Position numbers and translations under genes: made by a program | The notes under the pieces: model-generated | The model's database searches: none | Seen by the model: only the letters and a program-made list of their open reading frames with translations | Told to the model about the DNA's origin: nothing | Part shown: positions 1-64,000 of the stretch, in pieces | Position numbering within the stretch: position 1 is the stretch's first letter | Layout of the letters: each line of letters opens with the position of its first letter | DNA from: Acidimicrobiales bacterium | GTDB taxonomy: Bacteria > Actinomycetota > Acidimicrobiia > Acidimicrobiales > SZUA-35 | Assembly (NCBI GenBank): GCA_047638695.1 | Contig: JBLINY010000003.1 | Span: 21,035 to 85,034 of the forward strand | Length of the DNA: 64,000 bases | Direction: 5' to 3'

Positions 1-1
1 C

Positions 2-463
2 TTCGTACAGCGAAACCCTGATCGCTTGGCCGGCGCCGCTTTCCTCGGGGCCGTGTTAGGCGACTGGCAATGGGCCCGAGAGGTATTGGCCCTCCCGGAG
101 CTTCCGCCGAGCGATAGCGACCCCAACGGCATGAGCCGAGACCCCGAAGTGTGCAAGGACTACGCCGACGATCCGCTGGTGTACCACGGCACCTACAAGC
201 GGCCGCTGCTTGAGGCCGAGGTCATTTGCCTTGACCGGTTCAACGACGAGATCAACACCATCACCGTCCCCGTGCTCTTCATGCATGGCGACGCCGACCC
301 CTTCGTACCTCCGGCGGACACCCGCGACGCCGTCGAGCGCATGGCCAGCACCGACAAGACCTTCCACCTGTACGAGGAAGCCCGCCACGAACTGGTCAAC
401 GAGACCAACAAAGCCGAGGTGGTGAACGATCTCCGAGCGTTCATCGAACGCGTTGCTCGGTGA
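2..463 (+). CDS. alpha/beta hydrolase, monoacylglycerol lipase/lysophospholipase-like (5' end cut by window edge)
   Basis: Frame is open from base 2. C-terminal region LFMHGDADPFVP...HELVNE is typical of the acid/His part of the lipase-type alpha/beta fold. TGA stop at 461-463. Confidence 0.75.
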   Translation, partial: FVQRNPDRLAGAAFLGAVLGDWQWAREVLALPELPPSDSDPNGMSRDPEVCKDYADDPLVYHGTYKRPLLEAEVICLDRFNDEINTITVPVLFMHGDADPFVPPADTRDAVERMASTDKTFHLYEEARHELVNETNKAEVVNDLRAFIERVAR

Positions 464-882
464 ATTCTTGGCTTGCTGCCGTTGCGATGACCGCGGCGGT
501 CGCCCTCGGCGGATGCGGCGGTGCGACCCCGGAGAATGACGACCTCCTCACCGGTTCGTGGCAAGTTTCTGAGCTCGTGGTCGCTGACACTGCCATCGAC
601 CTTGCACAGTCGCCTGTGGTCATCGATCTGAGCACAGCCCAAAGATCGGTCCGTGCTGACACCAGTTGTCACTGGCTGTACGGATCATTCACCATCCTGC
701 GCGACGGTTCGGCGACGTTCACCATGCCGGGTCGGTCGACTCAGTCGTGCGAGGCAAGCGACCAACTGGTCGAGGATGCACTGCTCGGAGCGCTCGACTC
801 GGTTAGGTCGTGGCAGTTGGTGGAGGATCGTCTGGTGTTTGCGAGTCCGACTGTGCGTCTGGAGCTTTCCCCGACCGGGTAA
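460..882 (+). CDS. META-domain (HslJ-like) lipoprotein
   Basis: N-terminal lipobox AVALGGCGG. Small secreted domain with a repeated 'W.l..d.L.f' pattern. The GTG start overlaps the upstream TGA (GTGA). Confidence 0.55.
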   Translation: MNSWLAAVAMTAAVALGGCGGATPENDDLLTGSWQVSELVVADTAIDLAQSPVVIDLSTAQRSVRADTSCHWLYGSFTILRDGSATFTMPGRSTQSCEASDQLVEDALLGALDSVRSWQLVEDRLVFASPTVRLELSPTG

Positions 883-1969
883 ACATCTGCACCCGCTGGC
901 CTCCGTGGCCATAGGCGCCGGCTGGCTTCAGTCGCCCATCGATTGATCGGGCCAGTTTCGAGTCAGCGGCCACCACAGCCAGCTCCCAGTCCGAACGACG
1001 TTCACGCAGCATGGCGCCGAATCGTTTGTAGAGCGGTGCGAGATCACCACCCCCGATGCGCTTGCCGTACGGCGGATTGGTCACAATCAGACCGGTCCCG
1101 GCGTCACCGCCGAGATGCGAAACCACTTGCTCCTCTATTCGAACAATGTCGGCAACTCCGGCCCGCTCGGCGTTGGCCTTCGTCCGCTCGACGGCCGATC
1201 CATCGCGGTCGTACGCCTCGATCATAAACCCTGGGTCTTCGATCAGCCCCGGCCCGACCGACCCGGCCACGCTGGCCCAGGTTCCCGGTTCGAAGTGGGG
1301 CCAGTGGGCAAATGCGAAGTCGCGGTCGCCGCCCGGCGGCAGATTGCGGGCAATCAAGGCGGCCTCGATAGCGATGGTTCCCGAGCCGCAGAACGGGTCA
1401 CACACCGGAGTGGAGCCGTTCCATCCGGCTGTGAGAAGCAATGCCGAAGCCATGGTCGGCCGGAGAGGGGCAACGCCGATATCGGTGCGCCAGGCCCGCT
1501 GGTGGAGCGACGTGCCCGACGTGTCGACGCTGATCGTGAAGAGGTCGTTTTCGACCCGCACGACGAACGGCTGGGCTGGAGCCGTTGGATCGACCGAACG
1601 GTCGAGGAGCGCCACTTTCATCAGTCGCTCGTTTATGGCCTCGGTGTGCATCAGCTTCGACTTGTGCGCGGTCACCCGGAATTCGGGTCGGACTCCCTCG
1701 CCCAGCCACTCGCCCCAGTTGACCTCACGAGCCCTGGTCACCAGGAAGTTGAAATCGGTGGCCCGGAAGCGGGCGATACGGACGAGAACTCGCGAGGCAG
1801 TGCGCAACCAGAGGTTGGCCACGTACAGCTGGCGAGTGCTTGGTTTGAACTGCACAACCCCGGCCCCGACCGCTCGGGCCTTGATTCCGAGAGAGTTCAA
1901 TTCTGCTTCACACACCGGTTCGAGACCTGGAGTGCAAATGGCGACAGCTTCCAGGCGACCGTTGGACAC
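803..1969 (-). CDS. THUMP-domain class I SAM-dependent RNA (N6-adenine/guanine) methyltransferase
   Basis: 388 aa with a THUMP-like N-terminus, DPFCGSGT SAM motif and NPPYG catalytic motif. The low-complexity tail overlaps the convergent gene by 80 bp. Confidence 0.8.
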   Translation of the reverse strand: MSNGRLEAVAICTPGLEPVCEAELNSLGIKARAVGAGVVQFKPSTRQLYVANLWLRTASRVLVRIARFRATDFNFLVTRAREVNWGEWLGEGVRPEFRVTAHKSKLMHTEAINERLMKVALLDRSVDPTAPAQPFVVRVENDLFTISVDTSGTSLHQRAWRTDIGVAPLRPTMASALLLTAGWNGSTPVCDPFCGSGTIAIEAALIARNLPPGGDRDFAFAHWPHFEPGTWASVAGSVGPGLIEDPGFMIEAYDRDGSAVERTKANAERAGVADIVRIEEQVVSHLGGDAGTGLIVTNPPYGKRIGGGDLAPLYKRFGAMLRERRSDWELAVVAADSKLARSIDGRLKPAGAYGHGGQRVQMFTRSGKAPDAQSDSQTPDDPPPTATT

Positions 1970-1986
1970 AGCACTAGCTTGTCACG

Positions 1987-3168
1987 GTGACACACCGAAT
2001 CCGCCCTCAGCGTGCTCGCGGGGTCAAACTCGTCAGTCGGCGGCTGGTAGTCACGTTCGCTTTATACGTGCTGTTGGGCCTCCCCGAGGGCGTGCTGGGC
2101 ACGGCCTGGCCCCAGATTCAGACGACGTTCGGCCGCGAGATCAACGGACTCAGCTCGGTAATCGTGGCCTACACGTTGGCTTATCTCGTCTCGACGTTCG
2201 GTTCGGGGCGCTTGACCGAGCTGTTCGGCGTCGAACGTGGCACCCAGATCGGGGCCGGCCTTACGACGGCTGGACTCGTTGGCTACGTCCTTAGTCCAGC
2301 GTGGCCACTCTTCCTCCTCAGTGCCCTGGTGATCGGGGCCGGCGCGGGAACCGTCGACAGCGTCGTGAACGCCGACATCGCCGTTCGCTACGGCCAACGG
2401 GTGATGCACCTGCTCCACGCCTCCTTTGGCATAGGCGCCACGCTGGGGCCGCTGTTGGTCGCCTCACTGGTCTCCGCCGGTGTGAGCTGGCGGCTTGCCT
2501 ACGGAGCGTTGGCCGTCTCCGAAAGCCTGCTGCTTCTCAGCCTTTTCACCCTCGCCGACCAACGAGCGGCCGAGCTCGACACCGACTCGCTGCAGAGCCG
2601 GGCCGCCAGTGCAGCCCGACCCAACCTGGCGCTCGCGGCCACGCTCGTCTACTTCGGCATCTATGTCGGAGCCGAAGTCTCGGCTGGCCAATGGAGTTAC
2701 TCAATCCTCACCAACGACCGCGGGCTCAGTGGTTTCGTCGCTGGGTTTGCCGTCGCCGGCTATTGGTTCGGCCTCACGGTGGGCCGCTTGGCGTTGAGCG
2801 CGCTCGACCATCGGCTGGCGGAGATGACACTGCTTCGCTCTGCCTCGGTGGTCAGCGTGTTGGCCGCCATTTGGTTCTGGATCGACATCCCCGGCTCGAC
2901 GCTTGCCCTGCCAGTTCTGGGGTTCGCCTTCGCCGGCATCTTCCCGTCGCTGGTCTTGCTCACGCCTGGCTGGCTTGGCGCCCGACGAGTCGCCCGCGCG
3001 GTGGGCTACCAACTTGCTGCGTCCAGCGCTGGCGCCATCATCGTTTCGTTGGCGATTGGCCGGGTGGCCAAAAACAACGGGCTCGATGCCGTCCCCGCCA
3101 CCTTCGTGGTGCTGTGCATTCTAATGGCCGTCGCCCACGTCTTCACCGAATGGGCCACTCGTCCTTAG
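1987..3168 (+). CDS. MFS transporter
   Basis: 393 aa with about 12 hydrophobic segments and an MFS-like loop pattern. Confidence 0.8.
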   Translation: MTHRIRPQRARGVKLVSRRLVVTFALYVLLGLPEGVLGTAWPQIQTTFGREINGLSSVIVAYTLAYLVSTFGSGRLTELFGVERGTQIGAGLTTAGLVGYVLSPAWPLFLLSALVIGAGAGTVDSVVNADIAVRYGQRVMHLLHASFGIGATLGPLLVASLVSAGVSWRLAYGALAVSESLLLLSLFTLADQRAAELDTDSLQSRAASAARPNLALAATLVYFGIYVGAEVSAGQWSYSILTNDRGLSGFVAGFAVAGYWFGLTVGRLALSALDHRLAEMTLLRSASVVSVLAAIWFWIDIPGSTLALPVLGFAFAGIFPSLVLLTPGWLGARRVARAVGYQLAASSAGAIIVSLAIGRVAKNNGLDAVPATFVVLCILMAVAHVFTEWATRP

Positions 3169-3222
3169 CTGCGAAACGAACCGCTGACCGCAAGAGTTCA
3201 CCCCACTCGAGGGGCCCGATTG

Positions 3223-4149
3223 TTAGCTGGCGATCCGGAGGGCTCGCTCGAGCAAGTAGGGGTCGCCGAGACGGCGGCGAAGCTCGCGCTCGAGGCCGGC
3301 AATGGGGTGCAGGTTCTGGGGTGCTCGCGAGTCTTTGTGCGGTTCGCTGGCATAACGAGGCAAGAGAGCGCTGACCAGGTCGGCTCGTTCGGCGGCCTGC
3401 GATGCGGTGCCGATGCCGGGCAGCTCGAGTCGGACGATGCCACTGAGCGGATGAACAATGCGGCCAGGTAACCGGAGATACCACGACCAGCGGCCGAACC
3501 GACCGCCGATCAGGAACAGCGGCGTGCGTTGGCCGGCCGCGAGCTGGCCCACAACGGCGTGCTGAGTGGCAGGCAGATACTGCACATGCTGGGTCTTGAC
3601 GTAGCCAACGCCGGCGGCCGCGTCTCGGCCACGCAATGGTCCGTCGAATATCACTATCTCGGCCCCGTTGGTCTCGACCGACAGCGACTGCTCGAGGGAG
3701 ATCATGTGGTTGTGAATTGCAAGGTGAAGTGGCTTGTCGCTGTCGCCATCGATCTCATCAACCGTTGGCCGCAGTTCATAGGTGCCATGTTTGGTGACAA
3801 TTGGGCCGGCACCCGGTGCCGCCGTGTAGAGCGCTCGCTCGACGTGAGCCTCGGTAACCCTGGCCCCGCTGTCATCAGAGCGGACGACTCCGGCCGCCAC
3901 CGTCGCGCAAACACCCGGGAAGGCGACCGGCGAACCTTCAGGGCTCAGCCAGATGCGAGCGTCGATACGACGAACACCGTCGATGAACATCATCGCCGGT
4001 GGTGCCGATTCGGGATCGGGCGTAATCGGCTGCCAGGCGTCACCCGGCATCTCGACATCGATGTCGACGGGATCGCCGGCCGCATCGAGCGAGCTTTCGT
4101 CGGCCGATACGCCATAGGCGGGGTCCCAGGTCTCGACGGCGAATTTCAT
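3223..4149 (-). CDS. nurA: NurA-like nuclease (putative)
   Basis: 308 aa. Last gene of the herA-mre11-rad50 operon, 14 bp downstream of rad50. An acidic FIDGVRR motif near residue 55-60 sits where the NurA catalytic Asp is expected. The assignment rests mainly on synteny and size. Confidence 0.45.
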   Translation of the reverse strand: MKFAVETWDPAYGVSADESSLDAAGDPVDIDVEMPGDAWQPITPDPESAPPAMMFIDGVRRIDARIWLSPEGSPVAFPGVCATVAAGVVRSDDSGARVTEAHVERALYTAAPGAGPIVTKHGTYELRPTVDEIDGDSDKPLHLAIHNHMISLEQSLSVETNGAEIVIFDGPLRGRDAAAGVGYVKTQHVQYLPATQHAVVGQLAAGQRTPLFLIGGRFGRWSWYLRLPGRIVHPLSGIVRLELPGIGTASQAAERADLVSALLPRYASEPHKDSRAPQNLHPIAGLERELRRRLGDPYLLERALRIAS

Positions 4150-4162
4150 TGGGCCGCCGACG

Positions 4163-6553
4163 TCACTGGTTCACCCGCACGACGGTTGAGGTCGTTGGGC
4201 CCTTGCTCACGACGATCTGTACCGGCATGCGTTCGGCCAAGGCTTCGATATGGGTGACGATGCCGACCAGCCGGCCGCCGGATGAAAGTTCCTCGATGGC
4301 GCTGGCGACGACGTCGAGGGTTTCGCCATCGAGGGTGCCGAATCCCTCGTCGAGGAACATCGAGCCCAAGCGCGGCGCATCGACCGATGCAAGCTCGCTG
4401 ATCGAGTCGGCCAGAGCGAGGGCCAAGGCGAGGGAGGCAAGGAAGGTCTCGCCGCCTGAGAGCGTGCGAACATCACGCTGCTCGTCGGCGTTGCGATGAT
4501 CGAGAATTTTGAACACCCCGTCGTCGGAAGCCAGTGAGTATTGGCCGGCCGACAGTTCGCGAAGTCTCACTGTGGCCCGGGCCACCAAATCGTCCAGCGC
4601 CTCGCTGAGCAACCATCGCTCGAAGCCCTTCGCACCGAGATGTTGACCGAGTGCGTCGTTGACTTGCTTCGATTCGCGCAGGGCTGCGATCTCCGATCGC
4701 CAGTCTTCGAGTTCGTCGAGGCGAGCCACTGTCTGCTCGATGTCAGCGGCAACCCTGGCCTGTTCGCGAACCAACTGCTCGGGTAGTGACTCGGGGGTTG
4801 GGTCGAGACCGAGCGGCGTCGCTTCAATCGCCAGCTCCTCGAGCGACCGCGTCTTTTCGTTCTTCCCCTCGGTTCCCGCTTCGAAAACAGACGCCCGCGC
4901 CTGGCGGCGCTGTTCGCCGATGTCGTCGGCCCAGGTCTGCAGCGCCGACCAGTCGTCAGAGAGCGACTCTCCAGCAGGGGCAGGCGGCTCGAGAGTGGCC
5001 ACTCGATCGCGCTGGCTACCGAAGGCGAAACGCTGCTGACGCTCCCCTTCCTCGGCCTTGTTCACCCCAGCTTCGGCGGCCCGAACGACAGCCTCCAGCT
5101 TGCGAGCCGCCTCCGTGAGTTCAACCACACGATCGGCAGCGTCGATGGCCCGGCTAAGTGCTTCTTTCAGGTCGGCGGGTACGTCGGCCAGCGCGACCTC
5201 GGCCTGGGCATGAGTCTTTCGTTTCTCGTCCAATCGAACTTCGGTACGGGAAAGGGTTGTACCGGCCACGTTTGCCATCGATCGCAGCTGCTTGTTCGCC
5301 TGTTCAGCCTCGGCCCAGGTGGCCTCGGCCGCTGCGAGTTCAGCTGACGGGTCATGATCGGGCACAGCGCCGACCTCTTGGCGACACACGGGACAGGCCT
5401 CGCCGACAACAAGTGTCGAGATCCAGTCGGCGGCCCGGCTACCGAGACGGGCCGTATCACGCGCCGCGACCGCAACCTGAAGCGATTCGTCGGCGTCGGC
5501 AACAGCAGCCTCGGCCGAAGCCAAAGCGGCGCGGGCCACGGCCGACTCGGCAACCAGGGCCGTCATCTCGTAGCCCAATTCGGCGAGCTGCTTCGACGCG
5601 ACGATCTGGGCCTGAAGTCGGGCGACGTCACCCGCTGACTCAGCCGAGACTCGGGCCTCATCGAGCGCCGAGCGGGCGTCGTCTAGTCCGGTGCGCCCTT
5701 GTTCGAGGCCTTCTCGGAGCCGTTCCAACTCAGAGCTGTCGGTCGCTATATGGGCCGGCAGCTCGACGGATGCCAGCTTCTCGAGATCGGCATCGACCGT
5801 TGACAGCTCGGTACGTAGCTCGACCAGCCGTTGTTCGATCTGGTCGATCGACTTCAGTCGCGGGACGGCAAAGCGACCCAGCTCGGAAAGTGCGTCGGCC
5901 CGCTTCTGGTGATCGGCCAGCACCGTCGGGCTGATGTGGGCGTAGCGGGACAGCTGTCCTTCAAAAACAACGGCCTTCTGTTCGGCCTCGCTGGCCAGCC
6001 TGCGGGCCCGGGCACCCATCTGGCTGTAGATCTCGATATCGAGCAAACGTCGTAGGAGTTTCTGCCGGCTGGCCGGGTCGTCCTTCAGAAACTGAGCGAA
6101 CAAGCCCTGGGGAAGGACGACCGTACGAGTGAACTGGTTGAAATCGAGGCCGAGCAGTGCTTCGACCGCGTCGGTGAGTTCCTTGGCGCCGGATGCGAGC
6201 ACAGGTGACTCGTCGTCCGTGGCCTCAGCCAACTCGAGCCGGGCTTCCCTGGTCGTTGCCCCCGTCTTGGTGCGACGCACGATTCGCACCGCGATATACG
6301 TGCGACCGTTCAGCTCGAAGTCGAGCCGCACCCGGGCTTGGTTCGCGGCCTGGTTGATGACGGGAGCGACCAATCGCGCGTCGTCATAGCGCGAGACCGA
6401 GCCGTACAGTGCGAACGTGATGGCATCGATGATGCTCGACTTGCCCGAGCCGGTGGGACCGACGAAGGCCACGAGATCGGCATCGCCAAAGTCAATTTCG
6501 GTGGGTTCACTGAACGTCGAGAACCCCTCGAGCTCGACCCGCAGAGGTCTCAC
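4163..6553 (-). CDS. sbcC: SbcC/Rad50 SMC-type ATPase
   Basis: Walker A GPTGSGKSS, long coiled coil with a CPVC zinc hook, signature LSGGETF, Walker B FLDEGFG. Overlaps sbcD by 4 bp. Confidence 0.92.
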   Translation of the reverse strand: MRPLRVELEGFSTFSEPTEIDFGDADLVAFVGPTGSGKSSIIDAITFALYGSVSRYDDARLVAPVINQAANQARVRLDFELNGRTYIAVRIVRRTKTGATTREARLELAEATDDESPVLASGAKELTDAVEALLGLDFNQFTRTVVLPQGLFAQFLKDDPASRQKLLRRLLDIEIYSQMGARARRLASEAEQKAVVFEGQLSRYAHISPTVLADHQKRADALSELGRFAVPRLKSIDQIEQRLVELRTELSTVDADLEKLASVELPAHIATDSSELERLREGLEQGRTGLDDARSALDEARVSAESAGDVARLQAQIVASKQLAELGYEMTALVAESAVARAALASAEAAVADADESLQVAVAARDTARLGSRAADWISTLVVGEACPVCRQEVGAVPDHDPSAELAAAEATWAEAEQANKQLRSMANVAGTTLSRTEVRLDEKRKTHAQAEVALADVPADLKEALSRAIDAADRVVELTEAARKLEAVVRAAEAGVNKAEEGERQQRFAFGSQRDRVATLEPPAPAGESLSDDWSALQTWADDIGEQRRQARASVFEAGTEGKNEKTRSLEELAIEATPLGLDPTPESLPEQLVREQARVAADIEQTVARLDELEDWRSEIAALRESKQVNDALGQHLGAKGFERWLLSEALDDLVARATVRLRELSAGQYSLASDDGVFKILDHRNADEQRDVRTLSGGETFLASLALALALADSISELASVDAPRLGSMFLDEGFGTLDGETLDVVASAIEELSSGGRLVGIVTHIEALAERMPVQIVVSKGPTTSTVVRVNQ

Positions 6554-7710
6554 GTCTCGACCTCCTGGAGATGCGAAGCATCCTCGAGCAAGGTGGCAAA
6601 CCCCTGCGACAGGCGAGCATCGACAACTTCACTGTCGGCCAAGTAGTCGTTGAATAGCTCGACGGGTGACCGACCATCACGCCGCTTCGCCTGGCGGCCC
6701 ACGGTTGGACGGTCGAAGTCGACGGTGACGTCGACGACACCGTCGCCGAGCATTTCGCGCACGTCGTCGGCCAGACCGGGCCGAGACGGCTCGTTCACCC
6801 GCACCCGCAACCAGTCGTCGCCAACGGTGGCCGCTAGCGGACGCAGCTGCTCGAGACTGCCGGCAATCGTGCGCAATCCTCGGCCAGCGGTGAGCGGTAC
6901 CGCCCGTACTTTGGCTGGCAACCCGACCTCAACATCAACGATGTTCACCTGCTTGGTCTGTTGTTCTTCTCCGAAATCGAGCTGCAGGGGTGAGCCGCTG
7001 TAGTGCATCGCCGTTGCCCCTTTTACCGCCTGGGGTCGGTGCAGATGGCCCAAGGCGACATAGCTGGCCGTGGCCGGAAAGGCGATAGCGGGCAGCGAGT
7101 ACTCATCGACCAGGTGGGCGGCTCGTTCGCCGCCACCTACAGCTCCGCCTTGGACGAATGCGTGCGCCACCACGAGATTGATCGCATCTCCGCTGAAACC
7201 CGACGTAAGGGCGGCAACGACCTGTCGGAGCCGGTCGCTGTATGTCTGGGCCAGCTCGTAGGCGGCATCGTTCATCAGCTGCTCGGCTCGCACGATTCCT
7301 CGCTGTGAAACGAACGGCAAGAGGGCAATACGGACGGGCGTGCCGTCGGTTAGGGCGAATTCGATAACACCGCCATCAGCCGGGCCGACCGGCGTGGTGA
7401 GCATGGTGACCCGACCCAGCCGCAGCAGCGGGGCCACGGCTTCGAGCCGGCGCGGATTGTCGTGATTACCCGCGACCGCCACAACCGGGGCGATACCGGC
7501 CAAACCCAGGAACGCGTCGTACACGATTCCCTCAGCTTCAGGAGAGGGAGCTGCAGTCTCGAACAGGTCGCCGGCGACGATGATCAGGTCGACCGCCTCG
7601 GATTCGGCGATCGAGACGATCTCGGCCAACACCGCTCGGTGTTCATCGGCGCGGCTATGCCCTCGGATGGCCTTACCGACGTGCCAATCGGAAGTGTGCA
7701 GCAGCCTCAC
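6550..7710 (-). CDS. sbcD: SbcD/Mre11 nuclease
   Basis: Calcineurin-like phosphoesterase motifs DWHVG, GDLFE, GNHD and GHLH. Confidence 0.92.
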   Translation of the reverse strand: MRLLHTSDWHVGKAIRGHSRADEHRAVLAEIVSIAESEAVDLIIVAGDLFETAAPSPEAEGIVYDAFLGLAGIAPVVAVAGNHDNPRRLEAVAPLLRLGRVTMLTTPVGPADGGVIEFALTDGTPVRIALLPFVSQRGIVRAEQLMNDAAYELAQTYSDRLRQVVAALTSGFSGDAINLVVAHAFVQGGAVGGGERAAHLVDEYSLPAIAFPATASYVALGHLHRPQAVKGATAMHYSGSPLQLDFGEEQQTKQVNIVDVEVGLPAKVRAVPLTAGRGLRTIAGSLEQLRPLAATVGDDWLRVRVNEPSRPGLADDVREMLGDGVVDVTVDFDRPTVGRQAKRRDGRSPVELFNDYLADSEVVDARLSQGFATLLEDASHLQEVET

Positions 7711-7769
7711 AACACCCAGACCCTATGCGAGCGCTGTGACAGTCCGACCGATTGTGGCGAGCCCGCCGA

Positions 7770-8186
7770 TTAGTCGAAGGTGACTTTGAGTTGGGGCTGT
7801 CCAATACGGTCGAGGACCGAGTTCAGCACCCGGGCGTCGTCGTCGAATCCGAGGACGTCGGAAATGTCGCCGTCAGCATCGTCCATGAGCAAGAAGTACT
7901 CGACCGCGCCGCGGACAAGCGTCCGCTCGTCGTCACCGAAAACAACTTCAAGGCTCAGCAACGAATGCAGGGCAGTGGCAATCTCCTCGGCCGTCTCGAG
8001 GTCGGTGCGATGATCGGCCATCTGCTTCACCTGATCGAGATGCATGGCGACGACATCGTCGAGTTCGAGCAGCTCCTCTGACGACGTCGCCAGGCACAGC
8101 CGACGGAACCGTGATTGCTCGTCGGGCTGCAGCAAGGCATCGAGATCGATCGCGGGAACGTCGAGCGGCTCTGGTTGGTCGGACAC
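7770..8186 (-). CDS. small acidic hypothetical protein embedded in the herA-mre11 operon
   Basis: 138 aa, strongly Asp/Glu/Leu rich, no TM segment or signal peptide. Lies 18 bp after the herA stop and 59 bp before the sbcD start. I recognised no family. Confidence 0.55.
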   Translation of the reverse strand: MSDQPEPLDVPAIDLDALLQPDEQSRFRRLCLATSSEELLELDDVVAMHLDQVKQMADHRTDLETAEEIATALHSLLSLEVVFGDDERTLVRGAVEYFLLMDDADGDISDVLGFDDDARVLNSVLDRIGQPQLKVTFD

Positions 8187-8204
8187 GGCGCCAGTATCGC
8201 TTGA

Positions 8205-9911
8205 TCAGGCCAGTCCGGCAAAGGGGTCATCGGCGACACCTGCGGCCGCTGATGGGCTGGCCGCTTCGGCCGAACGAGTCGCCCATGAGGGAAAGGGAAA
8301 CTCGACCAGGAGCGGGACCGGCAGCAGCGGTTGGGCCACATACATCGAACCGGGTTTCAGGATGGTCGAGCGCGCCCGCTGCACCGGCGGCAGAAAGCCG
8401 TATTCGTCGCGACGAGACTCGGCCGGGTCGAGGCGGCCGACAATTCGAATGGCCGAGTTGGAAACGATCCGTCGCTCGACCTCGCTGGCCGTCTGCTGAG
8501 CACCAATGAGAATGATGCCCAACGACCGCCCTCGCTCGGCGACATCCAGCAGGATCTCCTTGATCGGACTGGATGAATCTCGGGGCGCATACTTATTCAG
8601 TTCATCGAGCACGACCAGCTGAAGCGGCTTGGCAATGCCGCTGGCTTCCTTCGCATCGAAGGCTTGCCGCAACACGACCCCGACCACGAAGCGCTTGGCT
8701 CGGTCGTGGAGCGAGTGAATGTCGATGACGGTGACCTGATGGCCATCGAGATCGACGGCGTGCTGATCGGCGTTGCCGATGTCAGCCCTGATCAGTTGCT
8801 CGACGTGTCGTCGGGCCGAGGCCAACCGCCGAACAAAGGCGTTGATGGTGCCGCCGCCAACGGCGCGGCCCGTCCACCGCTGGTCGGCGGGTTCATCGGC
8901 GTCTTCGGGAATGAGCTTGTCCTCGATGGCGTCGAGCAAATCGCTGAAGGTCCGTATGGTGCGCCCTTCGAAACTCACCGCGCCATCGCCGGCGGCCGGG
9001 AGCTGGGCCAGCTGTGCGGTGACCGACTGGACGACGATGGTGTATTGCTGCCGCTCGTCTTCGGAGTCGGCGAACAAGAACGGCAGCAGCTGTTGATGGC
9101 AGAACTGCTGGATGGTCCAAAAGAAGGGACTTACGCCGAGTGACCGCGAGCCGGTGGCCGGCGTGGCGTTGGCGTCGCCTTTCCGAGGCGGTGCCAGGAT
9201 GCCGACGTCTCGGAAGGGCGCCGGTTCCAGGCCCAGTGGCTTGTACCGGTCGGCGGCCTGCTGGTCGAGCTGGCTGTTGGCGTGATCGAGAAAGAGTAGA
9301 TCTTCGCCTTTTACGTTGAAGATAAGGGCCTTGGTGTTTGCCGCCTCGGCGCCCAGTACGCCGGAGTTGAACATGGAATACAGCAGAAACGTGGCGTAGC
9401 TGGTCTTGGTGGCCACACCGGAGATTCCAGAGATGTTGATGTGGGCACCCTTGGTGCCATCGATGAAGTCGAGGTCGAGAAACACCGGCTCATCGTTGCG
9501 AGAGAGTCCGGCCGGTAGTCGTCGTTCGACCCCGTCGAACGACAGCGCAACGTCACGTTCAAGATCTGTTGCCAACCGGACGGCCGCACCCGGCAGCGGC
9601 GGAAGCAGGATCTCGGGCTCGAATCGGGTGGGCTGCACCAGAGCCGCCTCACTGACCTCGGCCGGCAGGATGCCGTCGGCGATCAAGAACACATCGCTCT
9701 GGAAGCGCGCCCCCTCATGCCGGGCCCGGACTTGGCTGACCAGGCCGAACATTTGGACGAGCTGTCCATCGGGCAGGATCCGGTCGACGGCGACGACATC
9801 GTCTAGTTGCAACGTGTGCGCTGGGTCGACGGCCACCCAGAACTCCAGCGGTGTCGCATCTTCGATCCCGATGACCCGCCCAACCGTTGGCTTCGCCCCA
9901 GTCAGCTCCAT
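8205..9911 (-). CDS. herA: HerA-like (DUF87/FtsK-HerA superfamily) ATPase/helicase
   Basis: 568 aa with an N-terminal HAS-barrel-like segment (GRVIGIED..FWVAV..VVAV), P-loop GISGVATKTS and Walker B LVVLDELNKY. First gene of the operon. Confidence 0.75.
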   Translation of the reverse strand: MELTGAKPTVGRVIGIEDATPLEFWVAVDPAHTLQLDDVVAVDRILPDGQLVQMFGLVSQVRARHEGARFQSDVFLIADGILPAEVSEAALVQPTRFEPEILLPPLPGAAVRLATDLERDVALSFDGVERRLPAGLSRNDEPVFLDLDFIDGTKGAHINISGISGVATKTSYATFLLYSMFNSGVLGAEAANTKALIFNVKGEDLLFLDHANSQLDQQAADRYKPLGLEPAPFRDVGILAPPRKGDANATPATGSRSLGVSPFFWTIQQFCHQQLLPFLFADSEDERQQYTIVVQSVTAQLAQLPAAGDGAVSFEGRTIRTFSDLLDAIEDKLIPEDADEPADQRWTGRAVGGGTINAFVRRLASARRHVEQLIRADIGNADQHAVDLDGHQVTVIDIHSLHDRAKRFVVGVVLRQAFDAKEASGIAKPLQLVVLDELNKYAPRDSSSPIKEILLDVAERGRSLGIILIGAQQTASEVERRIVSNSAIRIVGRLDPAESRRDEYGFLPPVQRARSTILKPGSMYVAQPLLPVPLLVEFPFPSWATRSAEAASPSAAAGVADDPFAGLA

Positions 9912-9952
9912 TCCAGGACGCTACTGCCCCCCAATGACAGTCCCGCCGAGAC

Positions 9953-10135
9953 AGGAGCCAGCAAGAGAACCGTTAGCCAGATCGCCGCAGGCGTGAGGCG
10001 ACAGCCGAACCAAGCAGCACACCCCGCGTGAGGCTGGCGACGGAGGAGCCAGCAAGAGAACCGTTAGCCAGATCGCCGCAGGCGTGAGGCGACAGCCGAA
10101 CCAAGCAAAAGAGTAAACACCCCCGGCGCTTTCGG
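9953..10135. repeat. tandem duplication, 91-bp period (two identical 64-bp cores at 9953-10016 and 10044-10107)
   Basis: The core aggagccagcaagagaaccgttagccagatcgccgcaggcgtgaggcgacagccgaaccaagca occurs twice, letter for letter. The flanks (gcacaccccgcg vs aaacacccccggcg) are still alignable. Located 42 bp upstream of the herA start. Confidence 0.9.
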
Positions 10136-10164
10136 GCTTTCGCCTTCATGCTACGGGGGTGTTT
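10104..10164 (-). terminator. intrinsic terminator (minus strand)
   Basis: Minus strand reads AAACACCCCCG...(inner GGCGAAAGCCCGAAAGCGCC)...CGGGGGUGUUU followed by ACUCUUUUGC. The outer stem is 11 bp. A U-rich tract is present only in the minus orientation. Confidence 0.7.
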
Positions 10165-10654
10165 GAGTCGGTTCGAGCATCCACCCACGTCGATCTCCAC
10201 GGCAGTACCGTTTCATTCAACGAGTTTCCACTTCCCGTCAGGCCAAGGCTTGGCGGGAAGTTTCCGTTTTAGCGTCACCGCGGGTTTCCCCGGGTTTGCT
10301 GAGGGCCTCGTTCATCACAGCGGTGCTGTTCCAGCTGGTTCCGGGTTGCCCCTTCATCAGCTGATGCCGTCCCGCTGTCCTCACTCGGACCTCTTACCAG
10401 TTCGAGCGGTGGCCAAAGCCTCCGGTCTCCCCGTGGCTCGAACGCCGAAGCGCCGTTGCCGGATGGGATGTCTTTCCTGGGCAGGCCTTGTTTGTGCCGT
10501 TTTCATCTCTTCCGACCAGGTCTGTCACTCGGCCCGAAGGCTTGGTGGGCTTTCCCGGTCTTTCGAGCTGTTTCGTGCGCTCACTCCGCTTGCTTGTTGG
10601 TCATCCAAGTGCCCACGAACCTATGGGTCAAGCGGTTCGTCCGAATCCCCAGGG

Positions 10655-10727
10655 TTGTCCGCAGCATTTCTTAGTTGTCCTCAGAATTGGCGATGTTGCC
10701 CCCATGTTTGCCCCCAAGTTGTCCACA
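10655..10727 (+). promoter_or_regulatory. phased array of DnaA-box-like 9-mers
   Basis: All on the same strand: TTGTCCGCA (10655), TTGTCCTCA (10675), TTGCCCCCA (10696), TTGCCCCCA (10708), TTGTCCACA (10719). The last is a perfect match to the actinobacterial DnaA box consensus TTGTCCACA. Spacings are 20, 21, 12 and 11 bp. Confidence 0.4.
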
Positions 10728-10963
10728 AGCGCCGGCACGCGAGCAGGCGTGTCAGACCATCGGCCGCCGGGTCGCCAAATTTTGGGCCGAGCCTTGTACT
10801 ACTCCCTGGAAAGGTTCCGACAATTGGGGGCAGCGGGTTGCAGAAGCAGCTCGCCAAACCACCAAAACCGGTTCGGAGCCGGACTCGTACCCATGCTCGG
10901 TGGACGGGCTAGTCGAACTCGACCGGTCCGTCCTCCGCGTATGTCTGCTGACTACTCCGACCG

Positions 10964-12874
10964 TCAGGCGTGGCTGGCCCAGGTGGCGTACATCTCGGCA
11001 TAGTGACCACCGGCGGCCACCAGCTCATCGTGCGATCCCAGTTCGATCAATCGACCATCGTCGATGACCGCAATCCGGTCGGCTCGCATGGCTGTGGCCA
11101 GGCGATGAGCAATCACGATGGCGGTGCGGCCTTCGAGAACAACATCGAGCGCCCGCTCGATCACCGTCTCGCTTCGTAGGTCAAGATTGCTGGTTGCCTC
11201 ATCCAGCACCAACACTCGTGGTTGGGCCAGAAAGGCTCGGGCCAACGCCAGGAGTTGTCGCTCTCCTGACGATAAGGACGAGCCCCGTTCGTGGACGACG
11301 GAATCAACGCCGTTCGGAAGCCGATCGATGAGTTCGCCAAGGCCAACGGTACGGCAGGCGGCCTCGATCTCTTCGCTGCTTGCATCAGGACGACCAAAGG
11401 CGATGTTGTCGCCAATCGTTCCGTTGAAGAGGAAGGGCTCTTGCGGAACTACGCCGAGCTGCTGACGAAGCGAGAACAGGGTGAGGTTTCTGAGGTCATG
11501 GCCGTCGATACGAACCTCGCCCTGGTCGGGGTCGTAGAACCTGGTCACCAGCTTGGCGACCGTCGACTTGCCGGCACCGGTTGGGCCAACCACAGCGATC
11601 GTCTCGCCGGGCGCAATCTGCAGATCGAGGTTGTGCAGCACTGGCTGTGATGGGTCGTAGCCAAAGGTCACGCCGCGGAGTTCGATATGCCCGGCGACCG
11701 GAGGCAGCGTGGAGGCATCGGCGCGCTCGACGACGCTCGGCTCGGTTAGGAGCAGCCCGCGGAGCTTGCCGACGGCCGCTTGGCCCTGTTGGTAAGAGTT
11801 GTACAGCTGCACGAGCTGTTGGATGGGGGCAAAGAAGGCGGTGAGATATAACAGAAACGCGAAAAGCTCACCGACGGTCAGACTCCCGTTCAGGACCATC
11901 CGGCCGCCAATCAACAGCAGGACGGCTTGGCCCAGAACACCGATGGCCTCGTTGGCTGGCCCGTAGAAGGCTCCGACGCTCGAGGCGTACACGTTCGCAT
12001 CTCGGTGCTCGCCGACGACGTTGGCGTGGTTGATCACGTTGTGGTGCCGGCGGTTGCTGGAGGTGATCACCCGCATACCGGCGAGACTCTCGGAGAGGTC
12101 GGCCAGGACGTCGGCAATACGGTCGCGCACCCGGCCGTAGCCCCGTTCCGAAGCCCCTCGGAACCACACGGTCAGCGCCATCATTCCCGGCAATACGACA
12201 ACCAGCGTGATGAGCGCCAACGTAGGGCTGAGGATCAACATCACGATGGTGATGACGACAAGCGTGAGGCCCTGGACCGCGAGGTTCACCAGACCGTCCT
12301 GGAAGAGGGCAGCGAGAGCGTCGATATCGCTCGTCATCCGGGTCATCAGCCGGCCGGTCTTTTCACCGGTGAAGAAGTCGAGCGACTGTCGCTGGAAGTG
12401 GGAAAATACCCGCACCCGCAGCTCGTACATGAGCTTCTCACCGAGCCGGCCGGTGTACGCGATGCGCGCATAGGACGCTGCAGTATTCACCAGCACCGAC
12501 GCCAGGTATGCCAGGCCGACCAGCCACAACACGTTCGTATTGCGAGGAACGATGGCGCGGTCGATACCAATTTGGGTGAGCAACGGACCGGCTTGAAGGG
12601 CCAGGGTTTCGATGACCACCAACACCATCGCACCGACAAGTCCTAATCGATGGGGTTCGAGGAACACCCGCAGAGTGAAAGGTCGGCGTTCGTAATCTGA
12701 TTGCGAGAACGCAATGTCGGGGGTTGGATGGTCCGGCTCTTCGGACAGGATCTTCTCGGCCCGCTCGGCCAGCTCAGTTGGAACGCCGGCGAAAGGCAGA
12801 CCGGCTGCTGCGCTGGTAGCAGCGGCTGAAGGCCCACCTCCGAACGGCGACCCTGACGGTGCACCCCAGCTCAT
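10964..12874 (-). CDS. ABC exporter, fused permease/ATPase (MdlB/MsbA type), subunit 2
   Basis: 636 aa with a six-TM domain plus NBD: GPTGAGKST, LSSGERQ, LVLDEATS. Confidence 0.9.
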   Translation of the reverse strand: MSWGAPSGSPFGGGPSAAATSAAAGLPFAGVPTELAERAEKILSEEPDHPTPDIAFSQSDYERRPFTLRVFLEPHRLGLVGAMVLVVIETLALQAGPLLTQIGIDRAIVPRNTNVLWLVGLAYLASVLVNTAASYARIAYTGRLGEKLMYELRVRVFSHFQRQSLDFFTGEKTGRLMTRMTSDIDALAALFQDGLVNLAVQGLTLVVITIVMLILSPTLALITLVVVLPGMMALTVWFRGASERGYGRVRDRIADVLADLSESLAGMRVITSSNRRHHNVINHANVVGEHRDANVYASSVGAFYGPANEAIGVLGQAVLLLIGGRMVLNGSLTVGELFAFLLYLTAFFAPIQQLVQLYNSYQQGQAAVGKLRGLLLTEPSVVERADASTLPPVAGHIELRGVTFGYDPSQPVLHNLDLQIAPGETIAVVGPTGAGKSTVAKLVTRFYDPDQGEVRIDGHDLRNLTLFSLRQQLGVVPQEPFLFNGTIGDNIAFGRPDASSEEIEAACRTVGLGELIDRLPNGVDSVVHERGSSLSSGERQLLALARAFLAQPRVLVLDEATSNLDLRSETVIERALDVVLEGRTAIVIAHRLATAMRADRIAVIDDGRLIELGSHDELVAAGGHYAEMYATWASHA

Positions 12875-14880
12875 GACTGTTCGCTTTCGTCTCTGTCAGC
12901 TTCGTCTCTGTCAGCTTCGTCTCTGTCAGCTTCGTCCATGTGGGCCAGTACTTCGGCATAACGAGGTTCGGTGTCCATGAGCTCGCGGTGAGTTCCTGAT
13001 GCGGCAACACGTCCCGCCTCCAACAGCACGACCCGATCGGCCAACGCAATGGTCGACAAGCGGTGAGCGATGATCAGCGTTGTCCGATTCGCCAGCTCAG
13101 CGTTCAGCGCCGTGTGGATGTTCTCTTCGACTCGCACGTCGATGGCGCTGGTGGCGTCATCGAGCACCAGGATCTTGGGGTCGGCCAGCAACGTTCGGGC
13201 GATTGCCACTCGCTGCCTCTGGCCACCGGACAGGGTGTATCCCCGCTCGCCCACCACCGTGTCGTACCCCTCGGGTAGGGCATCAATGAAGTCGTGAGCC
13301 TGGGCTGCGGTGGCTGCCGCGATCACATCGTCTCTCGAGGCATCAGGCCGGGCGTAGGCGATGTTGTCGGCCAGACTGACCGAGAACAGAAAAGGCTCAT
13401 CGGTGACCATGCCGAGGTTGGCCCGCAAACTGGCCTGCGAGAGATCACGAACGTCGTTACCGTCAACCCGCACCGCACCGTTGTTGACGTCATAGAAGCG
13501 CCCGAGAAGCCGAGCAATCGTCGTCTTGCCACTGCCGGTTCGGCCGACGATGGCAAGGGTCTCGCCCGGCTCAACGACGAGCGAAAAACCGGACAACACG
13601 TCTGGGGCCCGCGTGCCGCCGGGTGCCGACTCAGCAGCGTTTTCGCCAGCAGCGGTCGCAGAAGCAGCGTCATCGGCGGCGCCGTCCTCGGCTGGCAACG
13701 GTGTGCCATAGCCGAACGTCACGTCATCGAACTCGATCCGTCCGACTGGGTCGGTCAGATCTGCGGCATCGGGGCGGTCAACAATCTCGGGCGCCTCATC
13801 GAGCACTTCAAAGATGCGATCGGCCGATGCTTTGGCCCGCTGACCCATCATCAAGAACAGACCCAGCATCCGAAATGGGGCTTGCAGCATGGTGACGTAT
13901 GCGGTGAAGGCGAACAACGTACCCTCGGTTACTTCACCCTCGATCACGAGCCAGCCGCCGTAGACCAGAACCAATAGCGTTCCGAAACGGGGCAGGTTCT
14001 CGATAAAGGGGTTGTAGCGGGCCCGCATCTCGACCGTCCGGACGGTGGCCCAGCGCAGGGATGTGGCCGACTTGGCCAGCTGGTTGATCTGCGCTCGCTC
14101 GGCCGCAAAAGATCGCACCACTCGCACGCCGTTGATGTTCTCGTCGACGGTGGTCGCCACGTCAGCCAGGCGAGACTGCACGATCCACGACAACGGGAAC
14201 AGTTCGTTCCGCAGCTTGACACCTAGCCAATAGACGCCGGGCAGCGGAACGATGGCTACCAACGTCAGCGGCACATGGATCGAAAGCATGAAGGCGAACG
14301 CGGCCACGAACATCACGCCCGTCATGGCGATGAGAGGCGCGAAGGTGAGGTAGATCTGGACCGAGCGGATATCGCTGTTGGCTCGAGAGATGACCTGACC
14401 AGACTGCGTGCGGTCGTAGTAGCTGAATGACAGTCGGGTGAGGTGTTCGTACAACCGATTACGGAGATCGCTGTCGATCTGAAACGCCGTTCGGTACAGC
14501 CCGTAGCGATAGATGAACGTGATGCCGGCCCTGGCCAGTCCGATGATCAGAACAAGGACGACAAATCGGCCGAGCGGAGCGCTGCGGTCGGTGAGTGCTT
14601 GGTCAATGCCTGCACGGATCACCGCAGGAAGAGCAACCTGCAGAAGGTTGGCAATGAGCGCCAGGAACAGCGTGCCGAAGAACATCACCCGGTGAGCCAG
14701 GACGATCGGAAGTACTCGTCGAATCCATCCCAATGAACGGTCGGGATCGACGTTGCCTCGTGGCGGGTCGTAGCGGCGCTCTACGGCAACCGGGGCGAAA
14801 CGCGGATCGGCGGTCGCGTCAAGGTGCTCTGCATCGGCTGCCACATCCACAGACCGACTGTACGGCGCTCGTGAGGGCAA
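12871..14880 (-). CDS. ABC exporter, fused permease/ATPase, subunit 1
   Basis: 669 aa with GRTGSGKTT, LSGGQRQ and LVLDDATS. ATGA overlap with the partner gene. The NBD carries an Ala/Gly/Asp-rich insert, and the C-terminus is the repeat EADRDEADRDEADRDESEQS. TTG start, so the start is uncertain. Confidence 0.88.
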   Translation of the reverse strand: MPSRAPYSRSVDVAADAEHLDATADPRFAPVAVERRYDPPRGNVDPDRSLGWIRRVLPIVLAHRVMFFGTLFLALIANLLQVALPAVIRAGIDQALTDRSAPLGRFVVLVLIIGLARAGITFIYRYGLYRTAFQIDSDLRNRLYEHLTRLSFSYYDRTQSGQVISRANSDIRSVQIYLTFAPLIAMTGVMFVAAFAFMLSIHVPLTLVAIVPLPGVYWLGVKLRNELFPLSWIVQSRLADVATTVDENINGVRVVRSFAAERAQINQLAKSATSLRWATVRTVEMRARYNPFIENLPRFGTLLVLVYGGWLVIEGEVTEGTLFAFTAYVTMLQAPFRMLGLFLMMGQRAKASADRIFEVLDEAPEIVDRPDAADLTDPVGRIEFDDVTFGYGTPLPAEDGAADDAASATAAGENAAESAPGGTRAPDVLSGFSLVVEPGETLAIVGRTGSGKTTIARLLGRFYDVNNGAVRVDGNDVRDLSQASLRANLGMVTDEPFLFSVSLADNIAYARPDASRDDVIAAATAAQAHDFIDALPEGYDTVVGERGYTLSGGQRQRVAIARTLLADPKILVLDDATSAIDVRVEENIHTALNAELANRTTLIIAHRLSTIALADRVVLLEAGRVAASGTHRELMDTEPRYAEVLAHMDEADRDEADRDEADRDESEQS
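12886..12937. repeat. 15-bp tandem repeat x3.4 at the C-terminus of an ABC gene and the gene junction
   Basis: ttcgtctctgtcagc repeated at 12886, 12901 and 12916, with a partial fourth copy. Encodes (EADRD)x3 on the minus strand. Confidence 0.95.
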
Positions 14881-14912
14881 CCCCGAACGGCCCTGACGCC
14901 TAGAGTTCCAGC

Positions 14913-15857
14913 ATGAGCATTCTGATTACAGGTGGCACGGGTTTCATCGGGGCCGAGATCGTGCGGATGTTGGTGGCGGAGGGGCGCGAAGACGTGATCG
15001 TCGCTCACCGTTCCGGCAACTTCGAGCGCATCGAGGATGTGCTCGACAAGGTGCAGACGGTGCAAGCCGACCTTGGTGATGACGATGCTGTCGCCAAGCT
15101 CGTGGCCGACACGTCACCGACGCAGCTGTTCCATTTCGGCGCCACCCTCACCGGGCCCGGCGAGGCCGACCCACAGGGCCTGTTGCGGTCGAACGTGTCG
15201 GGCGTGATCACCCTGTTCGAGGCGGCACGTAAAGCCGGAACCGAGCAGATCATCTTCGCCAGCAGCATCGGCACCTACGGGCGCGACCTCGTTCCCGACG
15301 AGCCGGTGAACGACATGAGCCAGCAGCGACCCAACACTATTTATGGCGTCACCAAGGTCTTCGCCGAGAACCTGGGGGCCTACTACCGCTCGAAGCACGG
15401 CATCGACTTCCGCGGGTTGCGCTACCCATCGATCGTCGGCCCGGGCGTGACCACCAAGAGCCTGGCCCAGTACACCAGTTGGATGATCGAGGCGGCAGCC
15501 AAAGGCGAACCATTCAGTGTGTGGACGGGGCCGGAGACCGTGATTCCGATTCTCTATTACAAGGATGCGGCGAAGGCAGCACTCGACCTGGCCGCGGCCC
15601 CTCTGGACGACATCAAGACCATCAACTATCTCGTTGACGGGGCCCGGCCGACGCCGAACGCGGGGGAAATCGCCGAAGCGGTCAAGGGCCGAGCTGGCGA
15701 TGCTGCCATTACTTTCGACCCCGACCCGGAAGCGGCACTCAGCCTGTCCCGAAATCTGGTGATCGACGACGCCGTTGCCCGCCAGGAGTGGGGCTGGAAT
15801 CCCGCCTTCGGCCTCGATGGCATGATCGACGACTTCTTTGCCGAAGTGCGAGGCTGA
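14913..15857 (+). CDS. NAD-dependent epimerase/dehydratase family protein
   Basis: N-terminal ILITGGTGFIG Rossmann motif and a YxxxK-type SDR-extended fold. 314 aa. Confidence 0.85.
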   Translation: MSILITGGTGFIGAEIVRMLVAEGREDVIVAHRSGNFERIEDVLDKVQTVQADLGDDDAVAKLVADTSPTQLFHFGATLTGPGEADPQGLLRSNVSGVITLFEAARKAGTEQIIFASSIGTYGRDLVPDEPVNDMSQQRPNTIYGVTKVFAENLGAYYRSKHGIDFRGLRYPSIVGPGVTTKSLAQYTSWMIEAAAKGEPFSVWTGPETVIPILYYKDAAKAALDLAAAPLDDIKTINYLVDGARPTPNAGEIAEAVKGRAGDAAITFDPDPEAALSLSRNLVIDDAVARQEWGWNPAFGLDGMIDDFFAEVRG

Positions 15858-15880
15858 CGCAGCCGTGTGAAACTGCCCCT

Positions 15881-16495
15881 ATGGATCTTGATTTCTGGGT
15901 TGACCCCATTTGACCATGGTGCTGGGTGACGGCCCGTTGGGTCGTCGACGAGGTAGCACCAGCGCGTGATCTGAACATCACGTGGCAGCCCATCAGCCTG
16001 CTGTTCAAGAACGATGTGCAGCCTGACAACGAGCGCTACGACGTGTACTTCAGCACCCACCGCATGTTGCGGGTGATGGAGGCCGTGCGAGTGGCCGAAG
16101 GTGAAGGCCCGGTCTTTGAGCTGTACTGGGAGTTCGGCCGTCGCATCCATCACGACAAAGATCGCGATTTCGACATAGCTGATGCGCTCGAAGCAGCTGG
16201 TCTCGATCGGGCCCATGCCGCGGCTGCCGACGACGAGTCGTGGGACGACATCATCCGCAAACGTCAAGCCGTCGGCATCGAGTTGGCTGGCGAAGACATT
16301 GGTACACCGATCATTGCTTTCGATGATCGCAACGGGGTCAAGCAGGGCTACTTCGGTCCGGTCATCACCCGAGTACCACCCACTGAGGACTCGCTGGCCA
16401 TGTGGGACGCGATGGTAGCCATGATGAACGTCCAGGGATTCTGGGAGCTCAAGCGCACCCGCACCGAGCGCCCCGAGTTCGGGGAACGTCCCTGA
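15881..16495 (+). CDS. DsbA-like / Rv2466c-like (mycothiol-dependent reductase family) thiol oxidoreductase with in-frame TGA (putative selenocysteine) in the active site
   Basis: The ORF track starts at GTG 15926, but the frame is open back to ATG 15881 apart from TGA at 15911-15913. Read-through gives MDLDFWVDPI-U-PWCWVTARW, so the family's CPWC redox motif appears with U at the first Cys. The C-terminus ELKRTRTERPEF is typical of the family. Confidence 0.7.
15918..15960 (+). promoter_or_regulatory. candidate bacterial SECIS hairpin
   Basis: Outer stem GGUGCU (15918-23) pairs with AGCACC (15955-60). Inner 8-bp stem GACGGCCC/GGGUCGUC (15928-46) has a GUU apical loop about 23 nt after the UGA. 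Confidence 0.5.
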
Positions 16496-17380
16496 TTGAG
16501 CTTCGAAGAACCTGAACTGATTGCCTCGACCGATGGGGTCGAGGTGGCGCTCCATCGCTTGGGGGGCAACGGCCCGCCGCTGCTGTTCATGCACGCCACC
16601 GGTTTCAACGGGCGCACCTACAGCCCATTCGTGGCGCCCCTCATCGAACACTTCACCGTATGGGCTCCCGATATCCGCGGCCACGGATGGAGTACAACGC
16701 CCGAGAACGGCAACTACGACTGGCTACGCATTGCGTCAGATGTGCTTGCCGCCATCGACCACCTCGGTATCGCCACAGGCGAGCTCGATGCGGTGGGCCA
16801 CAGCGTCGGTGCCGCCCTGCTGCTGCTGGCCGACGCCGAACGGCCGGGTTTGCTGCGACGCATGTACGGCTACGAGCCCATCGTCTGGCGTCCGGGCGAG
16901 GTGTTCGGCCCGGGCGAGAATCCGCTTGTCGCCGGCGCCTTGAAACGCCGCGAGGTCTTCACCGATCGAGGCGAGGCCATCGAACGATTCGCCGGCCGAC
17001 CACCGTTCGCCACCAGCCGAGCCGATGCGCTGCACGCCTACGTCACCCACGGCTTCGAGGATCTCGACGACGGCACCATTCGTTTGCGCTGTCGCGGCGC
17101 CGACGAATCAGCCACCTACGACGGCGAGCGAACATCAACCAGCGATCGCCTTACTGGCTGTCAGGCCCCGATCGCCATTGGCAAAGGGGCCGACAGCGGA
17201 TTCGGCAATCTCGGGCTCCCGGCCTTCGAAGCCCTGCCCAATGCCACGCTGGTGGTGCATGATGACCTCGGGCACTTTGGTCCACTCGAGGCACCAACCC
17301 GGTTAGCGGCCGACGCCCTTGCCGCCGTGCTTTCACCGAACGACGAAGCCGGAGTTACGTCGCCTCCACCGCCGGGATGA
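16496..17380 (+). CDS. alpha/beta hydrolase
   Basis: HATGFNG oxyanion region and GHSVGA nucleophile elbow. 294 aa. TTG start directly after the upstream TGA. Confidence 0.8.
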   Translation: MSFEEPELIASTDGVEVALHRLGGNGPPLLFMHATGFNGRTYSPFVAPLIEHFTVWAPDIRGHGWSTTPENGNYDWLRIASDVLAAIDHLGIATGELDAVGHSVGAALLLLADAERPGLLRRMYGYEPIVWRPGEVFGPGENPLVAGALKRREVFTDRGEAIERFAGRPPFATSRADALHAYVTHGFEDLDDGTIRLRCRGADESATYDGERTSTSDRLTGCQAPIAIGKGADSGFGNLGLPAFEALPNATLVVHDDLGHFGPLEAPTRLAADALAAVLSPNDEAGVTSPPPPG

Positions 17381-18410
17381 CCTCGTCGGTGAGCAGGGAA
17401 AGACAGCGTCGGACCTGCTCATCTGCTTGACCAGGATGCTGCATCCGCAGGATCAGATCGGTGACGCCGAGTTCGTCGCGGTATCGACGGATCTCGTCGG
17501 CGCAGAATTCGGGATCGCCGATGATGAAGCGATCTTTCCAAAAGGCTTCCGACTCATAGAACGGGTCGTCGAGATCCGTCACCAGTCGACGGCTTCCGTC
17601 TGCCATCCGTTCGATCATGGCCACCCCGGGCGGGGCGTAGACGTTCCGATACGTGTGCATGAGATGTGGCCGTACCTCGGCCCAAGCCTGCTCGGTCGTT
17701 TCAGCAACGTAGAAGTCACGAATCAGCGCGATGGGCTCGTCGTCAAGCGGGCGGCCGGCTGCCTGCAAGGACACTCGATAGTCGTCGAACTGGGCCTTGG
17801 TGTGTTCAAGATCAGTGAGCAGCGAGATCAACAGGCGATGGCCATCGTCCGCCACTCGTCGACGAGTCTTCGGGGTGGCAGCCCCAACCCATAGTGGCGG
17901 CGGTGGTTGCTGAACCAAACCTGGCTTCAGTTGGGCATCAAGAACGTTGTAGTGCTTGCCCTCAAAGCTGAACCGCTCGCCGCTGAAGGCCAGGTTCAAG
18001 ATCTCGAGCCCCTCCAGATACATGGCCCGCCGAGAAGCGAACTCGTAGCCAAACCCGTCGAACTCGTCGGCCCGGTACCCCTGACCGACGCCCAGCTCGA
18101 AGCGCCCACCGGAGATGTTGTCGACAACCGCGCAGTCTTCGGCCAGCTTCATTGGATGGCCATAAAGGGGAAGTACGACGATCCCCTGGCAGATTCGCAC
18201 CTGCTCGGTGACGGCCGCAACGGCGGCCGCCACCATCATGGGTGACGGGCAGTAACTGTCTTCGAAGAAGTGGTGCTCGGTCAGCCAGATCGAATCGATA
18301 CCGCGCCGGTCGGCCTCGGCGATCTGCCCCAAACCTTCCCTATATACCTGCGCGGTCGAGGCACCGAACTCTGTCGGTGCCTCGAAAGAATAGAGCAGGC
18401 CAAATCGCAT
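17355..18410 (-). CDS. LLM-class (luciferase-like) flavin/F420-dependent oxidoreductase
   Basis: 351 aa with MRFGLLY...WLTEHHF...GRFELGVGQG, typical of the LLM family. Confidence 0.85.
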   Translation of the reverse strand: MRFGLLYSFEAPTEFGASTAQVYREGLGQIAEADRRGIDSIWLTEHHFFEDSYCPSPMMVAAAVAAVTEQVRICQGIVVLPLYGHPMKLAEDCAVVDNISGGRFELGVGQGYRADEFDGFGYEFASRRAMYLEGLEILNLAFSGERFSFEGKHYNVLDAQLKPGLVQQPPPPLWVGAATPKTRRRVADDGHRLLISLLTDLEHTKAQFDDYRVSLQAAGRPLDDEPIALIRDFYVAETTEQAWAEVRPHLMHTYRNVYAPPGVAMIERMADGSRRLVTDLDDPFYESEAFWKDRFIIGDPEFCADEIRRYRDELGVTDLILRMQHPGQADEQVRRCLSLLTDEVIPAVEAT

Positions 18411-18419
18411 GGCCGAATA

Positions 18420-19766
18420 TCAGCTGTAGGGGTGAGGGATGCGCTCGATCTGCAGCGGGTTGTCGTAATCGACCATGCCGGTCTGCATGCCGGCAATGGG
18501 CTGCGCTTGGTAGCGAGCTACTTCGGCCCGACCAACCACCATGTGATGGACCTCGTCGGGTCCGTCGGCAAGCCGCAGCGTTCGCTGGGCATGGTAGAGA
18601 TCGGGGAGAACCGTCCATTGGCTCACTCCTGCGGCGCCGTGCATCTGGATGGAGGCGTCGATGATCTGGCAGACACGCTCGGGCACCATGGCCTTGACGG
18701 CCGACACCCACACTCGTGCTTCGCGGTTGCCGAGGACATCCATGGCCTTGGCGGCACGCAACACCATGAGGCGCATGGCCTCGATGTCAATGCGCATACG
18801 GGAGGCCAGCTCGACGTTCTTACCCAGCTGGATGAGGGGCTTGCCGAAGGCTTGCTTCGACAGACCACGCTCGCAGTAGAGCTGCAGCGCCTTATCGGCG
18901 GCGCCGATCGAGCGCATGCAATGGTGAATCCGGCCCGGTCCAAGACGAAGCTGACTGATCTCGAAGCCACGACCCTCGCCCAGGAGCATGTTCTCCTTCG
19001 GCACCCGCACATCGGTGTACTTGATGTGCATATGACCGTGAGGTGAATCGTCACTGCCGAAGACATGCATCGGACCGAGGATGTCGACGCCAGGAGCATC
19101 GATCGGCACGAGAATCTGCGACTGCTGCAGGTGAGGAGCAGCATCGGGGTTCGTGCGACACATGGTGATCATGATGAGGCAGCGAGGATCGCCCGCCCCC
19201 GAGATGTAGAACTTCTCGCCGTTGATGACGTACTCGTCGCCATCCAACTCGGCCACCGTCGCCACATTCTTGGCATCGGACGAGGCGAACTCGGGCTCGG
19301 TCATGGCGAAGGCCGAGCGAATCTTGCCTTCGAGAAGCGGCTTCAGCCACTGCTCTTTTTGCTCGGGGGTGCCGACACGCTCGAGCACCTCCATGTTGCC
19401 GGTGTCGGGAGCGGCGCAGTTGAGGCACTCCGAAGCGAGGCGATTCTTGCCCAGCTCGTTGGCGATGTAGGCGTAGTCGAGGTTGCTGAGGCCTTCGCCG
19501 GTCTCAGCGTCGGGCAGGAAGAAGTTCCATAGACCCTGTTCGCGAGCCTTTGCTTTCGCCCCCTCGAGCAACTCAAGTTGGCCTTCGCCGTAGCTCCACG
19601 GGTCGACACGACCCTCGCCGAGGCGGTGGAATTCTGCGGTGATGGGGTCGACTTCAGTCGAGATGAACTTGATGACCGACTCGAGGAGCGGACGAGCGCT
19701 GTCCGACATCGAGAGGTCGTACATCTGGCCACCGAAGTCGTCAGTGTTCAAGGGGTTGGCTGGCAT
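18420..19766 (-). CDS. acyl-CoA dehydrogenase (ACAD10/11-like FadE)
   Basis: 448 aa with FAMTEP..SDA and a YISGAGDPR-type motif, and an ACAD C-terminal helical domain. Confidence 0.85.
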   Translation of the reverse strand: MPANPLNTDDFGGQMYDLSMSDSARPLLESVIKFISTEVDPITAEFHRLGEGRVDPWSYGEGQLELLEGAKAKAREQGLWNFFLPDAETGEGLSNLDYAYIANELGKNRLASECLNCAAPDTGNMEVLERVGTPEQKEQWLKPLLEGKIRSAFAMTEPEFASSDAKNVATVAELDGDEYVINGEKFYISGAGDPRCLIMITMCRTNPDAAPHLQQSQILVPIDAPGVDILGPMHVFGSDDSPHGHMHIKYTDVRVPKENMLLGEGRGFEISQLRLGPGRIHHCMRSIGAADKALQLYCERGLSKQAFGKPLIQLGKNVELASRMRIDIEAMRLMVLRAAKAMDVLGNREARVWVSAVKAMVPERVCQIIDASIQMHGAAGVSQWTVLPDLYHAQRTLRLADGPDEVHHMVVGRAEVARYQAQPIAGMQTGMVDYDNPLQIERIPHPYS

Positions 19767-19858
19767 TGTGTTCCGTCCTTGGGGGGTTTGCGAACTGCTA
19801 GATCATGCCACCGGTCAGAGTGTTCTCCGAAATCGGTGCTGACCAACGCAGGTAGGCG

Positions 19859-20500
19859 TCAATCGATGGGAAGGGCCGTAACGACCCGGTTGCCAACATA
19901 GCTATGCGAGGCTTCATCAAAGGTACCCCCGCAGGTAGCGAGATGCAGGGTGGCTGGACCGTCGCGGCGAAAGATCTCGTCGGCGGGAAGCGCCGACTTC
20001 TCGTAGAGCACCTGATCTGACACTTCGAACGATCGAGTTTGCCCGTCGTCGAACTCAACATTGATGAGATCGCCAGCAATGAGCGTGCGCAACTCGAAGA
20101 ACGCGCCCGGCCGACCGCCGAAATCGACGTGCGCTGCCAAAACCGCCGAGCCCGTATCGCCCGGCGCCGAGCCGTACTGATACCAACCAACCTGGTCTGC
20201 GCCTGGCACATCAAAGCGCCCTTCGGCATCAACACCGGCCGAGACGATGTCGACATCGAGGCCGAGAGCCGGAATGACGACCCGCGCTGGCGTCGGCGAC
20301 GCGTCTGCCGACACTGCATCGTCACCGCTGCTCACCGCCAGCGTCGAAACGGTCGATGACAGGTCGGGCGCCCCGTAATCAGGTGCATTCGCTTCCGAAG
20401 CGATGGTCGGCACCGACGACGGCACCGAGGGGGCCGCAGTCCTGGCCACGCCGAACGCGACAAGCCCCGACGCCAGCAACGCGATCAGCGGCACCTTCAC
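19859..20500 (-). CDS. class F sortase
   Basis: 213 aa with an N-terminal signal/anchor, AAHVD and the catalytic LATCGG motif. GTG start. Confidence 0.8.
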   Translation of the reverse strand: MKVPLIALLASGLVAFGVARTAAPSVPSSVPTIASEANAPDYGAPDLSSTVSTLAVSSGDDAVSADASPTPARVVIPALGLDVDIVSAGVDAEGRFDVPGADQVGWYQYGSAPGDTGSAVLAAHVDFGGRPGAFFELRTLIAGDLINVEFDDGQTRSFEVSDQVLYEKSALPADEIFRRDGPATLHLATCGGTFDEASHSYVGNRVVTALPID

Positions 20501-20556
20501 AGATTCACCTTCAACAGATTCACCTTCACGAATTCACCGTCACAGCCGCACCTTCA
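20492..20556. repeat. five tandem ~14.5-bp copies of the sortase start region
   Basis: CACC(T/G)TCA at 20492, 20506, 20521, 20535 and 20549. On the minus strand each copy reads (G)TGAAGGTG, the same as the GTGAAGGTG that starts the sortase ORF. The array fills the 64-bp intergenic gap. Confidence 0.85.
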
Positions 20557-20564
20557 AGTCGGGC

Positions 20565-22544
20565 TCAGTCGACGCGCGGCCCGGTCGCCCCGGGAACGGT
20601 CGCCGATCGGCGCTGTACGACAACGAAACCGGCACCAGCGAGCACGACCATCAGCACAAGTCCTGGGATCAGCCCGTCGCCGGTGGCCGAGAACGAATCG
20701 TCGACGAGGCCGGTATCACCACTTGGGATGGCAGTGGGAGCGGTTTGAAGACCGTCGATGCGACGGATCAACGTGGTCAGATCGCCCTCGTCCCCGCGAA
20801 CCCAAGCCGTCGTCAATTCGCCCTCGGCCGAATCGATCTCCTGGGTGTACAGCTCGTTGCCATCGGCATCGACAACCGTGAGCACGTGGGCCCCAGCTGG
20901 CACATCGACCACAGCCGATGATCCGGAAGGAACCTCGGTAGCAACCTCGTCGCCGTCCAGAAGCACCGTGGCTGGCCCCATGGCCGCCACGTGTCGAACA
21001 GCGAAGCGGCTCTGGCCTGGCTCGATCGGGTCGAGATTGTTACCAAATGCCTGCAGCATCGGGGTGCCCTCAGCATCGACAAAGGCAACGAGCGTGCCGG
21101 AGCCGTCGATGTCCAGTGGACCAGCCAGGACTGGCTTGTCATCTCGGTCGTCGACCGAATCCGGCGGGTTGTCCTGTGCCACGAAGAGATCGACGGGTTG
21201 ACCGGCAGCATCGAGCGAAAGGGGGCCGGCGAGGTTGCCCGGTGAGAACCCGGGCGCAGCCAACTCACCGTTGATGTACGCGTCGACGTCGACACCGGGA
21301 ACAGCGTGCAGAATCTCGAACGAACCGGTTGCGTCAGCAGCTGAGAGCGCTGCCACGGGTGGAGGATCTGCCGGCCCGGTGATTGTTGTGGTCGCCTCCG
21401 TTGTCGTTGGAGCAGCTGTCGTCGGAACAGCTGTCGTGGTTGGAGCGATCGTGGTCGTTGGCGCCTCCGTTGTGGCGGGAGCAACCGTCGTCGTCGGGTC
21501 TTCTGTTGCGTCGTCGACGCTCTGCTGCACCTCACTCGCGGCTTCTGTGTCGGCGACGTCACCATCGTTGTCCCGGGTCAGAGCCCAAAGTCCGAGGCCG
21601 CCCACTCCAACGAGACCGGCGAGAACCCACCCAGCGCGCCGCCGACCACGTCTGCCATCGCTTTCGGGCGGGGTGGCCGCGACTGCAGCGGCCGTCGTCG
21701 GCTCTTTTCGGCTGGCGGCGAATCCGGCCGCGCCAACAGCGACCGTTGCCCCGCCGACTGCGGCAGCTGCACCGGCACCGGCAAGGCCGCCGGTGCGATT
21801 GTTCACTGCGTCGGACAGCTGGCGGGCGGCTTCCGAGCTACCGAGCGCGGCCAAACCATGACGGCGGCGACGGCGGCCGGGCAACGCGCCGAGTCGATCG
21901 GCGAACGAGCGAGCGCTGGGAGGACGATTCGACGGCTCGGCATTGGTGGCCTCGCTGATGAGCTGCTGCGCGTCGCTTGGGATCTGCCCTTGCGTGCGGC
22001 CAAGACCCTTTTCAAGAACGCGACCGAGGCTGTACACGTCAGATCGGACGTTGGGGGTGCCCCCGGCCAAGACTTCGGGAGCGACGTAGTCGCTGCGGTC
22101 TGCCTCGGCCGTACCACCGCGTCCCAGGCCCATACCGGCCACGGCGATCTCGCTGCCCACCACACGAATGTCATCGGTGCCGAGCGCGCCATGAACCAGA
22201 CCGGTGAGGTGGCCGGCGTGAGTCGCCTCCGCCGCCGCTTCGGTGGCCGACACAATCTCGTCGAAACCAGAGACCGAGCGGCCGTCGAGCGCCTCGGTGA
22301 ACGAACGGCCGGGCGCCGGAAGTTGGTAGGCCTTCACCTCGTCGAAGGTGCGAGTTACCCCAACGGTTGGTACGAGACCGTCGATGTTCTCGGTCTGGAC
22401 CAGCCGTCGTCGATGCTCCTCGGGCCATGCGGTCGAGGGAACGACCACCACATCAGCCTCGCGCCCGCCGACCAGTTCACTCGATCTCTGATAACCAAAC
22501 CAGGTTCGGGCATCGCCCGAAACATCGTCGGTTGATTCGCTCAT
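20565..22544 (-). CDS. transmembrane pseudokinase with extracellular Thr/Pro linker, DUF4397 repeats and C-terminal sorting-type signal
   Basis: The N-terminal STPK-like fold retains APE and SDVYSLG, but HRD is replaced by HGA (LVHGALGTDD) and DFG by GMG. One TM segment (AGWVLAGLVGVGGLGLWAL), then a T/P-rich linker, then two DUF4397-like modules. The C-terminus is ..SFSATGDG + hydrophobic stretch + QRRS. Confidence 0.7.
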   Translation of the reverse strand: MSESTDDVSGDARTWFGYQRSSELVGGREADVVVVPSTAWPEEHRRRLVQTENIDGLVPTVGVTRTFDEVKAYQLPAPGRSFTEALDGRSVSGFDEIVSATEAAAEATHAGHLTGLVHGALGTDDIRVVGSEIAVAGMGLGRGGTAEADRSDYVAPEVLAGGTPNVRSDVYSLGRVLEKGLGRTQGQIPSDAQQLISEATNAEPSNRPPSARSFADRLGALPGRRRRRHGLAALGSSEAARQLSDAVNNRTGGLAGAGAAAAVGGATVAVGAAGFAASRKEPTTAAAVAATPPESDGRRGRRRAGWVLAGLVGVGGLGLWALTRDNDGDVADTEAASEVQQSVDDATEDPTTTVAPATTEAPTTTIAPTTTAVPTTAAPTTTEATTTITGPADPPPVAALSAADATGSFEILHAVPGVDVDAYINGELAAPGFSPGNLAGPLSLDAAGQPVDLFVAQDNPPDSVDDRDDKPVLAGPLDIDGSGTLVAFVDAEGTPMLQAFGNNLDPIEPGQSRFAVRHVAAMGPATVLLDGDEVATEVPSGSSAVVDVPAGAHVLTVVDADGNELYTQEIDSAEGELTTAWVRGDEGDLTTLIRRIDGLQTAPTAIPSGDTGLVDDSFSATGDGLIPGLVLMVVLAGAGFVVVQRRSATVPGATGPRVD

Positions 22545-22608
22545 TCTCCGCCTCGCTTTTCGCCCACGCCGTTGCCGACGATGCTAGTGCCGCGCCCGCC
22601 GACCCCAA

Positions 22609-22633
22609 CCGGGGCCCCTGGCCAGGGGCCCCG
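22609..22633 (-). terminator. perfect GC-rich inverted repeat after the CoA-transferase stop (possible I-shaped terminator)
   Basis: cggggcccctgg/ccaggggccccg gives 12-nt perfect arms starting 2 nt after the TAG stop. There is no U-tract. Confidence 0.4.
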
Positions 22634-22634
22634 A

Positions 22635-23756
22635 CTAGCCGAATTCGGCCCGGATCGAATCGCCGTGTTGGTCGACCGACGGGACGGTCTGTTCGACATC
22701 CCAGTCCGTGGCGACCGGGGGCGCCGGCAGGCTGGCGATGCCGTCCGCATGCGGCGCGGCAATACGTCGCAACTGAGGATGGGCCGACAGTGCGGCAACG
22801 TCGTTCACGGCCCCGTAGGCAATCCGAGCAGCAAGAAGTCGACTCGTAAGCTCGTCCCTCGTCGTCCGGGCGAACACCGAAGCCACGATGCCATCAGTAT
22901 CGGGCCGATTGGCCACTCGCACCACGTTGGTGGCGAACCGCTCGTCAGTTCCCAACTCGGGACGGTCAAGCACCTGCTCACACAAATCTCGCCACTCGCG
23001 ATCGGACTGAATCGAAATGACCACCGTGTGTCCGTCGGACGATTCGAAGCCGCCATACGGCGAGATCGACGGATGAGCTAGACCAACCCGCTCCGGCGCT
23101 TTGCCCAACCCTTCGTGATGCACAAGCGGCACCGTCATGAGTTCGGCCGCGCTCGCGAACAGCGAAGTCTCGAGATGAGCCCCCTCTCCCGTACGGGCCT
23201 GTCGATAGAGGGCCTGGGTGATGGCGATGGCGGCGTTCATACCCGTGGTGAGGTCGACCAGGCTGACACCGACCCTCCCGTAGGGGCCAGGGGGCCCTGA
23301 AACGGCGAGAATGCCGCTTTCGGCCTGCACTAGAAGGTCATACGCCTTCATCTCCGCCATCGGTCCATCCGAGCCGTAGCCCGAGAGGTCGCACACGATC
23401 AGTCGGGGATTGACGGCATGAAGCGATGCGGCATCGAGACCTAGCCGGGTTGTCGCCCCGACAGCAAGGTTCTGAATGAAGACGTCGGCCGTGCTCAGTA
23501 TGCGCAAAAGAAGCGAGCGGTCGTCAGCATCCTTGACGTCGAGCGCGATCGACTCCTTTCCTCGGTTGAGCCACGCGAAGTAGGCCGAGGCGCCGTCGGC
23601 AGCGTTGTCGTAACCACGAGCGAAGTCGCCCTCCGCCCGCTCGATCTTAATGACTCGAGCACCGGCATCTGCGAGGCGCTGCGATGCCAGCGGTGCAGCC
23701 ACGGCCTGCTCGAGCGACACCACGACCACACCGTCTAGTGGAGCCGATCCGGTCAT
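22635..23756 (-). CDS. family III (CaiB/BaiF) CoA-transferase
   Basis: Start moved to the internal ATG (MTGSAPLDGVVVVSLEQAVAAP...), which gives an ATGA overlap with the upstream gene. Confidence 0.85.
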   Translation of the reverse strand: MTGSAPLDGVVVVSLEQAVAAPLASQRLADAGARVIKIERAEGDFARGYDNAADGASAYFAWLNRGKESIALDVKDADDRSLLLRILSTADVFIQNLAVGATTRLGLDAASLHAVNPRLIVCDLSGYGSDGPMAEMKAYDLLVQAESGILAVSGPPGPYGRVGVSLVDLTTGMNAAIAITQALYRQARTGEGAHLETSLFASAAELMTVPLVHHEGLGKAPERVGLAHPSISPYGGFESSDGHTVVISIQSDREWRDLCEQVLDRPELGTDERFATNVVRVANRPDTDGIVASVFARTTRDELTSRLLAARIAYGAVNDVAALSAHPQLRRIAAPHADGIASLPAPPVATDWDVEQTVPSVDQHGDSIRAEFG

Positions 23757-25036
23757 GCGCCGGCCATCCTGCGAACGGCACCCAGCAGCACGCTGGCACC
23801 CCGTTCGGCTTGTTCTTTGGTGATGTTCTCGGCCTCGTTGTGGCTCAGGCCGTCGTCGCACGGCACGAAGATCATTGATGTCGGGGCATGCAGCGCGACG
23901 TAACACGCATCGTGGCCCGCACCGGAGAACATCCGGTGGTTGGTGAACCCGAGTTCGGCCACGGCCTCCTCCACCGACGCAACACAGTTCTCATCAAAAG
24001 CCACCGGTGCTGAATCCATCCGCTTCGTGATCGAGTGCGTCACGCCGTGGGCATCGGCCTCCTCTGCCACGATCGTCCGCATCAGCGATTCCATTTCTTC
24101 GAGCACCTCGCCTTCGGGATGACGTAAGTCGAGCGTGCACCACAACCGTTCGGGGATCGTGTTTGGGCTTACCGGCTCTGAACCGAACTGGGCGAAGGTT
24201 CCGCGGGCCCACGGCGCTCGTTCGTCGACCAGGCCATACACCCGTGACACGATGCGAGCGATCACCCGGGCCGGGTCTTTCCTGCCCTCCATTGGGGTCG
24301 GGCCGGCGTGAGCGGGGAAGCCGCCCAGCTCGATGGTGAACCACCGCAAGCCCTGAACACCGGTGACCACACCAATCTCCAACTCCTCGGCCTCCAGGAT
24401 CGGGCCCTGCTCGATGTGCAACTCGAAGGATCCGGTCAGCGGAGTCGGTTGCGCTGGGCGGGCGCCTCGCCAGCCCAGCCGGTCAAGTTCTTCGCCAACG
24501 GTGACTCCGTCGATATCTGTCAACGCACAGGCGTCGTCAACACTGAGCTTCTGGGCCCAGACTCCGGATCCCATCATCGACACCTGAAAACGGGAACCCT
24601 CCTCGTTCGTCCACACCACCAGATCAATCGGCGTCTCGGTCTGGATGCCGAGGTCATTCAGACGCTCGATCACCTCGAGCCCGCCCAACACGCCGTATAC
24701 CCCGTCGAAGCGACCGCCCGTCGGCTGGGTGTCGAGATGACTACCGATCAGCACCGGTGGTGCGTCGGGATCTAACCCGGGTCGGCGAACGAACAGGTTG
24801 CCGATCTCATCGATCTCGTGGGTGCACCCCGCGGCCGTAGCCCAGCCCAGAAACAGTGCGCGCCCGGCTGCATCATCATCGCTGAGAGCCTGACGATTGC
24901 TACCTCCGTTCACCGTGGGTGCCACCTGGGCCATCGCCATCAGCCGACTCCACAGTCGGTCGGCATCAACTCGGTCGGCATCAACTCGGTCGGCATCAAC
25001 TGGGTTAGCCGTTGGTGTGGTGTTCACGTCGTTCAC
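23753..25036 (-). CDS. M20-family Zn amidohydrolase (N-carbamoyl-L-amino-acid hydrolase / allantoate amidohydrolase type)
   Basis: GSHLDTQPTGGRFDG motif. 427 aa. The N-terminus carries (VDADR)x3. Confidence 0.8.
   Translation of the reverse strand: MNDVNTTPTANPVDADRVDADRVDADRLWSRLMAMAQVAPTVNGGSNRQALSDDDAAGRALFLGWATAAGCTHEIDEIGNLFVRRPGLDPDAPPVLIGSHLDTQPTGGRFDGVYGVLGGLEVIERLNDLGIQTETPIDLVVWTNEEGSRFQVSMMGSGVWAQKLSVDDACALTDIDGVTVGEELDRLGWRGARPAQPTPLTGSFELHIEQGPILEAEELEIGVVTGVQGLRWFTIELGGFPAHAGPTPMEGRKDPARVIARIVSRVYGLVDERAPWARGTFAQFGSEPVSPNTIPERLWCTLDLRHPEGEVLEEMESLMRTIVAEEADAHGVTHSITKRMDSAPVAFDENCVASVEEAVAELGFTNHRMFSGAGHDACYVALHAPTSMIFVPCDDGLSHNEAENITKEQAERGASVLLGAVRRMAGA
24956..25000. repeat. 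15-bp tandem repeat x3 in the N-terminus of the M20 hydrolase
   Basis: tcggtcggcatcaac at 24956, 24971 and 24986, all perfect copies. Confidence 0.95.
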
Positions 25037-25043
25037 TCCTCAA

Positions 25044-26456
25044 CTATCCCCGAGCATCGCGGGGATAGGCCACCCAAAGCACAACAGGGGCAAGAGCCAT
25101 GGCTGCCACCATGGCCCACCAGCCGGTCCGAAACGCGTCGAGCCGGCCGATGCCCACCGCGTCGCCAATGACCGATGCAACAACGGCGACACCAAGTGCC
25201 CCTCCAAAGAGCCGAGCCGTGTTGTAGAGGGCGTTGGCAGCAGCCAGTTGCGATTCAGGCACGTCGCGCAGGGCGGCCGAATTGCCAGGGCCAAGCATCA
25301 GGGCCATGCCAGAGCCGATGCCGAGCGTGCCCGGCAAGAAGGCAAACCAGTACGTGGTGTCGGGGGCCAACCACAGCGCCATCCAGGCGGTGCCGACGGT
25401 GGCCAACGAGGCGCCGAGTACCAGCATCCGGCGATAGCCACGCCGATCGGCGAATCGACCGGCAAAGATGGTCAGAACCATGAGTGCGAGCGGGCCGGGG
25501 GTCATGGCTAGCCCAACCTGCAGGATGGAGTAGTCCCAGATTTCAATCATGAAGAGCGGGTACAGGAACCACGACGCGGTCGTAGAAGTAGCCAGTAGGG
25601 CCGAAGCGAAGGTGACGACGGAGAACGACCGAATTCGCAGAAGGCCGAGATCGACCAGAGGCTCGGGGTGAAACAACGAACTCTGCACGAACAGCACGGC
25701 GTTGACAACGGCGATGGCGGCCACCGTCAGGATGATCGAGTCCGTCCATCCCCACACACGGCCCTGCACGATTACCAGCACCAGACCACCGACCGCGGTG
25801 GTTCCAGCAACGGTGCCGACGATGTCGAGAGGCGCTTGCTTGACTGCATCGGCATCGATGTCCAAAACCATCTGGCCACCGAGGAAAGCCAACAAGGCGA
25901 TGGGAGTCGCTATCAGAAAGAGGGCCCGCCAACTCGATACCTCCAACAAGCCAGCCGCGACCGTCGGCGCCGCCGCCGCTCCCAGAATCCCCATCGACGA
26001 CCACGTCGACACAACGGTGGCATGGCGTTCGCGAGGAAAAAGTGGCAGCACGGCAGCCAGGGACGATGGCAACACCATCGCCGCCCCGATGGCCTGCACG
26101 ACCCTGGCCGCAATGATCAGTTCGATGCCCGGAGCCAGGCCCGACAGCAGCGCACCGAGAGCGAACAGCAGCATGCCACCCAAGAAAACAAGCCGCCGGC
26201 CAAGGCGGTCGGCGACCCGACCGCCGAGCAACATGAAAGTGACCGTGGTGACGTTGAACCCTGAAACAACCCAAGAGATCGTCGACAACGGCACCGCCGG
26301 AAAGTCCTCTTCGAGGACGGGCACGGCGATGTTGGTAGCAGTCCCGACGAAGCTGACCAGCAGCATGGCGGTTGCCGCTACAACCAGAGCCTGGTTGGCC
26401 CGCTTGCTGTTGTCTTCGACGAATATCTGCGCCGTGACTTGAGGGGGCTGGGTCAC
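25044..26456 (-). CDS. MFS transporter (DHA2/EmrB-like, 14 TM)
   Basis: 470 aa with an MFS signature GGRVADRLGRR. Confidence 0.85.
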   Translation of the reverse strand: MTQPPQVTAQIFVEDNSKRANQALVVAATAMLLVSFVGTATNIAVPVLEEDFPAVPLSTISWVVSGFNVTTVTFMLLGGRVADRLGRRLVFLGGMLLFALGALLSGLAPGIELIIAARVVQAIGAAMVLPSSLAAVLPLFPRERHATVVSTWSSMGILGAAAAPTVAAGLLEVSSWRALFLIATPIALLAFLGGQMVLDIDADAVKQAPLDIVGTVAGTTAVGGLVLVIVQGRVWGWTDSIILTVAAIAVVNAVLFVQSSLFHPEPLVDLGLLRIRSFSVVTFASALLATSTTASWFLYPLFMIEIWDYSILQVGLAMTPGPLALMVLTIFAGRFADRRGYRRMLVLGASLATVGTAWMALWLAPDTTYWFAFLPGTLGIGSGMALMLGPGNSAALRDVPESQLAAANALYNTARLFGGALGVAVVASVIGDAVGIGRLDAFRTGWWAMVAAMALAPVVLWVAYPRDARG

Positions 26457-27814
26457 AGCAGCTGGCTCGCCATTGCCATCAACGTACGCTCGCTACCTTG
26501 CCGAGCGGCCAGCTGAACACCCATCGGTCGTTTGGCGGGGTGGCCTGGGGCCGGAATGCTGAACGCGGGCCAGCCGGCCACGTTGAACAAGAAGCTGTAA
26601 GGGAAGGTCTCGTCATTGAGGCGGAGGTACTCGTCCATTGACGAAATTTCGCCCGCAATCACGCCCAAGGGAATGGTTGATCGGCCCAACGTCGGCGTGA
26701 GCAGGACATCGAATGAGGCGAGCGACTGATCGAGCCGCCAGGTCACTTCGCCTTGAGTCTCCTGGGCGGCCGAGATGTCGTCGACCGTCAGGTTGTCGAC
26801 CTCGTCGAGCAGGCTGAGCGTCAGAGGTTCGAGCGTCTCTGCGTCTGCCTTCCGACCCGTTGCCGCTTCGAGTGTTCGTACATCGCGGGCAACCCAGCGA
26901 CTGAAGAGCGGGTGCCACGCCGACATCAGCTGTTCGTTGTCGACCGGTTGGTCGATGTGCTCGACCGAATGGCCAAGATGTTCGAACACTGCGGCAACGC
27001 CGAGGGTGGCGGCGACCACGTCCGGATCCGGGTCGGTTCCAGCCCAATGGTCGACCGACACCGCAACACGCAACGCGGACGCGGCGGAGACGCCGGTCGC
27101 ACCTGCTCGTTCGGGGTGAAGCACGCTCCAAAAGAGTTCGGTGTCTCGCAGCGATCGCGTGACCACAAACTCTTCGGCGATTCCGCCCCAGCCACCATGG
27201 GCCCAGGGCACGGCCCGGCGGCTGGGCTTGAGGCCATACAGACCACAGGCGGCAGCCGGGATTCTGATCGACCCGGCGCAATCACTGGCATGAGCGGCAG
27301 GAACGACCCCGGCCGCAACCGCCGCCGCTGCACCACCAGAAGATCCGCCGGCCGACACGGTTGTGTCGAGCGGGTTGCGGGTGGCTCCGTGCACCCTCGA
27401 CTCGGTGGACCCGTGTTGAATCAGCTCGGGTACCGCACTTCGACCGAGCACATGGATTCCGGCAGCCTGAAGGCGGTGGTAATACTCGCTGGTGGTGCCT
27501 GGCCGATTACCGGCAGCCAAACGCGATCCCATTTCAGTGAGACGACCAGCTTCGCTCGATCCATAGTCTTTTCGTAGGAAGGGAACCCCGGCAAGAGGTC
27601 CCCATCTGAGATCGGACCCTGTTGCTTCGGGCCCGAGCGGACCAACCGGGCTGGTGGGATCGTCGTACCACTCGACGACCGCGTTGATCGTTGCGTGCGT
27701 CGCCCGGTATTGGTCGGTGGCGGCCTGTCTCACCTCGCTGACGGTCGCGTCGCCTGTTCCTACAAGTGCAGCTAGCGCAGTCGCGTCGAGTGTGGCGTAC
27801 TCCTCCGCGTTCAC
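26453..27814 (-). CDS. amidase-signature family amidase (indoleacetamide-hydrolase-like)
   Basis: GGSSGG...SIRIPAA signature. Start set at GTG 27814, 1 nt after the upstream TGA. The ORF-track N-terminal extension overlaps the upstream gene and is not credible. Confidence 0.85.
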
Positions 27815-27815
27815 G

Positions 27816-29495
27816 TCAGTCTTCGAGCTCGAGCGGGCCGATCTTGGCAAAAACGTCGCCGGGACCGCGGTTGTCCTCTGGGGTCGAACCGCCGAAGTGG
27901 CGAAGCACGCCCCACACCGCATTGAGCGCCGTGGTGACGGCACCTTCGGCCCATCCTGGTGTCCACGAGACATCGTCGCCGGCCAGGAAGATGCCCCGTT
28001 GCTCGGCCGGCAAATCGTCCTGCATGAAGTGGGCGTACATCCGACGGTTGTAGCGATAGTGACCGGGCAATGCACCCTTGAAGGCACCAAGGAAGTCGGG
28101 GTCGGCCTCCCACGAGACCGTGATGGGCTCACCAATCACGTGACCTCGAATGTTGGTGGCGGGATAGATCTTCTCGAGTGTGTCGAGGGCTAGCGCCGCT
28201 CGTTCGTCTGCCGACTTCGGCAGTACCTTCAGGGCATCGCTCATCCAGGCGTACGAAAGACAGATAACACCCGGCTTGTCGGGCCCATTGTCGAAGAGAT
28301 AAGTACCCCGGGTGTTGCGGTCGGTCAGCGTCATGCTGAGCTCGGGTTTGCGAGTGACGGAATTGATCTCGTTCCAGAACGGTCGATCGACCATCACGAA
28401 CGTCTTTGACGACTGCATGTAGCGGGTTCGGTCGAGGGCCATCCACAGCTTGTACGAGAACAACGACTCGTCGACATCGATATTGGTCGTGAGCAGCCAG
28501 CTCTGCGTCGTCACGACCGCGGCGTCAAAGAGATGACCGTTGCCCCAACGGTCGGTGATGTTCAGCCGGCCGTTCTTGCCCCGACCAATCGATGCGACCC
28601 GGGGCCGGGGAGCGCCAGCATGCAGCTTGGAAAGTGAGGTGCCGGGTTCCCAATGAGCGAGCGATTCTGGTTCATGGGTCCAGAGCCCACGGGGCAACTG
28701 TTCGACGCCACCAACGACGAGCCGCTGGTTCTCCTCGAACTCTGACATGACGACCCGAAAGATTTCGAGCATCGAATTCGGGAAATCCGAATCCCAGCCG
28801 CCGGTGCCAAAGCCGACCTGACCAAAGATCTCGCGATGACGGTAGGAAAGTGCCCGGAACGAGCGTGACGATGACACGAAATCCCAGAACGAGCGGTCGT
28901 CCCACTCCTCGACCAGCTTGCTCCAGAGCCTCTGAATAGTGGCGGTGTCTCTCGCGGCAACAGCCGTCTTGAGAGCGGGAATCCCGGCATCTTCGAGCGC
29001 GGCCTCCCAAGCATCGGCAACCTGGCCGAAGATCTCGGGGAGGTCCTCGATCGTTTCGGCGAGGTGCGTTTCGCCCTCGATGTCAACGACGGTGGTCGGC
29101 GCCGCCTCGGTGAGGGGGTTGGGGAACGGCTTGGTCTCGAGGCCGAGTAGATCGAGGTAGTGATAGAAGGTGGAACCGGATGTCGGAAAGCGCATGGCTC
29201 CGAGTTCGGCCACGATCTCGGGCATGGCGCTGAAAGACTCCGAGCGAAGCCGGCCCCCGAGGCGACCCGCTTCAAAGACCACCGGCTTGAAACCGAGCTT
29301 CATCAGCTCATAAGCCGCTACCAGTCCGGCAATACCGGCGCCTACGACCGCGACCTCGGCCCCTCGGGCGCCAGGGGGGAGGGAGCCAAGTCCAGATGAG
29401 TGGGCGATCCAGTTCGAGTGACCAAAAGGAAAGTCGGGGCCGAACGCGCTCAACGGCTGGTCGGAAGCGCTGGCTGATTGTCCGGTCACCACCAA
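27816..29495 (-). CDS. flavin amine oxidase family, amino-acid 2-monooxygenase-like (IaaM/DavB-like)
   Basis: 559 aa with the dinucleotide motif VAVVGAGIAGLVAAYEL..FEA..GGR. Its size matches the Trp and Lys 2-monooxygenases. Confidence 0.7.
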   Translation of the reverse strand: MVVTGQSASASDQPLSAFGPDFPFGHSNWIAHSSGLGSLPPGARGAEVAVVGAGIAGLVAAYELMKLGFKPVVFEAGRLGGRLRSESFSAMPEIVAELGAMRFPTSGSTFYHYLDLLGLETKPFPNPLTEAAPTTVVDIEGETHLAETIEDLPEIFGQVADAWEAALEDAGIPALKTAVAARDTATIQRLWSKLVEEWDDRSFWDFVSSSRSFRALSYRHREIFGQVGFGTGGWDSDFPNSMLEIFRVVMSEFEENQRLVVGGVEQLPRGLWTHEPESLAHWEPGTSLSKLHAGAPRPRVASIGRGKNGRLNITDRWGNGHLFDAAVVTTQSWLLTTNIDVDESLFSYKLWMALDRTRYMQSSKTFVMVDRPFWNEINSVTRKPELSMTLTDRNTRGTYLFDNGPDKPGVICLSYAWMSDALKVLPKSADERAALALDTLEKIYPATNIRGHVIGEPITVSWEADPDFLGAFKGALPGHYRYNRRMYAHFMQDDLPAEQRGIFLAGDDVSWTPGWAEGAVTTALNAVWGVLRHFGGSTPEDNRGPGDVFAKIGPLELED

Positions 29496-29561
29496 AATCT
29501 ACGAGCACCACAGCGACAACCGGTCGAGGGGCGGCGATGGTCGGCCATGCGCGAGGGTCGT

Positions 29562-30476
29562 CTAGAGCGGCAAGATCTTGGTGCTGTCCAGGTACCCGAG
29601 CTCCAGCAGTTCGGTGCGGGGAACAACCCGCTCGAGTTCTTGGCGAATCGGCTCGATGTCGGTCGGGGCAGAGAAGCCAGGCATCCAGTTGTCGTGATGA
29701 GTCAGCACCACTTTCCCCGGGCGCAACAGATCAGCCTGTCGACCAATGAACTGAGCAAGCGAACCCTGGATGGGCTCGCCATCGATGTTCCCGCGACCCG
29801 CTGCGCCCAACAGCGCCACATCGGGGCGCAGATCGCGCAATACCCCAGACCAGTGGCCCGAGGTGTCCTGGAACAGCACCGACCCGTCAGGTGTCTCGAA
29901 AACGAACACCAACGCTCCCCCATCACCCCGGTCGCTGTGACCGGGAGAGCTCTCGGCCAGATGAGCGCCGGCCGCATCACCAAGCCCACTGAGGTGGGCC
30001 ATCAACGCCTTGAATCTGACCTTCTGCTCCTGCCAGGTGACGCCCAGATCGCCGAGACATACCTCGCCCGGTCCTTCCATGGCTGCATGTGACCAAACGC
30101 ATGAATGCTGGCTTGGGTACACCGACACGGTGACGCCAGCACCGAGATCGATGGTCTCGCCACCGGCAACGCAGATCATGCGATCGAGCGGCACACCTGC
30201 CTCTTCCATCACCCTGGCCGACTCATAGCTACAGATGAGCGTGGCGTTGGTGTTGGCAACAATGCGCTCGGCGCCATAGAGATGATCGAAGTGGGAATGG
30301 CCGACCACCACCCAGTCGCAAACATCAACGGTGTCGGCGTTGAGCGGAACACCGTCGGCGTCGGTGGGGCCTTCGGCCCCTTCCATTCGGTCGATGTAGG
30401 CATCGAGGAAGATGGTGAGCCCCGCCGTCTTCAGTCGGAAAGTGGCACAGCCGTACCAGTCGAGTGTGGTCGTCAT
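29562..30476 (-). CDS. MBL-fold metallo-hydrolase
   Basis: Start set at MTTTLDWYGCATF. HSHFDH metal motif. Confidence 0.8.
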   Translation of the reverse strand: MTTTLDWYGCATFRLKTAGLTIFLDAYIDRMEGAEGPTDADGVPLNADTVDVCDWVVVGHSHFDHLYGAERIVANTNATLICSYESARVMEEAGVPLDRMICVAGGETIDLGAGVTVSVYPSQHSCVWSHAAMEGPGEVCLGDLGVTWQEQKVRFKALMAHLSGLGDAAGAHLAESSPGHSDRGDGGALVFVFETPDGSVLFQDTSGHWSGVLRDLRPDVALLGAAGRGNIDGEPIQGSLAQFIGRQADLLRPGKVVLTHHDNWMPGFSAPTDIEPIRQELERVVPRTELLELGYLDSTKILPL

Positions 30477-30486
30477 GGCCAGATCA

Positions 30487-31242
30487 TTACTCGAAGGTCG
30501 AGCGGGCGAGAAGTACGAGTTCGACCAGCTCGCCGCGCTCGGCATCGTCCAGGGCTTCGAAACCGCGGGAAGCAACTGCCGTCGTCATTTGTTCCGCCCC
30601 GGCCCGGGCCGCCTCGTCAGGTGCGGGATGTGGTGCGGTCCAGCCGAAGCGCTCGGCGCCGCTGGCGCCACCCCGAATTGGATCGGTGGCCCCGAACGAA
30701 ACGATGGCGCTCTGAGGTGTGAGGCCTGCCGCCTGGATGGCGCTGAGATGGGCTCCGCCCCGCATTTCGCGCAGTATCTGCATCACCATCGTGGCCGATC
30801 CGGCCGGATCAGCGGGCCGGTCGAGTTGGCGCCAGCCGGCGAAAAGAGCACCGCAGCTCGGCAGTGCCTGATCGCTCACCCGATCGGCCAGAGAAACGAG
30901 TCGCTCGAGTTGCCCGCTATCGACGTCGGCCAGAGCGTTCCTGCCCCAGTCGGCGCCGACCGACGCGTATTCGAGCGCGGCCCGCAGAGGCGGCACGTCT
31001 GAGGGCCGGGCGTTCCAATGCTCGGCCACCAGTTCGGGGGCCATAAATCCAATGGCGGCGGCGGCCACATCGGCCGAGACATCACCCATCGCTCCCGCCC
31101 TGCCGTTGACCCAGAAGCTGAAACCGGGAGCGAGACCGAGCTCGGATGCCCGTGCCTGGGTGCCTGGATCAGACATCCAGGCACGACCATATTCAAGGAT
31201 GGGGATGGCAGTTGCGTCAGAGGCTTCGGTCGCAGTGGTCAC
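30487..31242 (-). CDS. conserved actinobacterial helical protein (SCO6745-like), function unknown
   Basis: Resembles a family I recall with GF.FW.NGRAG..G and LRE.RG..H motifs. The start is uncertain (GTG 31242 chosen to avoid the divergent MFS gene). Confidence 0.5.
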   Translation of the reverse strand: MTTATEASDATAIPILEYGRAWMSDPGTQARASELGLAPGFSFWVNGRAGAMGDVSADVAAAAIGFMAPELVAEHWNARPSDVPPLRAALEYASVGADWGRNALADVDSGQLERLVSLADRVSDQALPSCGALFAGWRQLDRPADPAGSATMVMQILREMRGGAHLSAIQAAGLTPQSAIVSFGATDPIRGGASGAERFGWTAPHPAPDEAARAGAEQMTTAVASRGFEALDDAERGELVELVLLARSTFE

Positions 31243-31283
31243 ACCTTCGATCGTAGTAACGCATGAGCGGTGAGGCGTAGCGT

Positions 31284-32717
31284 GTGTTGGTGACAGGCGA
31301 TCAACCCAGAGATCCCACCAGCGATTCGGCGAGCGAACCAATTCCTCGAACCTCGTGGTTGGCCCTGATTGTCACCACCCTTGTCTTCTTCCTCGTTGTC
31401 ATCGACGTCTCGGCGGTGAATGTCGCCTTCCCCAGCATCGGCGACGACTTCGGCGTGTCAGAGTCCTCCCTCAGCTGGATCATCTCTGGCTACAACATCG
31501 TGGTCGCAGCATTCCTTCTGGTAGCTGGCCGCCTGGCCGACAGCCTCGGTCGGAAGAAGTTGTTCATTCCCGGAGTAGCGGTGTTTATGACCGGTTCGTT
31601 TCTGTCCGGCGCCGCACCGAGCGCAACCTGGCTGATCGCGGCGAGGGTCATCCAAGCCATCGGCGGTGCCATCATCGCACCCACCGCCATCGCCGTGATT
31701 CTCCCCGATTTTCCACCGAACAAGCGCAGCACCGTGATCGGCATCACGGGCGCAACTGGTGGTCTCGGCGCCGTAGCCGGCCCCGCAGTGGGATCGCTGC
31801 TGATCGATGTGTGGTCGTGGCGGGGCATCTTCTGGATCAACGTCCCCATCTGCTTGCTGGTTCTCGCCATCTCACCGAAATTGCTGCGCGAATCGAAGAA
31901 CCCGAACGCAACCGGAAAGATCGACTTCCTCGGTGTGCCGATCGGTACCGCCGCCATCGCCCTCATCATGTTTTCGATCGTGCAGAGCGAGCGGTGGGGC
32001 GTCACCGACCCGCGGGCTCTCGGTCTGTTCGTTGCCGGAATGGCGCTGATTCCGTGGCTGCTTCACCGATCAGCGAGGCACCCCGAGCCACTCATCGAGC
32101 TCGACCTCTTTCGCTACGCGTCGTTCCGATCAGTCAATGCTGGAGTCGCGCTCTATTCGCTGGCCTTCACATCGGGCTTCTTGGCCAACTCCCTCTTGTT
32201 GCAACGACTGTGGGGCCAGAACATCACCACCACAGGCAAGGCGCTCATTGCTGCACCGCTACTCTCAGCCGCCTTCGCGCCGCTGTCAGGCCGGCTGGCC
32301 GACCGCATCGGCCACCGTTGGATTCTCGCCGCCGGATCCGGCCTGTGCGGCTTCGGTTACCTGCTCTTCTACCTGTACCTCGATGGCGAACCGGCCGTGT
32401 ACACCCGCTATGTACCGATCAGTCTGCTGGTGGGTGTGGGCGTTGGTACGACCATTGCCACCTGGGCCAGTGCCGGCCTCAGTGATGTGCAGCCAGCCCA
32501 GTTCGGGACCGCCAACGCAACGCTGCGAACAACCCAACAGGTCTTCTACGCCCTCGGCATCTCAATCGTCGTGACGCTGCTGGCCGCCGGCACGGGGGCC
32601 GGTGGCCTTGAAGGATTCCAGTGGGCATGGCTCTTCGTCGCCGCGGCCTACGGCCTCAGCGCGATCGTTATTGCTATCACGTTCCCGTCTGGCAACAGCG
32701 ACGACCGACTGGCCTAG
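31284..32717 (+). CDS. MFS transporter (DHA2/EmrB-QacA type)
   Basis: 477 aa with 14 predicted TM segments and the motif GRLADSLGRKK. Confidence 0.85.
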   Translation: MLVTGDQPRDPTSDSASEPIPRTSWLALIVTTLVFFLVVIDVSAVNVAFPSIGDDFGVSESSLSWIISGYNIVVAAFLLVAGRLADSLGRKKLFIPGVAVFMTGSFLSGAAPSATWLIAARVIQAIGGAIIAPTAIAVILPDFPPNKRSTVIGITGATGGLGAVAGPAVGSLLIDVWSWRGIFWINVPICLLVLAISPKLLRESKNPNATGKIDFLGVPIGTAAIALIMFSIVQSERWGVTDPRALGLFVAGMALIPWLLHRSARHPEPLIELDLFRYASFRSVNAGVALYSLAFTSGFLANSLLLQRLWGQNITTTGKALIAAPLLSAAFAPLSGRLADRIGHRWILAAGSGLCGFGYLLFYLYLDGEPAVYTRYVPISLLVGVGVGTTIATWASAGLSDVQPAQFGTANATLRTTQQVFYALGISIVVTLLAAGTGAGGLEGFQWAWLFVAAAYGLSAIVIAITFPSGNSDDRLA

Positions 32718-32737
32718 GACGCAGACAATTTTCTGCC

Positions 32738-33889
32738 TCAGCGATGCCCCGGCGCCATGTAGAACCAGGCCGGATGAGGCCCGCCCTGTTTTTTGATGGC
32801 GGCACGCGCGGCCAACACCGTCTTTCCGGCCTCGGTCTGTTCGAAGTACCAGGCCTCGGCGGCTCGGCCGTCCGGCGGCGGGCCATCAACCAGCTCGAGG
32901 GCAGCCTCTTCGTAGTAGGTGCGGATGTCGTGACACATTGCCGTGGTGTTCTTGCCCGGGATTTCCGCCTCTTTCCAGTTGGCGCCATTGGCAATGTCCG
33001 CCAGCACCTGGAGGGCACCGGGAACCGCGTCGGCCTCCATCACCCGACCAACGGATGAGAATCCGCGTCGCTCGGCTGAACGGTCGTAGGCTTTTCGCAA
33101 CCCGTTGGCTTCATCGACGGCGGGCGGAAGGCTGGCGTCGAAGCGCGGCGGCAGCGAACAACTCAGCGGAACCTCTTCGGCCTCAATAACGGCCGGGTGG
33201 TCGACCAACACAGGACCATCAGCTTCGAGCAGAGCGAACGCCCGGCTAAGTACGTCGTGCTGGAACTCGGCGTCGCCCGGACGGCCAAGTGGGCGACCTA
33301 GTGGGAAGGCGCCGTACAGCGCACGAGGTGGTGCCATTCGTTCGGCGACCGAGCGGGTTGCAGCGAGGGTGACGGTGGCGATGCCAGCGGCCTCGAAAAC
33401 GTGGGCGAGCGTACACACGGTACGCGTGCAGAGGGGTCAAACGGGGGTGAGCAACACCACGTCGACGCCGTCGGCCTTCAACTGCGCTGCCGCTCGCGGC
33501 CCTGAGTCGAGGCGTACGGTGGCGACGTCGTCTGGCTGATTCCCGGCGAACGATGCGTGCCGCGGAGCGACCGCCCCTATCACGCCCGATGCTGCAAGCT
33601 CCTCGAGCCGGTCGATCGGGAACACAACGTTCAGGTCAATGGCAATCCCGGTGCGGTCGAAGTTCGGGCTCCAATGACCGAGCACAAGATCACGAGCATC
33701 GGATGGCAACAAGCGATATTCGGTGTCACCCGGTTGGAAGCCCTCGTCGCTTGATCGGTGCAGGGCCGCCGACGTCACGATGGCAACGGTGGCCTCACTC
33801 AGCGGCTTAGGGGTTACCCATGCCGGGTTGTCGAACACAGGGACCGAACCCTCGTCGCCAACCTTGCGCATCATCACATCACCGGACAT
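32738..33889 (-). CDS. GrdB-family (glycine/sarcosine/betaine/D-proline reductase selenoprotein B-like) protein with in-frame TGA (putative selenocysteine)
   Basis: ORFs 33437..34297 and 32738..33418 share one frame and are joined by ...VVLLTPV-TGA-PLCTRTVCTLAHVFEAAGIATVTL.... The upstream part has a GrdB-like PIDRLEELAASGVIG. The start is uncertain (ATG 33889; alternatives 33910 and 33874). Confidence 0.7.
33409..33425 (-). promoter_or_regulatory. candidate bacterial SECIS hairpin
   Basis: On the minus strand, 11 nt after the UGA: GCGUAC-CGUGU-GUACGC. This is a 6-bp stem with a 5-nt loop containing GU, and the loop starts 17 nt after the UGA. Confidence 0.5.
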
Positions 33890-33937
33890 CGAGCACCTCG
33901 TTCGGTTCATCGTTCGGCGCCCAGTAGGGTCCGCCGA

Positions 33938-34699
33938 ATGTCCAGCCCAGGAAAGCACATCCTCATCACAGGCGCAGGTTCCGGGTTCGGTCGCGGTGCC
34001 GCCTTGGCGTTGGCTGAGCGAGGTCATCACGTGATCGGCGGATGTATCAATACCGGCGAGGCCGCCGACCTGGCGGCAACCCACGAGAACATCGATGGTC
34101 GCAAGCTCGACATCACTGACATGGCAGACGTTGCCTCGGTCGCGGACCTCCAGGTCGATGTGTTGCTCAACAACGCGGGGCGGGGCCAGCTGGGGCCACT
34201 TGCCGACGTCCCGATGGATCTGGTTCGCCAGGTCTTCGAGGTGAACGTCTTCGGCACTATGCAAATCACGCAAGCGGTGTTGGCCGGTATGAAGCAACGC
34301 AAGAGCGGACGGGTCATCACCGTGTCATCGATCGCCGGCCTCTCGAGCGGCGCGCTCTCGGGCCCGTACGCCATGACGAAGCATGCGCTCGAGGCGTTCT
34401 GCAAGTCACTAAGAATCGAGATGGAGCCCTACGGCATCGAGGTCTGCAAGCTCAATCCCGGGCCTTACGCCACGGGCTTCAACGATGCCATGGTCGACGG
34501 TGTCGACGAACAGCTCGCTCCCGCCGCTGATGTGACCGAACTCGAGCTGGCCGCCGGCACCCGCACCCGCATGCTCGGCAACCAACTCGATCCGCAAGAG
34601 GTCGTCGACGCCATGGTGCATCTGTGCACCGCCGCCACCGTGCCCTTCGAGACGTTCAAGCCCGACAACATCCTCGAGCGCTACGGCATCACCCGCTAA
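33938..34699 (+). CDS. short-chain dehydrogenase/reductase (SDR)
   Basis: Start at MSSPGKHILITGAGSGFGRG. Classical SDR YxxxK (YAMTKHA). Confidence 0.85.
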   Translation: MSSPGKHILITGAGSGFGRGAALALAERGHHVIGGCINTGEAADLAATHENIDGRKLDITDMADVASVADLQVDVLLNNAGRGQLGPLADVPMDLVRQVFEVNVFGTMQITQAVLAGMKQRKSGRVITVSSIAGLSSGALSGPYAMTKHALEAFCKSLRIEMEPYGIEVCKLNPGPYATGFNDAMVDGVDEQLAPAADVTELELAAGTRTRMLGNQLDPQEVVDAMVHLCTAATVPFETFKPDNILERYGITR

Positions 34700-34715
34700 C
34701 CCGTCACCCGCTAAC
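34689..34715. repeat. tandem duplication of the SDR stop region (2 copies, 15-bp period)
   Basis: tcacccgctaac at 34689 and 34704. Both copies include TAA. Confidence 0.8.
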
Positions 34716-34768
34716 AAGGGCGAAAACAAGAACTAAGCCCGACCAGATTTTGGGCCGATACAAGGCCC

Positions 34769-35173
34769 ATGCGATCGCTTCACGTATGGCTGGCCATGGT
34801 GGTCGCCTTTTCCGTTGGCTTCTTCGCTCTCGCGTCGTCGGGCCTGGAAGTCGGCTTTTCCAACCTCGCCCTTTTCTGGCTCACCGTCGTCATCACCCTC
34901 ATGTGCGCCGCGTTCGCTCTTGGGCTGCTCGCCATAGCCCGCCACGTCGACCAGCCTGAACTGGGTGTCCTTGCCGCGGCGCTCTTCGCTACCTCGCTGT
35001 TTCCGTTCGTTCACGGACTGAACATCCCCGGTGTACTGACACCAGCAGAAACGGGAGCCACCACCTTCACTGCATGGGTGGCCTTGCCGGCAACACTACT
35101 TTTGGCCCTTCCCTCACTGGTCGACAACCGACTGGCTCACAAGGTGCTCAAACACTGGCGGCCCTACTCCTAG
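34769..35173 (+). CDS. membrane protein (4 TM), in frame with the following HD-GYP gene
   Basis: 134 aa, hydrophobic. Ends at TAG 35171-35173. The next ORF starts 4 nt later in the same frame. Confidence 0.55.
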   Translation: MRSLHVWLAMVVAFSVGFFALASSGLEVGFSNLALFWLTVVITLMCAAFALGLLAIARHVDQPELGVLAAALFATSLFPFVHGLNIPGVLTPAETGATTFTAWVALPATLLLALPSLVDNRLAHKVLKHWRPYS

Positions 35174-35176
35174 GGA

Positions 35177-36214
35177 GTGATGACAGCGGTGGTCGCTGCG
35201 ACCGTGTTCCTCATCTTCGAGCCGAACTCGGTGCCTGCAGCTCGCCCTGATGCCATTTGGACCGTCGCTGGGGCCGCCGTCAGCTTCGTCGGCGCCCAAG
35301 CATTGGCGTATCGGCAGGTTCGGCTCTTCGAGATCGGCCGTCGCAAGCCTTCGTTCGTCGCCGCAGTCGGATTCTCGTGGATCGGCATGTCCAGTCTGTT
35401 CTGGTTCATCGGTATGCCCAGCACAGCAGTGGTTTGGGCCGCTCACCTGCTCGACGGCCTTGGCGTGCTCGGCGCCGCCGTTGGCATGGCCCTCGCCCAC
35501 CGAAACGACCGATCGATCACAAACGTGCTCGCACCTGTACTCAACCGAGATCCGGCCGTCGCTCTTCGCCTCGGCCTCACTCCGCAGATCGCCGACTTCG
35601 TTTCGTCACTCGAGGCCAAGGATCGCAACACCGCCGCCCACGTCACTCGCGTCGGAGAGCTAGCCATGCGGCTGGCCGAGCGAGCCGACATCGGCGGCGA
35701 ACGGCTGCGAGCCATCGGGCTCGGTGCCCCTCTCCATGACATCGGCAAACTCCGGGTGCCCGATGCCATCCTGACCAAGCCAGACAAGCTCACTGACGAT
35801 GAGTTCGACACGATGAAACAGCACACAATCTGGGGAGCCGAATTGCTGGCCGACGATTCGATCCTGGCTCCGGTCGCCACGCTGGTTCGGAACCACCACG
35901 AACGGGCTGACGGTCGGGGTTATCCCGATGCGCTCCGAGGTGAACAGATTCCGCTGGATGTGAGCATCATCAGTGTCGCCGACGCCTGGGACGCCATGGT
36001 CCAGAGTCGGCACTACCGCCAAGGGATGAGCGAGGAGAAAGCCCGTTCGATCTTTAGCGAACACGCTGGCTCTCAATGGGCAACCGAAGCGGTCGATCTG
36101 CTCATGGCTCAACTTGATGATGACAGCTCGCTCGAAGGTCTGTTCGCAGATTTGATCGGTGAACCAGCCGCTCCGTGTTGCAGTGAGACCATCGCCGCGC
36201 TTACGGCGAGCTGA
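35177..36214 (+). CDS. membrane-anchored HD-GYP domain phosphodiesterase
   Basis: About 4 N-terminal TM segments, then HD (HDIGK) and HHERADGRGYP motifs. Confidence 0.85.
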   Translation: MMTAVVAATVFLIFEPNSVPAARPDAIWTVAGAAVSFVGAQALAYRQVRLFEIGRRKPSFVAAVGFSWIGMSSLFWFIGMPSTAVVWAAHLLDGLGVLGAAVGMALAHRNDRSITNVLAPVLNRDPAVALRLGLTPQIADFVSSLEAKDRNTAAHVTRVGELAMRLAERADIGGERLRAIGLGAPLHDIGKLRVPDAILTKPDKLTDDEFDTMKQHTIWGAELLADDSILAPVATLVRNHHERADGRGYPDALRGEQIPLDVSIISVADAWDAMVQSRHYRQGMSEEKARSIFSEHAGSQWATEAVDLLMAQLDDDSSLEGLFADLIGEPAAPCCSETIAALTAS

Positions 36215-37586
36215 ACGACCAGCTCTGCAGGTCGAGGATTGCTCGAGCCGCCCGTAACACAAGATCTTCTCTGAAAAGGGTTGCGACCACCTGAAGCCCG
36301 ATGGGCAAACCATCGACCGACAACCCGGCCGGGATAGAGGCCGCTGGCTGGCCGCTGTAATTGAACGGCACCGTGTACGGCACGCCGTGGTCCCACCGAT
36401 CGAATTCACTCGAGTGATACACGGTGTCGACCGGCGGTGCGACCGTTGGCATCGTTGGAGTAAGCAGCAGATCATGCTCGACGTGGAACCGACGCATGGT
36501 CTCGACCAGGTTGGCTCGGGCCGTGGAAGCTGCAACCATTCCGTGAACGTCGAACGCCATACCTTCCTGGGCCAGTTGGCGGAAGCCCGGATCGAGGTCG
36601 TCCCACCGATCGCTGGGAATGCCGGCAAGCCGAGAAGCGAAGCCAGCCTTCCAATACTCCTCGAGCTGAGGCCGGAGAGGTTCGATGATGGGGCCAACTT
36701 CGGTCACCTCGGCGCCCGCATCGGCCAACAGGTCAAGAACGCGACGGCACACGGCCGCCACCTCGGCGTCAGGGGCGGCACCTCCGTAGTTCTCGCTATA
36801 GGCCAGCCGGAGTCCGGCCAGACCATCGTTGATGCCAACCCGCCAATCACGATTGTCGTACGGCACCGCATGCCAATCCCTGATGTCGGGACGGGACATG
36901 ACGTTGAGCAGCAGCGCGCTGTCTTCGACCGAGCGAGTGAGAGCACCATTCGACACCAACGAAACAAAGGGCGAGCCGACCGGGGCTTGCGGCACCCGGC
37001 CAAAGGTGGGCTTCAGTCCAACCAAACCGCAATAACTCGCCGGGATGCGGATGGAGCCCCCGCCGTCGCTGCCGTGAGCAACGGCACCGATCCCGGCCGA
37101 TAGCGAGGCAGCTGCCCCGCCTGACGAACCACCCGGCGTGTGATCGGTGTTCCAGGGGTTGCGAGTAATGCCAAACCGCGGGGTGTCGGTGATGCCCTTC
37201 CAGCCGAACTCCGAGGTCGTGGTCTTGCCTAGAAACACCACCCCGGCCTCCCGCAGCCGAGCGATTGGCGGCGAGTCGACGGTCACCGTTTCAGCCGACG
37301 TAACCAACGACCCCTCGGTGTTGGGATAGCCAGCCATGTCAACGATGTCTTTCACCGTTGCCGGAATCCCGTCGAGATGACCGGCCGGCTCGCCACGCGA
37401 CCAACGATCGGCGCTGGCGAGGGCGGCCGACCTCGCCCGCGCGGGATCGACGACGGTGAAGGCGTTGAGCATCGGCTGCATCTCTTCAATTCGGTCGAGG
37501 TGCTCGTCGATCACCTCAACCGGCGACAGCTCTTTACGTCGATACGAGCGCAGCAAATCATGGACGGTTCTTGACTTCGTCGTCAC
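36201..37586 (-). CDS. amidase-signature family amidase
   Basis: GGSSGGAAA...GGSIRIPA. Start set at GTG 37586, overlapping the upstream TGA (GTGA). Confidence 0.85.
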   Translation of the reverse strand: MTTKSRTVHDLLRSYRRKELSPVEVIDEHLDRIEEMQPMLNAFTVVDPARARSAALASADRWSRGEPAGHLDGIPATVKDIVDMAGYPNTEGSLVTSAETVTVDSPPIARLREAGVVFLGKTTTSEFGWKGITDTPRFGITRNPWNTDHTPGGSSGGAAASLSAGIGAVAHGSDGGGSIRIPASYCGLVGLKPTFGRVPQAPVGSPFVSLVSNGALTRSVEDSALLLNVMSRPDIRDWHAVPYDNRDWRVGINDGLAGLRLAYSENYGGAAPDAEVAAVCRRVLDLLADAGAEVTEVGPIIEPLRPQLEEYWKAGFASRLAGIPSDRWDDLDPGFRQLAQEGMAFDVHGMVAASTARANLVETMRRFHVEHDLLLTPTMPTVAPPVDTVYHSSEFDRWDHGVPYTVPFNYSGQPAASIPAGLSVDGLPIGLQVVATLFREDLVLRAARAILDLQSWSFSSP

Positions 37587-38356
37587 TCGTCCGGCAATTC
37601 GACTCTGATGATTTCGCCGCCGTCGACGATCAACGTTTGGCCGGTCATCCACTTGGCATCAACGGCTAGAAAGAGCGCCGCGGCCCCGATGTCTTCGGGC
37701 TCGCCGAGGCGTTTGGTCGGCAAGGACTCGGCCACTTCGACACCCTTCGCACCATCCCACAGCACCTTGGCGAAGTCGGTCTTGATCAGGCCCGGCGCAA
37801 TGCAGTTGACCCGCACTCCCGGGCCAAGTTCGGCGCCCAGTTGCTTGGTCATGTGGATGAGCGTCGACTTGAACATGCAGTAAATGCCAATGTCGCGACT
37901 AGTTGTGAATCCGCCAACAGAAGCGATGTTGACCACCGCACCGCCATGCTCTTTCATCCAAGTGTTCCAGGCAATTTGAGTCCACAGCAGTGGACCCCGG
38001 ACGTTCACTTCGTAGGTCTTGTCGAGCTTGCTGGCCTCGACATCGATGCTGCGACCGTTGTGAGGATTGGTGGCGGCATTGTTTACCAGCACGTCAAGCG
38101 ATCCAAAGTGCTCGATGGTGTCATTCATGACCTGCTGGCCCTGCTCGGGGTCACCAACGTGACTTGCCCGCCACGCCACATGACCCGGAAGGTTCAGGGC
38201 GTTCAACTCATCCACTGCCTCTTCGCATTTCTCCGCCTTACGCGACGTGATCATCACGTTCGCTCCGGCCTCCAGAAACACCTTGGTAATACCGAAGCCA
38301 ATGCCGGCCGAACCACCCGTCACCAGCGCCGTCTTTCCCGCGAGTTTCTGATCCAT
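37583..38356 (-). CDS. SDR family oxidoreductase
   Basis: Start at MDQKLAGKTALVTGGSAGIG. The ORF-track 130-aa N-terminal extension was rejected. Confidence 0.85.
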   Translation of the reverse strand: MDQKLAGKTALVTGGSAGIGFGITKVFLEAGANVMITSRKAEKCEEAVDELNALNLPGHVAWRASHVGDPEQGQQVMNDTIEHFGSLDVLVNNAATNPHNGRSIDVEASKLDKTYEVNVRGPLLWTQIAWNTWMKEHGGAVVNIASVGGFTTSRDIGIYCMFKSTLIHMTKQLGAELGPGVRVNCIAPGLIKTDFAKVLWDGAKGVEVAESLPTKRLGEPEDIGAAALFLAVDAKWMTGQTLIVDGGEIIRVELPDE

Positions 38357-38515
38357 GACACTCCTTTGATTGAGCACGTAGACCGCAACGTTTACCACTT
38401 CTGAACCTCTCCGATCCAAGAGGAAACGGTTCTCTGGTCTGGTTGACCGGGCCCGCATCGTTCGGTCTTGGCTTCTTGCACCGGGAGACCTCCCGGATCC
38501 TTGGAGGGAAAATTC

Positions 38516-39265
38516 ATGAAAGCCACTCAACGCGCCTGTCGCTTGGCGTTTGCCACTGCCATTGTCGCCTCGCCACTCCTCTTGGCCGGCCCGCTCAGCG
38601 CAGAAGACCTTCAGGCTGACGGCATCTACATCAACGAAGGAAACGGAACGAGCAAGGCACTGGTCAGCGTCGATGGCGACCAGGTGATCGTGCGTATCGA
38701 GGCCAACGGCGTGTCCGCCAGTCTGGTGCACGCGCAGCACATTCACGGCGAGTTGGACACCGATGGGGAGTGTCCCGGCATTGAAGCCGACGCTGATGGC
38801 GACGGCATCATTTCAACGGCCGAAGGCGTCGGACAGTACGGATCAGTAAAGGTGGCGCTTACCACTGACGGCGACACCACGGCCGACAGCGCCCTTGCGC
38901 TCGAACGCTTCCCGGTGGCCGAGGCCGACGGTACGTATGTCTACGAGCGCACCTTCGAGGTCGACGCTGACGTGACCGCCAACGTTGCGCGCTGGGTCGT
39001 CATTGTCCACGGTGTCGATCTCGATGAGAACGGCGAGTACGACGGTGATGCTCGCTCGAGCCTCACCGACGATCTGCCGCTCGAGGGCACCATGCCAGCC
39101 ACATGCGGCAAGCTCGTCGTGGCCCAGGTCGCCTCCACCCCCAGCGGCGGCGTCGCTGCGGGAGCAGGCGGCACTGCCGGCGGCTCATTCAACACTCCCC
39201 TGGTGGCAACGGCCGCAGGCGTTGTAGCCGTGGCTGCCTTCGGCCACCGTCGCCGCAGCGCCTGA
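38516..39265 (+). CDS. secreted acidic protein (CHRD-like HAQHIHG motif) with C-terminal sorting-type signal
   Basis: A GGAGGG RBS lies 7 nt before ATG 38516. Signal peptide MKATQRACRLAFATAIVASPLLLAGPLSA. The C-terminus is ..STPSGG..GSFNTP + hydrophobic stretch + HRRRSA. Followed directly by a sortase gene. Confidence 0.65.
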   Translation: MKATQRACRLAFATAIVASPLLLAGPLSAEDLQADGIYINEGNGTSKALVSVDGDQVIVRIEANGVSASLVHAQHIHGELDTDGECPGIEADADGDGIISTAEGVGQYGSVKVALTTDGDTTADSALALERFPVAEADGTYVYERTFEVDADVTANVARWVVIVHGVDLDENGEYDGDARSSLTDDLPLEGTMPATCGKLVVAQVASTPSGGVAAGAGGTAGGSFNTPLVATAAGVVAVAAFGHRRRSA

Positions 39266-39290
39266 GTCCGACAGAGTCGTTTCCTTCAAC

Positions 39291-40028
39291 ATGAAGTGGA
39301 TCTTGGCGGGGGTGGCGCTGCTCGGCAGCGCGGCCCTCGTCGGTGCCACTGCCTCGTCCGACGCCTTGGATCTCTGCAGCCCTGAAGCCACAGCGACATC
39401 GACGAGCGCCGAACCAGCCGCCAACGACTTCCTTTCGAACTGGATGGCGGGCGACGACCTCGAGGCCCCCGCGTCGACCATGTCGATGGCACGTCGTGGC
39501 GAATCCGGCGACTCGGAGCCGCCGAGCGACGACGTCGCAGAAGATCAACCGCTTGGCACACCAGTCGCCGTGCGGGTTCCGATTGTCGAAATCGGGGTCG
39601 AGCTCGATCCACTCGGACTCGATGAAGAAGGCGGACTCGAAGTACCGGAAGACTTCTCGCGCGGTGGGTGGTTCGCCGATGGCCCCAAGCCCGGAGCGGT
39701 CGGACCCGCCGTCATCACCGCCCACGTTGACAGCTTCGACGGGCCCGCTCCTTTCTTCCGACTGAGCGAAATGGCGGTTGGTGACGAGATCGACGTGCTG
39801 ATGTCGAACGGCGACACCGTCACCTTTGTTGCCACTCGAGTCGAAGAACACGCCAAAGACGAGTTCCCTACGCTCGAGGTCCATGGCAATACCGACCAAC
39901 CCGAGCTGCGATTGATCACATGTGGCGGCGACTTCGATCGGAACGAACGCTCCTACCGGCACAACATCATCGTGTGGGCAACCAGCGCCGATGCTCTTGG
40001 CGAACAGGCCGACGATTCGCTGACCTAG
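39291..40028 (+). CDS. class F sortase
   Basis: 245 aa with a signal/anchor, TAHVD and the catalytic LITCGG. Confidence 0.8.
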   Translation: MKWILAGVALLGSAALVGATASSDALDLCSPEATATSTSAEPAANDFLSNWMAGDDLEAPASTMSMARRGESGDSEPPSDDVAEDQPLGTPVAVRVPIVEIGVELDPLGLDEEGGLEVPEDFSRGGWFADGPKPGAVGPAVITAHVDSFDGPAPFFRLSEMAVGDEIDVLMSNGDTVTFVATRVEEHAKDEFPTLEVHGNTDQPELRLITCGGDFDRNERSYRHNIIVWATSADALGEQADDSLT

Positions 40029-40041
40029 GTAGTCTCGTGGG

Positions 40042-40836
40042 ATGGCACCGCAGACCTACGAAACCGTCCTCTATTCAACCGAGGACAACATCGCCCACAT
40101 TCGCTTCAATCGTCCGGACGGGGCGAACGCGCTGAACCCCGCCCTCTCAAGAGATCTCCGCGACGTGATGCTCGAAGCAGCCTTCGATGATGAGGTGCGG
40201 GCGGTCGCCATTACCGCCGAAGGCAAGGTCTTTTGTGCTGGCGGAGACCTCAAGGAATTTCATGCCGCCGGCGACGGACTGCCCAAATTGGCGTCAGACA
40301 TGCTCACCGATTTTCACGGCGCCATCTATCGCATGAACCGCATGCCGAAACCGGTCGTGGCCGGTGTTGCCGGGGCTGCTGGAGGTGCCGGCCTATCGTT
40401 CGTGTCAGCGTTTGACCTCGTGATCGCTGAGGAATCGGCCAAGTTCACCATGGCCTACACCCGCGCCGGCGTGACGCCCGACGGAACCTCCACCTATTTT
40501 CTGTCCCGCCACATCGGCGTGCGGCGCACCATGGACCTCACCCTGACCAACCGAGTGCTATCGGCTGCCGAGGCCGAATCGTGGGGCCTCGTAAACCGCG
40601 TGGTGCCAGACGGCGAAGCCGATCAAGCCGCAATCGACCTAGCCAAACAGTTGGCTGCCGGTCCGGCCTTTGCTCTTGGGCAGGCCAAGCGTCTGATCTA
40701 CGAAGGACACGACACGTCGCTCGAACAAACTGGCGAGCGCGAAGGTGTCATGATCGCCAACGCAATGGGCACGGCCGACGGCCGCGAGGGCATCGCCGCT
40801 TTCGTCGAGAAGCGCTCCGCCAACTTCAACGCATAG
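40042..40836 (+). CDS. enoyl-CoA hydratase/isomerase family protein
   Basis: 264 aa with the crotonase fold motifs FCAGGDL and GAAGGAG. Confidence 0.88.
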   Translation: MAPQTYETVLYSTEDNIAHIRFNRPDGANALNPALSRDLRDVMLEAAFDDEVRAVAITAEGKVFCAGGDLKEFHAAGDGLPKLASDMLTDFHGAIYRMNRMPKPVVAGVAGAAGGAGLSFVSAFDLVIAEESAKFTMAYTRAGVTPDGTSTYFLSRHIGVRRTMDLTLTNRVLSAAEAESWGLVNRVVPDGEADQAAIDLAKQLAAGPAFALGQAKRLIYEGHDTSLEQTGEREGVMIANAMGTADGREGIAAFVEKRSANFNA

Positions 40837-40852
40837 ATCGCAGGCCAACTTC

Positions 40853-41311
40853 ATGGACATTCGCCGTATCACCGAAGTCGGCATCGCCGTTCGCGATCTC
40901 GACAAAGCCGTTGCCCTGTTCGAACATCTCTTCGGCGCCGAAGCAGGCGAGCTGGTCGACGTTCCGCTCTACGACATGCGTTTTCGCATGTGTCGGCTGG
41001 GCAAGGTCGACTTCGAGGTAATGGAACCAACGGCCGACACCGGTGTGATCGCCGACTTCCTTGCTGCCAGGGGGGAAGGCCTGCATCACATCGCATTCGC
41101 TGTCGACGACATCAACAACACGATGTCGACACTTGGCGCCAAGGGCGTCCAATTCGTTGCCGATGCTCCGGTGAGCAACTCCATGCCGATGGTCGACTTC
41201 GCCGGCCGTCGTTTCGAAGACGACATCTCATTCACCTTTTCCCATCCCAAATCAATCCTGGGCATCCTCTTTGAGTTCATCCAGTATCCAGACGGCTACC
41301 AGACTCCGTGA
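40853..41311 (+). CDS. VOC-family protein (methylmalonyl-CoA epimerase-like)
   Basis: 152 aa with a GLHHIAF motif and a glyoxalase fold. Confidence 0.75.
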   Translation: MDIRRITEVGIAVRDLDKAVALFEHLFGAEAGELVDVPLYDMRFRMCRLGKVDFEVMEPTADTGVIADFLAARGEGLHHIAFAVDDINNTMSTLGAKGVQFVADAPVSNSMPMVDFAGRRFEDDISFTFSHPKSILGILFEFIQYPDGYQTP

Positions 41312-41346
41312 CCTACGGGCTCCGTGACCTACAGACTCCGTGACCT
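41304..41346. repeat. three tandem 16-bp copies of the gene's stop region
   Basis: ctccgtgacct at 41304, 41320 and 41336. The first copy contains the real TGA stop (41309-41311). Confidence 0.85.
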
Positions 41347-41432
41347 GACATGACCTCACTACCGCTACGGCCTACATCTGCATTCTTCACAAGATCCTTC
41401 ACAAGGGTGACCAAAATCGAAAGCAGGATCAC

Positions 41433-42629
41433 ATGACGGCCGGAATGATCGACGGACCCACCGGGCCCCTCCAAGGCCTGCGCATCATCGATGTCACCCA
41501 CGCAGCCGCCGGGCCCTTTGCTGCCATGCTGCTGGCCGATCTCGGCGCCGAGGTGATCAAGGTCGAACCACCAACTGGCGAGTTCACCCGCTACAGCCGG
41601 CCCAATCTCGACGACGGCAGCGGACCGTACGGGGGCCGATTCTCGGCACGGAACCGAAACAAGAAGAGCATCGCTCTCGATCTGCGTGACGACGACGACC
41701 GTGCCGTCTTCCTCCAGCTCGTCGACACCGCCGATGCCCTCATCGAAAACATGCGGGCCGGCGTGCTCGATCGACTCGGCGTGGGTTGGGATGTGCTCCA
41801 CCAACGCAATTCGGCCCTGGTCTATGCAGCCATCCGCGGTTTTGGCGACCCTCGCACCGGCGATAGCCCCTATGCCGAATGGCCGGCCTTCGACATCATC
41901 GCCCAGGCCATGGGCGGGCTGGTGGCCATGAGCGGACCGGATGCCGACCATCCAATGCGGGCCGGTCCCCTCGTGGGCGACATCTTTCCCGCCACCCTCG
42001 CTGCGGTCGGCGTGCTGGCCGCCATCCACCAGGCTCGCGAATCAGGTGAGGGCCAGTTCGTCGACGTGGCCATGGTCGACTCGGTGATGGCACTGTGCGC
42101 CACCGCCCAAACCATGTGGGACTACGAGGGCCTGGTCTACGAGCCCCAGGGCAACAGCAGCGCCGACGCCACACCATTTGACGTGTATCGCACTGCTGAC
42201 GGCCATTGCGCCATCGCCGCTCCCACCGAGGCCCACTGGATTCCGCTGTGCCAGATCATGGGGCGACCCGACCTGGCCAACGACCCTCGACTGACCACCA
42301 TCAAAACCCGAGCCGAACATCGCGAGATTGTCGATACCGCCGTTGGCCAATGGGCGGCCGCCCGCACCACCGCCGAGATCATCTCCGTCCTCGGCGGCCG
42401 GGTACCCGTCGGCCCCGTGTTGGGACCAAAAGACTGGGTCGACGATCCTCATGTGGCGGCCCGTGAAATGTTGGTGACCGTCGAGCACCAGCATCATCGG
42501 CCAACGATCGAAGTGGCCTGCCCCATCAAGTTTTCAGCGACGCCCGCCGGCGTGCACTCCCCCGCCCCCGTGCTGAACCAGCACGGGGATGCTCTACGAG
42601 CCGAGCTCGGACTCCCGTCGAAGGCCTGA
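41433..42629 (+). CDS. family III (CaiB/BaiF) CoA-transferase
   Basis: LQGLRIIDVTHAAAGPFA N-terminus. 398 aa. Confidence 0.88.
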   Translation: MTAGMIDGPTGPLQGLRIIDVTHAAAGPFAAMLLADLGAEVIKVEPPTGEFTRYSRPNLDDGSGPYGGRFSARNRNKKSIALDLRDDDDRAVFLQLVDTADALIENMRAGVLDRLGVGWDVLHQRNSALVYAAIRGFGDPRTGDSPYAEWPAFDIIAQAMGGLVAMSGPDADHPMRAGPLVGDIFPATLAAVGVLAAIHQARESGEGQFVDVAMVDSVMALCATAQTMWDYEGLVYEPQGNSSADATPFDVYRTADGHCAIAAPTEAHWIPLCQIMGRPDLANDPRLTTIKTRAEHREIVDTAVGQWAAARTTAEIISVLGGRVPVGPVLGPKDWVDDPHVAAREMLVTVEHQHHRPTIEVACPIKFSATPAGVHSPAPVLNQHGDALRAELGLPSKA

Positions 42630-42671
42630 TCGGCCTTCGACGGCACCGCTGCCTAGCGACATACTGGGCTG

Positions 42672-43649
42672 ATGAAAGAGACCGAACAGGCACGAGGAAC
42701 CGGGATCGAACTCGAACCACGGGTCGACGAACACCACAAACGGATCCTGGGCAAGCTGCCCGTCGATCTACTCGACTTCTCCGATGTCAACGCGGTACGA
42801 GAAGCCTTCGCCGAAGTGCGCCGGCCCGAGATGGACCCGACGGTAACGACCGAGGACGTCAGGGTCCCCGGCCTTGACGGCGACCCTGACGTACGAATTC
42901 GCCTCTATCGCCCGGCCGATATGGCCCCGGATGCTTCGGCCTTCTTCTGGATCCATGGCGGCGGCATGGTCATCGGTACGGTCGAGATGAGCGACGCCTA
43001 CTGCGCCTCCGTCGCCGCCACCAATGGAGCCATCGTGGCATCGGTCGACTATCGCCTGGCCCCCGAACACCCCTTCCCCGCCCCTATGAACGACTGCTAC
43101 GCCGGCCTCTCGTGGTTCGCCAGCCAAGCCGGGGAGCTGGGATTTGATTCGACCCGACTAGCTATCGGAGGCGCCTCAGCAGGGGGTGGATTGGCCGCCG
43201 GCCTGGCCCTCATGGCCCGCGATCGGGGCGGCCCCGGCATCTGTTTCCAGCTACTGGTATTCCCGATGCTCGACCACCGCAACGTCACCGCTAGCAGCCA
43301 TGCCATTCACGACCCTCGAGTGTGGCATCGCGAGGCCAACCTCTACGGGTGGGACGCCTACCTCGGTGGCACCGGCGGCAACGACGACGTTTCAATCTAC
43401 GCCTCACCCACCTTGGCCGCCGATCTCAGCCGCCTGCCGCCAGCCCACATCAACGTCGGCGACCTCGACATGTTCCTCGACGAAGACGTGGCCTATGCCA
43501 TGGAGCTACTGCGGGCCGGTGTGCCGTGCGAGCTCCACGTCTACCCGGGAGCGTTCCACGGCTCAAACGGTCAGGTCGTTAAGTCACCGTTGTCCAAGCG
43601 CTGGAATACCGATGAACAAGCCGCCCTGACCCGAGCACTTGGAGCCTGA
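42672..43649 (+). CDS. alpha/beta hydrolase, hormone-sensitive-lipase-type esterase
   Basis: HGGG oxyanion motif (IHGGGM) and a GASAGG nucleophile elbow. Confidence 0.85.
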   Translation: MKETEQARGTGIELEPRVDEHHKRILGKLPVDLLDFSDVNAVREAFAEVRRPEMDPTVTTEDVRVPGLDGDPDVRIRLYRPADMAPDASAFFWIHGGGMVIGTVEMSDAYCASVAATNGAIVASVDYRLAPEHPFPAPMNDCYAGLSWFASQAGELGFDSTRLAIGGASAGGGLAAGLALMARDRGGPGICFQLLVFPMLDHRNVTASSHAIHDPRVWHREANLYGWDAYLGGTGGNDDVSIYASPTLAADLSRLPPAHINVGDLDMFLDEDVAYAMELLRAGVPCELHVYPGAFHGSNGQVVKSPLSKRWNTDEQAALTRALGA

Positions 43650-43653
43650 CCCC

Positions 43654-44481
43654 ATGCGCATCACGCCACTCAGCGACGCCATCGGTGCCGAGATAACCGA
43701 TGTCGACCTGAACCAGCTCGACGACGATGGCTTCGACCTTCTGAGCGACACGTTCCACCAGCACGGGGTGATCTTCGTGCGCGACCAACAACTGAGCCCC
43801 GAACAACACGTCGCCTTCGCTGAACGCTGGGCCCCGATCGACATCAACCGCTTCTTCAAACCAGTGGACGGGCACCCGAAGATAGCTGAGGTGCTGAAAG
43901 AGCCAACCGACGATCACAACATCGGCGGCGGCTGGCACACCGACCATTCCTATGACGTCGAGCCGGCGATGGGCTCGCTACTTTTCGCCCGCGATATTCC
44001 CGACACCGGGGGCGACACACTCTTCGCCAGCCCGGCAGCCGCCTACGACGCCCTCAGCGAAGGCTTCAAACAGATGCTGGCCCCACTGGTGGCCCGGCAC
44101 TCGAACGAACACGTCTTCGGCGCCGCAGCGCTGAAAACCCGCGAACTGGGCGATCGAATCGGCAACCCCGACGCAGCCGGTCAGACCGCTGAACATCCCC
44201 TGGTCATCACGCACCCCCTGAGCGGGCGCCAGGTGCTCTACGTGAATCCGGGCTTCACCACCGACATCGTCGGATGGAATGGTGCCGAGTCGAAGGCGCT
44301 GCTGCGCTTCTTGTACGACCACATCACCCAGCCCCAGTTCACCATCCGTTTCAAGTGGGCCGAGGGCACTCTGGCCTTCTGGGACAACCGGGCCTGCTGG
44401 CACTACGCCCTCAACGACTACCCCGGCAAGCGACGGCACCTCCACCGCATCACCGTGGCCGGCTCAGCACTCGCTGCCTAA
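43654..44481 (+). CDS. TauD/TfdA-family Fe(II)/2-oxoglutarate dioxygenase
   Basis: Start at MRITPLS. HTDHSY iron motif and a C-terminal R..HR. Confidence 0.85.
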   Translation: MRITPLSDAIGAEITDVDLNQLDDDGFDLLSDTFHQHGVIFVRDQQLSPEQHVAFAERWAPIDINRFFKPVDGHPKIAEVLKEPTDDHNIGGGWHTDHSYDVEPAMGSLLFARDIPDTGGDTLFASPAAAYDALSEGFKQMLAPLVARHSNEHVFGAAALKTRELGDRIGNPDAAGQTAEHPLVITHPLSGRQVLYVNPGFTTDIVGWNGAESKALLRFLYDHITQPQFTIRFKWAEGTLAFWDNRACWHYALNDYPGKRRHLHRITVAGSALAA

Positions 44482-44497
44482 CAAGCGCTGCCTAACA
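44472..44497. repeat. tandem duplication of the TauD stop region (2 copies, 14-bp period)
   Basis: cgctgcctaaca at 44472 and 44486. Both copies contain TAA. Confidence 0.8.
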
Positions 44498-44505
44498 ATC
44501 TCTGG

Positions 44506-45237
44506 CTAGCCAGCGCCTAGGGCCCGCCGGTCATCGCGTCGAATGCGGGCCTGGCCCAGGTCGGCAGAGCTGGCGGCCGCGCTGCCTTCGTCGTACGCGC
44601 CAGGGTCCAGGGTGACCTTCGAGTTGTCAGTACTGACAGGACCGAACGCCGATTCCATATACATCTCGAGCTCGTCGGCCAGCACCAAGCTTCGCTCGGC
44701 GGAAAGGCCAGTTGGGTCGGCCACATTGACAGCCTCAGTCAGTCGTTCTCCCACCTGAACCGCGAAGCCGTAGAGGTAACTGCGACGCACGCGCACCAAC
44801 GAGCCACGGTCATTGGGCCCGGCCTGCGGCAAGCCACGCAAAGCCTGATGCTCGAGCGATAGGGCAAGCAGCTTGACCAATTCGCGATCGATTGCCCGGC
44901 CGATCAGCGTGATCTTGCTCACCTTGCGAGTGCCGTACGTCTTGGAGAGAAGTACACGCGACCGGTTGGCCCGAGCCACCATCGTCCAGACCAGTGCCCG
45001 CTCGTACCCGTAGCGACCTTCGATACTGATCTCCTCGTGCGACATCGGGTTGGGTGCCGAGCCGGCGGCGAGCACATCAACGTCAATGGCGTAGTGCGTG
45101 ATGAGCTCCTGAGCCTTAGCCATACAGGCCTCGGCTTCCTGCGGGAACTCGGTGCTTTCGGCTTTCCGAAGAAGGGCTTGCACCTTCTCGACGATGTTCT
45201 GATCGTTCTTGTTATGTGCGCTTGTGTTGTCCGACAT
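44506..45237 (-). CDS. DUF2786-domain protein
   Basis: N-terminal VEKVQALLRKAESTEFPQEAEA is typical of DUF2786. Confidence 0.6.
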   Translation of the reverse strand: MSDNTSAHNKNDQNIVEKVQALLRKAESTEFPQEAEACMAKAQELITHYAIDVDVLAAGSAPNPMSHEEISIEGRYGYERALVWTMVARANRSRVLLSKTYGTRKVSKITLIGRAIDRELVKLLALSLEHQALRGLPQAGPNDRGSLVRVRRSYLYGFAVQVGERLTEAVNVADPTGLSAERSLVLADELEMYMESAFGPVSTDNSKVTLDPGAYDEGSAAASSADLGQARIRRDDRRALGAG

Positions 45238-45350
45238 GGAAGTTCCTCACGTTTGGGTCACGTCGGGGAAGGTCTGCCTCATCTTAGTGAGGCACCCCCA
45301 CAACCGATACCGTCTCCTTCGTTCTCAGCGACCAAAGAAGGATCTGATCC

Positions 45351-46130
45351 ATGCCTCGTATGAACCTCACCGACGCCTCCGCCATCGTTACGGGCGGCGC
45401 ATCCGGAATTGGCGAAGCCTCTGCTCGGCAGCTGAGCGAACTCGGCGCCAAGGTGGTGATCGCCGACCTCAACGAGGACGGCGGCAAGAAGGTCGCCGAC
45501 GAAATCGGCGGCATGTTCGTCAAGTGTGACGTGTCCAGCGAGGAAGACGGCGCCGCCGCCGTCGAGGCCGCTAACGACATGGGCCCGCTCCGGGCGCTCG
45601 TGAACTCGGCTGGTCTAGGCCGGGCAGCACGCACAGTCGACCGCGACAACAATCCAATGCCTCAGAACGACTTCGACTTCGTCATCCGCATCAACCTTCT
45701 CGGCTCGTTCAACATGCTTCGCCTGTCGGCAGCGGCCATGGCCAAGACAGATCCCCTCGATGACGACGGCGCACGCGGCGCCATCGTCAACATGGCATCT
45801 GCCGCCGCCTTCGATGGCCAGATCGGACAAGCCGCCTACTCGGCGTCCAAGGGCGGCATCGTCGGCATGACGCTGCCGATCGCCCGTGACCTGTCGGCAA
45901 TCGGCATCCGGGTCAACACCATCGCCCCCGGGCTCATCGACACCCCGATCTATGGTGAAGGCGAAGAGTCCGAAAAGTTCAAGGCTCACCTCGGTCAATC
46001 GGTGCTGTTCCCGAAGCGTCTCGGAAGCGGTGAGGAACTCGCCTTTGCCGTGATGGAGTGCATCACCAACCCGTACATGAACGGCGAGACGATTCGGGTC
46101 GACGGTGGCATCCGGATGCCGCCGCGCTGA
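45351..46130 (+). CDS. SDR, 3-hydroxyacyl-CoA dehydrogenase type-2-like
   Basis: AIVTGGASGIG and YSASKGG motifs. 259 aa. Confidence 0.85.
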   Translation: MPRMNLTDASAIVTGGASGIGEASARQLSELGAKVVIADLNEDGGKKVADEIGGMFVKCDVSSEEDGAAAVEAANDMGPLRALVNSAGLGRAARTVDRDNNPMPQNDFDFVIRINLLGSFNMLRLSAAAMAKTDPLDDDGARGAIVNMASAAAFDGQIGQAAYSASKGGIVGMTLPIARDLSAIGIRVNTIAPGLIDTPIYGEGEESEKFKAHLGQSVLFPKRLGSGEELAFAVMECITNPYMNGETIRVDGGIRMPPR

Positions 46131-46166
46131 TCGACACTCGCTTCGCCACTACTTAATCGCGGCCAA

Positions 46167-46607
46167 TCAGCCTCGTTCGATGACAACCACCGGGATCGTT
46201 CGGTCGGTCAACTTCGTGTACTCGCCAAACCTCGGCATGGCGGCAACTCGCTCGTCGAGCAACCGTGACCGCTCCGGCTCATCGACTACGGATGCCTTGG
46301 CCTCGTACCGCTCGGTCCCGTCCTCGACCGCGACATCGGGGTTGGCGACAAGGTTGTGATACCAGGCCGGGTGACGCACGTCGCCTGCACGCGAGGCGAT
46401 CAGCACGATCCGGTCGCCGTCCATCGTGATCGTCAGCGGCGACACCCGTTCCTGACCTGACTTGGCACCGGTCGTCGTCAGCAGAATCATCGGATTCCCT
46501 TCAAACCGGCCGGTGCACTTGCCACCGTTCGCACGGAACTCGGCGATCACACCGTCGTTGAGTTTGAGCCATTGCTCGTCGGATAGCGGCGGGAGTCGAT
46601 CAGCCAT
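46167..46607 (-). CDS. deazaflavin (F420H2)-dependent nitroreductase family protein (DDN-like)
   Basis: Start at MADRLPP. Motifs LLTTTGAKSG and PAWYHNL. Confidence 0.8.
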   Translation of the reverse strand: MADRLPPLSDEQWLKLNDGVIAEFRANGGKCTGRFEGNPMILLTTTGAKSGQERVSPLTITMDGDRIVLIASRAGDVRHPAWYHNLVANPDVAVEDGTERYEAKASVVDEPERSRLLDERVAAMPRFGEYTKLTDRTIPVVVIERG

Positions 46608-46766
46608 AGCCAGAGTTTGTTGGCTGCGTCGCCCCCCGTCCAAACCACGTCCAACAAGACGCGGCAGCTCCCGGCTCGATTTGCTCTACATCGAGCCAGG
46701 CCATCCCGTCCGTCAGCTGCCAGTTTCGGGTTGCGGGCCAGGTCGATCACGGCGCATAGTTCGCTG

Positions 46767-47333
46767 GTGTCACCCGCGAGCCCACCCCCCACCGACCGGG
46801 CAGCGGCGGTAAGGCGAGCGCTTCGAACGCTGGTGGCCGCTAACGGATTCCACGGCACCTCAATGAGCGCGGTGGCAACTGAGGCCGGCGTGGCCACCGG
46901 CACCGCCTATGTCCACTACGCATCGAAGAATGAGTTGGTGTTGGCCGCCCACGTCGAAGCCATGAAAGATCTCAGCGCGGCGGCGCTCGAGGCCGACGAC
47001 GCCCGGCTCGAACCAGCCATCCGATTCCGTCGGCTTTGGCTAGCCGTTTACCGTCACCTCACTGCCGATCCTGTTCGGGCCCGGTTCCTGGCCCAAGTTG
47101 AGCACTCGCCGTACGCCATCGAAGCCAAAGCAAGACGGCTCACCGACGTCGACCCGCTCCTCGATCTGCTGGCCTCGCCAGTCCTAGATGAGTTCGTCGC
47201 CGACCTCCCACTGTCGTTTCTGCACGATCTTGGGTTCGGCCCGTCCATCAGACTGGCTGCGAGCGACGTCGAGCTCACCGAGCCGACCCTCGACCGCCTG
47301 GTCGAGGCGTGTTGGCGCTCCATCACCGCCTAG
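46767..47333 (+). CDS. TetR-family transcriptional regulator
   Basis: HTH segment GFHGTSMSAVATEAGVATGTAYVHY. GTG 46767 gives a typical 188-aa length. Divergent from the DDN-like gene. Confidence 0.75.
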   Translation: MSPASPPPTDRAAAVRRALRTLVAANGFHGTSMSAVATEAGVATGTAYVHYASKNELVLAAHVEAMKDLSAAALEADDARLEPAIRFRRLWLAVYRHLTADPVRARFLAQVEHSPYAIEAKARRLTDVDPLLDLLASPVLDEFVADLPLSFLHDLGFGPSIRLAASDVELTEPTLDRLVEACWRSITA

Positions 47334-47415
47334 GCCCGGCCCCAAAGACTCTCCTCAGAATTCGCCCCAAAAGACTGTTGGCAAGGCTTCGTTCAGTAGA
47401 GGAGGATGGTCGCAC

Positions 47416-47815
47416 ATGACTGACGAGCTTGTCTACGACGTCCAAGGCCGGCAGAGCGCGCGGCGGGACCTGGCTGCTGCCTCGAATCTTTGGCTTCTCG
47501 AAAGCGGCGGAACTCCTCTTCACCGCAAGGACGCTCACCGCCAGCGATGCACTCGACCTGGGCTTGGTAAGCCAGGTGATCGCCGACGATGCGTCGCTCG
47601 ACACGGCCATGGCCCTAGCTGACGAGATTGCCGCCAACGCCCCACTGGCTATTCGCGCATCGAAGCGACCGATGCGTCACGCCATGACGGAAGGGCTGGA
47701 GGATCACGTGCAACGCCAGTACCTCGCGTTGCTGCCTCTGTTCGGAACGAAAGACTTCCGGGAGGGACTGGCCGCGTACCTAGAGAAACGGCCAGCATCG
47801 TTCGAAGGCCACTAG
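47416..47815 (+). pseudogene. enoyl-CoA hydratase remnant (internal deletion plus frame change)
   Basis: A GGAGGA RBS precedes ATG 47416, which gives MTDELVYDVQGR (a crotonase-like N-terminus). By about 47455 the homology (ARGGTWLLPRIFG... to the C-terminus) continues in a different frame. About 120 codons of the core are missing. Confidence 0.65.
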
Positions 47816-47824
47816 GGATCGAGG

Positions 47825-48934
47825 TCAGCCTCCGAGTTGCTGGAGTTCCTCGCTGCTCAAACATCCAAGGATCGCGCCCGCTATGGCAGCCTGATCTGGC
47901 TCCCCACCGGCGATGATTGTGGACATCATTTCCGACTCGGCGATCTTCTCATCGATACATGTCACCGAGTCGTCGGAGAGGAACACGCCGTCTTTCTCGG
48001 CCTCTGCCGCGATCACAGCGCCGAACTGGATGCAATCGAGCACTGGTCCGATGACGTCAGCCTGCACATCGGCCGGGAGGTCCTCGAAGTCGAGAGCGGG
48101 GTTATCCACGAAGGCGGCCCAGAAACTGTCCATCGACCCCGGAGTGCTGTAACCGTCTTCGACACACACAGGATCCAGAGCGTCGGCCATCGTGGGGTCT
48201 TCGCCCAGGGACTGACTGATCACGTCGGCGAACAAGAACCCGGGCAGGCACTCGCTCATGGTGTCAATCAGCGGCTGACGCGCCTCCGACAGAGGTTGTT
48301 CTTCGTTGCCAACGGCGATGAAGCCCAGAATGACAAGCTCACCCTCAGGACCCGAGAGCTTGCCCTCGAGACAGGTGCCCATCTCGTCAGGGGCCTCGAG
48401 CTCTGACCCCTCGTTGAAGCTCTGCACCATGAACCCGGCCATCACGCCTGGCTCGGTGCAGGCAAAGGAGATCTTCACAACTTCCGCCTGATCGGCGTCG
48501 CTGAGATCAGAGAACTCGTCGGCCATCATCACGGTGCCAAGCAGCCCGAGATCGTTAGCCAGCTCGTCGAGCACACATGCCTCGGCCTCTGGTGGGAAGG
48601 CATCCTCCAGAGTCAGCGCAGCTTGGGCCGCAACTTCGGAGGTCATGCCATCGCTTAGGTCGGGCGCCGCCGACTCGTCGCTGCCACCGTCTGAACTACT
48701 TGCTGTGTCATCGCTATTGCCACTGGCGTCGCCACCGGTGCTGCTGGACAACCCACCCGAGCTCGACTGGCCATTCGAGTCGGTGTCTGAGTCGGCGACG
48801 GTCGCTTCAGCAACAGTCGAAGTTGTCGTCTCCGGTTCACTGGTGATGGCCGCTTCGCCATCAGAACCGGCCCCGCAAGCGGAGGCCAGCAGGCCAAGAG
48901 AACAGAGCAGGACAGTGAGGCTGCGACGCGACAT
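47825..48934 (-). CDS. acidic secreted lipoprotein, function unknown
   Basis: MSRRSLTVLLCSLGLLASACG lipobox followed by a Ser/Asp/Gly-rich linker. Confidence 0.65.
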   Translation of the reverse strand: MSRRSLTVLLCSLGLLASACGAGSDGEAAITSEPETTTSTVAEATVADSDTDSNGQSSSGGLSSSTGGDASGNSDDTASSSDGGSDESAAPDLSDGMTSEVAAQAALTLEDAFPPEAEACVLDELANDLGLLGTVMMADEFSDLSDADQAEVVKISFACTEPGVMAGFMVQSFNEGSELEAPDEMGTCLEGKLSGPEGELVILGFIAVGNEEQPLSEARQPLIDTMSECLPGFLFADVISQSLGEDPTMADALDPVCVEDGYSTPGSMDSFWAAFVDNPALDFEDLPADVQADVIGPVLDCIQFGAVIAAEAEKDGVFLSDDSVTCIDEKIAESEMMSTIIAGGEPDQAAIAGAILGCLSSEELQQLGG

Positions 48935-49023
48935 GGTCGAGAGAATAGGCCTGAGCATCCTTGAGGTATTGGCACCGTTTCAACCGAGCCTTACCGTTGA
49001 TTGCCCAACTATTGATTTTTGGC

Positions 49024-49896
49024 TCAAAGACAGTGGGCAATGACTGAACTGGCCATCGCCGCTGGGTCTTCCATCGGCCCGAAATGGGTGAGGCCAGCAT
49101 GTTCTTGCAACACCGCACTTGGAATGGCCGAGGCAATCAGCGGCGCCACGGCTGCCGGGATGGCGTGAGGACCACCCGTGTTTGCTCCGCTCGCGACAAG
49201 CACTGGTGTGGTCACCGCTGTTAGTACAGCGAAGTCAAGCGGCTGGCCGCCTTCGAACACGCGAGCCTCATCCTCACCTTCGCATGTGAGCCGAATACCT
49301 CCACCCTCTACCGGTCGGGTACCAATTTCGACATACCCGCGAACCGCTTCGGGGTCGCACGTCGAGAACGGGCGTTTGGCCATGAAGTTGCCGAACGCGT
49401 CCTCGACCGAGTCGAAGTGCATCCGACGCTTCCGAGCCGCGTCGACCAACATTGATGGCCCGCCAGAGCGATCGAAGTCGCTCGGAATTACCACCGGTTC
49501 GAACAACCAGAGTGAGTGAAACGCTTCGGGTCGACGCACCGCTGCGAAGATTCCCGCCGCGCCACCGAGAGAATGAGCGGCGAAACGAATCGGGCCTTCA
49601 CCGATAGCAGCGGCGGCAGCGAACACATCCTCGGCCATGCGGTTGCGATCGACCGAATAGTTGGGGTCTGTGGGCCGACAGGCACCGTGGCCTCGCAGAT
49701 CGAGGCCGTAGCAGTGAAAGGAACCGACGAGATGCGGTAGGGCACCCCGCCACATCCCAGCATTTAGGCCATTGCCATGACACAACAGCAGCGGCGCACC
49801 CTCACCGCCAAAGTCATGGAGCGCGACGGGCTGGCCGTCGTCGCTCTCGATGATTTGGGTAGAACGTGGGGCCGGCGGGGTGAGCGACGGTTGCAG
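49024..49896 (-). CDS. alpha/beta hydrolase (start codon unresolved)
   Basis: Homology (TQIIESDDGQPVALHDFGGEGAPLLLCHGNG) extends 37 codons upstream of the ORF-track TTG start, right up to the TAG stop of the preceding CoA-transferase, which is in the same frame. There is no ATG, GTG or TTG in that stretch. Confidence 0.7.
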   Translation of the reverse strand: MQPSLTPPAPRSTQIIESDDGQPVALHDFGGEGAPLLLCHGNGLNAGMWRGALPHLVGSFHCYGLDLRGHGACRPTDPNYSVDRNRMAEDVFAAAAAIGEGPIRFAAHSLGGAAGIFAAVRRPEAFHSLWLFEPVVIPSDFDRSGGPSMLVDAARKRRMHFDSVEDAFGNFMAKRPFSTCDPEAVRGYVEIGTRPVEGGGIRLTCEGEDEARVFEGGQPLDFAVLTAVTTPVLVASGANTGGPHAIPAAVAPLIASAIPSAVLQEHAGLTHFGPMEDPAAMASSVIAHCL

Positions 49897-51081
49897 CTAG
49901 ACCACCCGCTTCGATCGCAGCTCTGCGATCTCGGCGTCGCTGTACCCCAGTTCGTCCAGGAGTTCGACTGTGTGTTCGCCCAGCTCGGGCGGCCGTCGCT
50001 GGATGCCTCCTGGGCTGGCGCTCATGTACACCGGGAAGTCGACGATCTTGGCCGGCTTGTCGAGCGTTGGATAGTCGACATCGGCCAGGATGCCGGTTGC
50101 GTTGATGTGTTCGTCGTCGAGCGCCTGCTGTGGGCTGTAGACGGGACCGCCGGGCACCTTCGCGGCTTCCATTGCCGCCAACACTTCGTCGTTTGACCGC
50201 GTGATGCACCAGCCGGCCATAACGGTCGAGAGGGCCTCACCGTTATCACCGCGAGAGAGATCGTCCTTGAAGCGATCGTCGTTCATGAGGTCGGGCTGGC
50301 CGACCAGCTCGCAGAATCGCTCGAACTGATAGGCGCCGATGACCATGCACATGATCCAGCCATCGCTTGTCTGGAAAACGTCGGATGGCCCTGCTGTCTG
50401 AGCTCGGTTGCCACTGGCCACCCGGTTGATCTGCAGCTGCTGCTGTTCCATCAGGTGAGCGTTGCTGACGGTGAGCGCTGTCTTCAGCAGGGCACCTTCG
50501 ATCATCTGGCCCTCGCCGGTGAGATCACGGTGACGAAGCGCAGCCATCGTGGCGAAGGCGGAAAGACCAGCGGTTCCAAAGTCGACGAAGGGAACGTTGG
50601 CTCGCATCGGAGCATCGGGTTCGCCAGTGACGTGAAGGGCGCCGGACATCGACTGGGCCAACCCATCGAAGCCAATCTTCGAGCTCATCGGGCCGCCGCT
50701 ACCAAAGGCGTTCGCCGTCGTGAGAATGATGTCGGGCTTGATCTTCTTGAGACTCTCGTAGTCGAGGCCCATCGTTACGAGTGTCTGAGGTGGCAAGTTG
50801 GCGACCACGATGTCGGCCGTGGCGATCAGCTTGTGCATGATCGCTTTCCCCTCGTCCTTGATGGGGTTCAGAGTCAAGCTACGCTTGTTGCGACCCACTT
50901 GAAGAAAGGTGGCACCGGTCCCATCGGTGGCGACCGGGGTGAGCCAGCGGTCTTCGCCGCCATCAACTCGTTCCACCCGAATGACGTCGGCCCCGAGGTC
51001 GCCGAGCAGGGTGGCGCAGAACGGCCCCGCTATGTAGCGGCCGAAGTCGATGACCCGTATTCCGTCGAGCACTCCAGGCAT
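49897..51081 (-). CDS. family III (CaiB/BaiF) CoA-transferase
   Basis: MPGVLDGIRVIDFGRYIAGPFC N-terminus. 394 aa. Confidence 0.88.
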   Translation of the reverse strand: MPGVLDGIRVIDFGRYIAGPFCATLLGDLGADVIRVERVDGGEDRWLTPVATDGTGATFLQVGRNKRSLTLNPIKDEGKAIMHKLIATADIVVANLPPQTLVTMGLDYESLKKIKPDIILTTANAFGSGGPMSSKIGFDGLAQSMSGALHVTGEPDAPMRANVPFVDFGTAGLSAFATMAALRHRDLTGEGQMIEGALLKTALTVSNAHLMEQQQLQINRVASGNRAQTAGPSDVFQTSDGWIMCMVIGAYQFERFCELVGQPDLMNDDRFKDDLSRGDNGEALSTVMAGWCITRSNDEVLAAMEAAKVPGGPVYSPQQALDDEHINATGILADVDYPTLDKPAKIVDFPVYMSASPGGIQRRPPELGEHTVELLDELGYSDAEIAELRSKRVV

Positions 51082-51150
51082 GTTCGCTTCCCCCTACGCT
51101 TGTTTCTTACAGGTTGGTTTCTTGAGATTATGTTCTTCAGTTCGTGTTGC

Positions 51151-51990
51151 TCAAGACTCATCGGTCCAGCGCATCAGGCCTTCCTGCATGCAGGTGGCGA
51201 CGAGGTCTCCAGTCTCGGTGTAGAAGCGGCCCGATGCCAATCCTCGGTTTCCTCCCGTCGATTCGACTGACTGATCGAACAGCAGCCAGTCGTCGGCGCG
51301 TGCCGGTCGATGGAACCACATCGAGTGATCGAGACTTGCCCCGCTGGCGCGAGGGTCCTGCCAACGCCGGCCGTGCGGCAGATGCACGTGATCGACCAGC
51401 GTCGCATCAGAGACATACGCCAAGCCCACATCGTGCAATCGCCGATCGTCAGGAAGACGGCCCTCGACTCTGATCCTGTTCCACATCAACTGGCTCTCGG
51501 TTACGGACTCACCTTCGCCAGCAGTTGGCGGGTTGACGTAGAGCGTCTCGATAGGTCGGACTTCACCAGACCAGACATCGTCGACGAGTCCAGCCCGTTG
51601 TCCCCGAGTGATGTCGTTGTAGTTCAGGAGCCCGTCACTCGGCCCGGCAACCGCGGGCATCACAGCTCCGGCGTAGTGGGGTCCGTCTTCTGGAACGTGG
51701 AACGAGAGCTGGGCAGTGAACATCTCGACGCCGGCCTGTCGTGCCACTACTCGCCGAACGCTGAACGATCGACCGTCTCGGGCTCGATCGACCACCATCT
51801 CGGTGGGCTCATCGACAGAGCCTGCCCGAAGGAAGAACCCGTGCAGTGAATGGACAAAGCGATCGTCGTCAACCGTTTGGTACGCCGCCATCAGGGCGTG
51901 GGCCAGGAACTGCCCACCGAAGACTCGACCGGTTGGTTCTGGGGCGGGTGGGGCGGAAAAGGTATCGACGCCGGTCGGCGTCAGACGCAT
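51151..51990 (-). CDS. tesB: acyl-CoA thioesterase II (TesB-like)
   Basis: Double hot-dog fold with VFGGQ and HSLHGFF motifs. Start set at ATG 51990, which overlaps the upstream small-ORF stop (TGATG). Confidence 0.8.
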   Translation of the reverse strand: MRLTPTGVDTFSAPPAPEPTGRVFGGQFLAHALMAAYQTVDDDRFVHSLHGFFLRAGSVDEPTEMVVDRARDGRSFSVRRVVARQAGVEMFTAQLSFHVPEDGPHYAGAVMPAVAGPSDGLLNYNDITRGQRAGLVDDVWSGEVRPIETLYVNPPTAGEGESVTESQLMWNRIRVEGRLPDDRRLHDVGLAYVSDATLVDHVHLPHGRRWQDPRASGASLDHSMWFHRPARADDWLLFDQSVESTGGNRGLASGRFYTETGDLVATCMQEGLMRWTDES

Positions 51991-52199
51991 CAGCGATTCG
52001 AACACTCCGACATCGTATGCAGCCAGTGGTCGATGGTGGCCTGATCGCGACGGCGCCCTGCCTCGAAGGTAGAAGCGGATAGGTCGCAGGCCTGCTCGGT
52101 CGGCGCACTGGCCGACATGATCATCGCTGACATCAGCCGGTGGGTCAGGTCGACAACCGGGTTAGTGGTGGTCGATGTGTCTAGGAAAGCGATGGCCAT
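51990..52199 (-). CDS. small hypothetical protein (69 aa)
   Basis: A strong AGGAGG RBS lies 6 nt upstream of ATG 52199. Codon third positions are GC-rich. Translationally coupled to tesB. Confidence 0.5.
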   Translation of the reverse strand: MAIAFLDTSTTTNPVVDLTHRLMSAMIMSASAPTEQACDLSASTFEAGRRRDQATIDHWLHTMSECSNR

Positions 52200-52269
52200 G
52201 ATTCCCCTCCTGGGGCGAGGCGGCTGATGCCGTCCGGTGTCGATGCACCGCCCAGTCTTGTAGCTACCG

Positions 52270-52289
52270 CCCCCCGCTGAATCGGGGGG
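52270..52289 (-). terminator. GC hairpin after the MBL hydrolase stop (possible terminator)
   Basis: CCCCCCG-auucag-CGGGGGG, 12 nt downstream of the stop. No U-tract. Confidence 0.35.
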
Positions 52290-52301
52290 AACCCCGATCT
52301 C

Positions 52302-53234
52302 TCAGGCCAGGCAGCGGGGCCGAGCGCCGCCGTTGAAGGCGATCATGTCGAGGATGGCCGTATCGATCCGGAAGTCGTCATTCTGACCGGCCTCCCGGTA
52401 GGCGACATGCAGGTTGCCTACCAGCCGCTCGCTATCGGTCCATTCGGCAAAGCGACCGAGGTCGGTGGCCTGGGCTTGCTCGAGCGGGGTCCGACCGGCA
52501 GCGATGCCTTCGGTGGCCCGCTCCTGCACAAACCCGAGGTATTGCCGCTGATCATCGAGAGCCGCAGCAATGGCGGCACCGGTCGCAACCGGTCCGTGGC
52601 CGGGAACGAGGACATCTGCCTCGAACGAAGCCAGGTGATCCATGGCTGTGATGGTGCCGGACACCGAGCCGAACAACGAGAACGGCGTGCCCCCATGAAA
52701 AACCAGGTCGCCGGCGAAGAGGACTTTGGCATCGGCTACCCACATGATGACGTCACCCTCGGTGTGAGCCACGTAGCCGAGGTCGCTCAGCGTGAGCGAA
52801 CGATTTCCTGCGTAGAGCTCGAGCGACCCAACGAATGTGAGACTGGGTGGAGCGAACTGGAGGTCTCCCCATTCGACATCGGGAAAGGCAACCGAATAGT
52901 CGCTAATGCCCCCGGCGGCCATCATCACTTCGCGACACTTCCGGTGGGCCACGATGGTCGCGCCAACAAAAAGGTAGTTGCCGTGCGTGTGATCACCATG
53001 GTGGTGAGTATTGATCAATGTGCTGATCGGCTTGTCGGTTACCGATCGGATGGCGTCGAGGAAGGCCCGAGTGCGAGCCTCCGTCGAGGTGGCGTCAACG
53101 ACCACAACTCGGTCCTCGCCGACAACGAAACCGGTGTTGTTGATGAACCAGGTGCCGTCGGGCTGAACGTAGGAATAGATGCCGTCGCCAACTTCAGTGA
53201 GGATCGGCGGTGGCAGTTCGTGATCATGACCCAT
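52302..53234 (-). CDS. MBL-fold metallo-hydrolase
   Basis: Start at MGHDHELPPP. HHHGDH metal motif. The ORF-track N-terminal 174 aa were rejected because they overlap the divergent gene. Confidence 0.85.
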   Translation of the reverse strand: MGHDHELPPPILTEVGDGIYSYVQPDGTWFINNTGFVVGEDRVVVVDATSTEARTRAFLDAIRSVTDKPISTLINTHHHGDHTHGNYLFVGATIVAHRKCREVMMAAGGISDYSVAFPDVEWGDLQFAPPSLTFVGSLELYAGNRSLTLSDLGYVAHTEGDVIMWVADAKVLFAGDLVFHGGTPFSLFGSVSGTITAMDHLASFEADVLVPGHGPVATGAAIAAALDDQRQYLGFVQERATEGIAAGRTPLEQAQATDLGRFAEWTDSERLVGNLHVAYREAGQNDDFRIDTAILDMIAFNGGARPRCLA

Positions 53235-53252
53235 GGCGGCCAAGCTAGTGGC

Positions 53253-53729
53253 ATGCCGCCAATCACAAAATCGGAAGAGGCCGGGATAACCGACCAATTC
53301 GAGTTTCGAGTCGACCCGACTGCGGTGATGCTCTTCGCTCGATCCCTGGGCGATGACCGAGCCGAATACGTGAACGGCGATGTAGTACCGCCGACCTTCT
53401 TCCAGTCGAGCGCCCACTACGAACCGGACTATCCGCTCGACTTCTTGCGACCCGGGTGGCAACCGAAGACAACGCCTCGATATCCCGGCGCGGGAAAGAC
53501 GCTGCATGGCGAGCAGCGGTTCACCTACCACCATCCGGTTCGAGCCGGCGATGTGCTGGACGTCACCATTCGCAGCGGCGACCAATGGGAGAAGCAGAGC
53601 GGCCGTGGAGGTTCGCTTAGTTTTGTCGAGCAGGTCACCGAGTTCCGCAACGCCGATGGCGTGCTGTGTGTAACGGCCGTGAACCTCGGCGTGATACCCG
53701 AGATCAAACCGGGAGGAGATGGCCAGTGA
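53253..53729 (+). CDS. MaoC-like dehydratase, N-terminal-type subunit (HadA/UPF0336-like)
   Basis: Start at MPPITKSEE. Hot-dog fold, 158 aa. Overlaps the next gene (GTGA). Confidence 0.7.
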   Translation: MPPITKSEEAGITDQFEFRVDPTAVMLFARSLGDDRAEYVNGDVVPPTFFQSSAHYEPDYPLDFLRPGWQPKTTPRYPGAGKTLHGEQRFTYHHPVRAGDVLDVTIRSGDQWEKQSGRGGSLSFVEQVTEFRNADGVLCVTAVNLGVIPEIKPGGDGQ

Positions 53730-54157
53730 ACGACGCACCGAGCGAACCAGCAACACCGAGCGAGGGCGTGATCGAGGTGGGCTCGGCCCGCGAGCAAGTC
53801 GTGATCGAAGGCATCACGCGAACCCACCTCGTGAAGTACGCCGGCGCCAGCGGCGACTTCAATCCGCTTCACCACGACGAGGCATATGCCAAGGACCACG
53901 GGTACCCAGGGGTGTTCGGCCATGGCATGTTCACCATGGGACTGACCGCGAAGGTTGTTACCGACTGGTTCGGTCCTGCATCGGTGCGCAGCTACGGCGT
54001 TCGCTTCACTCGCCAAGTCTGGCCGGGCGACACACTGACGGCGAGAGCGGTGGTTACCTCGATCGACGGAGCGGAGGTCACGCTGTCAGTGGAGACAACC
54101 AACCAGAAAGGCGAGACCGTTGTTGCCGGCGATGCAACGGTGACGATCCCCAGCTGA
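53726..54157 (+). CDS. MaoC-family (R)-specific enoyl-CoA hydratase subunit (HadB-like)
   Basis: YAGASGDFNPLHHDE hydratase motif. 143 aa. Confidence 0.8.
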   Translation: MNDAPSEPATPSEGVIEVGSAREQVVIEGITRTHLVKYAGASGDFNPLHHDEAYAKDHGYPGVFGHGMFTMGLTAKVVTDWFGPASVRSYGVRFTRQVWPGDTLTARAVVTSIDGAEVTLSVETTNQKGETVVAGDATVTIPS

Positions 54158-54165
54158 GGGTCGGG

Positions 54166-55398
54166 TCAGCCGTCAGTTTTGCAGACGGCGACGGCGTTCA
54201 CCAGATCGGTGTGGGTGCCCATCAGCTCCATGGCTCGGGTGTAGTTGGTGTTTTCGATGGTCGGCGGCGCATCGGCTGAGCACGCACGGTCGACCTCAGC
54301 GTTCCAGTTTCGCTCGGACCGGTCGCGAACTTCAGGGGTGAACCAAGTCTGCAAGAGGTCGTTGTGAGCTTGCTCGTTGTCCCGCGCCACGGTGAGGGCG
54401 TCGACAGCAGCTTCGGACTCGACCAACATGGCCTCGAGTTCATCGATGTCGGCCGACGGTACGGGGCTCGGGACTACCGCAGCAGTGCTGCCGGTCGCCC
54501 CGTCCGTCGCCGGCACTCTCGTTCCCTGCGCATCGGTTGTGGCCGAAACAGCATCGGTTGTGCCCGAAACAGCATCGGTTGTGCCCGAAACACTGTCGGT
54601 CGTCGAGTTCTGGCTGTTCGCAAGAAACCAGCCGATGCCCAGGCCGACCGCAAGTGCAACGAGCGATCCGAGGATGGCCGGCAGCAGACGACTGGAACCG
54701 CCGGGGCCAGGCGTGGCTGGCGTTGCCACGCTTGTGCGAATGATCGGGTTGGCATCGACGTCCGCTGTTTGGACGAGCAGCGCCTTGTCTTCGCTAAGAG
54801 CGACCGACGGCATCGGCGGTGTTGGCGTTGGCGTTGCTGCCGGAGTCGGTGTCGGCGTAGCGGTCGGTGTCGCAGGCGGTGAAGCAGCCGGGCCAGGAGT
54901 GAACGAAGCGGTCGGCGTCGTCGGGCTGCCAGCCTGCGCCTGAGCAGCGGCTGCTTGCGATGCAGCGGCACGCTTAGCCAGCTCGGTCAGTTCGGTTCCA
55001 CGGCTGGGCAAGGGCCTGGCGAGGGTCGGTGATCCGGGGGAACGAACGATCGAGTCAACGGCGGGAACAGAGTCGATGGCGAGATCAGTGCCGACTGCCG
55101 GCGAGTTGCCAAAGATCCGCGGCTTCGATGCCGCTACCTCTTGCTCGACTGCGGTACTAGCTGATCGTGCAGGTTCAGATGCTGGGGCAGCAGGTTCAGT
55201 CGCGGGCGCCACATCTTCGACATGCTGGCCGCGCGAGTTGCCCGTCCACTCACGTCCGTTCCAGAAACGTTCGTCGGCCAACTTGAGCGGATCGGGATAC
55301 CAACCGGGGAACGGGCCATCCGGATCGGGAACCGACTCGCCCGCGGCAATGCCGCTGGTCGGTGCTGATGTGGAGTGTGGGTGTGAAGTGTCGACCAT
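54166..55398 (-). CDS. DUF2510-domain membrane protein with Pro/Thr/Ala-rich linker
   Basis: N-terminal PGWYPDP...RFWNGREWT, one TM segment (LLPAILGSLVALAVGLGIGWFLA) and an internal 7-aa tandem repeat. Confidence 0.65.
   Translation of the reverse strand: MVDTSHPHSTSAPTSGIAAGESVPDPDGPFPGWYPDPLKLADERFWNGREWTGNSRGQHVEDVAPATEPAAPASEPARSASTAVEQEVAASKPRIFGNSPAVGTDLAIDSVPAVDSIVRSPGSPTLARPLPSRGTELTELAKRAAASQAAAAQAQAGSPTTPTASFTPGPAASPPATPTATPTPTPAATPTPTPPMPSVALSEDKALLVQTADVDANPIIRTSVATPATPGPGGSSRLLPAILGSLVALAVGLGIGWFLANSQNSTTDSVSGTTDAVSGTTDAVSATTDAQGTRVPATDGATGSTAAVVPSPVPSADIDELEAMLVESEAAVDALTVARDNEQAHNDLLQTWFTPEVRDRSERNWNAEVDRACSADAPPTIENTNYTRAMELMGTHTDLVNAVAVCKTDG
54530..54592. repeat. 21-bp in-frame tandem repeat x3 (plus a partial copy)
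   Basis: gcatcggttgtg(g/c)ccgaaaca at 54530, 54551 and 54572. Encodes TD(S/A)VSGT-type heptads. Confidence 0.9.
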
Positions 55399-55450
55399 AG
55401 GTGTAACTCAGACCCCGCCAGCGTTCATTGTATCGCCCCGCTACCTCCGA

Positions 55451-56029
55451 CTACACGTCGGGGGCTAGATGCTCGGCTCTCTCGGTCTGGTACCGCTCGA
55501 TGGGTTGGAAGCCCGCCTGATCGCCGAACGTCTCGGTCGTCCACGCCATCAGGTCATCATCGTCAAGGAAAAGATCAACGGGGCGAACTTGAGGCTGCGT
55601 CACGTGGAATGGCGTTGCCGCATACACCTCGACACCATTTCCCTCAGGGTCTTTGAAGTAACACGACCAGGTGTTTCCGTGGGAGACCGGGCGGATGCCA
55701 ATGCCTGCTCCCTCCAACCGGTGGGCCAGATCTCGCACCGCACCGAGCGATCCTGCTCGAAAGGCCATGTGGTCATAGGGCCCCGAATGCTCATCGTCAC
55801 GAATGGGCAAGAAGGCCAGCTGATGGTGATCGTTTGGATCTTGCGACAGAAAGACGATCTCGCTGTCGAGCGGAGGGAGATCACCGCGATTCGGCAACTT
55901 CAACGGGCCCCGGTCGACGACCTCGAAGTGCAGGGTCTCGGTGTAGAAATCGATCATGGCTGCAAGGTCACGAACCTTCAGCACCACGTGGGAGAAACCC
56001 AGCCCGAGCCGTTCAGGAGTGGCGGGCAT
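55451..56029 (-). CDS. VOC-family (glyoxalase/ring-cleaving dioxygenase-like) protein
   Basis: 192 aa with a GFSHVVLKVRDL start and paired beta-alpha-beta-beta-beta modules. Confidence 0.75.
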   Translation of the reverse strand: MPATPERLGLGFSHVVLKVRDLAAMIDFYTETLHFEVVDRGPLKLPNRGDLPPLDSEIVFLSQDPNDHHQLAFLPIRDDEHSGPYDHMAFRAGSLGAVRDLAHRLEGAGIGIRPVSHGNTWSCYFKDPEGNGVEVYAATPFHVTQPQVRPVDLFLDDDDLMAWTTETFGDQAGFQPIERYQTERAEHLAPDV

Positions 56030-56316
56030 CAGACGACCGTGTCGACCATGGAGACCTGCATCTCCTTCACCGGGCTCTCGAACCCCTCGAATGCCGCTGC
56101 CCGCTCAGGTGAGTTGTTGTACTTCTCGAGCGCAGCGTCGAAGTCGCCCGTGTGACTCACCGACCAGACAAGTTCCAGGTTCTCCCGGTCAGCGTAAATA
56201 AAGTCGACGGTGAAGCCGTACTTCTCGCGCACCGCAACAATGTTGGGGATCCAGGCCGAGATGCGGTCGAGACCTGCTTCGTCAGCGATCGAATAGCGGC
56301 GCAGTTGAGTAGCCAT
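56029..56316 (-). CDS. small dimeric alpha/beta-barrel-like protein (NIPSNAP/ABM-like), uncertain
   Basis: 95 aa. Its stop overlaps the start of the downstream VOC gene. Confidence 0.45.
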   Translation of the reverse strand: MATQLRRYSIADEAGLDRISAWIPNIVAVREKYGFTVDFIYADRENLELVWSVSHTGDFDAALEKYNNSPERAAAFEGFESPVKEMQVSMVDTVV

Positions 56317-56364
56317 AGCGCCAACCTACGACTGATCTCGGCTGAGCATCAAGACCTAGCTCGG

Positions 56365-56736
56365 TTATGGTCGGCGACAGACCACGCAGAACTCGCCACC
56401 CTCGGGATCGGCCATGACCGTCGCGGTCATACCTTGATGGCCCGGCCCATCGGCCGGGTTGATAACCGTGGCACCCAGCGCTTGGAGCTCAGCGATCGCT
56501 TCGATGTCGTTGGTGACGAAGAGATCGAAATGAAGTCGGTGCTTGGCCGTCTTACCTTCGGGGACCCGTTGGATCGTCAGATGGTTCAGCGGTCGGCCAA
56601 CCTCAGAGTCCGAGAGCGTGTAGTACGGCTGTCCATCGCCCACCCGTGTCTTGAACCCGATGGCCTTCTGCCAAAAATCAGCGATGAGGTCCGGATCGTT
56701 GGCATCGAGCGTGGTTCCAATAGCGCGTACTTCCAT
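56365..56736 (-). CDS. VOC-family (glyoxalase-like) protein
   Basis: 123 aa with a HLHFDL-type metal-ligand region. Confidence 0.7.
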   Translation of the reverse strand: MEVRAIGTTLDANDPDLIADFWQKAIGFKTRVGDGQPYYTLSDSEVGRPLNHLTIQRVPEGKTAKHRLHFDLFVTNDIEAIAELQALGATVINPADGPGHQGMTATVMADPEGGEFCVVCRRP

Positions 56737-56787
56737 ACCGCGACACTACGAGCGACCGTCTGTGACGGCAACGAAATGCTGCTCTTA

Positions 56788-57885
56788 TCAGGGCATCAAG
56801 AGTACGGGCTTGATGACCTCGCCGTGATGACTGGCGGCCTCTGCCTCGTTTATCTGATCGAGTGGAAAAGTCGTGATGAGCTCATCAAACGGAAAGCGTC
56901 CGGCCCGGTGGAGCTCGATGAGCTCCGGGATGAACTGTTGTGGGATCGAATCGCCCTCGAGAATGCCGGTGATGGTGCGACCGAAAAGCACATGCCGCGG
57001 CGACACCGAAGCCATTGCATCGGGCGCTCCTGCTGCCACGAAACCGAACGTGCCCCGTGGGGCAAGTGCTCCAACCCCAGCCTCGAACGTTCCGGGTGCT
57101 CCGACGGCATCGAAGGCAAAGTCGACCCCACGACCGTCGGTCGCTTCGAGGATCTGCGCTACGACGTCATCCGACGACGTGATCGTGGCTGTCGCCCCAA
57201 GCTCGGTGGCCTTCGCCAGCCGGCCGGCATGCACATCGACCCCGATAATCGGGCCGCAGCCGACCGCTACCGCGGCGAGAAGTGCCGAGAGGCCCACCGC
57301 TCCGCATCCAAAGATGGCAATCGACTGACCCGGTCGCGGGCGAAAGACGTTCATCACCGCTCCGGCGCCGGTTTGTACACCGCAACCCAACGGACCCAAC
57401 AGTTCCAGAGGGGCGTCGTCGTCTACCGGCACCACGGAGGCAACGGGGACGACGGCGTGGGCCGAGAACGATGATTGACCGAAGAAGTGTGAACCGACCT
57501 GCGTATCGTCGAGCCGCAACGCGGCCGTGCCATCGAGCCGACAACAGTTGAAGTTGAGAGCCCACATGTTCGAGCAATAGGTGCGCTCGCCTCGCAGACA
57601 GTTCGCACAATGACCACACGAGACATAGGACAAGACCACCGGCTGGCCAACCGACAGCCCAGTCACACCGGGACCAACCGCCTCGATGTGACCCGAACCT
57701 TCATGGCCGAGCACAACCGGGTAGGGCGTTGGCCGGTGGGCCTCGCGCATCGACAGATCGGTGTGGCACATCCCGGTAGCCACGAGCTTCACCCGAACCT
57801 CGCCAGCGCGGGGCTCTTCTATCTCGACCTGCTCCAGAGTGAAGACTCCGTCGGCCTGGTGCAGAACTGCAGCTGTCGTTTTCAT
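56788..57885 (-). CDS. Zn-dependent alcohol dehydrogenase (MDR family)
   Basis: Start at MKTTAAVLH. GMCHTDL, GHEGSG, the structural-Zn Cys cluster CGHCANC and the GCGAVG NAD motif. Confidence 0.88.
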   Translation of the reverse strand: MKTTAAVLHQADGVFTLEQVEIEEPRAGEVRVKLVATGMCHTDLSMREAHRPTPYPVVLGHEGSGHIEAVGPGVTGLSVGQPVVLSYVSCGHCANCLRGERTYCSNMWALNFNCCRLDGTAALRLDDTQVGSHFFGQSSFSAHAVVPVASVVPVDDDAPLELLGPLGCGVQTGAGAVMNVFRPRPGQSIAIFGCGAVGLSALLAAVAVGCGPIIGVDVHAGRLAKATELGATATITSSDDVVAQILEATDGRGVDFAFDAVGAPGTFEAGVGALAPRGTFGFVAAGAPDAMASVSPRHVLFGRTITGILEGDSIPQQFIPELIELHRAGRFPFDELITTFPLDQINEAEAASHHGEVIKPVLLMP

Positions 57886-57886
57886 C

Positions 57887-59203
57887 TCAGTGTTCTTTCG
57901 TGGCGATAAGGCCGTCGGCGGCGAGAGCCGCAATCCGGTCATCGTCATAGCCGAGGATGTCGCGCAGCACATCCTCGTTGTCTTGACCAAGCGCGTGGGT
58001 CACCAGATCTGGCTCCGGCGGGGCATCAGCAAACTTGATGGGGAACCCGGGCACGATGATGGGACCGGTAAGCGGATCGTCGACCTCTCGTACCGCTCGT
58101 CGTTCTGTGAAGAACGGATGGTTCACCGCATCGGTGGGGTCAAGCACGGGGGCGCAAGGCACTCGCGATGCCTCGAGCTTGGCCAGGACATCGACATCTG
58201 TGGCATGGCTCTGCATCCAGTCCTCGATCTCCGCAGTAAGCGCCTCGCGGTTCTCGATGCGAGGGAGCGGGTCGGCGAAACGCGGATCCTCAGCAAACTC
58301 GGGTCGCTCCATGGCCTCCCACAAGCCGCCGATCTGCATCTGTGTGCAAAGAATGACGATCCAACCCTCAGGTCCCTGGAAGACACCTGCGGGCGACAGC
58401 GGCCCGTAGTGTCGCCCACCACGCACAGCCTCGTAGCTGGGATCCATCGAGGCCGAATGCACCGCAGTCTCTTGCATGTGGAACAACGCTTCGACCATCG
58501 AGATATCGATGTGGGTGCCCTTGCCGGTGCGGTCACGCCGGTAGAGCGCGTAACCCAACCCAGCGAAGGCATGGAAGCCAGCGTTGTTGTCGCCGAGAGC
58601 AATGCCGGTGAACGTTGGTGGACCCTCGGGGTCACCGGTCATGTGCATCAAGCCCGAATAGGCCTGGGCGATGAAATCGAACGCCGGCTTGTGGGTTAGC
58701 GGACCTGTCTGTCCGAAACCGGAGATACTGGCCATGATCAACCGAGGGTTGATGGCAGAGAGCTCGTCGTAGCCCATCCCCCGTCGTTCCATCACCCCGG
58801 TGCTGTAGTTCTCGACAACGACATCGACGTGTGGGATCAGCTCCTTCACTACGGCCACACCCTCTGGGCGAGAGAGGTCAACGGCCAAGCTGCGCTTCCC
58901 GCGGTTCTGCTGCACGAAACCGCCCGACCGCTTGTTCTTCCGTGGGACACCCGATCGTTGTGGATCGCCGTAGGGCGTCATCTCCACCTTGATGACGTCC
59001 GCCCCCATCTCGGTGAGCAGTCGGGTACACGCCGGACCGGCCAAATACTGGGTGAAGTCCAGCACTCGAACGCCCTCAAGATATGGCTCGTTCTCACTCG
59101 TTTGGTCGCTCACCAGATCGCTCTCACTCGTTTGGTCGCTCACCAGATCGCTCTCACTCGTTTGGTCGCTCACCAGATCGCTCCTTCTCCTTTGGTCGCT
59201 CAC
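57887..59203 (-). CDS. family III CoA-transferase with repeat-derived N-terminal extension
   Basis: The core starts ...NEPYLEGVRVLDFTQYLAGP. The ORF as drawn begins at GTG 59203 with (SDLVSDQTSE)x3. Equivalent in-frame GTGs lie at 59173, 59143 and 59113, so the true start is ambiguous. Confidence 0.8.
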   Translation of the reverse strand: MSDQRRRSDLVSDQTSESDLVSDQTSESDLVSDQTSENEPYLEGVRVLDFTQYLAGPACTRLLTEMGADVIKVEMTPYGDPQRSGVPRKNKRSGGFVQQNRGKRSLAVDLSRPEGVAVVKELIPHVDVVVENYSTGVMERRGMGYDELSAINPRLIMASISGFGQTGPLTHKPAFDFIAQAYSGLMHMTGDPEGPPTFTGIALGDNNAGFHAFAGLGYALYRRDRTGKGTHIDISMVEALFHMQETAVHSASMDPSYEAVRGGRHYGPLSPAGVFQGPEGWIVILCTQMQIGGLWEAMERPEFAEDPRFADPLPRIENREALTAEIEDWMQSHATDVDVLAKLEASRVPCAPVLDPTDAVNHPFFTERRAVREVDDPLTGPIIVPGFPIKFADAPPEPDLVTHALGQDNEDVLRDILGYDDDRIAALAADGLIATKEH

Positions 59204-59211
59204 CAGATCGC
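59092..59211. repeat. 30-bp tandem repeat x4 spanning a stop/start gene junction
   Basis: tctcactcgtttggtcgctcaccagatcgc at 59092, 59122 and 59152, plus a variant copy at 59182-59211. Each copy carries the GTGA stop/start overlap sequence. Confidence 0.95.
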
Positions 59212-60396
59212 TCCTTCCGCCCGTAGGTTCAGAATGGCCTCGTCGTCGTACCCCAAGTCAGCCAGCACGCTGTCGGTGTGCTCGCTGTAGTCAGCAGTCG
59301 GCCCTCGAACTCCTTTGAAGCCGTCGATGTCGAACACCGTCGGGGGACCGACGAAGCCGTCATCGAACGTGACGAGATACTCGTTGGCGATGATGTTCTC
59401 GTCAGTGGCCAGATCCTCCAGCCGGTTCACGGGCGACACCCATGCACCGCAGCCTCGAAGAGCGTCGAACCAGTGACTGGTGGTCTGGGACTTCAGATGC
59501 TCGGCAAAAATCGGCCGGAACTCATCCCGGTTTTTCATCACCTTGATGAAGCCACTGAAACGCTCCTCCTCAAGTAGATGCTCGAGCCCGATTCGGTTCG
59601 CTATCGCCGGCCATTGGGGTTCTCGGAGAGCAGCGATAGCGATCCAGCCGTCAGCCGTCTGGTAGACGGTGAACAGCGGATTGCTGGTGGTCAGCGGATC
59701 GAAGCGATCGGCCTTCTGGCCGGTGTTGGCGACGATTCCAATTGCTTGCATTTGCATCCAGAGCAGGGCTTGGGTCTGCGACGTACCGACAACGCAGCCC
59801 TTGCCTGTCGTCGAACGCTTCACCAATCCGGCCAGGACGCCCGAGGCCATGTTGGTTCCCGTCAAGATGTCGCTCATCGAACCGGGCGGATAGTTGGGCT
59901 GCTCCGACGGCGACGTCGAATCCATGAAACCGGCGTATGCCATACCAACAGTGTCCTGGCACATGTCTTCGGCCAAGGGCCCGTCCATGCCGAACCCGGC
60001 ACCGCGGCAATAGACCAGCTGCGGGTTGATCGCATGCAGCGTCTCGGGGTCGGCGCCGAAACGTTCCAAACCCGAGGCGCGCAAGTTGGTGACGAACACA
60101 TCAGCTTCTTCGATGAGCCGATGGAATACCGGACGTCCGATATCCGAGACAATGTCGAGGGCCACTGACTTCTTGTTCCGGTTTAGCGACGAATACACCC
60201 AATCACGCCCCCGATCGTCGAGCACAACTCCGAACACCGAGTGGAAGTTGCGCATCACATCGGCCTGGCCGACCTGTTCGATCTTCACAACATCGGCGCC
60301 CAAGCTGGCTAGTGCGAGGCCGGCAACCGGCCCCTGCACATACATCGACAACTCAACGACTTTTATGCCGGCAAGCGGCGGCGTCTCATCATTCAT
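59200..60396 (-). CDS. family III (CaiB/BaiF) CoA-transferase
   Basis: LAGIKVVELSMYVQGPVAG N-terminus. 398 aa. Confidence 0.88.
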   Translation of the reverse strand: MNDETPPLAGIKVVELSMYVQGPVAGLALASLGADVVKIEQVGQADVMRNFHSVFGVVLDDRGRDWVYSSLNRNKKSVALDIVSDIGRPVFHRLIEEADVFVTNLRASGLERFGADPETLHAINPQLVYCRGAGFGMDGPLAEDMCQDTVGMAYAGFMDSTSPSEQPNYPPGSMSDILTGTNMASGVLAGLVKRSTTGKGCVVGTSQTQALLWMQMQAIGIVANTGQKADRFDPLTTSNPLFTVYQTADGWIAIAALREPQWPAIANRIGLEHLLEEERFSGFIKVMKNRDEFRPIFAEHLKSQTTSHWFDALRGCGAWVSPVNRLEDLATDENIIANEYLVTFDDGFVGPPTVFDIDGFKGVRGPTADYSEHTDSVLADLGYDDEAILNLRAEGAIW

Positions 60397-60482
60397 GGTC
60401 GCAGCCTCGCAGCTGCTTCTGGTTCAGCGCCAGCGGCAGACACCAACCAAGGGCGGAGAGTCCGCCCTTGGTTCGCGAAGTC

Positions 60483-62222
60483 TTAGGCCCGGCCGTGACG
60501 GAGGAGCTTGCCCGGAACGGCTTCGGTGCATACACCGTTGTCGAACGTGACCTCGCCGTTGACGATGATCTTGTCGTAGCCCTTGGCCCGCTGCACCCGG
60601 CGCCACTCGCCGCCCGGCAGGTCGTGTTCGATGCCCCCAATCCACGGCGGATCGATGGCCAGTTCTTCCATGTCGTACACCAAGACGTCGGCCGCCTTAC
60701 CCTCTTCCAGGGTTCCCCGATCGCGGAAGCCGGCAGCATGGGCTGGCAGGTTCGAGAGACGGTAGTGCGCCTCTTCCAAGGTCACCTTCTGCTCGTCACG
60801 CACCAACCATGTGAGGAAGTCGGTGGTGTACGCACCGCCGGTGAAGAACTTGGTATGGGCTCCCCCGTCGGACACACCGGGAATGGCGAACGGAGAGTCG
60901 TTCATCATCTCGGCCATGAAGTCGGCATTCGAGCCCTTGTCCGGGCCGAGGAATTCGACGTTCAGATCGCCCATCAACGACAGATCGAGCATGACCTCGA
61001 TCGGATGCTTGTCTTCGTCCAGAGCGATGTCGCCGACCGACTTGCCGACATACTTCTGAAGATTCTCTTGGCGGTTCACTCCCTGGACGACAAGGCTCTT
61101 GGGGTTGCCACCAACGCCGGCCTGGATGACCTGAAGGCGACGGTCAGCTTCGGCCGCCTCTTCGACCAGGGCAGTGCGCAACTCCGGGTCGCGCATCTTC
61201 TCCATCTTCTCTTCCTTGGTACCGACGGTGACGGCACGCCAGGCAGGAGAAGCGTCGTAGAGGTTCCAATGTTCGAGGGTGAAAGCAAAGCCAGCGCGAC
61301 CGGTACCGCACTGGGCATAAATCGGAAGGCCCTGCTCACGACACTTGTCGATCCAGCGAAGAGGACGGCGGTGCACTTCCGGATCCTGTCGAGCCGGGGC
61401 AACCACGTTGTGCAGGATTGGGCGCTTGGCAACCCGGGCCAGCGTCTCGAGGAAGGCAAGATCCTTACGAATGTCGCCCGTGCCCTGTGTGATTTGGATG
61501 AAGCCCTCGTCACGCTCAGCCAGTACCTCGGCCAGAGCCAGAATGTCCTCGTCGTGCATGATGTCGGTGACCATGGGCGAACCGTCGTAATCGGCTTGCA
61601 CCGAATCGGGTCCCAGCCGCTGGATCGAAAAGCCACAAAGCCCGGCGTCCATGCCCTCGTGCAGCAAGCGCTGCATCTCTTTCCGTTCTTCAGGGCTGGC
61701 CATCTCGCCCGCCTTGGCCTTCTCGAGGCCCATCACGTAGGTCATCAGCGATGCCGTCGGCATGTACTGGATGACGTTCACGCCCTTGGGCTGACGATCA
61801 AGGCTGTCGAGATATTCCGGGATGGTCTCCCAATCCCAATTCATGCCCTGCTTCATCGACTCGTACGGGATGGCCTCGGTGCGCGTCATTGTGAGCATCG
61901 ACCGATCGCGGAAGTCGGGCTTCACCGGAGCGAAGCCGAAACCGCAGTTACCGAGCACGAGGCTGGTGACGCCGTGATAGCCCGAGATCGTGCACCACGG
62001 GTCCCAGCGAATCTGAGCGTCGTAGTGGGTGTGGAGATCAACGAACCCGGGGGCGACGATTTTACCGGTGGCATCAATGACCCTCTCGGCAACGCCATCG
62101 GCCCGACCTCCCAGCTTGGCGATCTTGCCGTCCTTGATCCAGATGTCAGCCTCATAGCGAGGCACCCGTGTTCCGTCGACAATCGTTCCACCGGTGATGT
62201 GCAGGTCGTAGTCAGTAGCCAT
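60483..62222 (-). CDS. amidohydrolase, N-acyl-D-amino-acid deacylase (D-aminoacylase) family
   Basis: Start at MATDYDLHITGG (GGGGA RBS 7 nt upstream). PGFVDLHTHYD metal motif. Confidence 0.8.
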   Translation of the reverse strand: MATDYDLHITGGTIVDGTRVPRYEADIWIKDGKIAKLGGRADGVAERVIDATGKIVAPGFVDLHTHYDAQIRWDPWCTISGYHGVTSLVLGNCGFGFAPVKPDFRDRSMLTMTRTEAIPYESMKQGMNWDWETIPEYLDSLDRQPKGVNVIQYMPTASLMTYVMGLEKAKAGEMASPEERKEMQRLLHEGMDAGLCGFSIQRLGPDSVQADYDGSPMVTDIMHDEDILALAEVLAERDEGFIQITQGTGDIRKDLAFLETLARVAKRPILHNVVAPARQDPEVHRRPLRWIDKCREQGLPIYAQCGTGRAGFAFTLEHWNLYDASPAWRAVTVGTKEEKMEKMRDPELRTALVEEAAEADRRLQVIQAGVGGNPKSLVVQGVNRQENLQKYVGKSVGDIALDEDKHPIEVMLDLSLMGDLNVEFLGPDKGSNADFMAEMMNDSPFAIPGVSDGGAHTKFFTGGAYTTDFLTWLVRDEQKVTLEEAHYRLSNLPAHAAGFRDRGTLEEGKAADVLVYDMEELAIDPPWIGGIEHDLPGGEWRRVQRAKGYDKIIVNGEVTFDNGVCTEAVPGKLLRHGRA

Positions 62223-62306
62223 GGCGAAATCCCCTTTTGTGTTAGTCCCTACTGACAACGCTACCCAGCTGGCGCGGCCGCGTCAGTTTCCAGCAGACTT
62301 CGACAC

Positions 62307-63230
62307 ATGAGCACCGACATGGAAGTCATCGCCACCGGCCTGCAGTTTCCCGAAGGTCCGATCGCCATGCCTGACGGCAGCGTGATCCTTGTGGAGATCG
62401 GACGCGGCACTATCAGCCGGGTTCAGCCCGACGGCACGGTCGAGGTCGTTAGCGAATGTGGCGGTGGCCCGAACGGCATCGCTTTCGGACCTGACGGCCG
62501 GATCTACGTCTGCAACAACGGTGGCTTCTCCACCTTTGTCGACGACAAAGGACGCACTCGCATCGGCAGCGAACCCGACAGCGAGGTGCAGTTGGGCTAC
62601 ATCCAGGCGGTCGATGTCGAGACAGGCGAAGCCGAGACGATCTACACCGAGGTCGACGGCAAACACCTGAGCGCGCCGAACGACATCGTGTTCGATGCCG
62701 AGGGCGGCTTCTGGTTCACCGACCACGGCAAGACGTGGGACCGCAAGCGCGATCACGGCGGCATCTACTACGCCAAGCCCGACGGCTCGCACATCGAAGA
62801 GGTCATCTATCCGGTCGAGGGTCCGAATGGCATCGGCCTTTCGCCAGACGACAAGCGGGTCTACTTCGCCGAGACCCACACCGGTCGGGTTCGCGTGCTC
62901 GACCTAGCGGGCCCGGGCAAGATCGAGTCGCCATATGGCAAGGGCACGAGGGGCCGAGTCCTGGCCGGACTCGAGGGCGAACAACTGCTCGACTCGCTGG
63001 CCGTCGATTCTGAAGACCATGTGTGTGTCGCCACTATCCGCAACGGCGGCGTCACCGACTTCGCACCTGACGGCACAACCACCCACATCCCCACCGGCGA
63101 CCTGCTCACCACCAACATCTGTTTCGGTGGCGACGACATGCGCACGGCCTACATCACCGGCAGCCTCGAAGGAACCCTCCTCAAAACGACCTGGTCCCGC
63201 CCCGGTCACCGTCTTCACTTCCAACCCTAG
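62307..63230 (+). CDS. SMP-30/gluconolactonase/LRE-family protein
   Basis: Six-bladed propeller motifs (GPNGIAF, PNDIVFD, GPNGIGLSPD). Confidence 0.85.
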   Translation: MSTDMEVIATGLQFPEGPIAMPDGSVILVEIGRGTISRVQPDGTVEVVSECGGGPNGIAFGPDGRIYVCNNGGFSTFVDDKGRTRIGSEPDSEVQLGYIQAVDVETGEAETIYTEVDGKHLSAPNDIVFDAEGGFWFTDHGKTWDRKRDHGGIYYAKPDGSHIEEVIYPVEGPNGIGLSPDDKRVYFAETHTGRVRVLDLAGPGKIESPYGKGTRGRVLAGLEGEQLLDSLAVDSEDHVCVATIRNGGVTDFAPDGTTTHIPTGDLLTTNICFGGDDMRTAYITGSLEGTLLKTTWSRPGHRLHFQP

Positions 63231-63253
63231 ACAGACCAACTTCCAGGAACATA

Positions 63254-63281
63254 TTGACATCGATCGATTTGAAGCTAGGGT
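63254..63281 (+). promoter_or_regulatory. candidate sigma-70-type promoter for the cadI/arsI-like gene
   Basis: TTGACA (63254-59), a 16-nt spacer containing the palindrome atcgatcgat, then TAGGGT (63276-81). Confidence 0.4.
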
Positions 63282-63319
63282 GAAAACCACATATCGACCA
63301 TTATCGGATCGAGAATCCC

Positions 63320-63739
63320 ATGAGAGTCCAGCTCGCACTAAACGTCGACGACCTCGACGAGTCCATCGACTTCTACACCAAGATGTTCGCCACCGAACCA
63401 ACGAAGGTAAAGCCGGGCTACGCCAACTTCGCCGTCGAAAACCCGCCCCTCAAGTTGGTGCTCTTCGAAAACAAGGGCTCGGGGGGATCACTCAATCATC
63501 TCGGCGTGGAAGTGGAAACAGCTGAGCAGGTCACCGATGCCGAGGCCCGACTGGCCGATGCCGGTCTGGAAACAACCGGCATCGACGACACCCTCTGTTG
63601 TTATGCGGCCAAGACCGAAACCTGGATCGAGGGCCCACAGACGAAGTGGGAGTGGTACGTGAAAACCGGCGACTCCGACATCCTCCTGAACACACCGCAA
63701 TCGGTTAGCGAGTGCGGCCCCGACGTCTGTTGCAGCTAG
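63320..63739 (+). CDS. ArsI/CadI-family VOC metalloenzyme
   Basis: MRVQLALNVDDLDESIDFY...LNHLGVEV, an internal vicinal Cys pair (LCCY) and a Cys-rich C-terminus (CGPDVCCS). Confidence 0.75.
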   Translation: MRVQLALNVDDLDESIDFYTKMFATEPTKVKPGYANFAVENPPLKLVLFENKGSGGSLNHLGVEVETAEQVTDAEARLADAGLETTGIDDTLCCYAAKTETWIEGPQTKWEWYVKTGDSDILLNTPQSVSECGPDVCCS

Positions 63740-63743
63740 TCAA

Positions 63744-64000
63744 TTGTTGCGGCTAAACCCTGCCCCCTTATTGGCCGAATTCATCGGCACAGCTTTTCTT
63801 CTCGTCGGGGTCGTCGGATCGGGCATCATGGCCGAACGCCTGACCGACGATGTCGGCCTCCAGCTGTTGCAAAACGCGTTCGCCACCGCCGCCGTGCTGG
63901 TAGCACTGATCCTCGCCTTCGGCGAGGCGTCCGGAGCACACTTCAACCCAGCCGTCACGCTCGCCGCCCGACTGTTCGGCGACCTCGATACGCCAACGGC
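63744..64000 (+). CDS. MIP/aquaporin-family channel (3' end cut by window edge)
   Basis: AEFIGTAFLLVGVVGSG and the first NPA box (HFNPAVTLA). A TTG start around 63744 is assumed. Confidence 0.75.
   Translation, partial: MLRLNPAPLLAEFIGTAFLLVGVVGSGIMAERLTDDVGLQLLQNAFATAAVLVALILAFGEASGAHFNPAVTLAARLFGDLDTPT

Follow-up and report, generated by a model that had tools for sequence, protein, structure and literature searches.

A predicted minus-strand gene for a structured non-coding RNA, with DnaA-box-like repeats upstream, in uncultured Acidimicrobiales

Introduction

What occupies the 1052 bp that separate the stop codon of an ABC transporter gene (10964) from the start of herA (9911) in the stretch of Acidimicrobiales DNA analysed here (64,000 nt, referred to as the window)? 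An earlier note had described this region as the only long gap of the window, in agreement with the window's ORF list, where it is the longest ORF-free stretch, and had read it as a novel structured RNA of 0.85 kb, encoded on the minus strand and ending at an 11-bp terminator near 10105. The core of that reading is borne out by conservation, covariation, strand features and the negative comparison with Rfam, but the size has to be reduced: the predicted transcript measures ~490 nt, 10598-10727 correspond to promoter and repeats, and 10728-10963 to an unconserved spacer (Table 1).

Rarely brought into culture, the Acidimicrobiia occur in abundance in soil, in fresh and sea water and in wastewater sludge. 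A literature search for non-coding RNA in this group found no paper. We consider it probable that positions 10107-10727 constitute a self-contained minus-strand gene for a structured non-coding RNA, belonging to a family so far found only in uncultured Acidimicrobiales. The data establish its conservation, structure, strand, lack of coding signal and independence from the neighbouring genes; as to its role, our best guess is a regulatory RNA that acts in trans and is controlled in a DnaA-like manner or by a response regulator.

Table 1. Features of the locus, in window positions. L numbers, here and in the text, denote homologous loci.
Feature	Position	Strand	Description
Predicted non-coding RNA transcript	10107-10597	-	~490 nt; from ~7 nt past the -10-like hexamer to the terminator U-tract
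Conserved 3' domain (covariance model R1)	10102-10278	-	two hairpins, helix enclosing a small hairpin, GGUGGAU, terminal hairpin and U-tract
Terminal hairpin, intrinsic-terminator-like	10115-10164	-	11-bp stem, 10154-10164 with 10115-10125
Near-invariant unpaired GGUGGAU	10179-10185	-	kept in A2 (18 sequences) except L088 and L009
Helix Px	10186-10224	-	10217-10224 with 10186-10193; encloses hairpin ACGG-UACUG-CCGU (10199-10211)
Hairpin hp2	10230-10261	-	ACUUCCCGCC..GACGGGAAGU; helix 1 of A2
A-rich linker	10262-10272	-	AAAACGGAAAC; 5' of hp2 on the RNA
CGGG-GAAA-CCCG tetraloop hairpin	10281-10292	-	kept in L001, L002, L007 and L081
CAGCUG..CAGCUG helix around GGG-GCAA-CCC	10332-10363	-	closest relatives only
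Central block	10397-10429	-	GAGACCGGAGGCUUUGGCCACCGCUCGAACUGG; nearly identical in window, L001, L002 and L006
Hairpin GGCGC-UUCG-GCGUU	10441-10454	-	kept with compensatory pairs
Hairpin GCC-UUCG-GGC	10532-10541	-	5' part; closest relatives only; GUC-UCCG-GAC in L001
Predicted promoter	10603-10631	-	-35 TTGACC (10631-10626), 17-nt spacer, -10-like TTGGAT (10608-10603)
Six direct repeats, DnaA-box-like putative operator	10643-10727	+	one orientation, upstream of the -35
Repeat copies			GAATCCCCA 10643, TTGTCCGCA 10655, TTGTCCTCA 10675, TTGCCCCCA 10696, TTGCCCCCA 10708, TTGTCCACA 10719
Unconserved spacer	10728-10963	.	between repeat array and ABC transporter stop codon; outside the RNA family

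Results

Composition, extent and conservation of the element

Concerning composition, the plus strand of the gap had been described as T-rich and A-poor. This holds from ~10100 to 10700, where its AT skew ranges from -0.18 to -0.51, but not over 10700-10963, where the skew is ~0 to +0.09. Between 10108 and 10596 the plus strand contains 12.7% A and 27.2% T, and the minus strand of the element is purine-rich (27% A, 32% G). The spacer displays no similarity to any of the relatives, and the strand asymmetry is likewise absent from it. A duplication of 64 nt adjoins the element.

Conservation outside this genome, which had been proposed as a check, was found: nhmmer recovers the block in other Acidimicrobiales contigs, with related sequence in ~25 loci, and the promoter/repeat pattern is matched by nine metagenome contigs. 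Complete chromosomes, OZ245048.1 for example, are among the carriers of the family, and JGI 3300075540 contains a contig identical to that of the window. Family-wide conservation is limited to the 3' 175 nt and the promoter/repeat region, the middle part of the RNA being conserved in the closest relatives only. The predicted 5' end lies at 10595-10598, ~7 nt past the -10-like hexamer, and the predicted 3' end coincides with the U-tract at 10107-10110. In the relatives, the predicted RNA measures about 330-790 nt.

The comparison with known families was negative throughout. Screening the whole window against Rfam 15 at the gathering score yielded no matches, and relaxing the threshold to E values up to 10 for 9800-11100 yielded three chance-level matches, all to eukaryotic families. 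The seven homologue loci compared with Rfam show no match inside the element, and a tRNA/tmRNA scan gave none either. Since it matches no described RNA family and recurs in related uncultured Acidimicrobiales, the element is a good candidate for a new regulatory RNA.

A 3' domain supported by covariation

The 3' domain was analyzed in an alignment (A2) of 18 sequences, obtained with MAFFT and scored by RNAalifold and by pair counts. Paired cells amount to 94.7%, compared with 32-49% in slid alignments, and none of 500 shuffles does as well. Both sides have changed in 21 of the 35 pairs. Compensatory changes affect 8 of 13 pairs in helix 1, 4 of 7 and 2 of 3 in helices 2 and 3 (e.g. CG-to-UA-to-AU swaps), and 7 of 10 in helix 4, the terminal stem, which is 100% paired in the minus sense only and whose U-G cells become A-C mismatches on the opposite strand. 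The same applies to a U-G pair in the helix Px region of the window, L001 and L002, where the plus strand would have a C-A mismatch. The covariance model R1 scores 155.8 bits on the window and picks up three members outside its seed, L087, L085 and L051 (88.1, 69.7 and 31.7 bits, respectively), which show 90.1% paired cells and 13 compensatory pairs; at the hp2 position, L051 has a 9-bp hairpin of wholly different sequence. The compensatory changes that the earlier note had asked for are hence abundant in the 3' domain, both in A2 and in the non-seed members. It should be noted that family-wide covariation supports the 3' domain only, the middle part resting on four sequences.

The 11-bp terminator stem is located as listed in Table 1, and only on the minus strand does ACUCUUUUGC come after it, so that the G+C-rich hairpin and U-tract of an intrinsic terminator are both present. 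U-runs stand behind the stem in most clades; the U-tract, weak in the L035 clade, begins 4-5 nt past the stem. The hairpin apex is GGC-GAAA-GCC (10135-10144), and in most relatives with an inner hairpin the apical loop is GAAA, GCAA or UUCG, with L008, L009 and the L035 clade differing. The two exceptions to the unpaired GGUGGAU are GGUGUAU in L088 and GGUGGAC in L009. A long-range CCAYC/GGUGG helix recurs in the minimum free energy folds and in the four-sequence consensus; its duplex energy does not exceed that of shuffled upstream sequence (mean z -0.75), and it is tentative at most. On the plus strand GGUGGAU reads ATCCACC, in the same orientation as the upstream boxes.

Several lines of evidence, including the purine-rich composition given above, favour the minus strand for the RNA. 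In the minus sense, the paired columns hold 21 G-U cells versus 9 A-C cells; the tetraloops are of the GNRA/UUCG type (GAAA, GCAA, UUCG) in this sense only; a U-tract follows the last hairpin in this sense only; and the -35 box TTGACC is invariant. Hairpin hp2 would be terminator-like on the plus strand, yet everything else points to the minus sense. Folding of the single sequence gains modestly over shuffles on both strands (z -2.6 for the minus, -3.4 for the plus strand) and does not discriminate between them; the comparative evidence is decisive, which hairpin density alone would not be.

The 5' and central part

All four tetraloop hairpins listed in the earlier note are present on the minus strand. 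The loop at 10281-10292 is GCAA in L001, L007 and L081, and GAAA with a G-U pair in L002, while that at 10441-10454 is GCAA in L001 and CUCG in L002. At 10332-10363, GGGGCAACC is common to the window, L001 and L002, and the outer helix changes to CCACG/CGUGG in L002. A hammerhead-like CUGAUGA..GAA in this same segment was considered and rejected: its presumed core is overlapped by the 5' arm of the helix, L001 and L002 lack the motif, and Rfam is negative. The proposal that the block contains two diverged modules of ~290 nt did not hold. The 13-nt anchor pair at 10245 and 10537 is present, but aligning the two halves locally gives a score of 45, compared with 43.1 +/- 6.9 for dinucleotide shuffles, and because 114 of 300 shuffles score as well or better, the duplication is not above chance; the same is found in L001, L002 and L006.

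Predicted promoter and upstream repeat array

The -35 hexamer TTGACC is identical in 25 of 25 aligned family members, the -10 always ends in T in alignment A1, and the spacer varies from 16 to 18 nt across relatives. Relatives carry -10 hexamers such as TATGAT, CATAGT, TAGGGT and TAAGGT; TANNNT or NANNNT fits 9 of the 13 distinct hexamers, and position 2 is T in the window, L001, L002, L008, L009 and L012. The window's TTGGAT hence lacks the usual A at position 2, and a generic consensus promoter scan of the window called none at this site.

Immediately upstream of the -35, the six direct repeats (consensus TTGYCCNCA) follow each other at 12, 20, 21, 12 and 11 bp, i.e. at one or two helical turns, and their register relative to the -35 is fixed in all relatives. 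Five of the ten exact TTGYCCNCA matches of the window fall inside the array, with 3.9 expected for the whole window, and no other cluster of at least three such boxes was found in 1.08 Mb of related DNA. In M. tuberculosis and S. coelicolor, the 9-mer TTGTCCACA serves as high-affinity DnaA box (PMC4285127, Table 1); most of the repeats differ from it at position 7 or 9. Allowing at most one mismatch to TTGTCCACA or TTATCCACA, three boxes lie within 73 bp, of nine in the whole 64 kb; the array classes as a DnaA-box cluster, and the cluster is kept in relatives. Most likely, the repeats bind an oligomerising DNA-binding protein that sets promoter activity, with DnaA or an OmpR/PhoB-type response regulator as candidate binders.

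Alternative readings of the locus

Could the locus act as DNA, i.e. as a DnaA-box cluster serving as replication origin or as a titration or reactivation site of the datA/DARS kind, with hairpins that are incidental or work at the DNA level? Six boxes in one orientation, spaced by one or two helical turns and similar to TTGTCCACA (PMC4285127), would suit such a function, as would the uniqueness of the cluster in 1.08 Mb of related DNA, the inversion of the entire element in the window genome and the additional ATCCACC at 10179-10185 in the orientation of the boxes, which could be a seventh DNA box instead of an RNA motif. However, compensatory changes in four helices, exceptions that are G-U and not A-C, and GNRA/UUCG loops confined to one strand point to selection on an RNA, and we regard a purely DNA-level role as unlikely. 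An origin in particular was rejected, as there is neither a GC-skew switch at 10.5 kb nor an orientation switch, the genes on both sides lying on the minus strand in the same direction for >20 kb; moreover, dnaA and dnaN are absent among the identified flanking genes, which vary between relatives, and there is no obvious AT-rich unwinding element. A titration role of the array could coexist with the RNA gene.

If the locus encodes an RNA, it might be the Acidimicrobiales counterpart of Ms1 (or of 6S), an abundant structured RNA that binds RNA polymerase. Ms1, an actinobacterial RNA, measures a few hundred nt and stands alone, between a primary-sigma-type promoter and a terminator of its own (PMC4191392), and the predicted gene would resemble it in these respects. 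The Ms1 gene is linked to a HAD-IB hydrolase gene, and its homologues are too weakly conserved for covariance models to find across orders (PMC9130861). The idea was raised by the HAD-family hydrolase gene found on the 5' side of the element in seven loci, a loose resemblance to Ms1 (PMC9130861), and was set aside on account of sequence, hydrolase subfamily and fold. Rfam is negative even at E values up to 10, and Ms1 from M. smegmatis and S. coelicolor gives no match to the nhmmer family profile or in blastn, which returns 8-24-nt noise. The hydrolase of the L035 clade is a Cof-type HAD-IIB protein (TIGR00099, 160.6 bits, cutoff 137) and not HAD-IB (TIGR01490, 19.5 bits, cutoff 98.3), and the neighbours differ in other clades. 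Instead of a rod with a central bubble, the consensus fold shows multiple branches, the 5' end does not pair regularly with the 3' region, and 330-790 nt exceeds the sizes of Ms1 and 6S. Overall, we consider an Ms1 or 6S counterpart improbable.

The gene neighbourhood bears on two further readings. A functional link to herA, upstream of which the element lies in the window, is not supported, since the orientation is flipped with respect to syntenic relatives and the neighbours differ elsewhere: the order ABC2-ABC1-element-herA is common to L002, L008, L009 and L012, relative to which the element is inverted in the window. Depending on the locus, the gene beside the repeats is a Cof-type HAD-IIB hydrolase, a class V aminotransferase, a leuA/cimA-like gene (named by sequence motif only) or herA. 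Past the terminator there is a convergent gene end in L002, L008, L009, L012 and L035, and there are unrelated co-directional genes in L006, L007 and the window. Hence the constant same-strand position before one class of gene that characterizes a riboswitch or cis-leader is not observed. A cis-acting part of a neighbour's transcript (for the herA operon a long 5' leader, for the ABC transporter gene a 3' UTR) would fit the window taken by itself, where the element lies between two genes co-directional with it and read-through is possible; it is very unlikely given that the element is antisense to both of these same genes in L002, L008, L009 and L012, that the flanking genes differ in other loci, and that it has a conserved predicted promoter and a terminator of its own.

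The change in orientation relative to the syntenic relatives, together with a 13-nt imperfect inverted repeat on both sides (9924-9936 and 10821-10833) and the adjoining 64-nt duplication, also raises the possibility of a mobile or invertible DNA element (MITE-like or inverton). This we find hardly credible, as the window and every other locus have one copy of the element, relatives show no conserved flanking inverted repeats, viral contigs lack the promoter/repeat pattern, and an independent contig has the window's orientation. The inversion breakpoints were not found, only ~40 nt beside herA aligning with relatives. The covariance model confirmed none of the eight viral matches to a shorter left-hand pattern, and a viral or mobile origin was rejected.

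Finally, the 254-codon plus-strand ORF described in the earlier note as non-protein-like is present, and it is indeed without a Pfam match and matches only itself among 5.8 billion proteins. Nor is there any sign of a decayed gene, as substitutions are even across the three codon phases (p = 0.85-1.0, no 3-base periodicity), 0-3 of 8-15 indels are multiples of three, and no small ORFs conserved across clades were found on either strand. Cross-clade peptide matches are short, occur in several frames on both strands and follow conserved nucleotides. Plus-strand frames stay open because A, which is needed in every stop codon, is rare (12.7% in the window's element), and in L002 all three of them are open for ~150 codons. 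A decayed or unusual protein gene, be it this ORF or a small one on the minus strand, is thus most improbable, even though the 254-codon frame is open and was called by a gene caller on a JGI contig, since it has no family or homologue and no codon periodicity, its indels are not in threes, its openness is expected from the scarcity of A, and the peptide matches track conserved nucleotides.

Discussion

Taking the locus as a self-contained RNA gene, a working model can be proposed. RNA polymerase with a primary-type sigma factor would start at the TTGACC/-10-like promoter and produce an RNA of ~490 nt, stopping at the 11-bp G+C-rich hairpin and U-tract (10164-10107), while an oligomerising protein (DnaA or an OmpR/PhoB-type regulator) bound to the six repeats would set promoter activity. 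The predicted RNA combines the conserved 3' domain demonstrated by covariation (hp2, Px with its capped hairpin, GGUGGAU and the terminator hairpin) with a lineage-specific 5' and central part that would carry many GNRA/UUCG-capped hairpins. It presumably acts in trans and not on the adjoining gene, most likely by using its invariant loops and GGUGGAU to bind proteins or to serve as a scaffold; base-pairing of these same segments with a target would be the second option.

A more specific and speculative version, which we hold to be rather unlikely, is an RNA controlled by the replication initiator: oligomers of DnaA on the six phased, low-affinity boxes would turn a structured RNA on or off. 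The locus would then couple replication-initiation status to an RNA regulator, or the protein that binds the boxes would have the RNA as its decoy or as a feedback element. We know of no such arrangement in bacterial chromosomes. In this reading, the invariant unpaired GGUGGAU of the RNA has the sequence of the box strand.

The family represents a well-supported new structured RNA of 330-790 nt for the Acidimicrobiia, and the R1 covariance model can now be used on whole genomes. The predicted promoter is preceded by an array resembling a DnaA assembly site. If the repeats are DnaA sites, the locus offers a direct test of initiator control over an RNA regulator; should a response regulator bind them instead, its operator is thereby defined. 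The locus also illustrates that an RNA gene can be masked by a long open frame on an A-poor opposite strand.

Comparison with known systems

Among known RNAs, Ms1 (MTS2823 / scr3559) is likewise a stand-alone, highly structured actinobacterial RNA of a few hundred nt with no link to a cis target, and its conserved primary-sigma-type promoter and hairpin terminator would have counterparts in the predicted gene. The RNA described here has no similarity to Ms1 in sequence or model, is branched, has a HAD-IIB neighbour, covers a larger size range and is preceded by six phased repeats. To our knowledge, no upstream array of this kind has been reported for Ms1. With 6S RNA it would share the character of a structured trans-acting RNA with its own promoter, but it is two to four times longer, is not matched by the Rfam 6S models and has no closing stem or central bubble. 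The raiA/ModT, OLE, ROOL and GOLLD RNAs also came from comparative discovery and resemble it as ORF-free, purine-rich, tetraloop-rich intergenic blocks with covariation; in contrast to these, the present family has no Rfam match, ~175 nt conserved family-wide and a narrow known distribution.

Concerning the repeats, datA, DARS and DnaA-regulated promoters feature clusters of DnaA boxes outside the origin. Like datA/DARS of E. coli, the DnaA-box clusters of B. subtilis and DnaA-regulated promoters, the array is intergenic and made of same-orientation, mostly imperfect 9-mers at helical-turn spacing; what is different here is the fixed register between the array and the predicted -35 of a gene for a structured RNA.

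Distribution and coding potential of the element

The search for HerA relatives yielded 80 loci, almost all of them from metagenome-assembled genomes with Acidimicrobiales, Acidimicrobiia or Actinomycetota labels; two have Verrucomicrobiota-type labels. With the gap sequence as query, blastn and iterated nhmmer showed that about 18 of these loci contain a homologue of the element, which is thus conserved outside the source genome. Every locus that has the element has a single copy. A degenerate 46-nt pattern describing the most conserved stretch retrieved nine metagenome contigs, one being the contig of L002 itself, and matched no viral contig. The plus-strand alignment presents a conserved left part (about 10107-10275) and a conserved right part (10603-10727), with a middle of 150-600 nt that is alignable only among the window and its closest relatives L001, L002 and L006, large indels being found elsewhere.

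The element shows no sign of being protein-coding: in comparisons of the window with these three relatives, substitutions are spread evenly over the three codon phases (p = 0.85-1.0) and indel lengths are hardly ever divisible by three. Among ORFs of 25 codons or more, taken from both strands, cross-clade similarities are short, fall in several frames and coincide with conserved nucleotides. The 254-codon plus-strand frame that the earlier note had considered composition-driven and non-protein-like is indeed present, and stays open because the plus strand is strongly A-poor over 10100-10700 (AT skew minimum -0.51; 12.7% A and 27.2% T in 10108-10596). It belongs to no Pfam family and its sole match among 5.8 billion proteins is itself, on an identical JGI contig, which speaks against a decayed gene. 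Concerning known RNAs, Rfam gave nothing above chance for the window or for seven of the homologous loci, even with the E limit raised to 10, and ARAGORN found nothing.

A structured 3' domain on the minus strand

MAFFT alignment of 18 sequences in minus sense, folded with RNAalifold, gives four predicted elements: hairpin hp2, helix Px around a 3-bp hairpin, a near-invariant unpaired GGUGGAU, and, at the end, a hairpin of 10-11 bp that holds a smaller capped one. Standard pairs make up 94.7% of 628 cells and both sides have changed in 21 of 35 pairs, values matched by none of 500 shuffles; only 32-49% remains paired once the 3' partners are shifted by 1-3 columns. The covariance model built from this alignment detects three members outside its seed (L087, L085 and L051, with 88.1, 69.7 and 31.7 bits), whose stems differ in sequence and keep their pairing (90.1% paired, 13 compensatory pairs); in L051, hp2 persists as a 9-bp hairpin although its sequence has changed completely. 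The covariation indicates that a structured RNA domain, in minus-strand sense, occupies the left part.

The strand is assigned from four signals. In minus sense the non-Watson-Crick cells comprise 21 G-U against 9 A-C, the latter mostly in the poorly aligned top of hp2, and only in this sense is the terminal helix 100% paired, are the capping loops GAAA, GCAA or UUCG, and does a U run follow the last hairpin. The 11-bp stem of the previously proposed terminator is present and is followed by ACUCUUUUGC on the minus strand.

As for the middle, all hairpins listed in the earlier note lie where it placed them. Folding of the single sequence decides nothing, since its gain over shuffles is modest and found on both strands (z -2.6 and -3.4). 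The four-sequence consensus lends several of these hairpins support, weaker than that for the 3' domain as it comes from four related sequences: the loop of 10281-10292 is GCAA or GAAA, the UUCG hairpin at 10441-10454 also occurs with a GCAA or CUCG loop on a stem with compensatory changes, and the outer CAGCUG/CAGCUG helix of 10332-10363 becomes CCACG/CGUGG in L002. The suggested duplication into two diverged modules of about 290 nt does not rise above chance. Predicted folds repeatedly pair GGUGG with a distant CCAYC further upstream, yet this pairing performs no better than shuffled controls. In L008 only, an 11-nt perfect inverted repeat (5536-5546 and 5814-5824) joins the GGUGG/Px region and the spacer of its own promoter.

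Putative promoter and repeat array

The right part appears to be a promoter with an operator-like array. TTGACC is invariant, in minus sense, in every aligned family member, and is followed after 16-18 nt by a hexamer with an invariant final T (TATGAT, CATAGT, TAGGGT, TAAGGT or AAGGAT; TTGGAT in the window). This arrangement places the predicted start near 10596, so that the RNA would measure about 490 nt in the window and roughly 330-790 nt in relatives. The predicted transcript is shorter than the block 10104-10963 originally proposed as RNA. No counterpart of 10728-10963 was found in any relative.

Six direct repeats, all facing the same way, immediately precede the -35 (TTGACC); their family consensus is AATCCCCAG, TTGTCCCCAG, GTCCCCAG, GTCCACCGG, TTGTCCACCGG and CCACAGG. 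Five of the ten exact TTGYCCNCA matches of the 64-kb window fall in the array (3.9 expected for the whole window), and clusters of at least three boxes of this type occur, in 1.08 Mb of related DNA, only at the element. Besides DnaA, whose binding to the repeats is possible, if rather doubtful, direct repeats one helical turn apart would also fit an OmpR/PhoB-type response regulator. In M. tuberculosis and S. coelicolor the DnaA box of high affinity is TTGTCCACA (PMC4285127, Table 1), from which most array copies deviate at position 7 or 9; the MtrA motif GTCACAGCG, given in the same review (PMC4285127), resembles the repeats only loosely.

The promoter region (10609-10652 and homologues) also contains TTGACC(A/T)GGGAAAAC in relatives including L002, L006 and L007, the window spacer being different, and CTGGGGATT in relatives and window. 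These resemble CTGACCAGGGAAAAT and CTGGGGATTTGACT, which occur in an M. smegmatis rrnB promoter fragment (PMC4191392 supplement); the likeness may be chance or a trait common to stable-RNA promoters.

Genomic context and inversion

Features of the locus in the window
Feature	Position	Strand	Remark
ABC transporter gene	12871-14880	minus	
ABC transporter gene	10964-12874	minus	
Gap	9912-10963		1052 bp
Six direct repeats	10643, 10655, 10675, 10696, 10708, 10719		spacing 11-12 or 20-21 bp
hp2	10230-10261		
Px	10217-10224 with 10186-10193		
Terminator stem	10115-10125/10154-10164	minus	
Weakly HerA-like ATPase gene	8205-9911	minus	first of four-gene cluster
Mre11-type phosphoesterase, Rad50/SbcC-type ATPase, NurA-domain protein		minus	rest of four-gene cluster

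In L002, L008, L009 and L012 the gene order ABC2-ABC1-[element]-herA is that of the window and the element has the opposite orientation, the RNA being convergent with the ABC gene and divergent from herA, with the array between two divergent starts. The whole RNA gene is therefore, by comparison with L002:5184-6000 and the other three, inverted in the source genome; the window arrangement recurs in the JGI contig L098, which is identical to window 9663-11104. Outside the element, only about 40 nt of the gap, next to herA, align to relatives, and no inversion breakpoints were found. A programmed switch is unlikely, since no flanking inverted repeats conserved in relatives were found.

In other clades the array adjoins a Cof-type HAD-IIB hydrolase, a class V aminotransferase or a leuA/cimA-like gene (named by sequence motif only), and the gene beyond the terminator is likewise variable. 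The position directly upstream of the herA cluster, pointed out earlier, is consequently no tie, and the variable orientation and neighbours mark the RNA as a separate unit, most likely acting in trans.

Several further observations concern the surroundings. A perfect 64-nt direct repeat of period 91 (9953-10016 and 10044-10107), with no other copy in the window or any fetched locus, separates the RNA terminator from the start of herA; local inversion may have produced it as a side effect, or it may serve as a new upstream region for herA. The herA label itself derives from the Mre11/Rad50/NurA neighbours: the gene shows a 16-bit match to NCBIfam HerA_Thermprot and no Pfam match at E up to 0.01, and the P-loop region of its product, GISGVATKTS, is non-canonical as a Walker A motif. 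Between it and the Mre11-type gene, a 138-codon acidic ORF (7770-8186, minus) has no match in Pfam or NCBIfam. The C-terminus of the upstream ABC transporter consists of EADRD repeats, encoded by a perfect tandem repeat of 15 nt (12886-12936; 3.4 copies of TTCGTCTCTGTCAGC). This tandem repeat is located shortly before the start of the following ABC gene (12874), which the upstream gene's stop overlaps. In the most divergent clade (L083:1075-1200, L085:3247-3370, L087:1569-1700), a conserved stretch before the array-adjoining leuA/cimA-like gene, with SSFRRAR in an extended frame, could be a conserved leader or attenuator.

Proposed role and comparison with known systems

A minus-strand RNA gene is very probable. 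In line with the structured minus-strand RNA proposed in the earlier note, covariation, strand signals and the lack of an Rfam match define a real family of structured RNA genes in Acidimicrobiales that has apparently not been described. Its hallmarks are a 3' domain with good support, a predicted promoter that is conserved, and a distinctive array of phased repeats. Confidence in any specific function is low; our best guess is a trans-acting regulatory RNA, probably protein-binding, whose synthesis DnaA or a response regulator would control. Alongside the RNA gene, the array could have a DnaA-titrating role. An origin of replication is unlikely, as there is no switch of GC skew or gene orientation at the element, dnaA and dnaN are absent among the flanking genes identified, and the flanks vary.

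The nearest functional analogue is Ms1, the RNA of Actinomycetes that binds the RNA polymerase core (PMC4191392, PMC9130861), considered because of the HAD neighbour. Membership fails in every test run: the element resembles neither of the published Ms1 sequences, from M. smegmatis and S. coelicolor, and has no Rfam match, its HAD neighbour is HAD-IIB rather than HAD-IB, and its predicted fold is branched, unlike the rod with a bubble of Ms1.

Follow-up and report, generated by a model that had tools for sequence, protein, structure and literature searches.

DsbA-like selenoproteins with a UxxC motif have been on record for some time. Nine such sequences, belonging to COG2761, were part of the Sargasso Sea selenoproteome of 2005 (PMC1088965), and the DsbA selenoproteins of the GOS data appear as DsbA 1, 2 and 3 (PMC2398784). 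By a 2016 count, 41 bacterial genomes had DsbA-like selenoproteins, and reviews of 2022 and 2026 list a 'DsbA-like protein form 1', characterized by PF01323 and UxxC and exemplified by NIP15863.1 (PMC13188914). In Rv2466c, a Cys-containing enzyme, the attack is made by Cys19 as the nucleophile, and Cys22 has the resolving role (PMC11841060). Here we describe a gene at positions 15881-16495 of the window (the whole 64-kb stretch of DNA that was analysed) that very probably encodes a selenoprotein through a recoded UGA, namely a 204-residue reductase of the Rv2466c (Mrx2, DsbA-mycoredoxin) family with Sec as the nucleophile of a U-P-W-C motif.

Reading frame, family and active site

Translation of the window from the ATG at 15881 proceeds through an in-frame TGA at 15911-15913 and ends with the TGA at 16493-16495. 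The DNA begins ATG GAT CTT GAT TTC TGG GTT GAC CCC ATT TGA CCA TGG TGC TGG GTG, and the peptide around the TGA is MDLDFWVDPI-[TGA]-PWCWVTARW, so that the frame does lead through the TGA into PWCW, as the original prediction had it. A mechanically generated ORF list contains instead a long ORF of 189 amino acids from the GTG at 15926, that is, 3' of the redox motif, which likewise agrees with what had been claimed for that ORF. The features of the gene are collected in Table 1.

Table 1 Features of the gene at 15881-16495 and the evidence for each, in window coordinates
Feature	Position	Strand	Evidence and remarks
Predicted selenoprotein CDS, Rv2466c-like / DsbA-like thiol-disulfide reductase	15881..16495	+	204 codons including Sec; translation, Pfam, PDB
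N-terminal ten codons, MDLDFWVDPI	15881..15910	+	Missed in standard gene calling; conservation in 24 distinct sequences
In-frame TGA, putatively read as Sec, equivalent to the Cys19 nucleophile of Rv2466c	15911..15913	+	TGA in 24/24; Cys in relatives
TGC, resolving Cys of U-P-W-C, equivalent to Cys22	15920..15922	+	Alignment; invariant Cys (TGC 16, TGT 8)
GTG (Val +5), internal Val codon miscalled as start	15926..15928	+	Val also in Cys forms
Candidate SECIS, upper stem-loop	15928..15946	+	5' arm 15928-15935 GACGGCCC; loop GUU 15936-15938; 3' arm 15939-15946 GGGUCGUC
Possible SECIS lower stem, around the upper stem-loop	15917..15961	+	About 15917-15923 with 15952-15961; RNAalifold consensus
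Terminal TGA stop	16493..16495	+	Abuts the TTG start (16496) of a downstream alpha/beta hydrolase

For profile and structure searches of the 204-residue product, the TGA was replaced with Cys. The product matched Pfam PF22234 (Rv2466c-like) over the entire model (positions 1-180 of 180) with 137.9 bits against a cut-off of 27 (5.5e-40), and PF01323 (DSBA) with 40.3 bits against a cut-off of 25.6 (3.7e-10); no NCBIfam model matched it. End-to-end alignments were obtained with the solved structures 4zil, 4nxi, 5xur and 4wkw, which represent Rv2466c and orthologous proteins (E-values of 1e-39 to 1e-36), and the alignment to 4zil, 4nxi and 5xur (E about 1e-39) covered residues 4-201. In this alignment, D12-F-W-F-D-P-L-C19-P-W-C22 of Rv2466c lies opposite D4-F-W-V-D-P-I-[TGA]11-P-W-C14, which places the TGA on Cys19 and thus substantiates the earlier assignment of the TGA to the attacking Cys column of CPWC, a role known for Rv2466c (PMC11841060). 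Residues 12-18 of Rv2466c align with the MDLDFWVDPI segment, which corresponds to the strand that runs up to the active site, and the CPWC/CPFC motif that is typical of PF22234 at the start of helix 1 is represented here by U-P-W-C, its second Cys being invariant. With a PF01323 domain and a UxxC motif, the gene also falls within the definition of 'DsbA-like form 1'.

Conservation of the TGA codon and the hairpin that follows it

The comparison at the DNA level covered 19 genome loci, one per species (all from Acidimicrobiales/Acidimicrobiia MAGs, several of them closed chromosomes), and 14 metagenome loci. The codon was TGA in 16 of the 19 species-representative Acidimicrobiales genomes, and TGC or TGT in the remaining three. 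The TGA form is present on the closed chromosomes OY730477.1, OY763490.2, OZ252146.1, OZ220709.1 and OZ244866.1. Together with six further metagenome contigs, the window itself and L001, the 16 genomes made up 24 distinct TGA-form sequences, with pairwise amino acid identities down to 52% (median 67%). All 24 had TGA at this position, TAA or TAG occurred in none, and no frameshift was found; each also had an upstream in-frame start with no stop before the TGA. The consensus F-W-[VI]-D-P-x-TGA-P-W-C-W-V-T-A-R-W-V-V-D was present in 24/24, and the codons preceding the TGA varied synonymously while the peptide was kept (GAT/GAC, CCG/CCC/CCT, GTT/GTC/GTA/ATC). A Shine-Dalgarno sequence, AAGGAG, was found 6-8 nucleotides 5' of the ATG in L008-L014, the Candidatus Aldehydirespirator group. 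TGC or TGT occupied the same column in L016, L018, L020, L024, L028, L030, L033 and L037-L042, and a CPFC Cys-form sister group was formed by L016, L018, L024, L028 and L030 along with many protein matches, the TGA forms being all U-P-W-C. The Sec/Cys pair signature that had been read from the single sequence is thus seen across many orthologs as a pattern of TGA versus Cys. The genes of the TGA form occupy different neighbourhoods, and synteny with the window was found only in L002-L004; gene neighbourhood was rejected as a functional clue, since synteny is limited to the closest relatives.

Downstream of the UGA, the RNA can form an upper stem of 8 bp closed by a GUU loop, with a gap of 14 nucleotides between UGA and stem, and the loop begins with the 23rd nucleotide after the UGA. 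A hairpin at 15918-15960 with its loop about 23 nucleotides past the UGA had been proposed from the sequence; the stem-loop was confirmed at that place, and the evidence for the lower stem was weaker, because G-U/A-U wobble accounts for most of its retained pairs and the conserved residues leave no choice for several of them. The stability of the single-sequence hairpin was only modestly unusual when compared with shuffles (z = -1.75 at 63% GC), and comparative tests were therefore preferred.

In the TGA forms, the normalised synonymous-codon entropy was 0.124 in the hairpin (codons +5 to +12) versus 0.547 elsewhere, as measured on seven degenerate codons of the hairpin and 87 conserved degenerate codons outside it (p=1.8e-4, Mann-Whitney). 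As a control, 12 Cys-form genes were used, four of which were fetched for having the identical peptide CPWCWVTARWVVDEV; the corresponding values were 0.532 and 0.508 (p=0.51). Three codons were frozen in 24/24 TGA forms, namely the Val GTG, the six-fold degenerate Arg CGT and the Val +11 GTC, whereas adjacent Pro codons varied freely. In the 22 aligned sequences, 100% of the stem cells were paired, and the substitutions in the stem all preserved pairing: G-C was replaced by U-A in L015 and L023, and C-G by U-G in L014 and L022. These comprise one compensatory and one wobble type; the covariation involves four sequences and two base pairs, and may stem from two events. When all 12,288 synonymous ways of encoding V-T-A-R-W-V-V-D were compared for stability, the natural sequence ranked 17-24, i.e., in the top 0.2%, at -13.9 kcal/mol versus a mean of -5.3 (sd 2.5). 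The middle base of the loop is neutral for stability, as CGT, CGC, CGA and CGG tie; nonetheless, the loop codon was CGT, with U as the middle base, in 24/24 TGA forms versus 3/11 Cys forms (p=7e-6 in a Fisher test without phylogenetic correction). In Escherichia coli, SelB recognises the loop of the SECIS, and the invariance of a middle U that is neutral for stability points to base-specific recognition of the G-U loop here as well.

It is to be noted that the peptide T-A-R-W-V-V, whose coding DNA is semi-palindromic, by itself accounts for part of the potential to pair. Some Cys forms fold equally well (L018 at -16.7 and L041 at -15.2 kcal/mol), and several others keep a partial hairpin. Thus, the hairpin alone is not diagnostic; judging from the aligned sequences, what is diagnostic is the synonymous freeze linked to the TGA, and by the same measure the hairpin is under RNA-level selection in the TGA forms only. 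Bacterial SECIS elements are poorly modelled in Rfam, and the absence of a match to an Rfam SECIS model is expected for that reason; the window had no Rfam hit at the gathering threshold, and at E<=10, the search around the UGA site returned no SECIS family and only a chance P10 match. The SECIS description of PMC1088965, a stem-loop just 3' of the UGA with a G in its small apical loop, applies to the hairpin.

Public annotation, selenocysteine machinery and alternative explanations

The protein records of the clade have lost the active site. Of the best 120 homolog clusters (at 90% identity), 78 were truncated, closed chromosomes included, mostly to exactly 189 amino acids and starting with (M/V)TARWVV. 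The other 42 were full-length and were all CPWC or CPFC, some at up to 73% identity and with an identical flanking peptide, and the full-length Cys forms read ...CPWCWVTARW. No U-containing entry occurred among the best 120 clusters, no member of the clade was found annotated with Sec, and all the close database entries of the TGA clade that were found are truncated. The Acidimicrobiales clade is systematically mis-annotated. With a Sec column in a curated model, these records could be corrected, and the selenoproteome counts improved for a lineage that is abundant in aquatic and soil habitats.

Whether the annotated start could be the correct one was considered in the light of these records. 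According to this explanation, translation begins at GTG 15926 and yields 189 amino acids without a CxxC, and the ATG...TGA in front of it belongs to a short ORF unconnected with the gene or to a regulatory leader peptide. Such a model is what gene callers give in the 78 truncated clusters, and the mechanical ORF list agrees with it, but P-W-C-W and the ten codons upstream are in frame, conserved, and residue-for-residue homologous to the Cys forms and to Rv2466c. Moreover, the Cys forms have the GTG as a Val codon in the interior of the gene, the visible Shine-Dalgarno sequence precedes the upstream ATG and not the GTG, and a product starting at Val+5 would be devoid of both redox residues; we consider a start at the GTG very unlikely. 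A pseudogene, or an assembly or sequencing error in a Cys codon, could also produce the observed TGA, which is one substitution from TGC or TGT, and from one sequence by itself such an origin could not be dismissed. However, independent assemblies made with different technologies, closed long-read chromosomes among them, yielded the TGA in 24 distinct sequences, the gene is otherwise undamaged, with amino acids conserved while synonymous codons vary, and the synonymous constraint on the hairpin is confined to the TGA forms. Such an origin is effectively refuted: the close relatives, which the original prediction had named as the place to look for decay, contain neither decayed nor frameshifted genes, and the recurrence of the TGA in independent assemblies also settles its question about sequencing error. 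A genome-wide reassignment of TGA to sense in the lineage has nothing in its favour except the in-frame TGA itself, and is refuted by the usage of stop codons, as TGA is the commonest of them, closing 77 of the 130 long ORFs of the flanking DNA as well as 17 of the 24 TGA-form genes, that at 15881-16495 included. Since UGA is an ordinary stop elsewhere, its recoding here would be site-specific.

The explanation that comes next in probability to Sec, and is still unlikely, is Sec-independent read-through, in which a near-cognate tRNA (Trp or Cys) decodes the UGA inefficiently, and the hairpin and the UGA-C act as a generic stimulator. UGA-C is a weak termination context, and the base following the UGA is indeed always C; a stable hairpin is also situated close 3' of the UGA. 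It is further in line with read-through that no Sec machinery was found near the gene: tblastn with E. coli SelA, SelB and SelD returned no hit at E<=1e-3 in the 64-kb window and about 0.5 Mb of flanks, and ARAGORN detected no tRNA-Sec in the window and the 19 loci. (A conserved tRNA-Arg(CCG) was the only tRNA noted by ARAGORN in this set.) No convincing candidate for another selenoprotein gene was found in the window or the flanks by three in-frame TGA scans, which used a GC3 filter, Sec/Cys homology and a period-3 filter, respectively; the homology scan was swamped with off-frame alignments of homologous GC-rich DNA. Against read-through, the recoded site encodes the catalytic nucleophile, a role that no residue other than Cys or Sec could fill, and if Cys were required, a single mutation would give TGC or TGT, the codons found in relatives. 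The invariant G-U of the loop adds no stability, which argues for base-specific recognition rather than a mere roadblock. Lastly, a complete Sec machinery and many selenoproteins are on record for related genera. The Ilumatobacter rows in Tables S1 and S2 of Peng et al. 2016 (PMC5029168) score I. coccineus and I. nonamiensis, both Acidimicrobiales, as SelD+ SelA+ SelB+, and give 15 and 10 known selenoproteins, respectively, where the neighbouring Actinobacteria rows have 1-2. In addition, selA, selB, selC and selD are reported in all 84 complete genomes of Actinomarina, from Actinomarinales, another order of Acidimicrobiia (preprint 10.64898/2026.04.03.716425). By analogy with these related genera, the organism that carries the gene studied here would be expected to possess the Sec machinery.

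Proposed mechanism and comparison with known systems

If the UGA is recoded as Sec, the reading that we favour, translation would start at ATG 15881, and the UGA at 15911-15913 would be decoded through a bacterial SECIS located in the next codons (+5 to +12), consisting of the 8-bp GC-rich stem and the GUU apical loop and probably lengthened by the lower stem. As in E. coli, SelB charged with Sec-tRNA(Sec) would bind this putative SECIS, and selenium would enter the protein at this position. The product may then be a cytoplasmic thiol/selenol-disulfide reductase, in which a selenolate takes the place of the Cys19 thiolate. The selenolate is expected to attack disulfides or mixed disulfides of substrates, the presumed targets of the enzyme, and the adjacent Cys14 (15920-15922) would resolve the intermediate as a selenenylsulfide. 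The enzyme would subsequently be re-reduced, most likely by mycothiol. Mycothiol is a plausible reductant: its biosynthesis is predicted in I. coccineus (PMC3910706), and a mycothiol-dependent formaldehyde dehydrogenase has been described in marine Acidimicrobiales (PMC4337565).

A wider proposal can be made only tentatively, and we hold it to be somewhat less probable than its opposite. In it, the gene represents the first natural Sec version of Mrx2/Rv2466c, joining selenol chemistry to mycothiol, and the SECIS was exapted from the codons for T-A-R-W-V-V, making the switch between Cys and Sec easy and possibly recurrent. If so, the Cys forms would already carry a proto-hairpin that is derived from the semi-palindromic helix-1 codons of this peptide. 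A rough tree suggests at least eight Cys/Sec switches, and the alignment suggests how recoding to Sec can be prepared at a site by the conservation of its peptide. The clade also offers a bacterial SECIS under measurable synonymous-site selection, together with matched Cys-form controls of the same peptide. Rv2466c is a well-studied activator of tuberculosis prodrugs, and a natural Sec19 ortholog would make it easy to compare the two residues, Sec and Cys, within a redox enzyme linked to mycothiol.

When compared with known systems, the hairpin resembles the archetypal, SelB-bound SECIS of E. coli fdhF in being a stem-loop within the coding sequence directly 3' of the UGA and in having an apical G-U at a fixed distance. 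Counting the U of UGA as +1, the loop G is at +23 in fdhF and at +26 in the gene at 15881-16495. The two differ in that they share no sequence similarity, and that the hairpin here has no evident bulged U, has a 3-nucleotide loop, and is only predicted, by analogy, to bind SelB. The Corynebacterium glutamicum protein NCgl2478, presented in the account of the CPFC 'DsbA-Mrx1 cluster' in PMC8280269 as a mycothiol-dependent thiol-disulfide reductase, shares the broad family, and CPFC is the motif of the Cys-form sister group; however, it is a Cys enzyme with CPFC, while the TGA forms are all U-P-W-C.

With the DsbA-like UxxC selenoproteins, the gene shares the DSBA fold, a predicted Sec in place of the first Cys of CxxC, widespread Cys homologs, an occurrence in environmental metagenomes, and a candidate bacterial SECIS with a G in a small apical loop just after the UGA. 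Those selenoproteins, with AACY01178397 and NIP15863.1 as reference sequences, are defined by PF01323/COG2761 and the motif, and the comparison made here is at the level of this definition, whereas the present clade is specifically PF22234, cytoplasmic, U-P-W-C-W and Acidimicrobiales. The kind is thus already known and the gene belongs to it by definition; in fact, it may already have been counted among the Ilumatobacter selenoproteins. The original prediction had cited DsbA-like selenoproteins from marine metagenomes, correctly so, as the family has been listed since 2005 from the Sargasso Sea and GOS, and had called a Sec form of the present enzyme notable. The latter view holds in part: a DsbA-like selenoprotein as such is not novel, but in the literature searched Rv2466c has not been linked to selenocysteine, and no Sec form of it is described. 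With M. tuberculosis Rv2466c itself (Mrx2; a mycothiol-dependent reductase and nitroreductase; 4nxi, 4zil, 5xur), the gene shares the Pfam family, the motif F-W-x-D-P-x-[C/U]-P-W-C-W and the retained resolving Cys22, and the recoded residue is the nucleophile, Cys19. It differs in that Rv2466c has Cys at 19 and is from Mycobacteriales, while the gene described here is from Acidimicrobiia and would have Sec; mycothiol dependence and nitroreductase activity, properties of Rv2466c, may extend to it. What appears to be new on record is the assignment of such a selenoprotein to the Rv2466c/Mrx2 subfamily, along with its correct annotation.

Gene neighbourhood of the selenoprotein gene

The epimerase gene, the selenoprotein gene and the hydrolase gene look like a compact three-gene unit, in which the terminal TGA of the selenoprotein gene is followed without a gap by the TTG start of the hydrolase (window 16493-16498). 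This gene order, however, was kept only in the closest relatives (loci L002-L004), and the same was found for the upstream pair of ABC exporter genes, which share a 4-nt overlap. The window ORFs at 8205-9911 and 10148-10912 had no Pfam match.

Features around the TGA-form and Cys-form genes
Feature	Location	Pfam	Remark
Two tandem fused ABC exporter genes	window 10964-14880 (- strand)	PF00664 + PF00005 (each)	
NAD-dependent epimerase	window 14913-15857	PF01370	3' end 23 nt before ATG 15881
Alpha/beta hydrolase	window 16496-17380	PF12697	TTG start
Luciferase-like monooxygenase, acyl-CoA dehydrogenase, DUF4397 protein	window 17355-19766 and 20565-22544 (both - strand)	PF00296 (monooxygenase)	downstream
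TGA-form gene	L006 10001-10702		closed chromosome OY730477.1
tRNA-Arg(CCG), example	L008 8706-8778		upstream of TGA-form gene
FrhB_FdhB gene + Cys-form ortholog context	L037 1861-2565		
FrhB_FdhB gene + Cys-form ortholog context	L038 256-1452		

TGA-form and Cys-form loci in other genomes

On the Candidatus Aldehydirespirator-type chromosomes (L006-L011, L013 and L014), the TGA-form gene is preceded, at a distance of ~1.2-1.6 kb, by a tRNA-Arg(CCG) gene whose position is conserved. The TGA-form product of L006 is 233 rather than 204 aa long, owing to a C-terminal extension of 29 residues; P0073, the database entry that corresponds to it, has 218 aa.

Immediately 5' of two CPWC orthologs (L037 and L038) is a gene for an FrhB_FdhB protein (F420-reducing hydrogenase/formate dehydrogenase beta-like), which in L038 directly adjoins the ortholog. 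This neighbour hints that the Cys forms may belong to an F420-linked context. From position 6559 of L037, the gene call of the collection is an 8,450-residue product that extends beyond the locus end, and would be a giant protein on an Acidimicrobiia-like contig.

Possible repeated exchange of Sec and Cys across the family

In a rough neighbour-joining protein tree of 156 family members, which is short and noisy, the Sec and Cys forms were intermixed, with a Fitch minimum of 8 state changes and Cys at the root. Because the two forms are thus interleaved, the tree suggests that Cys and Sec were switched repeatedly, possibly helped by the proto-hairpin that the codons of the T-A-R-W-V-V peptide form.

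Follow-up and report, generated by a model that had tools for sequence, protein, structure and literature searches.

A predicted PrdB-like selenoprotein with its own helical domain and no PrdA gene nearby, from an Acidimicrobiales bacterium

Since 2005, surveys that cover the Sargasso Sea, GOS and Tara have counted proteins named proline reductase PrdB among the most abundant selenoproteins of the ocean (Zhang and Gladyshev 2005, 2008; PMC1088965, PMC2398784, PMC9402790). According to the family counts given there, 42 "proline reductase PrdB" genes made this the third most abundant selenoprotein family of the Sargasso Sea (PMC1088965), Table 2 of the GOS survey assigned 235 Sec and 110 Cys forms to it, under pfam07355 and with a UxxC motif (PMC2398784), and "PrdB" accounted for 6.4% of the marine selenoprotein genes (PMC9402790). 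"Proline reductase" selenoproteins have also been listed for Anaeromyxobacter and Geobacter (PMC1794560). The closest described systems are the D-proline reductase protein PrdB of Clostridium sticklandii and Clostridioides difficile, represented by the model TIGR04483, and the proteins GrdB, GrdF and GrdH. In a positive control locus included in this work (L108), a PrdA gene (PF09338) is followed by a 149-aa gene and then by PrdB.

The gene described here was found in a 64-kb stretch of DNA from an Acidimicrobiales bacterium, referred to below as the window, and its features are compiled in Table 1. An initial annotation had proposed that two adjacent ORFs of the same frame are joined by a TGA into a single selenoprotein gene, and this could be reproduced: translation of 33889..32738 gives one frame of 383 codons, MSGDVMMRK...VVLLTPV*PLCTRTVCTLAHVFEAAGIATV...APGHR*, with one internal TGA at 33439-33437. 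The junction reads ...GVDVVLLTPV-TGA-PLCTRTVCTLAHVFEAAGIATV..., that is, ...LLTPV-U-PLCTRT.... The ATG at 33889 fits the N-terminus MSxDxxxR seen in the alignment of homologues, and in tblastn searches the orthologous loci match residues 1-383 of the window protein. In the NCBI annotation only the downstream ORF of 226 aa is present (P0001, "hypothetical protein" of an Acidimicrobiales MAG). A scan for promoters and terminators around the gene returned nothing.

Table 1. Features of the PrdB-like locus, in window coordinates
Feature	Position	Strand	Remarks
PrdB-like selenoprotein CDS (predicted)	32738..33889	(-)	383 codons including Sec151; start ATG 33889; stop TGA 32740-32738
In-frame UGA, predicted Sec151	33437..33439	(-)	codon 151; opens the U-P-L-C motif; sole interruption of the frame
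Predicted SECIS hairpin	33405..33429	(-)	6-bp core stem 33425-33420 / 33414-33409, 11 nt after the UGA
Cys154	33428..33430	(-)	UxxC partner of Sec151; 59/59 homologues; predicted N-terminus of an alpha-helix
PrdB/GrdB-homologous alpha/beta domain	33230..33853	(-)	residues 13-220; TIGR04483 and PF07355
Cys244	33158..33160	(-)	linker motif P-L-x-C-x-L-P-P between PrdB-like and helical domains; Cys in 58/59 homologues
C-terminal all-helical domain	32741..33142	(-)	residues 250-383, about 135 residues; family-specific

Both halves of the frame belong to one family. The PrdB model TIGR04483 (NCBIfam) matches residues 13-220 with an E-value of 1.8e-39 and 135.6 bits, in an alignment that spans the TGA and covers profile positions 9-217 of 238. 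A homologue search covering 5.8 billion proteins returned about 58 full-length homologues of 376-439 aa, which share 48-57% identity with the window protein at 92-100% query coverage, as well as about sixty fragments of 226-232 aa that are 70-85% identical to its C-terminal half. Among 1.84 billion cluster representatives, a search with the family profile identified 3412 relatives at E <=0.001, and 257 at E <=1e-30. Many of these are fragments that either end at profile position 152 or start at about position 160, the pattern that systematic mis-annotation at the Sec codon leaves behind.

At the column of the TGA, 50 of the 59 full-length homologues examined have Cys, and the remainder have Gly (6), Ala (2) or Ser (1). 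These nine substitutions indicate that the Sec position is dispensable in parts of the family. In the same homologues P152, C154, R156 and T157 are invariant (59/59). In the bona fide PrdB P0208, C-G-T-C aligns with the U-P-L-C of the window protein, with the Sec on the first Cys; the UxxC arrangement that the initial annotation had ascribed to such reductases agrees with the tables of the literature (PMC13188914, PMC2398784).

A scan of genomes, in which each species was represented once, yielded 80 loci, the proteins of which are 48-88% identical to the window protein over residues 1-383. They belong to Acidimicrobiia, Dehalococcoidia/Chloroflexota, Gammaproteobacteria, Binatia, Hydrogenedentota, Dormibacteria, Holophagae, Myxococcota, Spirochaetaceae and others. 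A stop is present at the Sec151 codon in 78 of the 80 loci; 74 of these were read as TGA, and in four loci with variant motifs the stop was seen in the tblastn alignment. The remaining two loci, both of Porticoccaceae, have TGT. The family is very widespread, occurring in many phyla and not as an oddity of Actinomycetota, and is, to judge by its descriptors, the one that surveys list as "proline reductase PrdB".

If translation really ended at the TGA, the locus would have to be a pseudogene, the product of a sequencing error, or two genes for an N-terminal protein of 150 aa and a protein of 226 aa. Gene callers do annotate just the downstream ORF (P0001), and such halves are abundant in public databases. 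However, the same stop is shared by 78 of 80 genomes from many phyla at 48-88% identity, with both halves conserved, which excludes a pseudogene or a sequencing error; the Cys-form homologues are single polypeptides, and the synonymous sites 3' of the TGA hold the hairpin described below only where the codon is TGA. Termination at this codon is hence extremely improbable, and codon 151 is shown by the comparison to be, in all likelihood, decoded as selenocysteine. Judged from its sequence, the PrdB-like gene is a real Sec-containing gene for one 383-residue selenoprotein that has been split by annotation.

A hairpin follows the UGA with the geometry given in the initial annotation, namely, a 6-bp stem and a CGUGU loop at 33409-33425, starting 11 nt after the UGA. 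Its 5' arm is GCGUAC (33425-33420), its loop occupies 33419-33415, and its 3' arm is GUACGC (33414-33409). With RNAalifold the stem is extended beyond a 2x2 internal loop by two outer pairs (33429/33405 and 33428/33406). The window hairpin is short and, taken alone, has a folding energy of -9.1 kcal/mol and a z-score of -0.66 against shuffled sequences, which is chance level, so that its significance is carried by the comparative data. In 74 distinct Sec-form sequences the six stem pairs are all standard (444 of 444 cells). Pair 24/34 is C-G in 39 of these sequences, U-A in 35 and broken in none; it joins the synonymous third position of Arg156 (CGU/CGC), on the 5' side, to the initial base of codon 160, on the 3' side, and the two covary, codon 160 being ACG (Thr) versus GUG or GCG (Val or Ala). 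A U-A swap of the basal pair was seen in one sequence. By parsimony on a neighbour-joining tree of 78 Sec forms, about 14 switches between C-G and U-A took place, with no mismatched state, and the covariation is therefore not the result of one inherited change.

As a control, a degenerate pattern was used to draw 26 Cys-form genes from metagenomes, the encoded peptide being identical or almost so, for example CPLCPRTVCTLAH. These genes keep 1-5 of the six pairs, their Arg codons being CGC, CGG, AGA and CGA, and one Gly-form gene (codon GGG) keeps four of six. At the level of sequence comparison the hairpin is a selected structure, and its covariation is unusually clean for a SECIS element. A permissive Rfam scan around the UGA gave three matches at chance level and no SECIS family. 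The minimal fdhF element of E. coli, as described by Liu et al. in 1998, is reportedly also a 17-nt hairpin that starts 11 nt after the UGA. The bacterial SECIS consensus consists of a loop of 3-9 nt with a G in its first two positions, a stem of 4-16 bp, a distance of 16-37 nt between UGA and loop and a minimum free energy of -7.5 kcal/mol or lower (PMC13188914). The window element agrees with all four constraints, having a 5-nt loop with GU at loop positions 2-3, a 6-bp stem, 17 nt from UGA to loop and an energy of -9.1 kcal/mol, and this bears out the selenocysteine reading of the initial annotation together with the full pairing in 74 of 74 Sec forms. By analogy with other bacterial selenoprotein genes, the hairpin would recruit SelB with Sec-tRNA(Sec).

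Genes for selenocysteine insertion were searched for in the window and in all loci. ARAGORN detected no tRNA in the 64-kb window, Rfam at gathering threshold gave no match over its whole length, and tblastn with SelA and SelB matched only one locus, L046, and not the window. No Sec machinery was thus found within the 64-kb window, and Sec decoding in the source genome is probable, with indirect support from three observations. In the gammaproteobacterial locus L046, tRNA-Sec, SelB and SelA genes are located about 5 kb downstream of the orthologue. Among marine Acidimicrobiia, selA, selC and selD are present in all 84 complete Actinomarina genomes (2026 preprint, bioRxiv 10.64898/2026.04.03.716425). 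The window also contains a second UGA/Cys candidate, an Rv2466c-like DsbA protein (PF22234, 5.5e-40) that reads MDLDFWVDPI-UGA-PWCW; the hairpin 3' of this U-P-W-C UGA has an energy of -23.4 kcal/mol and a z-score of -2.47. Two other same-frame ORF pairs that were considered as Sec candidates, 18420-19766 / 17355-18410 and 15914-16495 / 16496-17380, turned out to be merely adjacent genes.

The initial annotation had assigned the gene to the GrdB family. The part of this label that stood is the GRDB domain: the upstream half matches Pfam PF07355 over residues 29-148, with 25.4 bits against a gathering score of 22, beginning at profile position 222. The other part did not, as the protein is nearer to PrdB (135 bits) than to GrdB proper, the models for GrdF, GrdH and GrdB giving weaker matches of 35-49 bits. 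TIGR01918 scored 42.6 bits against a cutoff of 65.45 and TIGR01917 35.2 bits against 602, in both cases over the C-terminal half of the profile only, and a full-length match of about 430 aa to TIGR01917 or TIGR01918 was not obtained. The Pfam GRDB match ends at profile position 345 of 347, two residues ahead of the Sec.

What the window protein has in common with GrdB, GrdF and GrdH is this C-terminal half, corresponding to profile positions of about 205-420 out of 431-435 and including the Sec region. It differs from GrdB in that it lacks the N-terminal 200 residues of the latter and in its motif, which is UxxCxxxxC with a variable last Cys, whereas GrdB has UxxCxxC. With PrdB it shares a homologous alpha/beta domain, a U/C-x-x-C at the same position (U-P-L-C over the C-G-T-C of P0208) and a core of 13 residues that are invariant in the window family and the aligned PrdB-type sequences, namely, D78, D85, N87, P91, G105, G116, E166, G169, P188, R189, G198, G202 and Q210. 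These alignments show homology of the N-terminal 220-240 residues to PrdB and to the C-terminal half of GrdB. The differences from PrdB are a length of 383 aa instead of about 240 aa, which is owing to a helical C-terminal domain, a UPLCxRT motif in place of CGTCHRS, the lack of adjacent genes for PrdA, PrdC, PrdD and PrdE, and the occurrence of the family in lineages of aerobic heterotrophs.

A genuine D-proline reductase PrdB, or a GrdB-type protein B, with the genes for its PrdA or GrdE and for its electron-transfer partners at other places of the genome, would account for the fact that TIGR04483 is the top family match, for the alignment of the UxxC with that of a true PrdB and for the 13 invariant core residues, and the family does bear this name in the survey literature, as far as its treatment there goes (PMC1088965, PMC2398784). 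However, the score of 135.6 bits is under half of the TIGR04483 cutoff of 300, whereas the control P0208 reaches 453 bits. A PrdA gene (PF09338) is absent within about 12 kb, and no PrdA, GrdE or GrdA gene is near the gene in any of 77 loci, whereas a true PrdB lies two genes from PrdA. The window protein has in addition a conserved domain of 135 residues, and its hosts are mainly aerobic marine and soil heterotrophs and not Stickland fermenters. A PrdB or GrdB with remote partners is accordingly judged improbable, and the window protein is not a canonical subunit of D-proline or glycine reductase, in agreement with the orphan status that the initial annotation had given it.

As had been claimed initially, Grd, Prd and thioredoxin genes are absent from a region of about 12 kb around the PrdB-like gene; grdA, grdE, grdC, grdD and thioredoxin genes are missing there and from the orthologous loci. 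The neighbours in the window are an SDR gene (divergent) and an MFS transporter gene, both mentioned before and the latter convergent, together with genes for an HTH_67 regulator, an MBL-fold protein and an HD-domain protein. Further neighbours in the window are amidases, an amine oxidase, CoA-transferases, an enoyl-CoA hydratase, an M20 peptidase and a TauD-family protein. The neighbourhood comparison that the initial annotation had called for was carried out as an all-against-all comparison of the ORFs around 77 loci and identified no universal neighbour or operon partner. Even the closest orthologues, L001 and L002, are both without the divergent SDR gene, and the MFS gene is found in L002 only.

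Some gene types recur at these loci. An AMP-dependent acyl-CoA ligase gene is at a distance of <=210 bp in eight loci from various lineages, several others have genes for CoA-transferase III or acyl-CoA dehydrogenase beside the orthologue, and in L059 the orthologue is part of an operon-like cluster with the ligase. This same-strand cluster, of Porticoccaceae, encodes an SDR, a PPDK-like protein, the PrdB-like protein, the ligase, a CoA-transferase and another SDR. In the window itself, no acyl-CoA ligase gene adjoins the PrdB-like gene. These recurrent ligase, CoA-transferase and dehydrogenase neighbours faintly hint at the catabolism of a CoA-activated organic acid, an idea that is given low weight because the gene families concerned are common in such genomes.

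The architecture of the protein was derived from an AF2 model of the Cys homologue P0010, which is 52% identical to the window protein (pLDDT 91, pTM 0.90). In this model the strand 145-149 is followed by a loop with Cys152 and then by the helix 155-168; the Sec-equivalent Cys lies in this loop, and the invariant second Cys is at the N-terminus of the helix. The placement predicted by the model for Sec151 and Cys154 is the classic geometry of a redox-active UxxC/CxxC pair. The region of Cys244 has no regular secondary structure in the model (pLDDT about 83-89). The C-terminal domain is made up of six helices with a pLDDT of 94, and canonical PrdB as well as other short subfamilies end ahead of it. 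Pfam had no match for this domain, and Foldseek found no structural relative of it in the PDB (best E-value 3.4). The full AF2 model likewise had no meaningful relative by Foldseek (best E-value 0.026, TM-score 0.25), a PDB sequence search with the family profile returned nothing, and a solved relative of PrdB or GrdB was thus detectable in the PDB neither by sequence nor by fold.

Given that PrdA, GrdE and GrdA genes are not adjacent and that the protein has a helical domain of its own, it is most likely a stand-alone reductase of a small molecule and not a D-proline reductase. The locus as a whole is best explained, and with good confidence, by a UGA decoded as Sec, a PrdB-homologous domain with a UxxC and a reductase that acts alone, without PrdA, GrdE or GrdA. 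By analogy with the biochemistry of PrdB and GrdB, the selenolate of Sec151 would attack an electrophilic atom of the substrate, Cys154 would resolve the adduct to yield a selenenyl-sulfide, and a cellular dithiol would re-reduce the latter, possibly through a relay by Cys244. In place of PrdA or GrdE, it is most obviously the helical domain that may bind the substrate.

For Cys244 a different role can be envisaged, in which it is a self-processing site, as in the PrdA and GrdE proproteins, which are processed at a Cys. Cleavage would leave a pyruvoyl group on the helical domain, and one polypeptide would supply both the selenoprotein and the carbonyl cofactor, which would account for the missing partner. 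The residue is Cys in 58 of 59 homologues, and the linker around it, which reads PL[STAV]CxLPP, is unstructured. The PrdA of the control locus has HALT-C-IGP at the expected cleavage position, reportedly the cleavage site of PrdA (Kabisch 1999, Bednarski 2001). However, no similarity between the helical domain and PrdA could be detected, a comparison of the family with PrdA by hhalign, which would have revealed a PrdA-like region in cis, being negative (probability 0.3%); the residue that precedes the Cys varies, and a third redox Cys is the simpler reading. Self-processing at Cys244 is consequently regarded as unlikely, and a redox function of this residue in a stand-alone reductase is preferred.

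Links also emerge between the window family and the "PrdB" of the marine surveys. Both are described by pfam07355, a UxxC with Sec, more Sec than Cys forms and abundance in the surface ocean, as far as the descriptors given for the survey family extend. Sec-form members of the window family were found in Tara MAGs (L043, L062) and in single-cell genomes of marine Acidimicrobiales (L076, L079), and the Cys homologue P0074 is represented by 216 contigs, among them contigs from Tara. From the shared descriptors and these Tara and marine Acidimicrobiales Sec forms we infer that the two families are the same, equated at the level of descriptors. The selenoprotein nature of the family was therefore already known, whereas its failure to behave as a proline reductase in the tests reported above is not addressed in the family treatment of the surveys, which makes no mention of the missing PrdA, of the sub-threshold score or of the additional C-terminal domain (PMC1088965, PMC2398784, PMC9402790).

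This abundant family is probably mis-named. Its "proline reductase" label rests on homology below the cutoff of the PrdB family itself and lacks the obligatory partner. A more tentative proposal, which we hold to be possible and rather doubtful, is that the "proline reductase" of the marine surveys is a self-sufficient selenoenzyme in which the helical domain replaces PrdA or GrdE. In its boldest form, Cys244 would undergo self-cleavage to generate a pyruvoyl group in cis. Conceivable substrates are a CoA-activated organic acid or an onium-type osmolyte. If true, the proposal would mean a new reaction for a selenoprotein that ranks among the commonest in aerobic bacteria of the ocean.

Public databases currently contain the gene and hundreds of its orthologues either in two fragments or under the name of a "hypothetical protein" of 226 aa. 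Their SECIS element is tightly defined, with an 11-nt spacer, a 6-bp stem and an NGUNN loop, and may be helpful for the re-annotation of such genes. The real substrate of the family bears on the question of why aerobic marine heterotrophs invest in selenium.

The match of the Pfam GRDB model PF07355 to the PrdB-like protein (window 33445-33889 region) stops at residue 148, which corresponds to profile position 345 of 347 and is just short of Sec151. N-terminal halves that stop at profile position 152 are numerous in public protein sets, as are C-terminal halves beginning near position 160. The Pfam model may itself have been built from UGA-truncated sequences.

Several close full-length homologues carry neither Sec nor Cys at the Sec151 column, namely, P0006, P0008, P0012, P0018, P0024, and P0114, which possess Gly, P0040 and P0054, which possess Ala, and P0005, which possesses Ser. 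All of them retain Cys154, and Cys244 is also retained, with the sole exception of P0114. At locus L107 (209-1372), GGG occupies the position of the Sec codon, and the SECIS hairpin is reduced to four of six pairs. These homologues are either inactive paralogues or show that some function can do without the first redox residue. Cys244 forms part of a near-invariant linker motif to which the HALT-C-IGP stretch of PrdA, encoded at the true PrdB control locus L108, bears a loose resemblance. This stretch is the expected site at which cleavage of the proprotein at Cys forms the pyruvoyl group, and the motif similarity raises the possibility that the PrdB-like protein undergoes self-processing in cis at Cys244.

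An AMP-dependent acyl-CoA ligase gene was found within 210 bp of the PrdB-like gene at loci L007, L011, L012, L020, L059, L061, and L071, and genes for CoA-transferase III, acyl-CoA dehydrogenase, and TetR likewise recur beside family members; all these adjacencies are recurrent but not universal. At the Porticoccaceae locus L059 (6089-15061), genes for an SDR, a PPDK_N/PEP-utiliser protein, the Cys form of the PrdB-like protein, the ligase, CoA-transferase III, and another SDR are encoded in this order on one strand. In a gammaproteobacterial MAG (L046), selA, selB, and a tRNA-Sec gene (16239-19584, minus strand) are located about 5 kb downstream of the Sec-form orthologue of the PrdB-like gene.

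The window also encodes a candidate second selenoprotein, an Rv2466c-like member of the DsbA family whose CPWC motif has Sec in place of its first Cys. The hairpin 3' of its TGA has a folding energy of -23.4 kcal/mol (z = -2.47, 50-nt fold).

Coordinates of the features discussed
Feature	Location	Strand	Remarks
Cys244 codon, PrdB-like protein	window 33158-33160	-	linker motif PL[STAV]-C-xLPP
PrdA, control locus	L108 887-2692		HALT-C-IGP
Rv2466c-like candidate	window 15881-16495	+	PF22234, E 5.5e-40
In-frame TGA of candidate	window 15911-15913	+	MDLDFWVDPI-UGA-PWCW
Hairpin 3' of TGA	window about 15927-15947	+	9 bp, GC-rich, GUU loop

Two pairs of neighbouring genes that share one frame across a TGA were rejected as Sec candidates: an acyl-CoA dehydrogenase and a luciferase-like monooxygenase (window 17355-19766, minus strand), and the DsbA-like gene and an alpha/beta hydrolase (window 15914-17380, plus strand). 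In both cases the TGA is a normal stop ahead of a new gene and does not encode Sec.

The UGSC family (PF24696) is another UxxC selenoprotein family that is abundant in marine settings. Residues 255-314 of P0227, a PrdB-like relative of 375 amino acids, match this family weakly (E 9e-4, below cutoff), and it is possible that the two families are distantly related.
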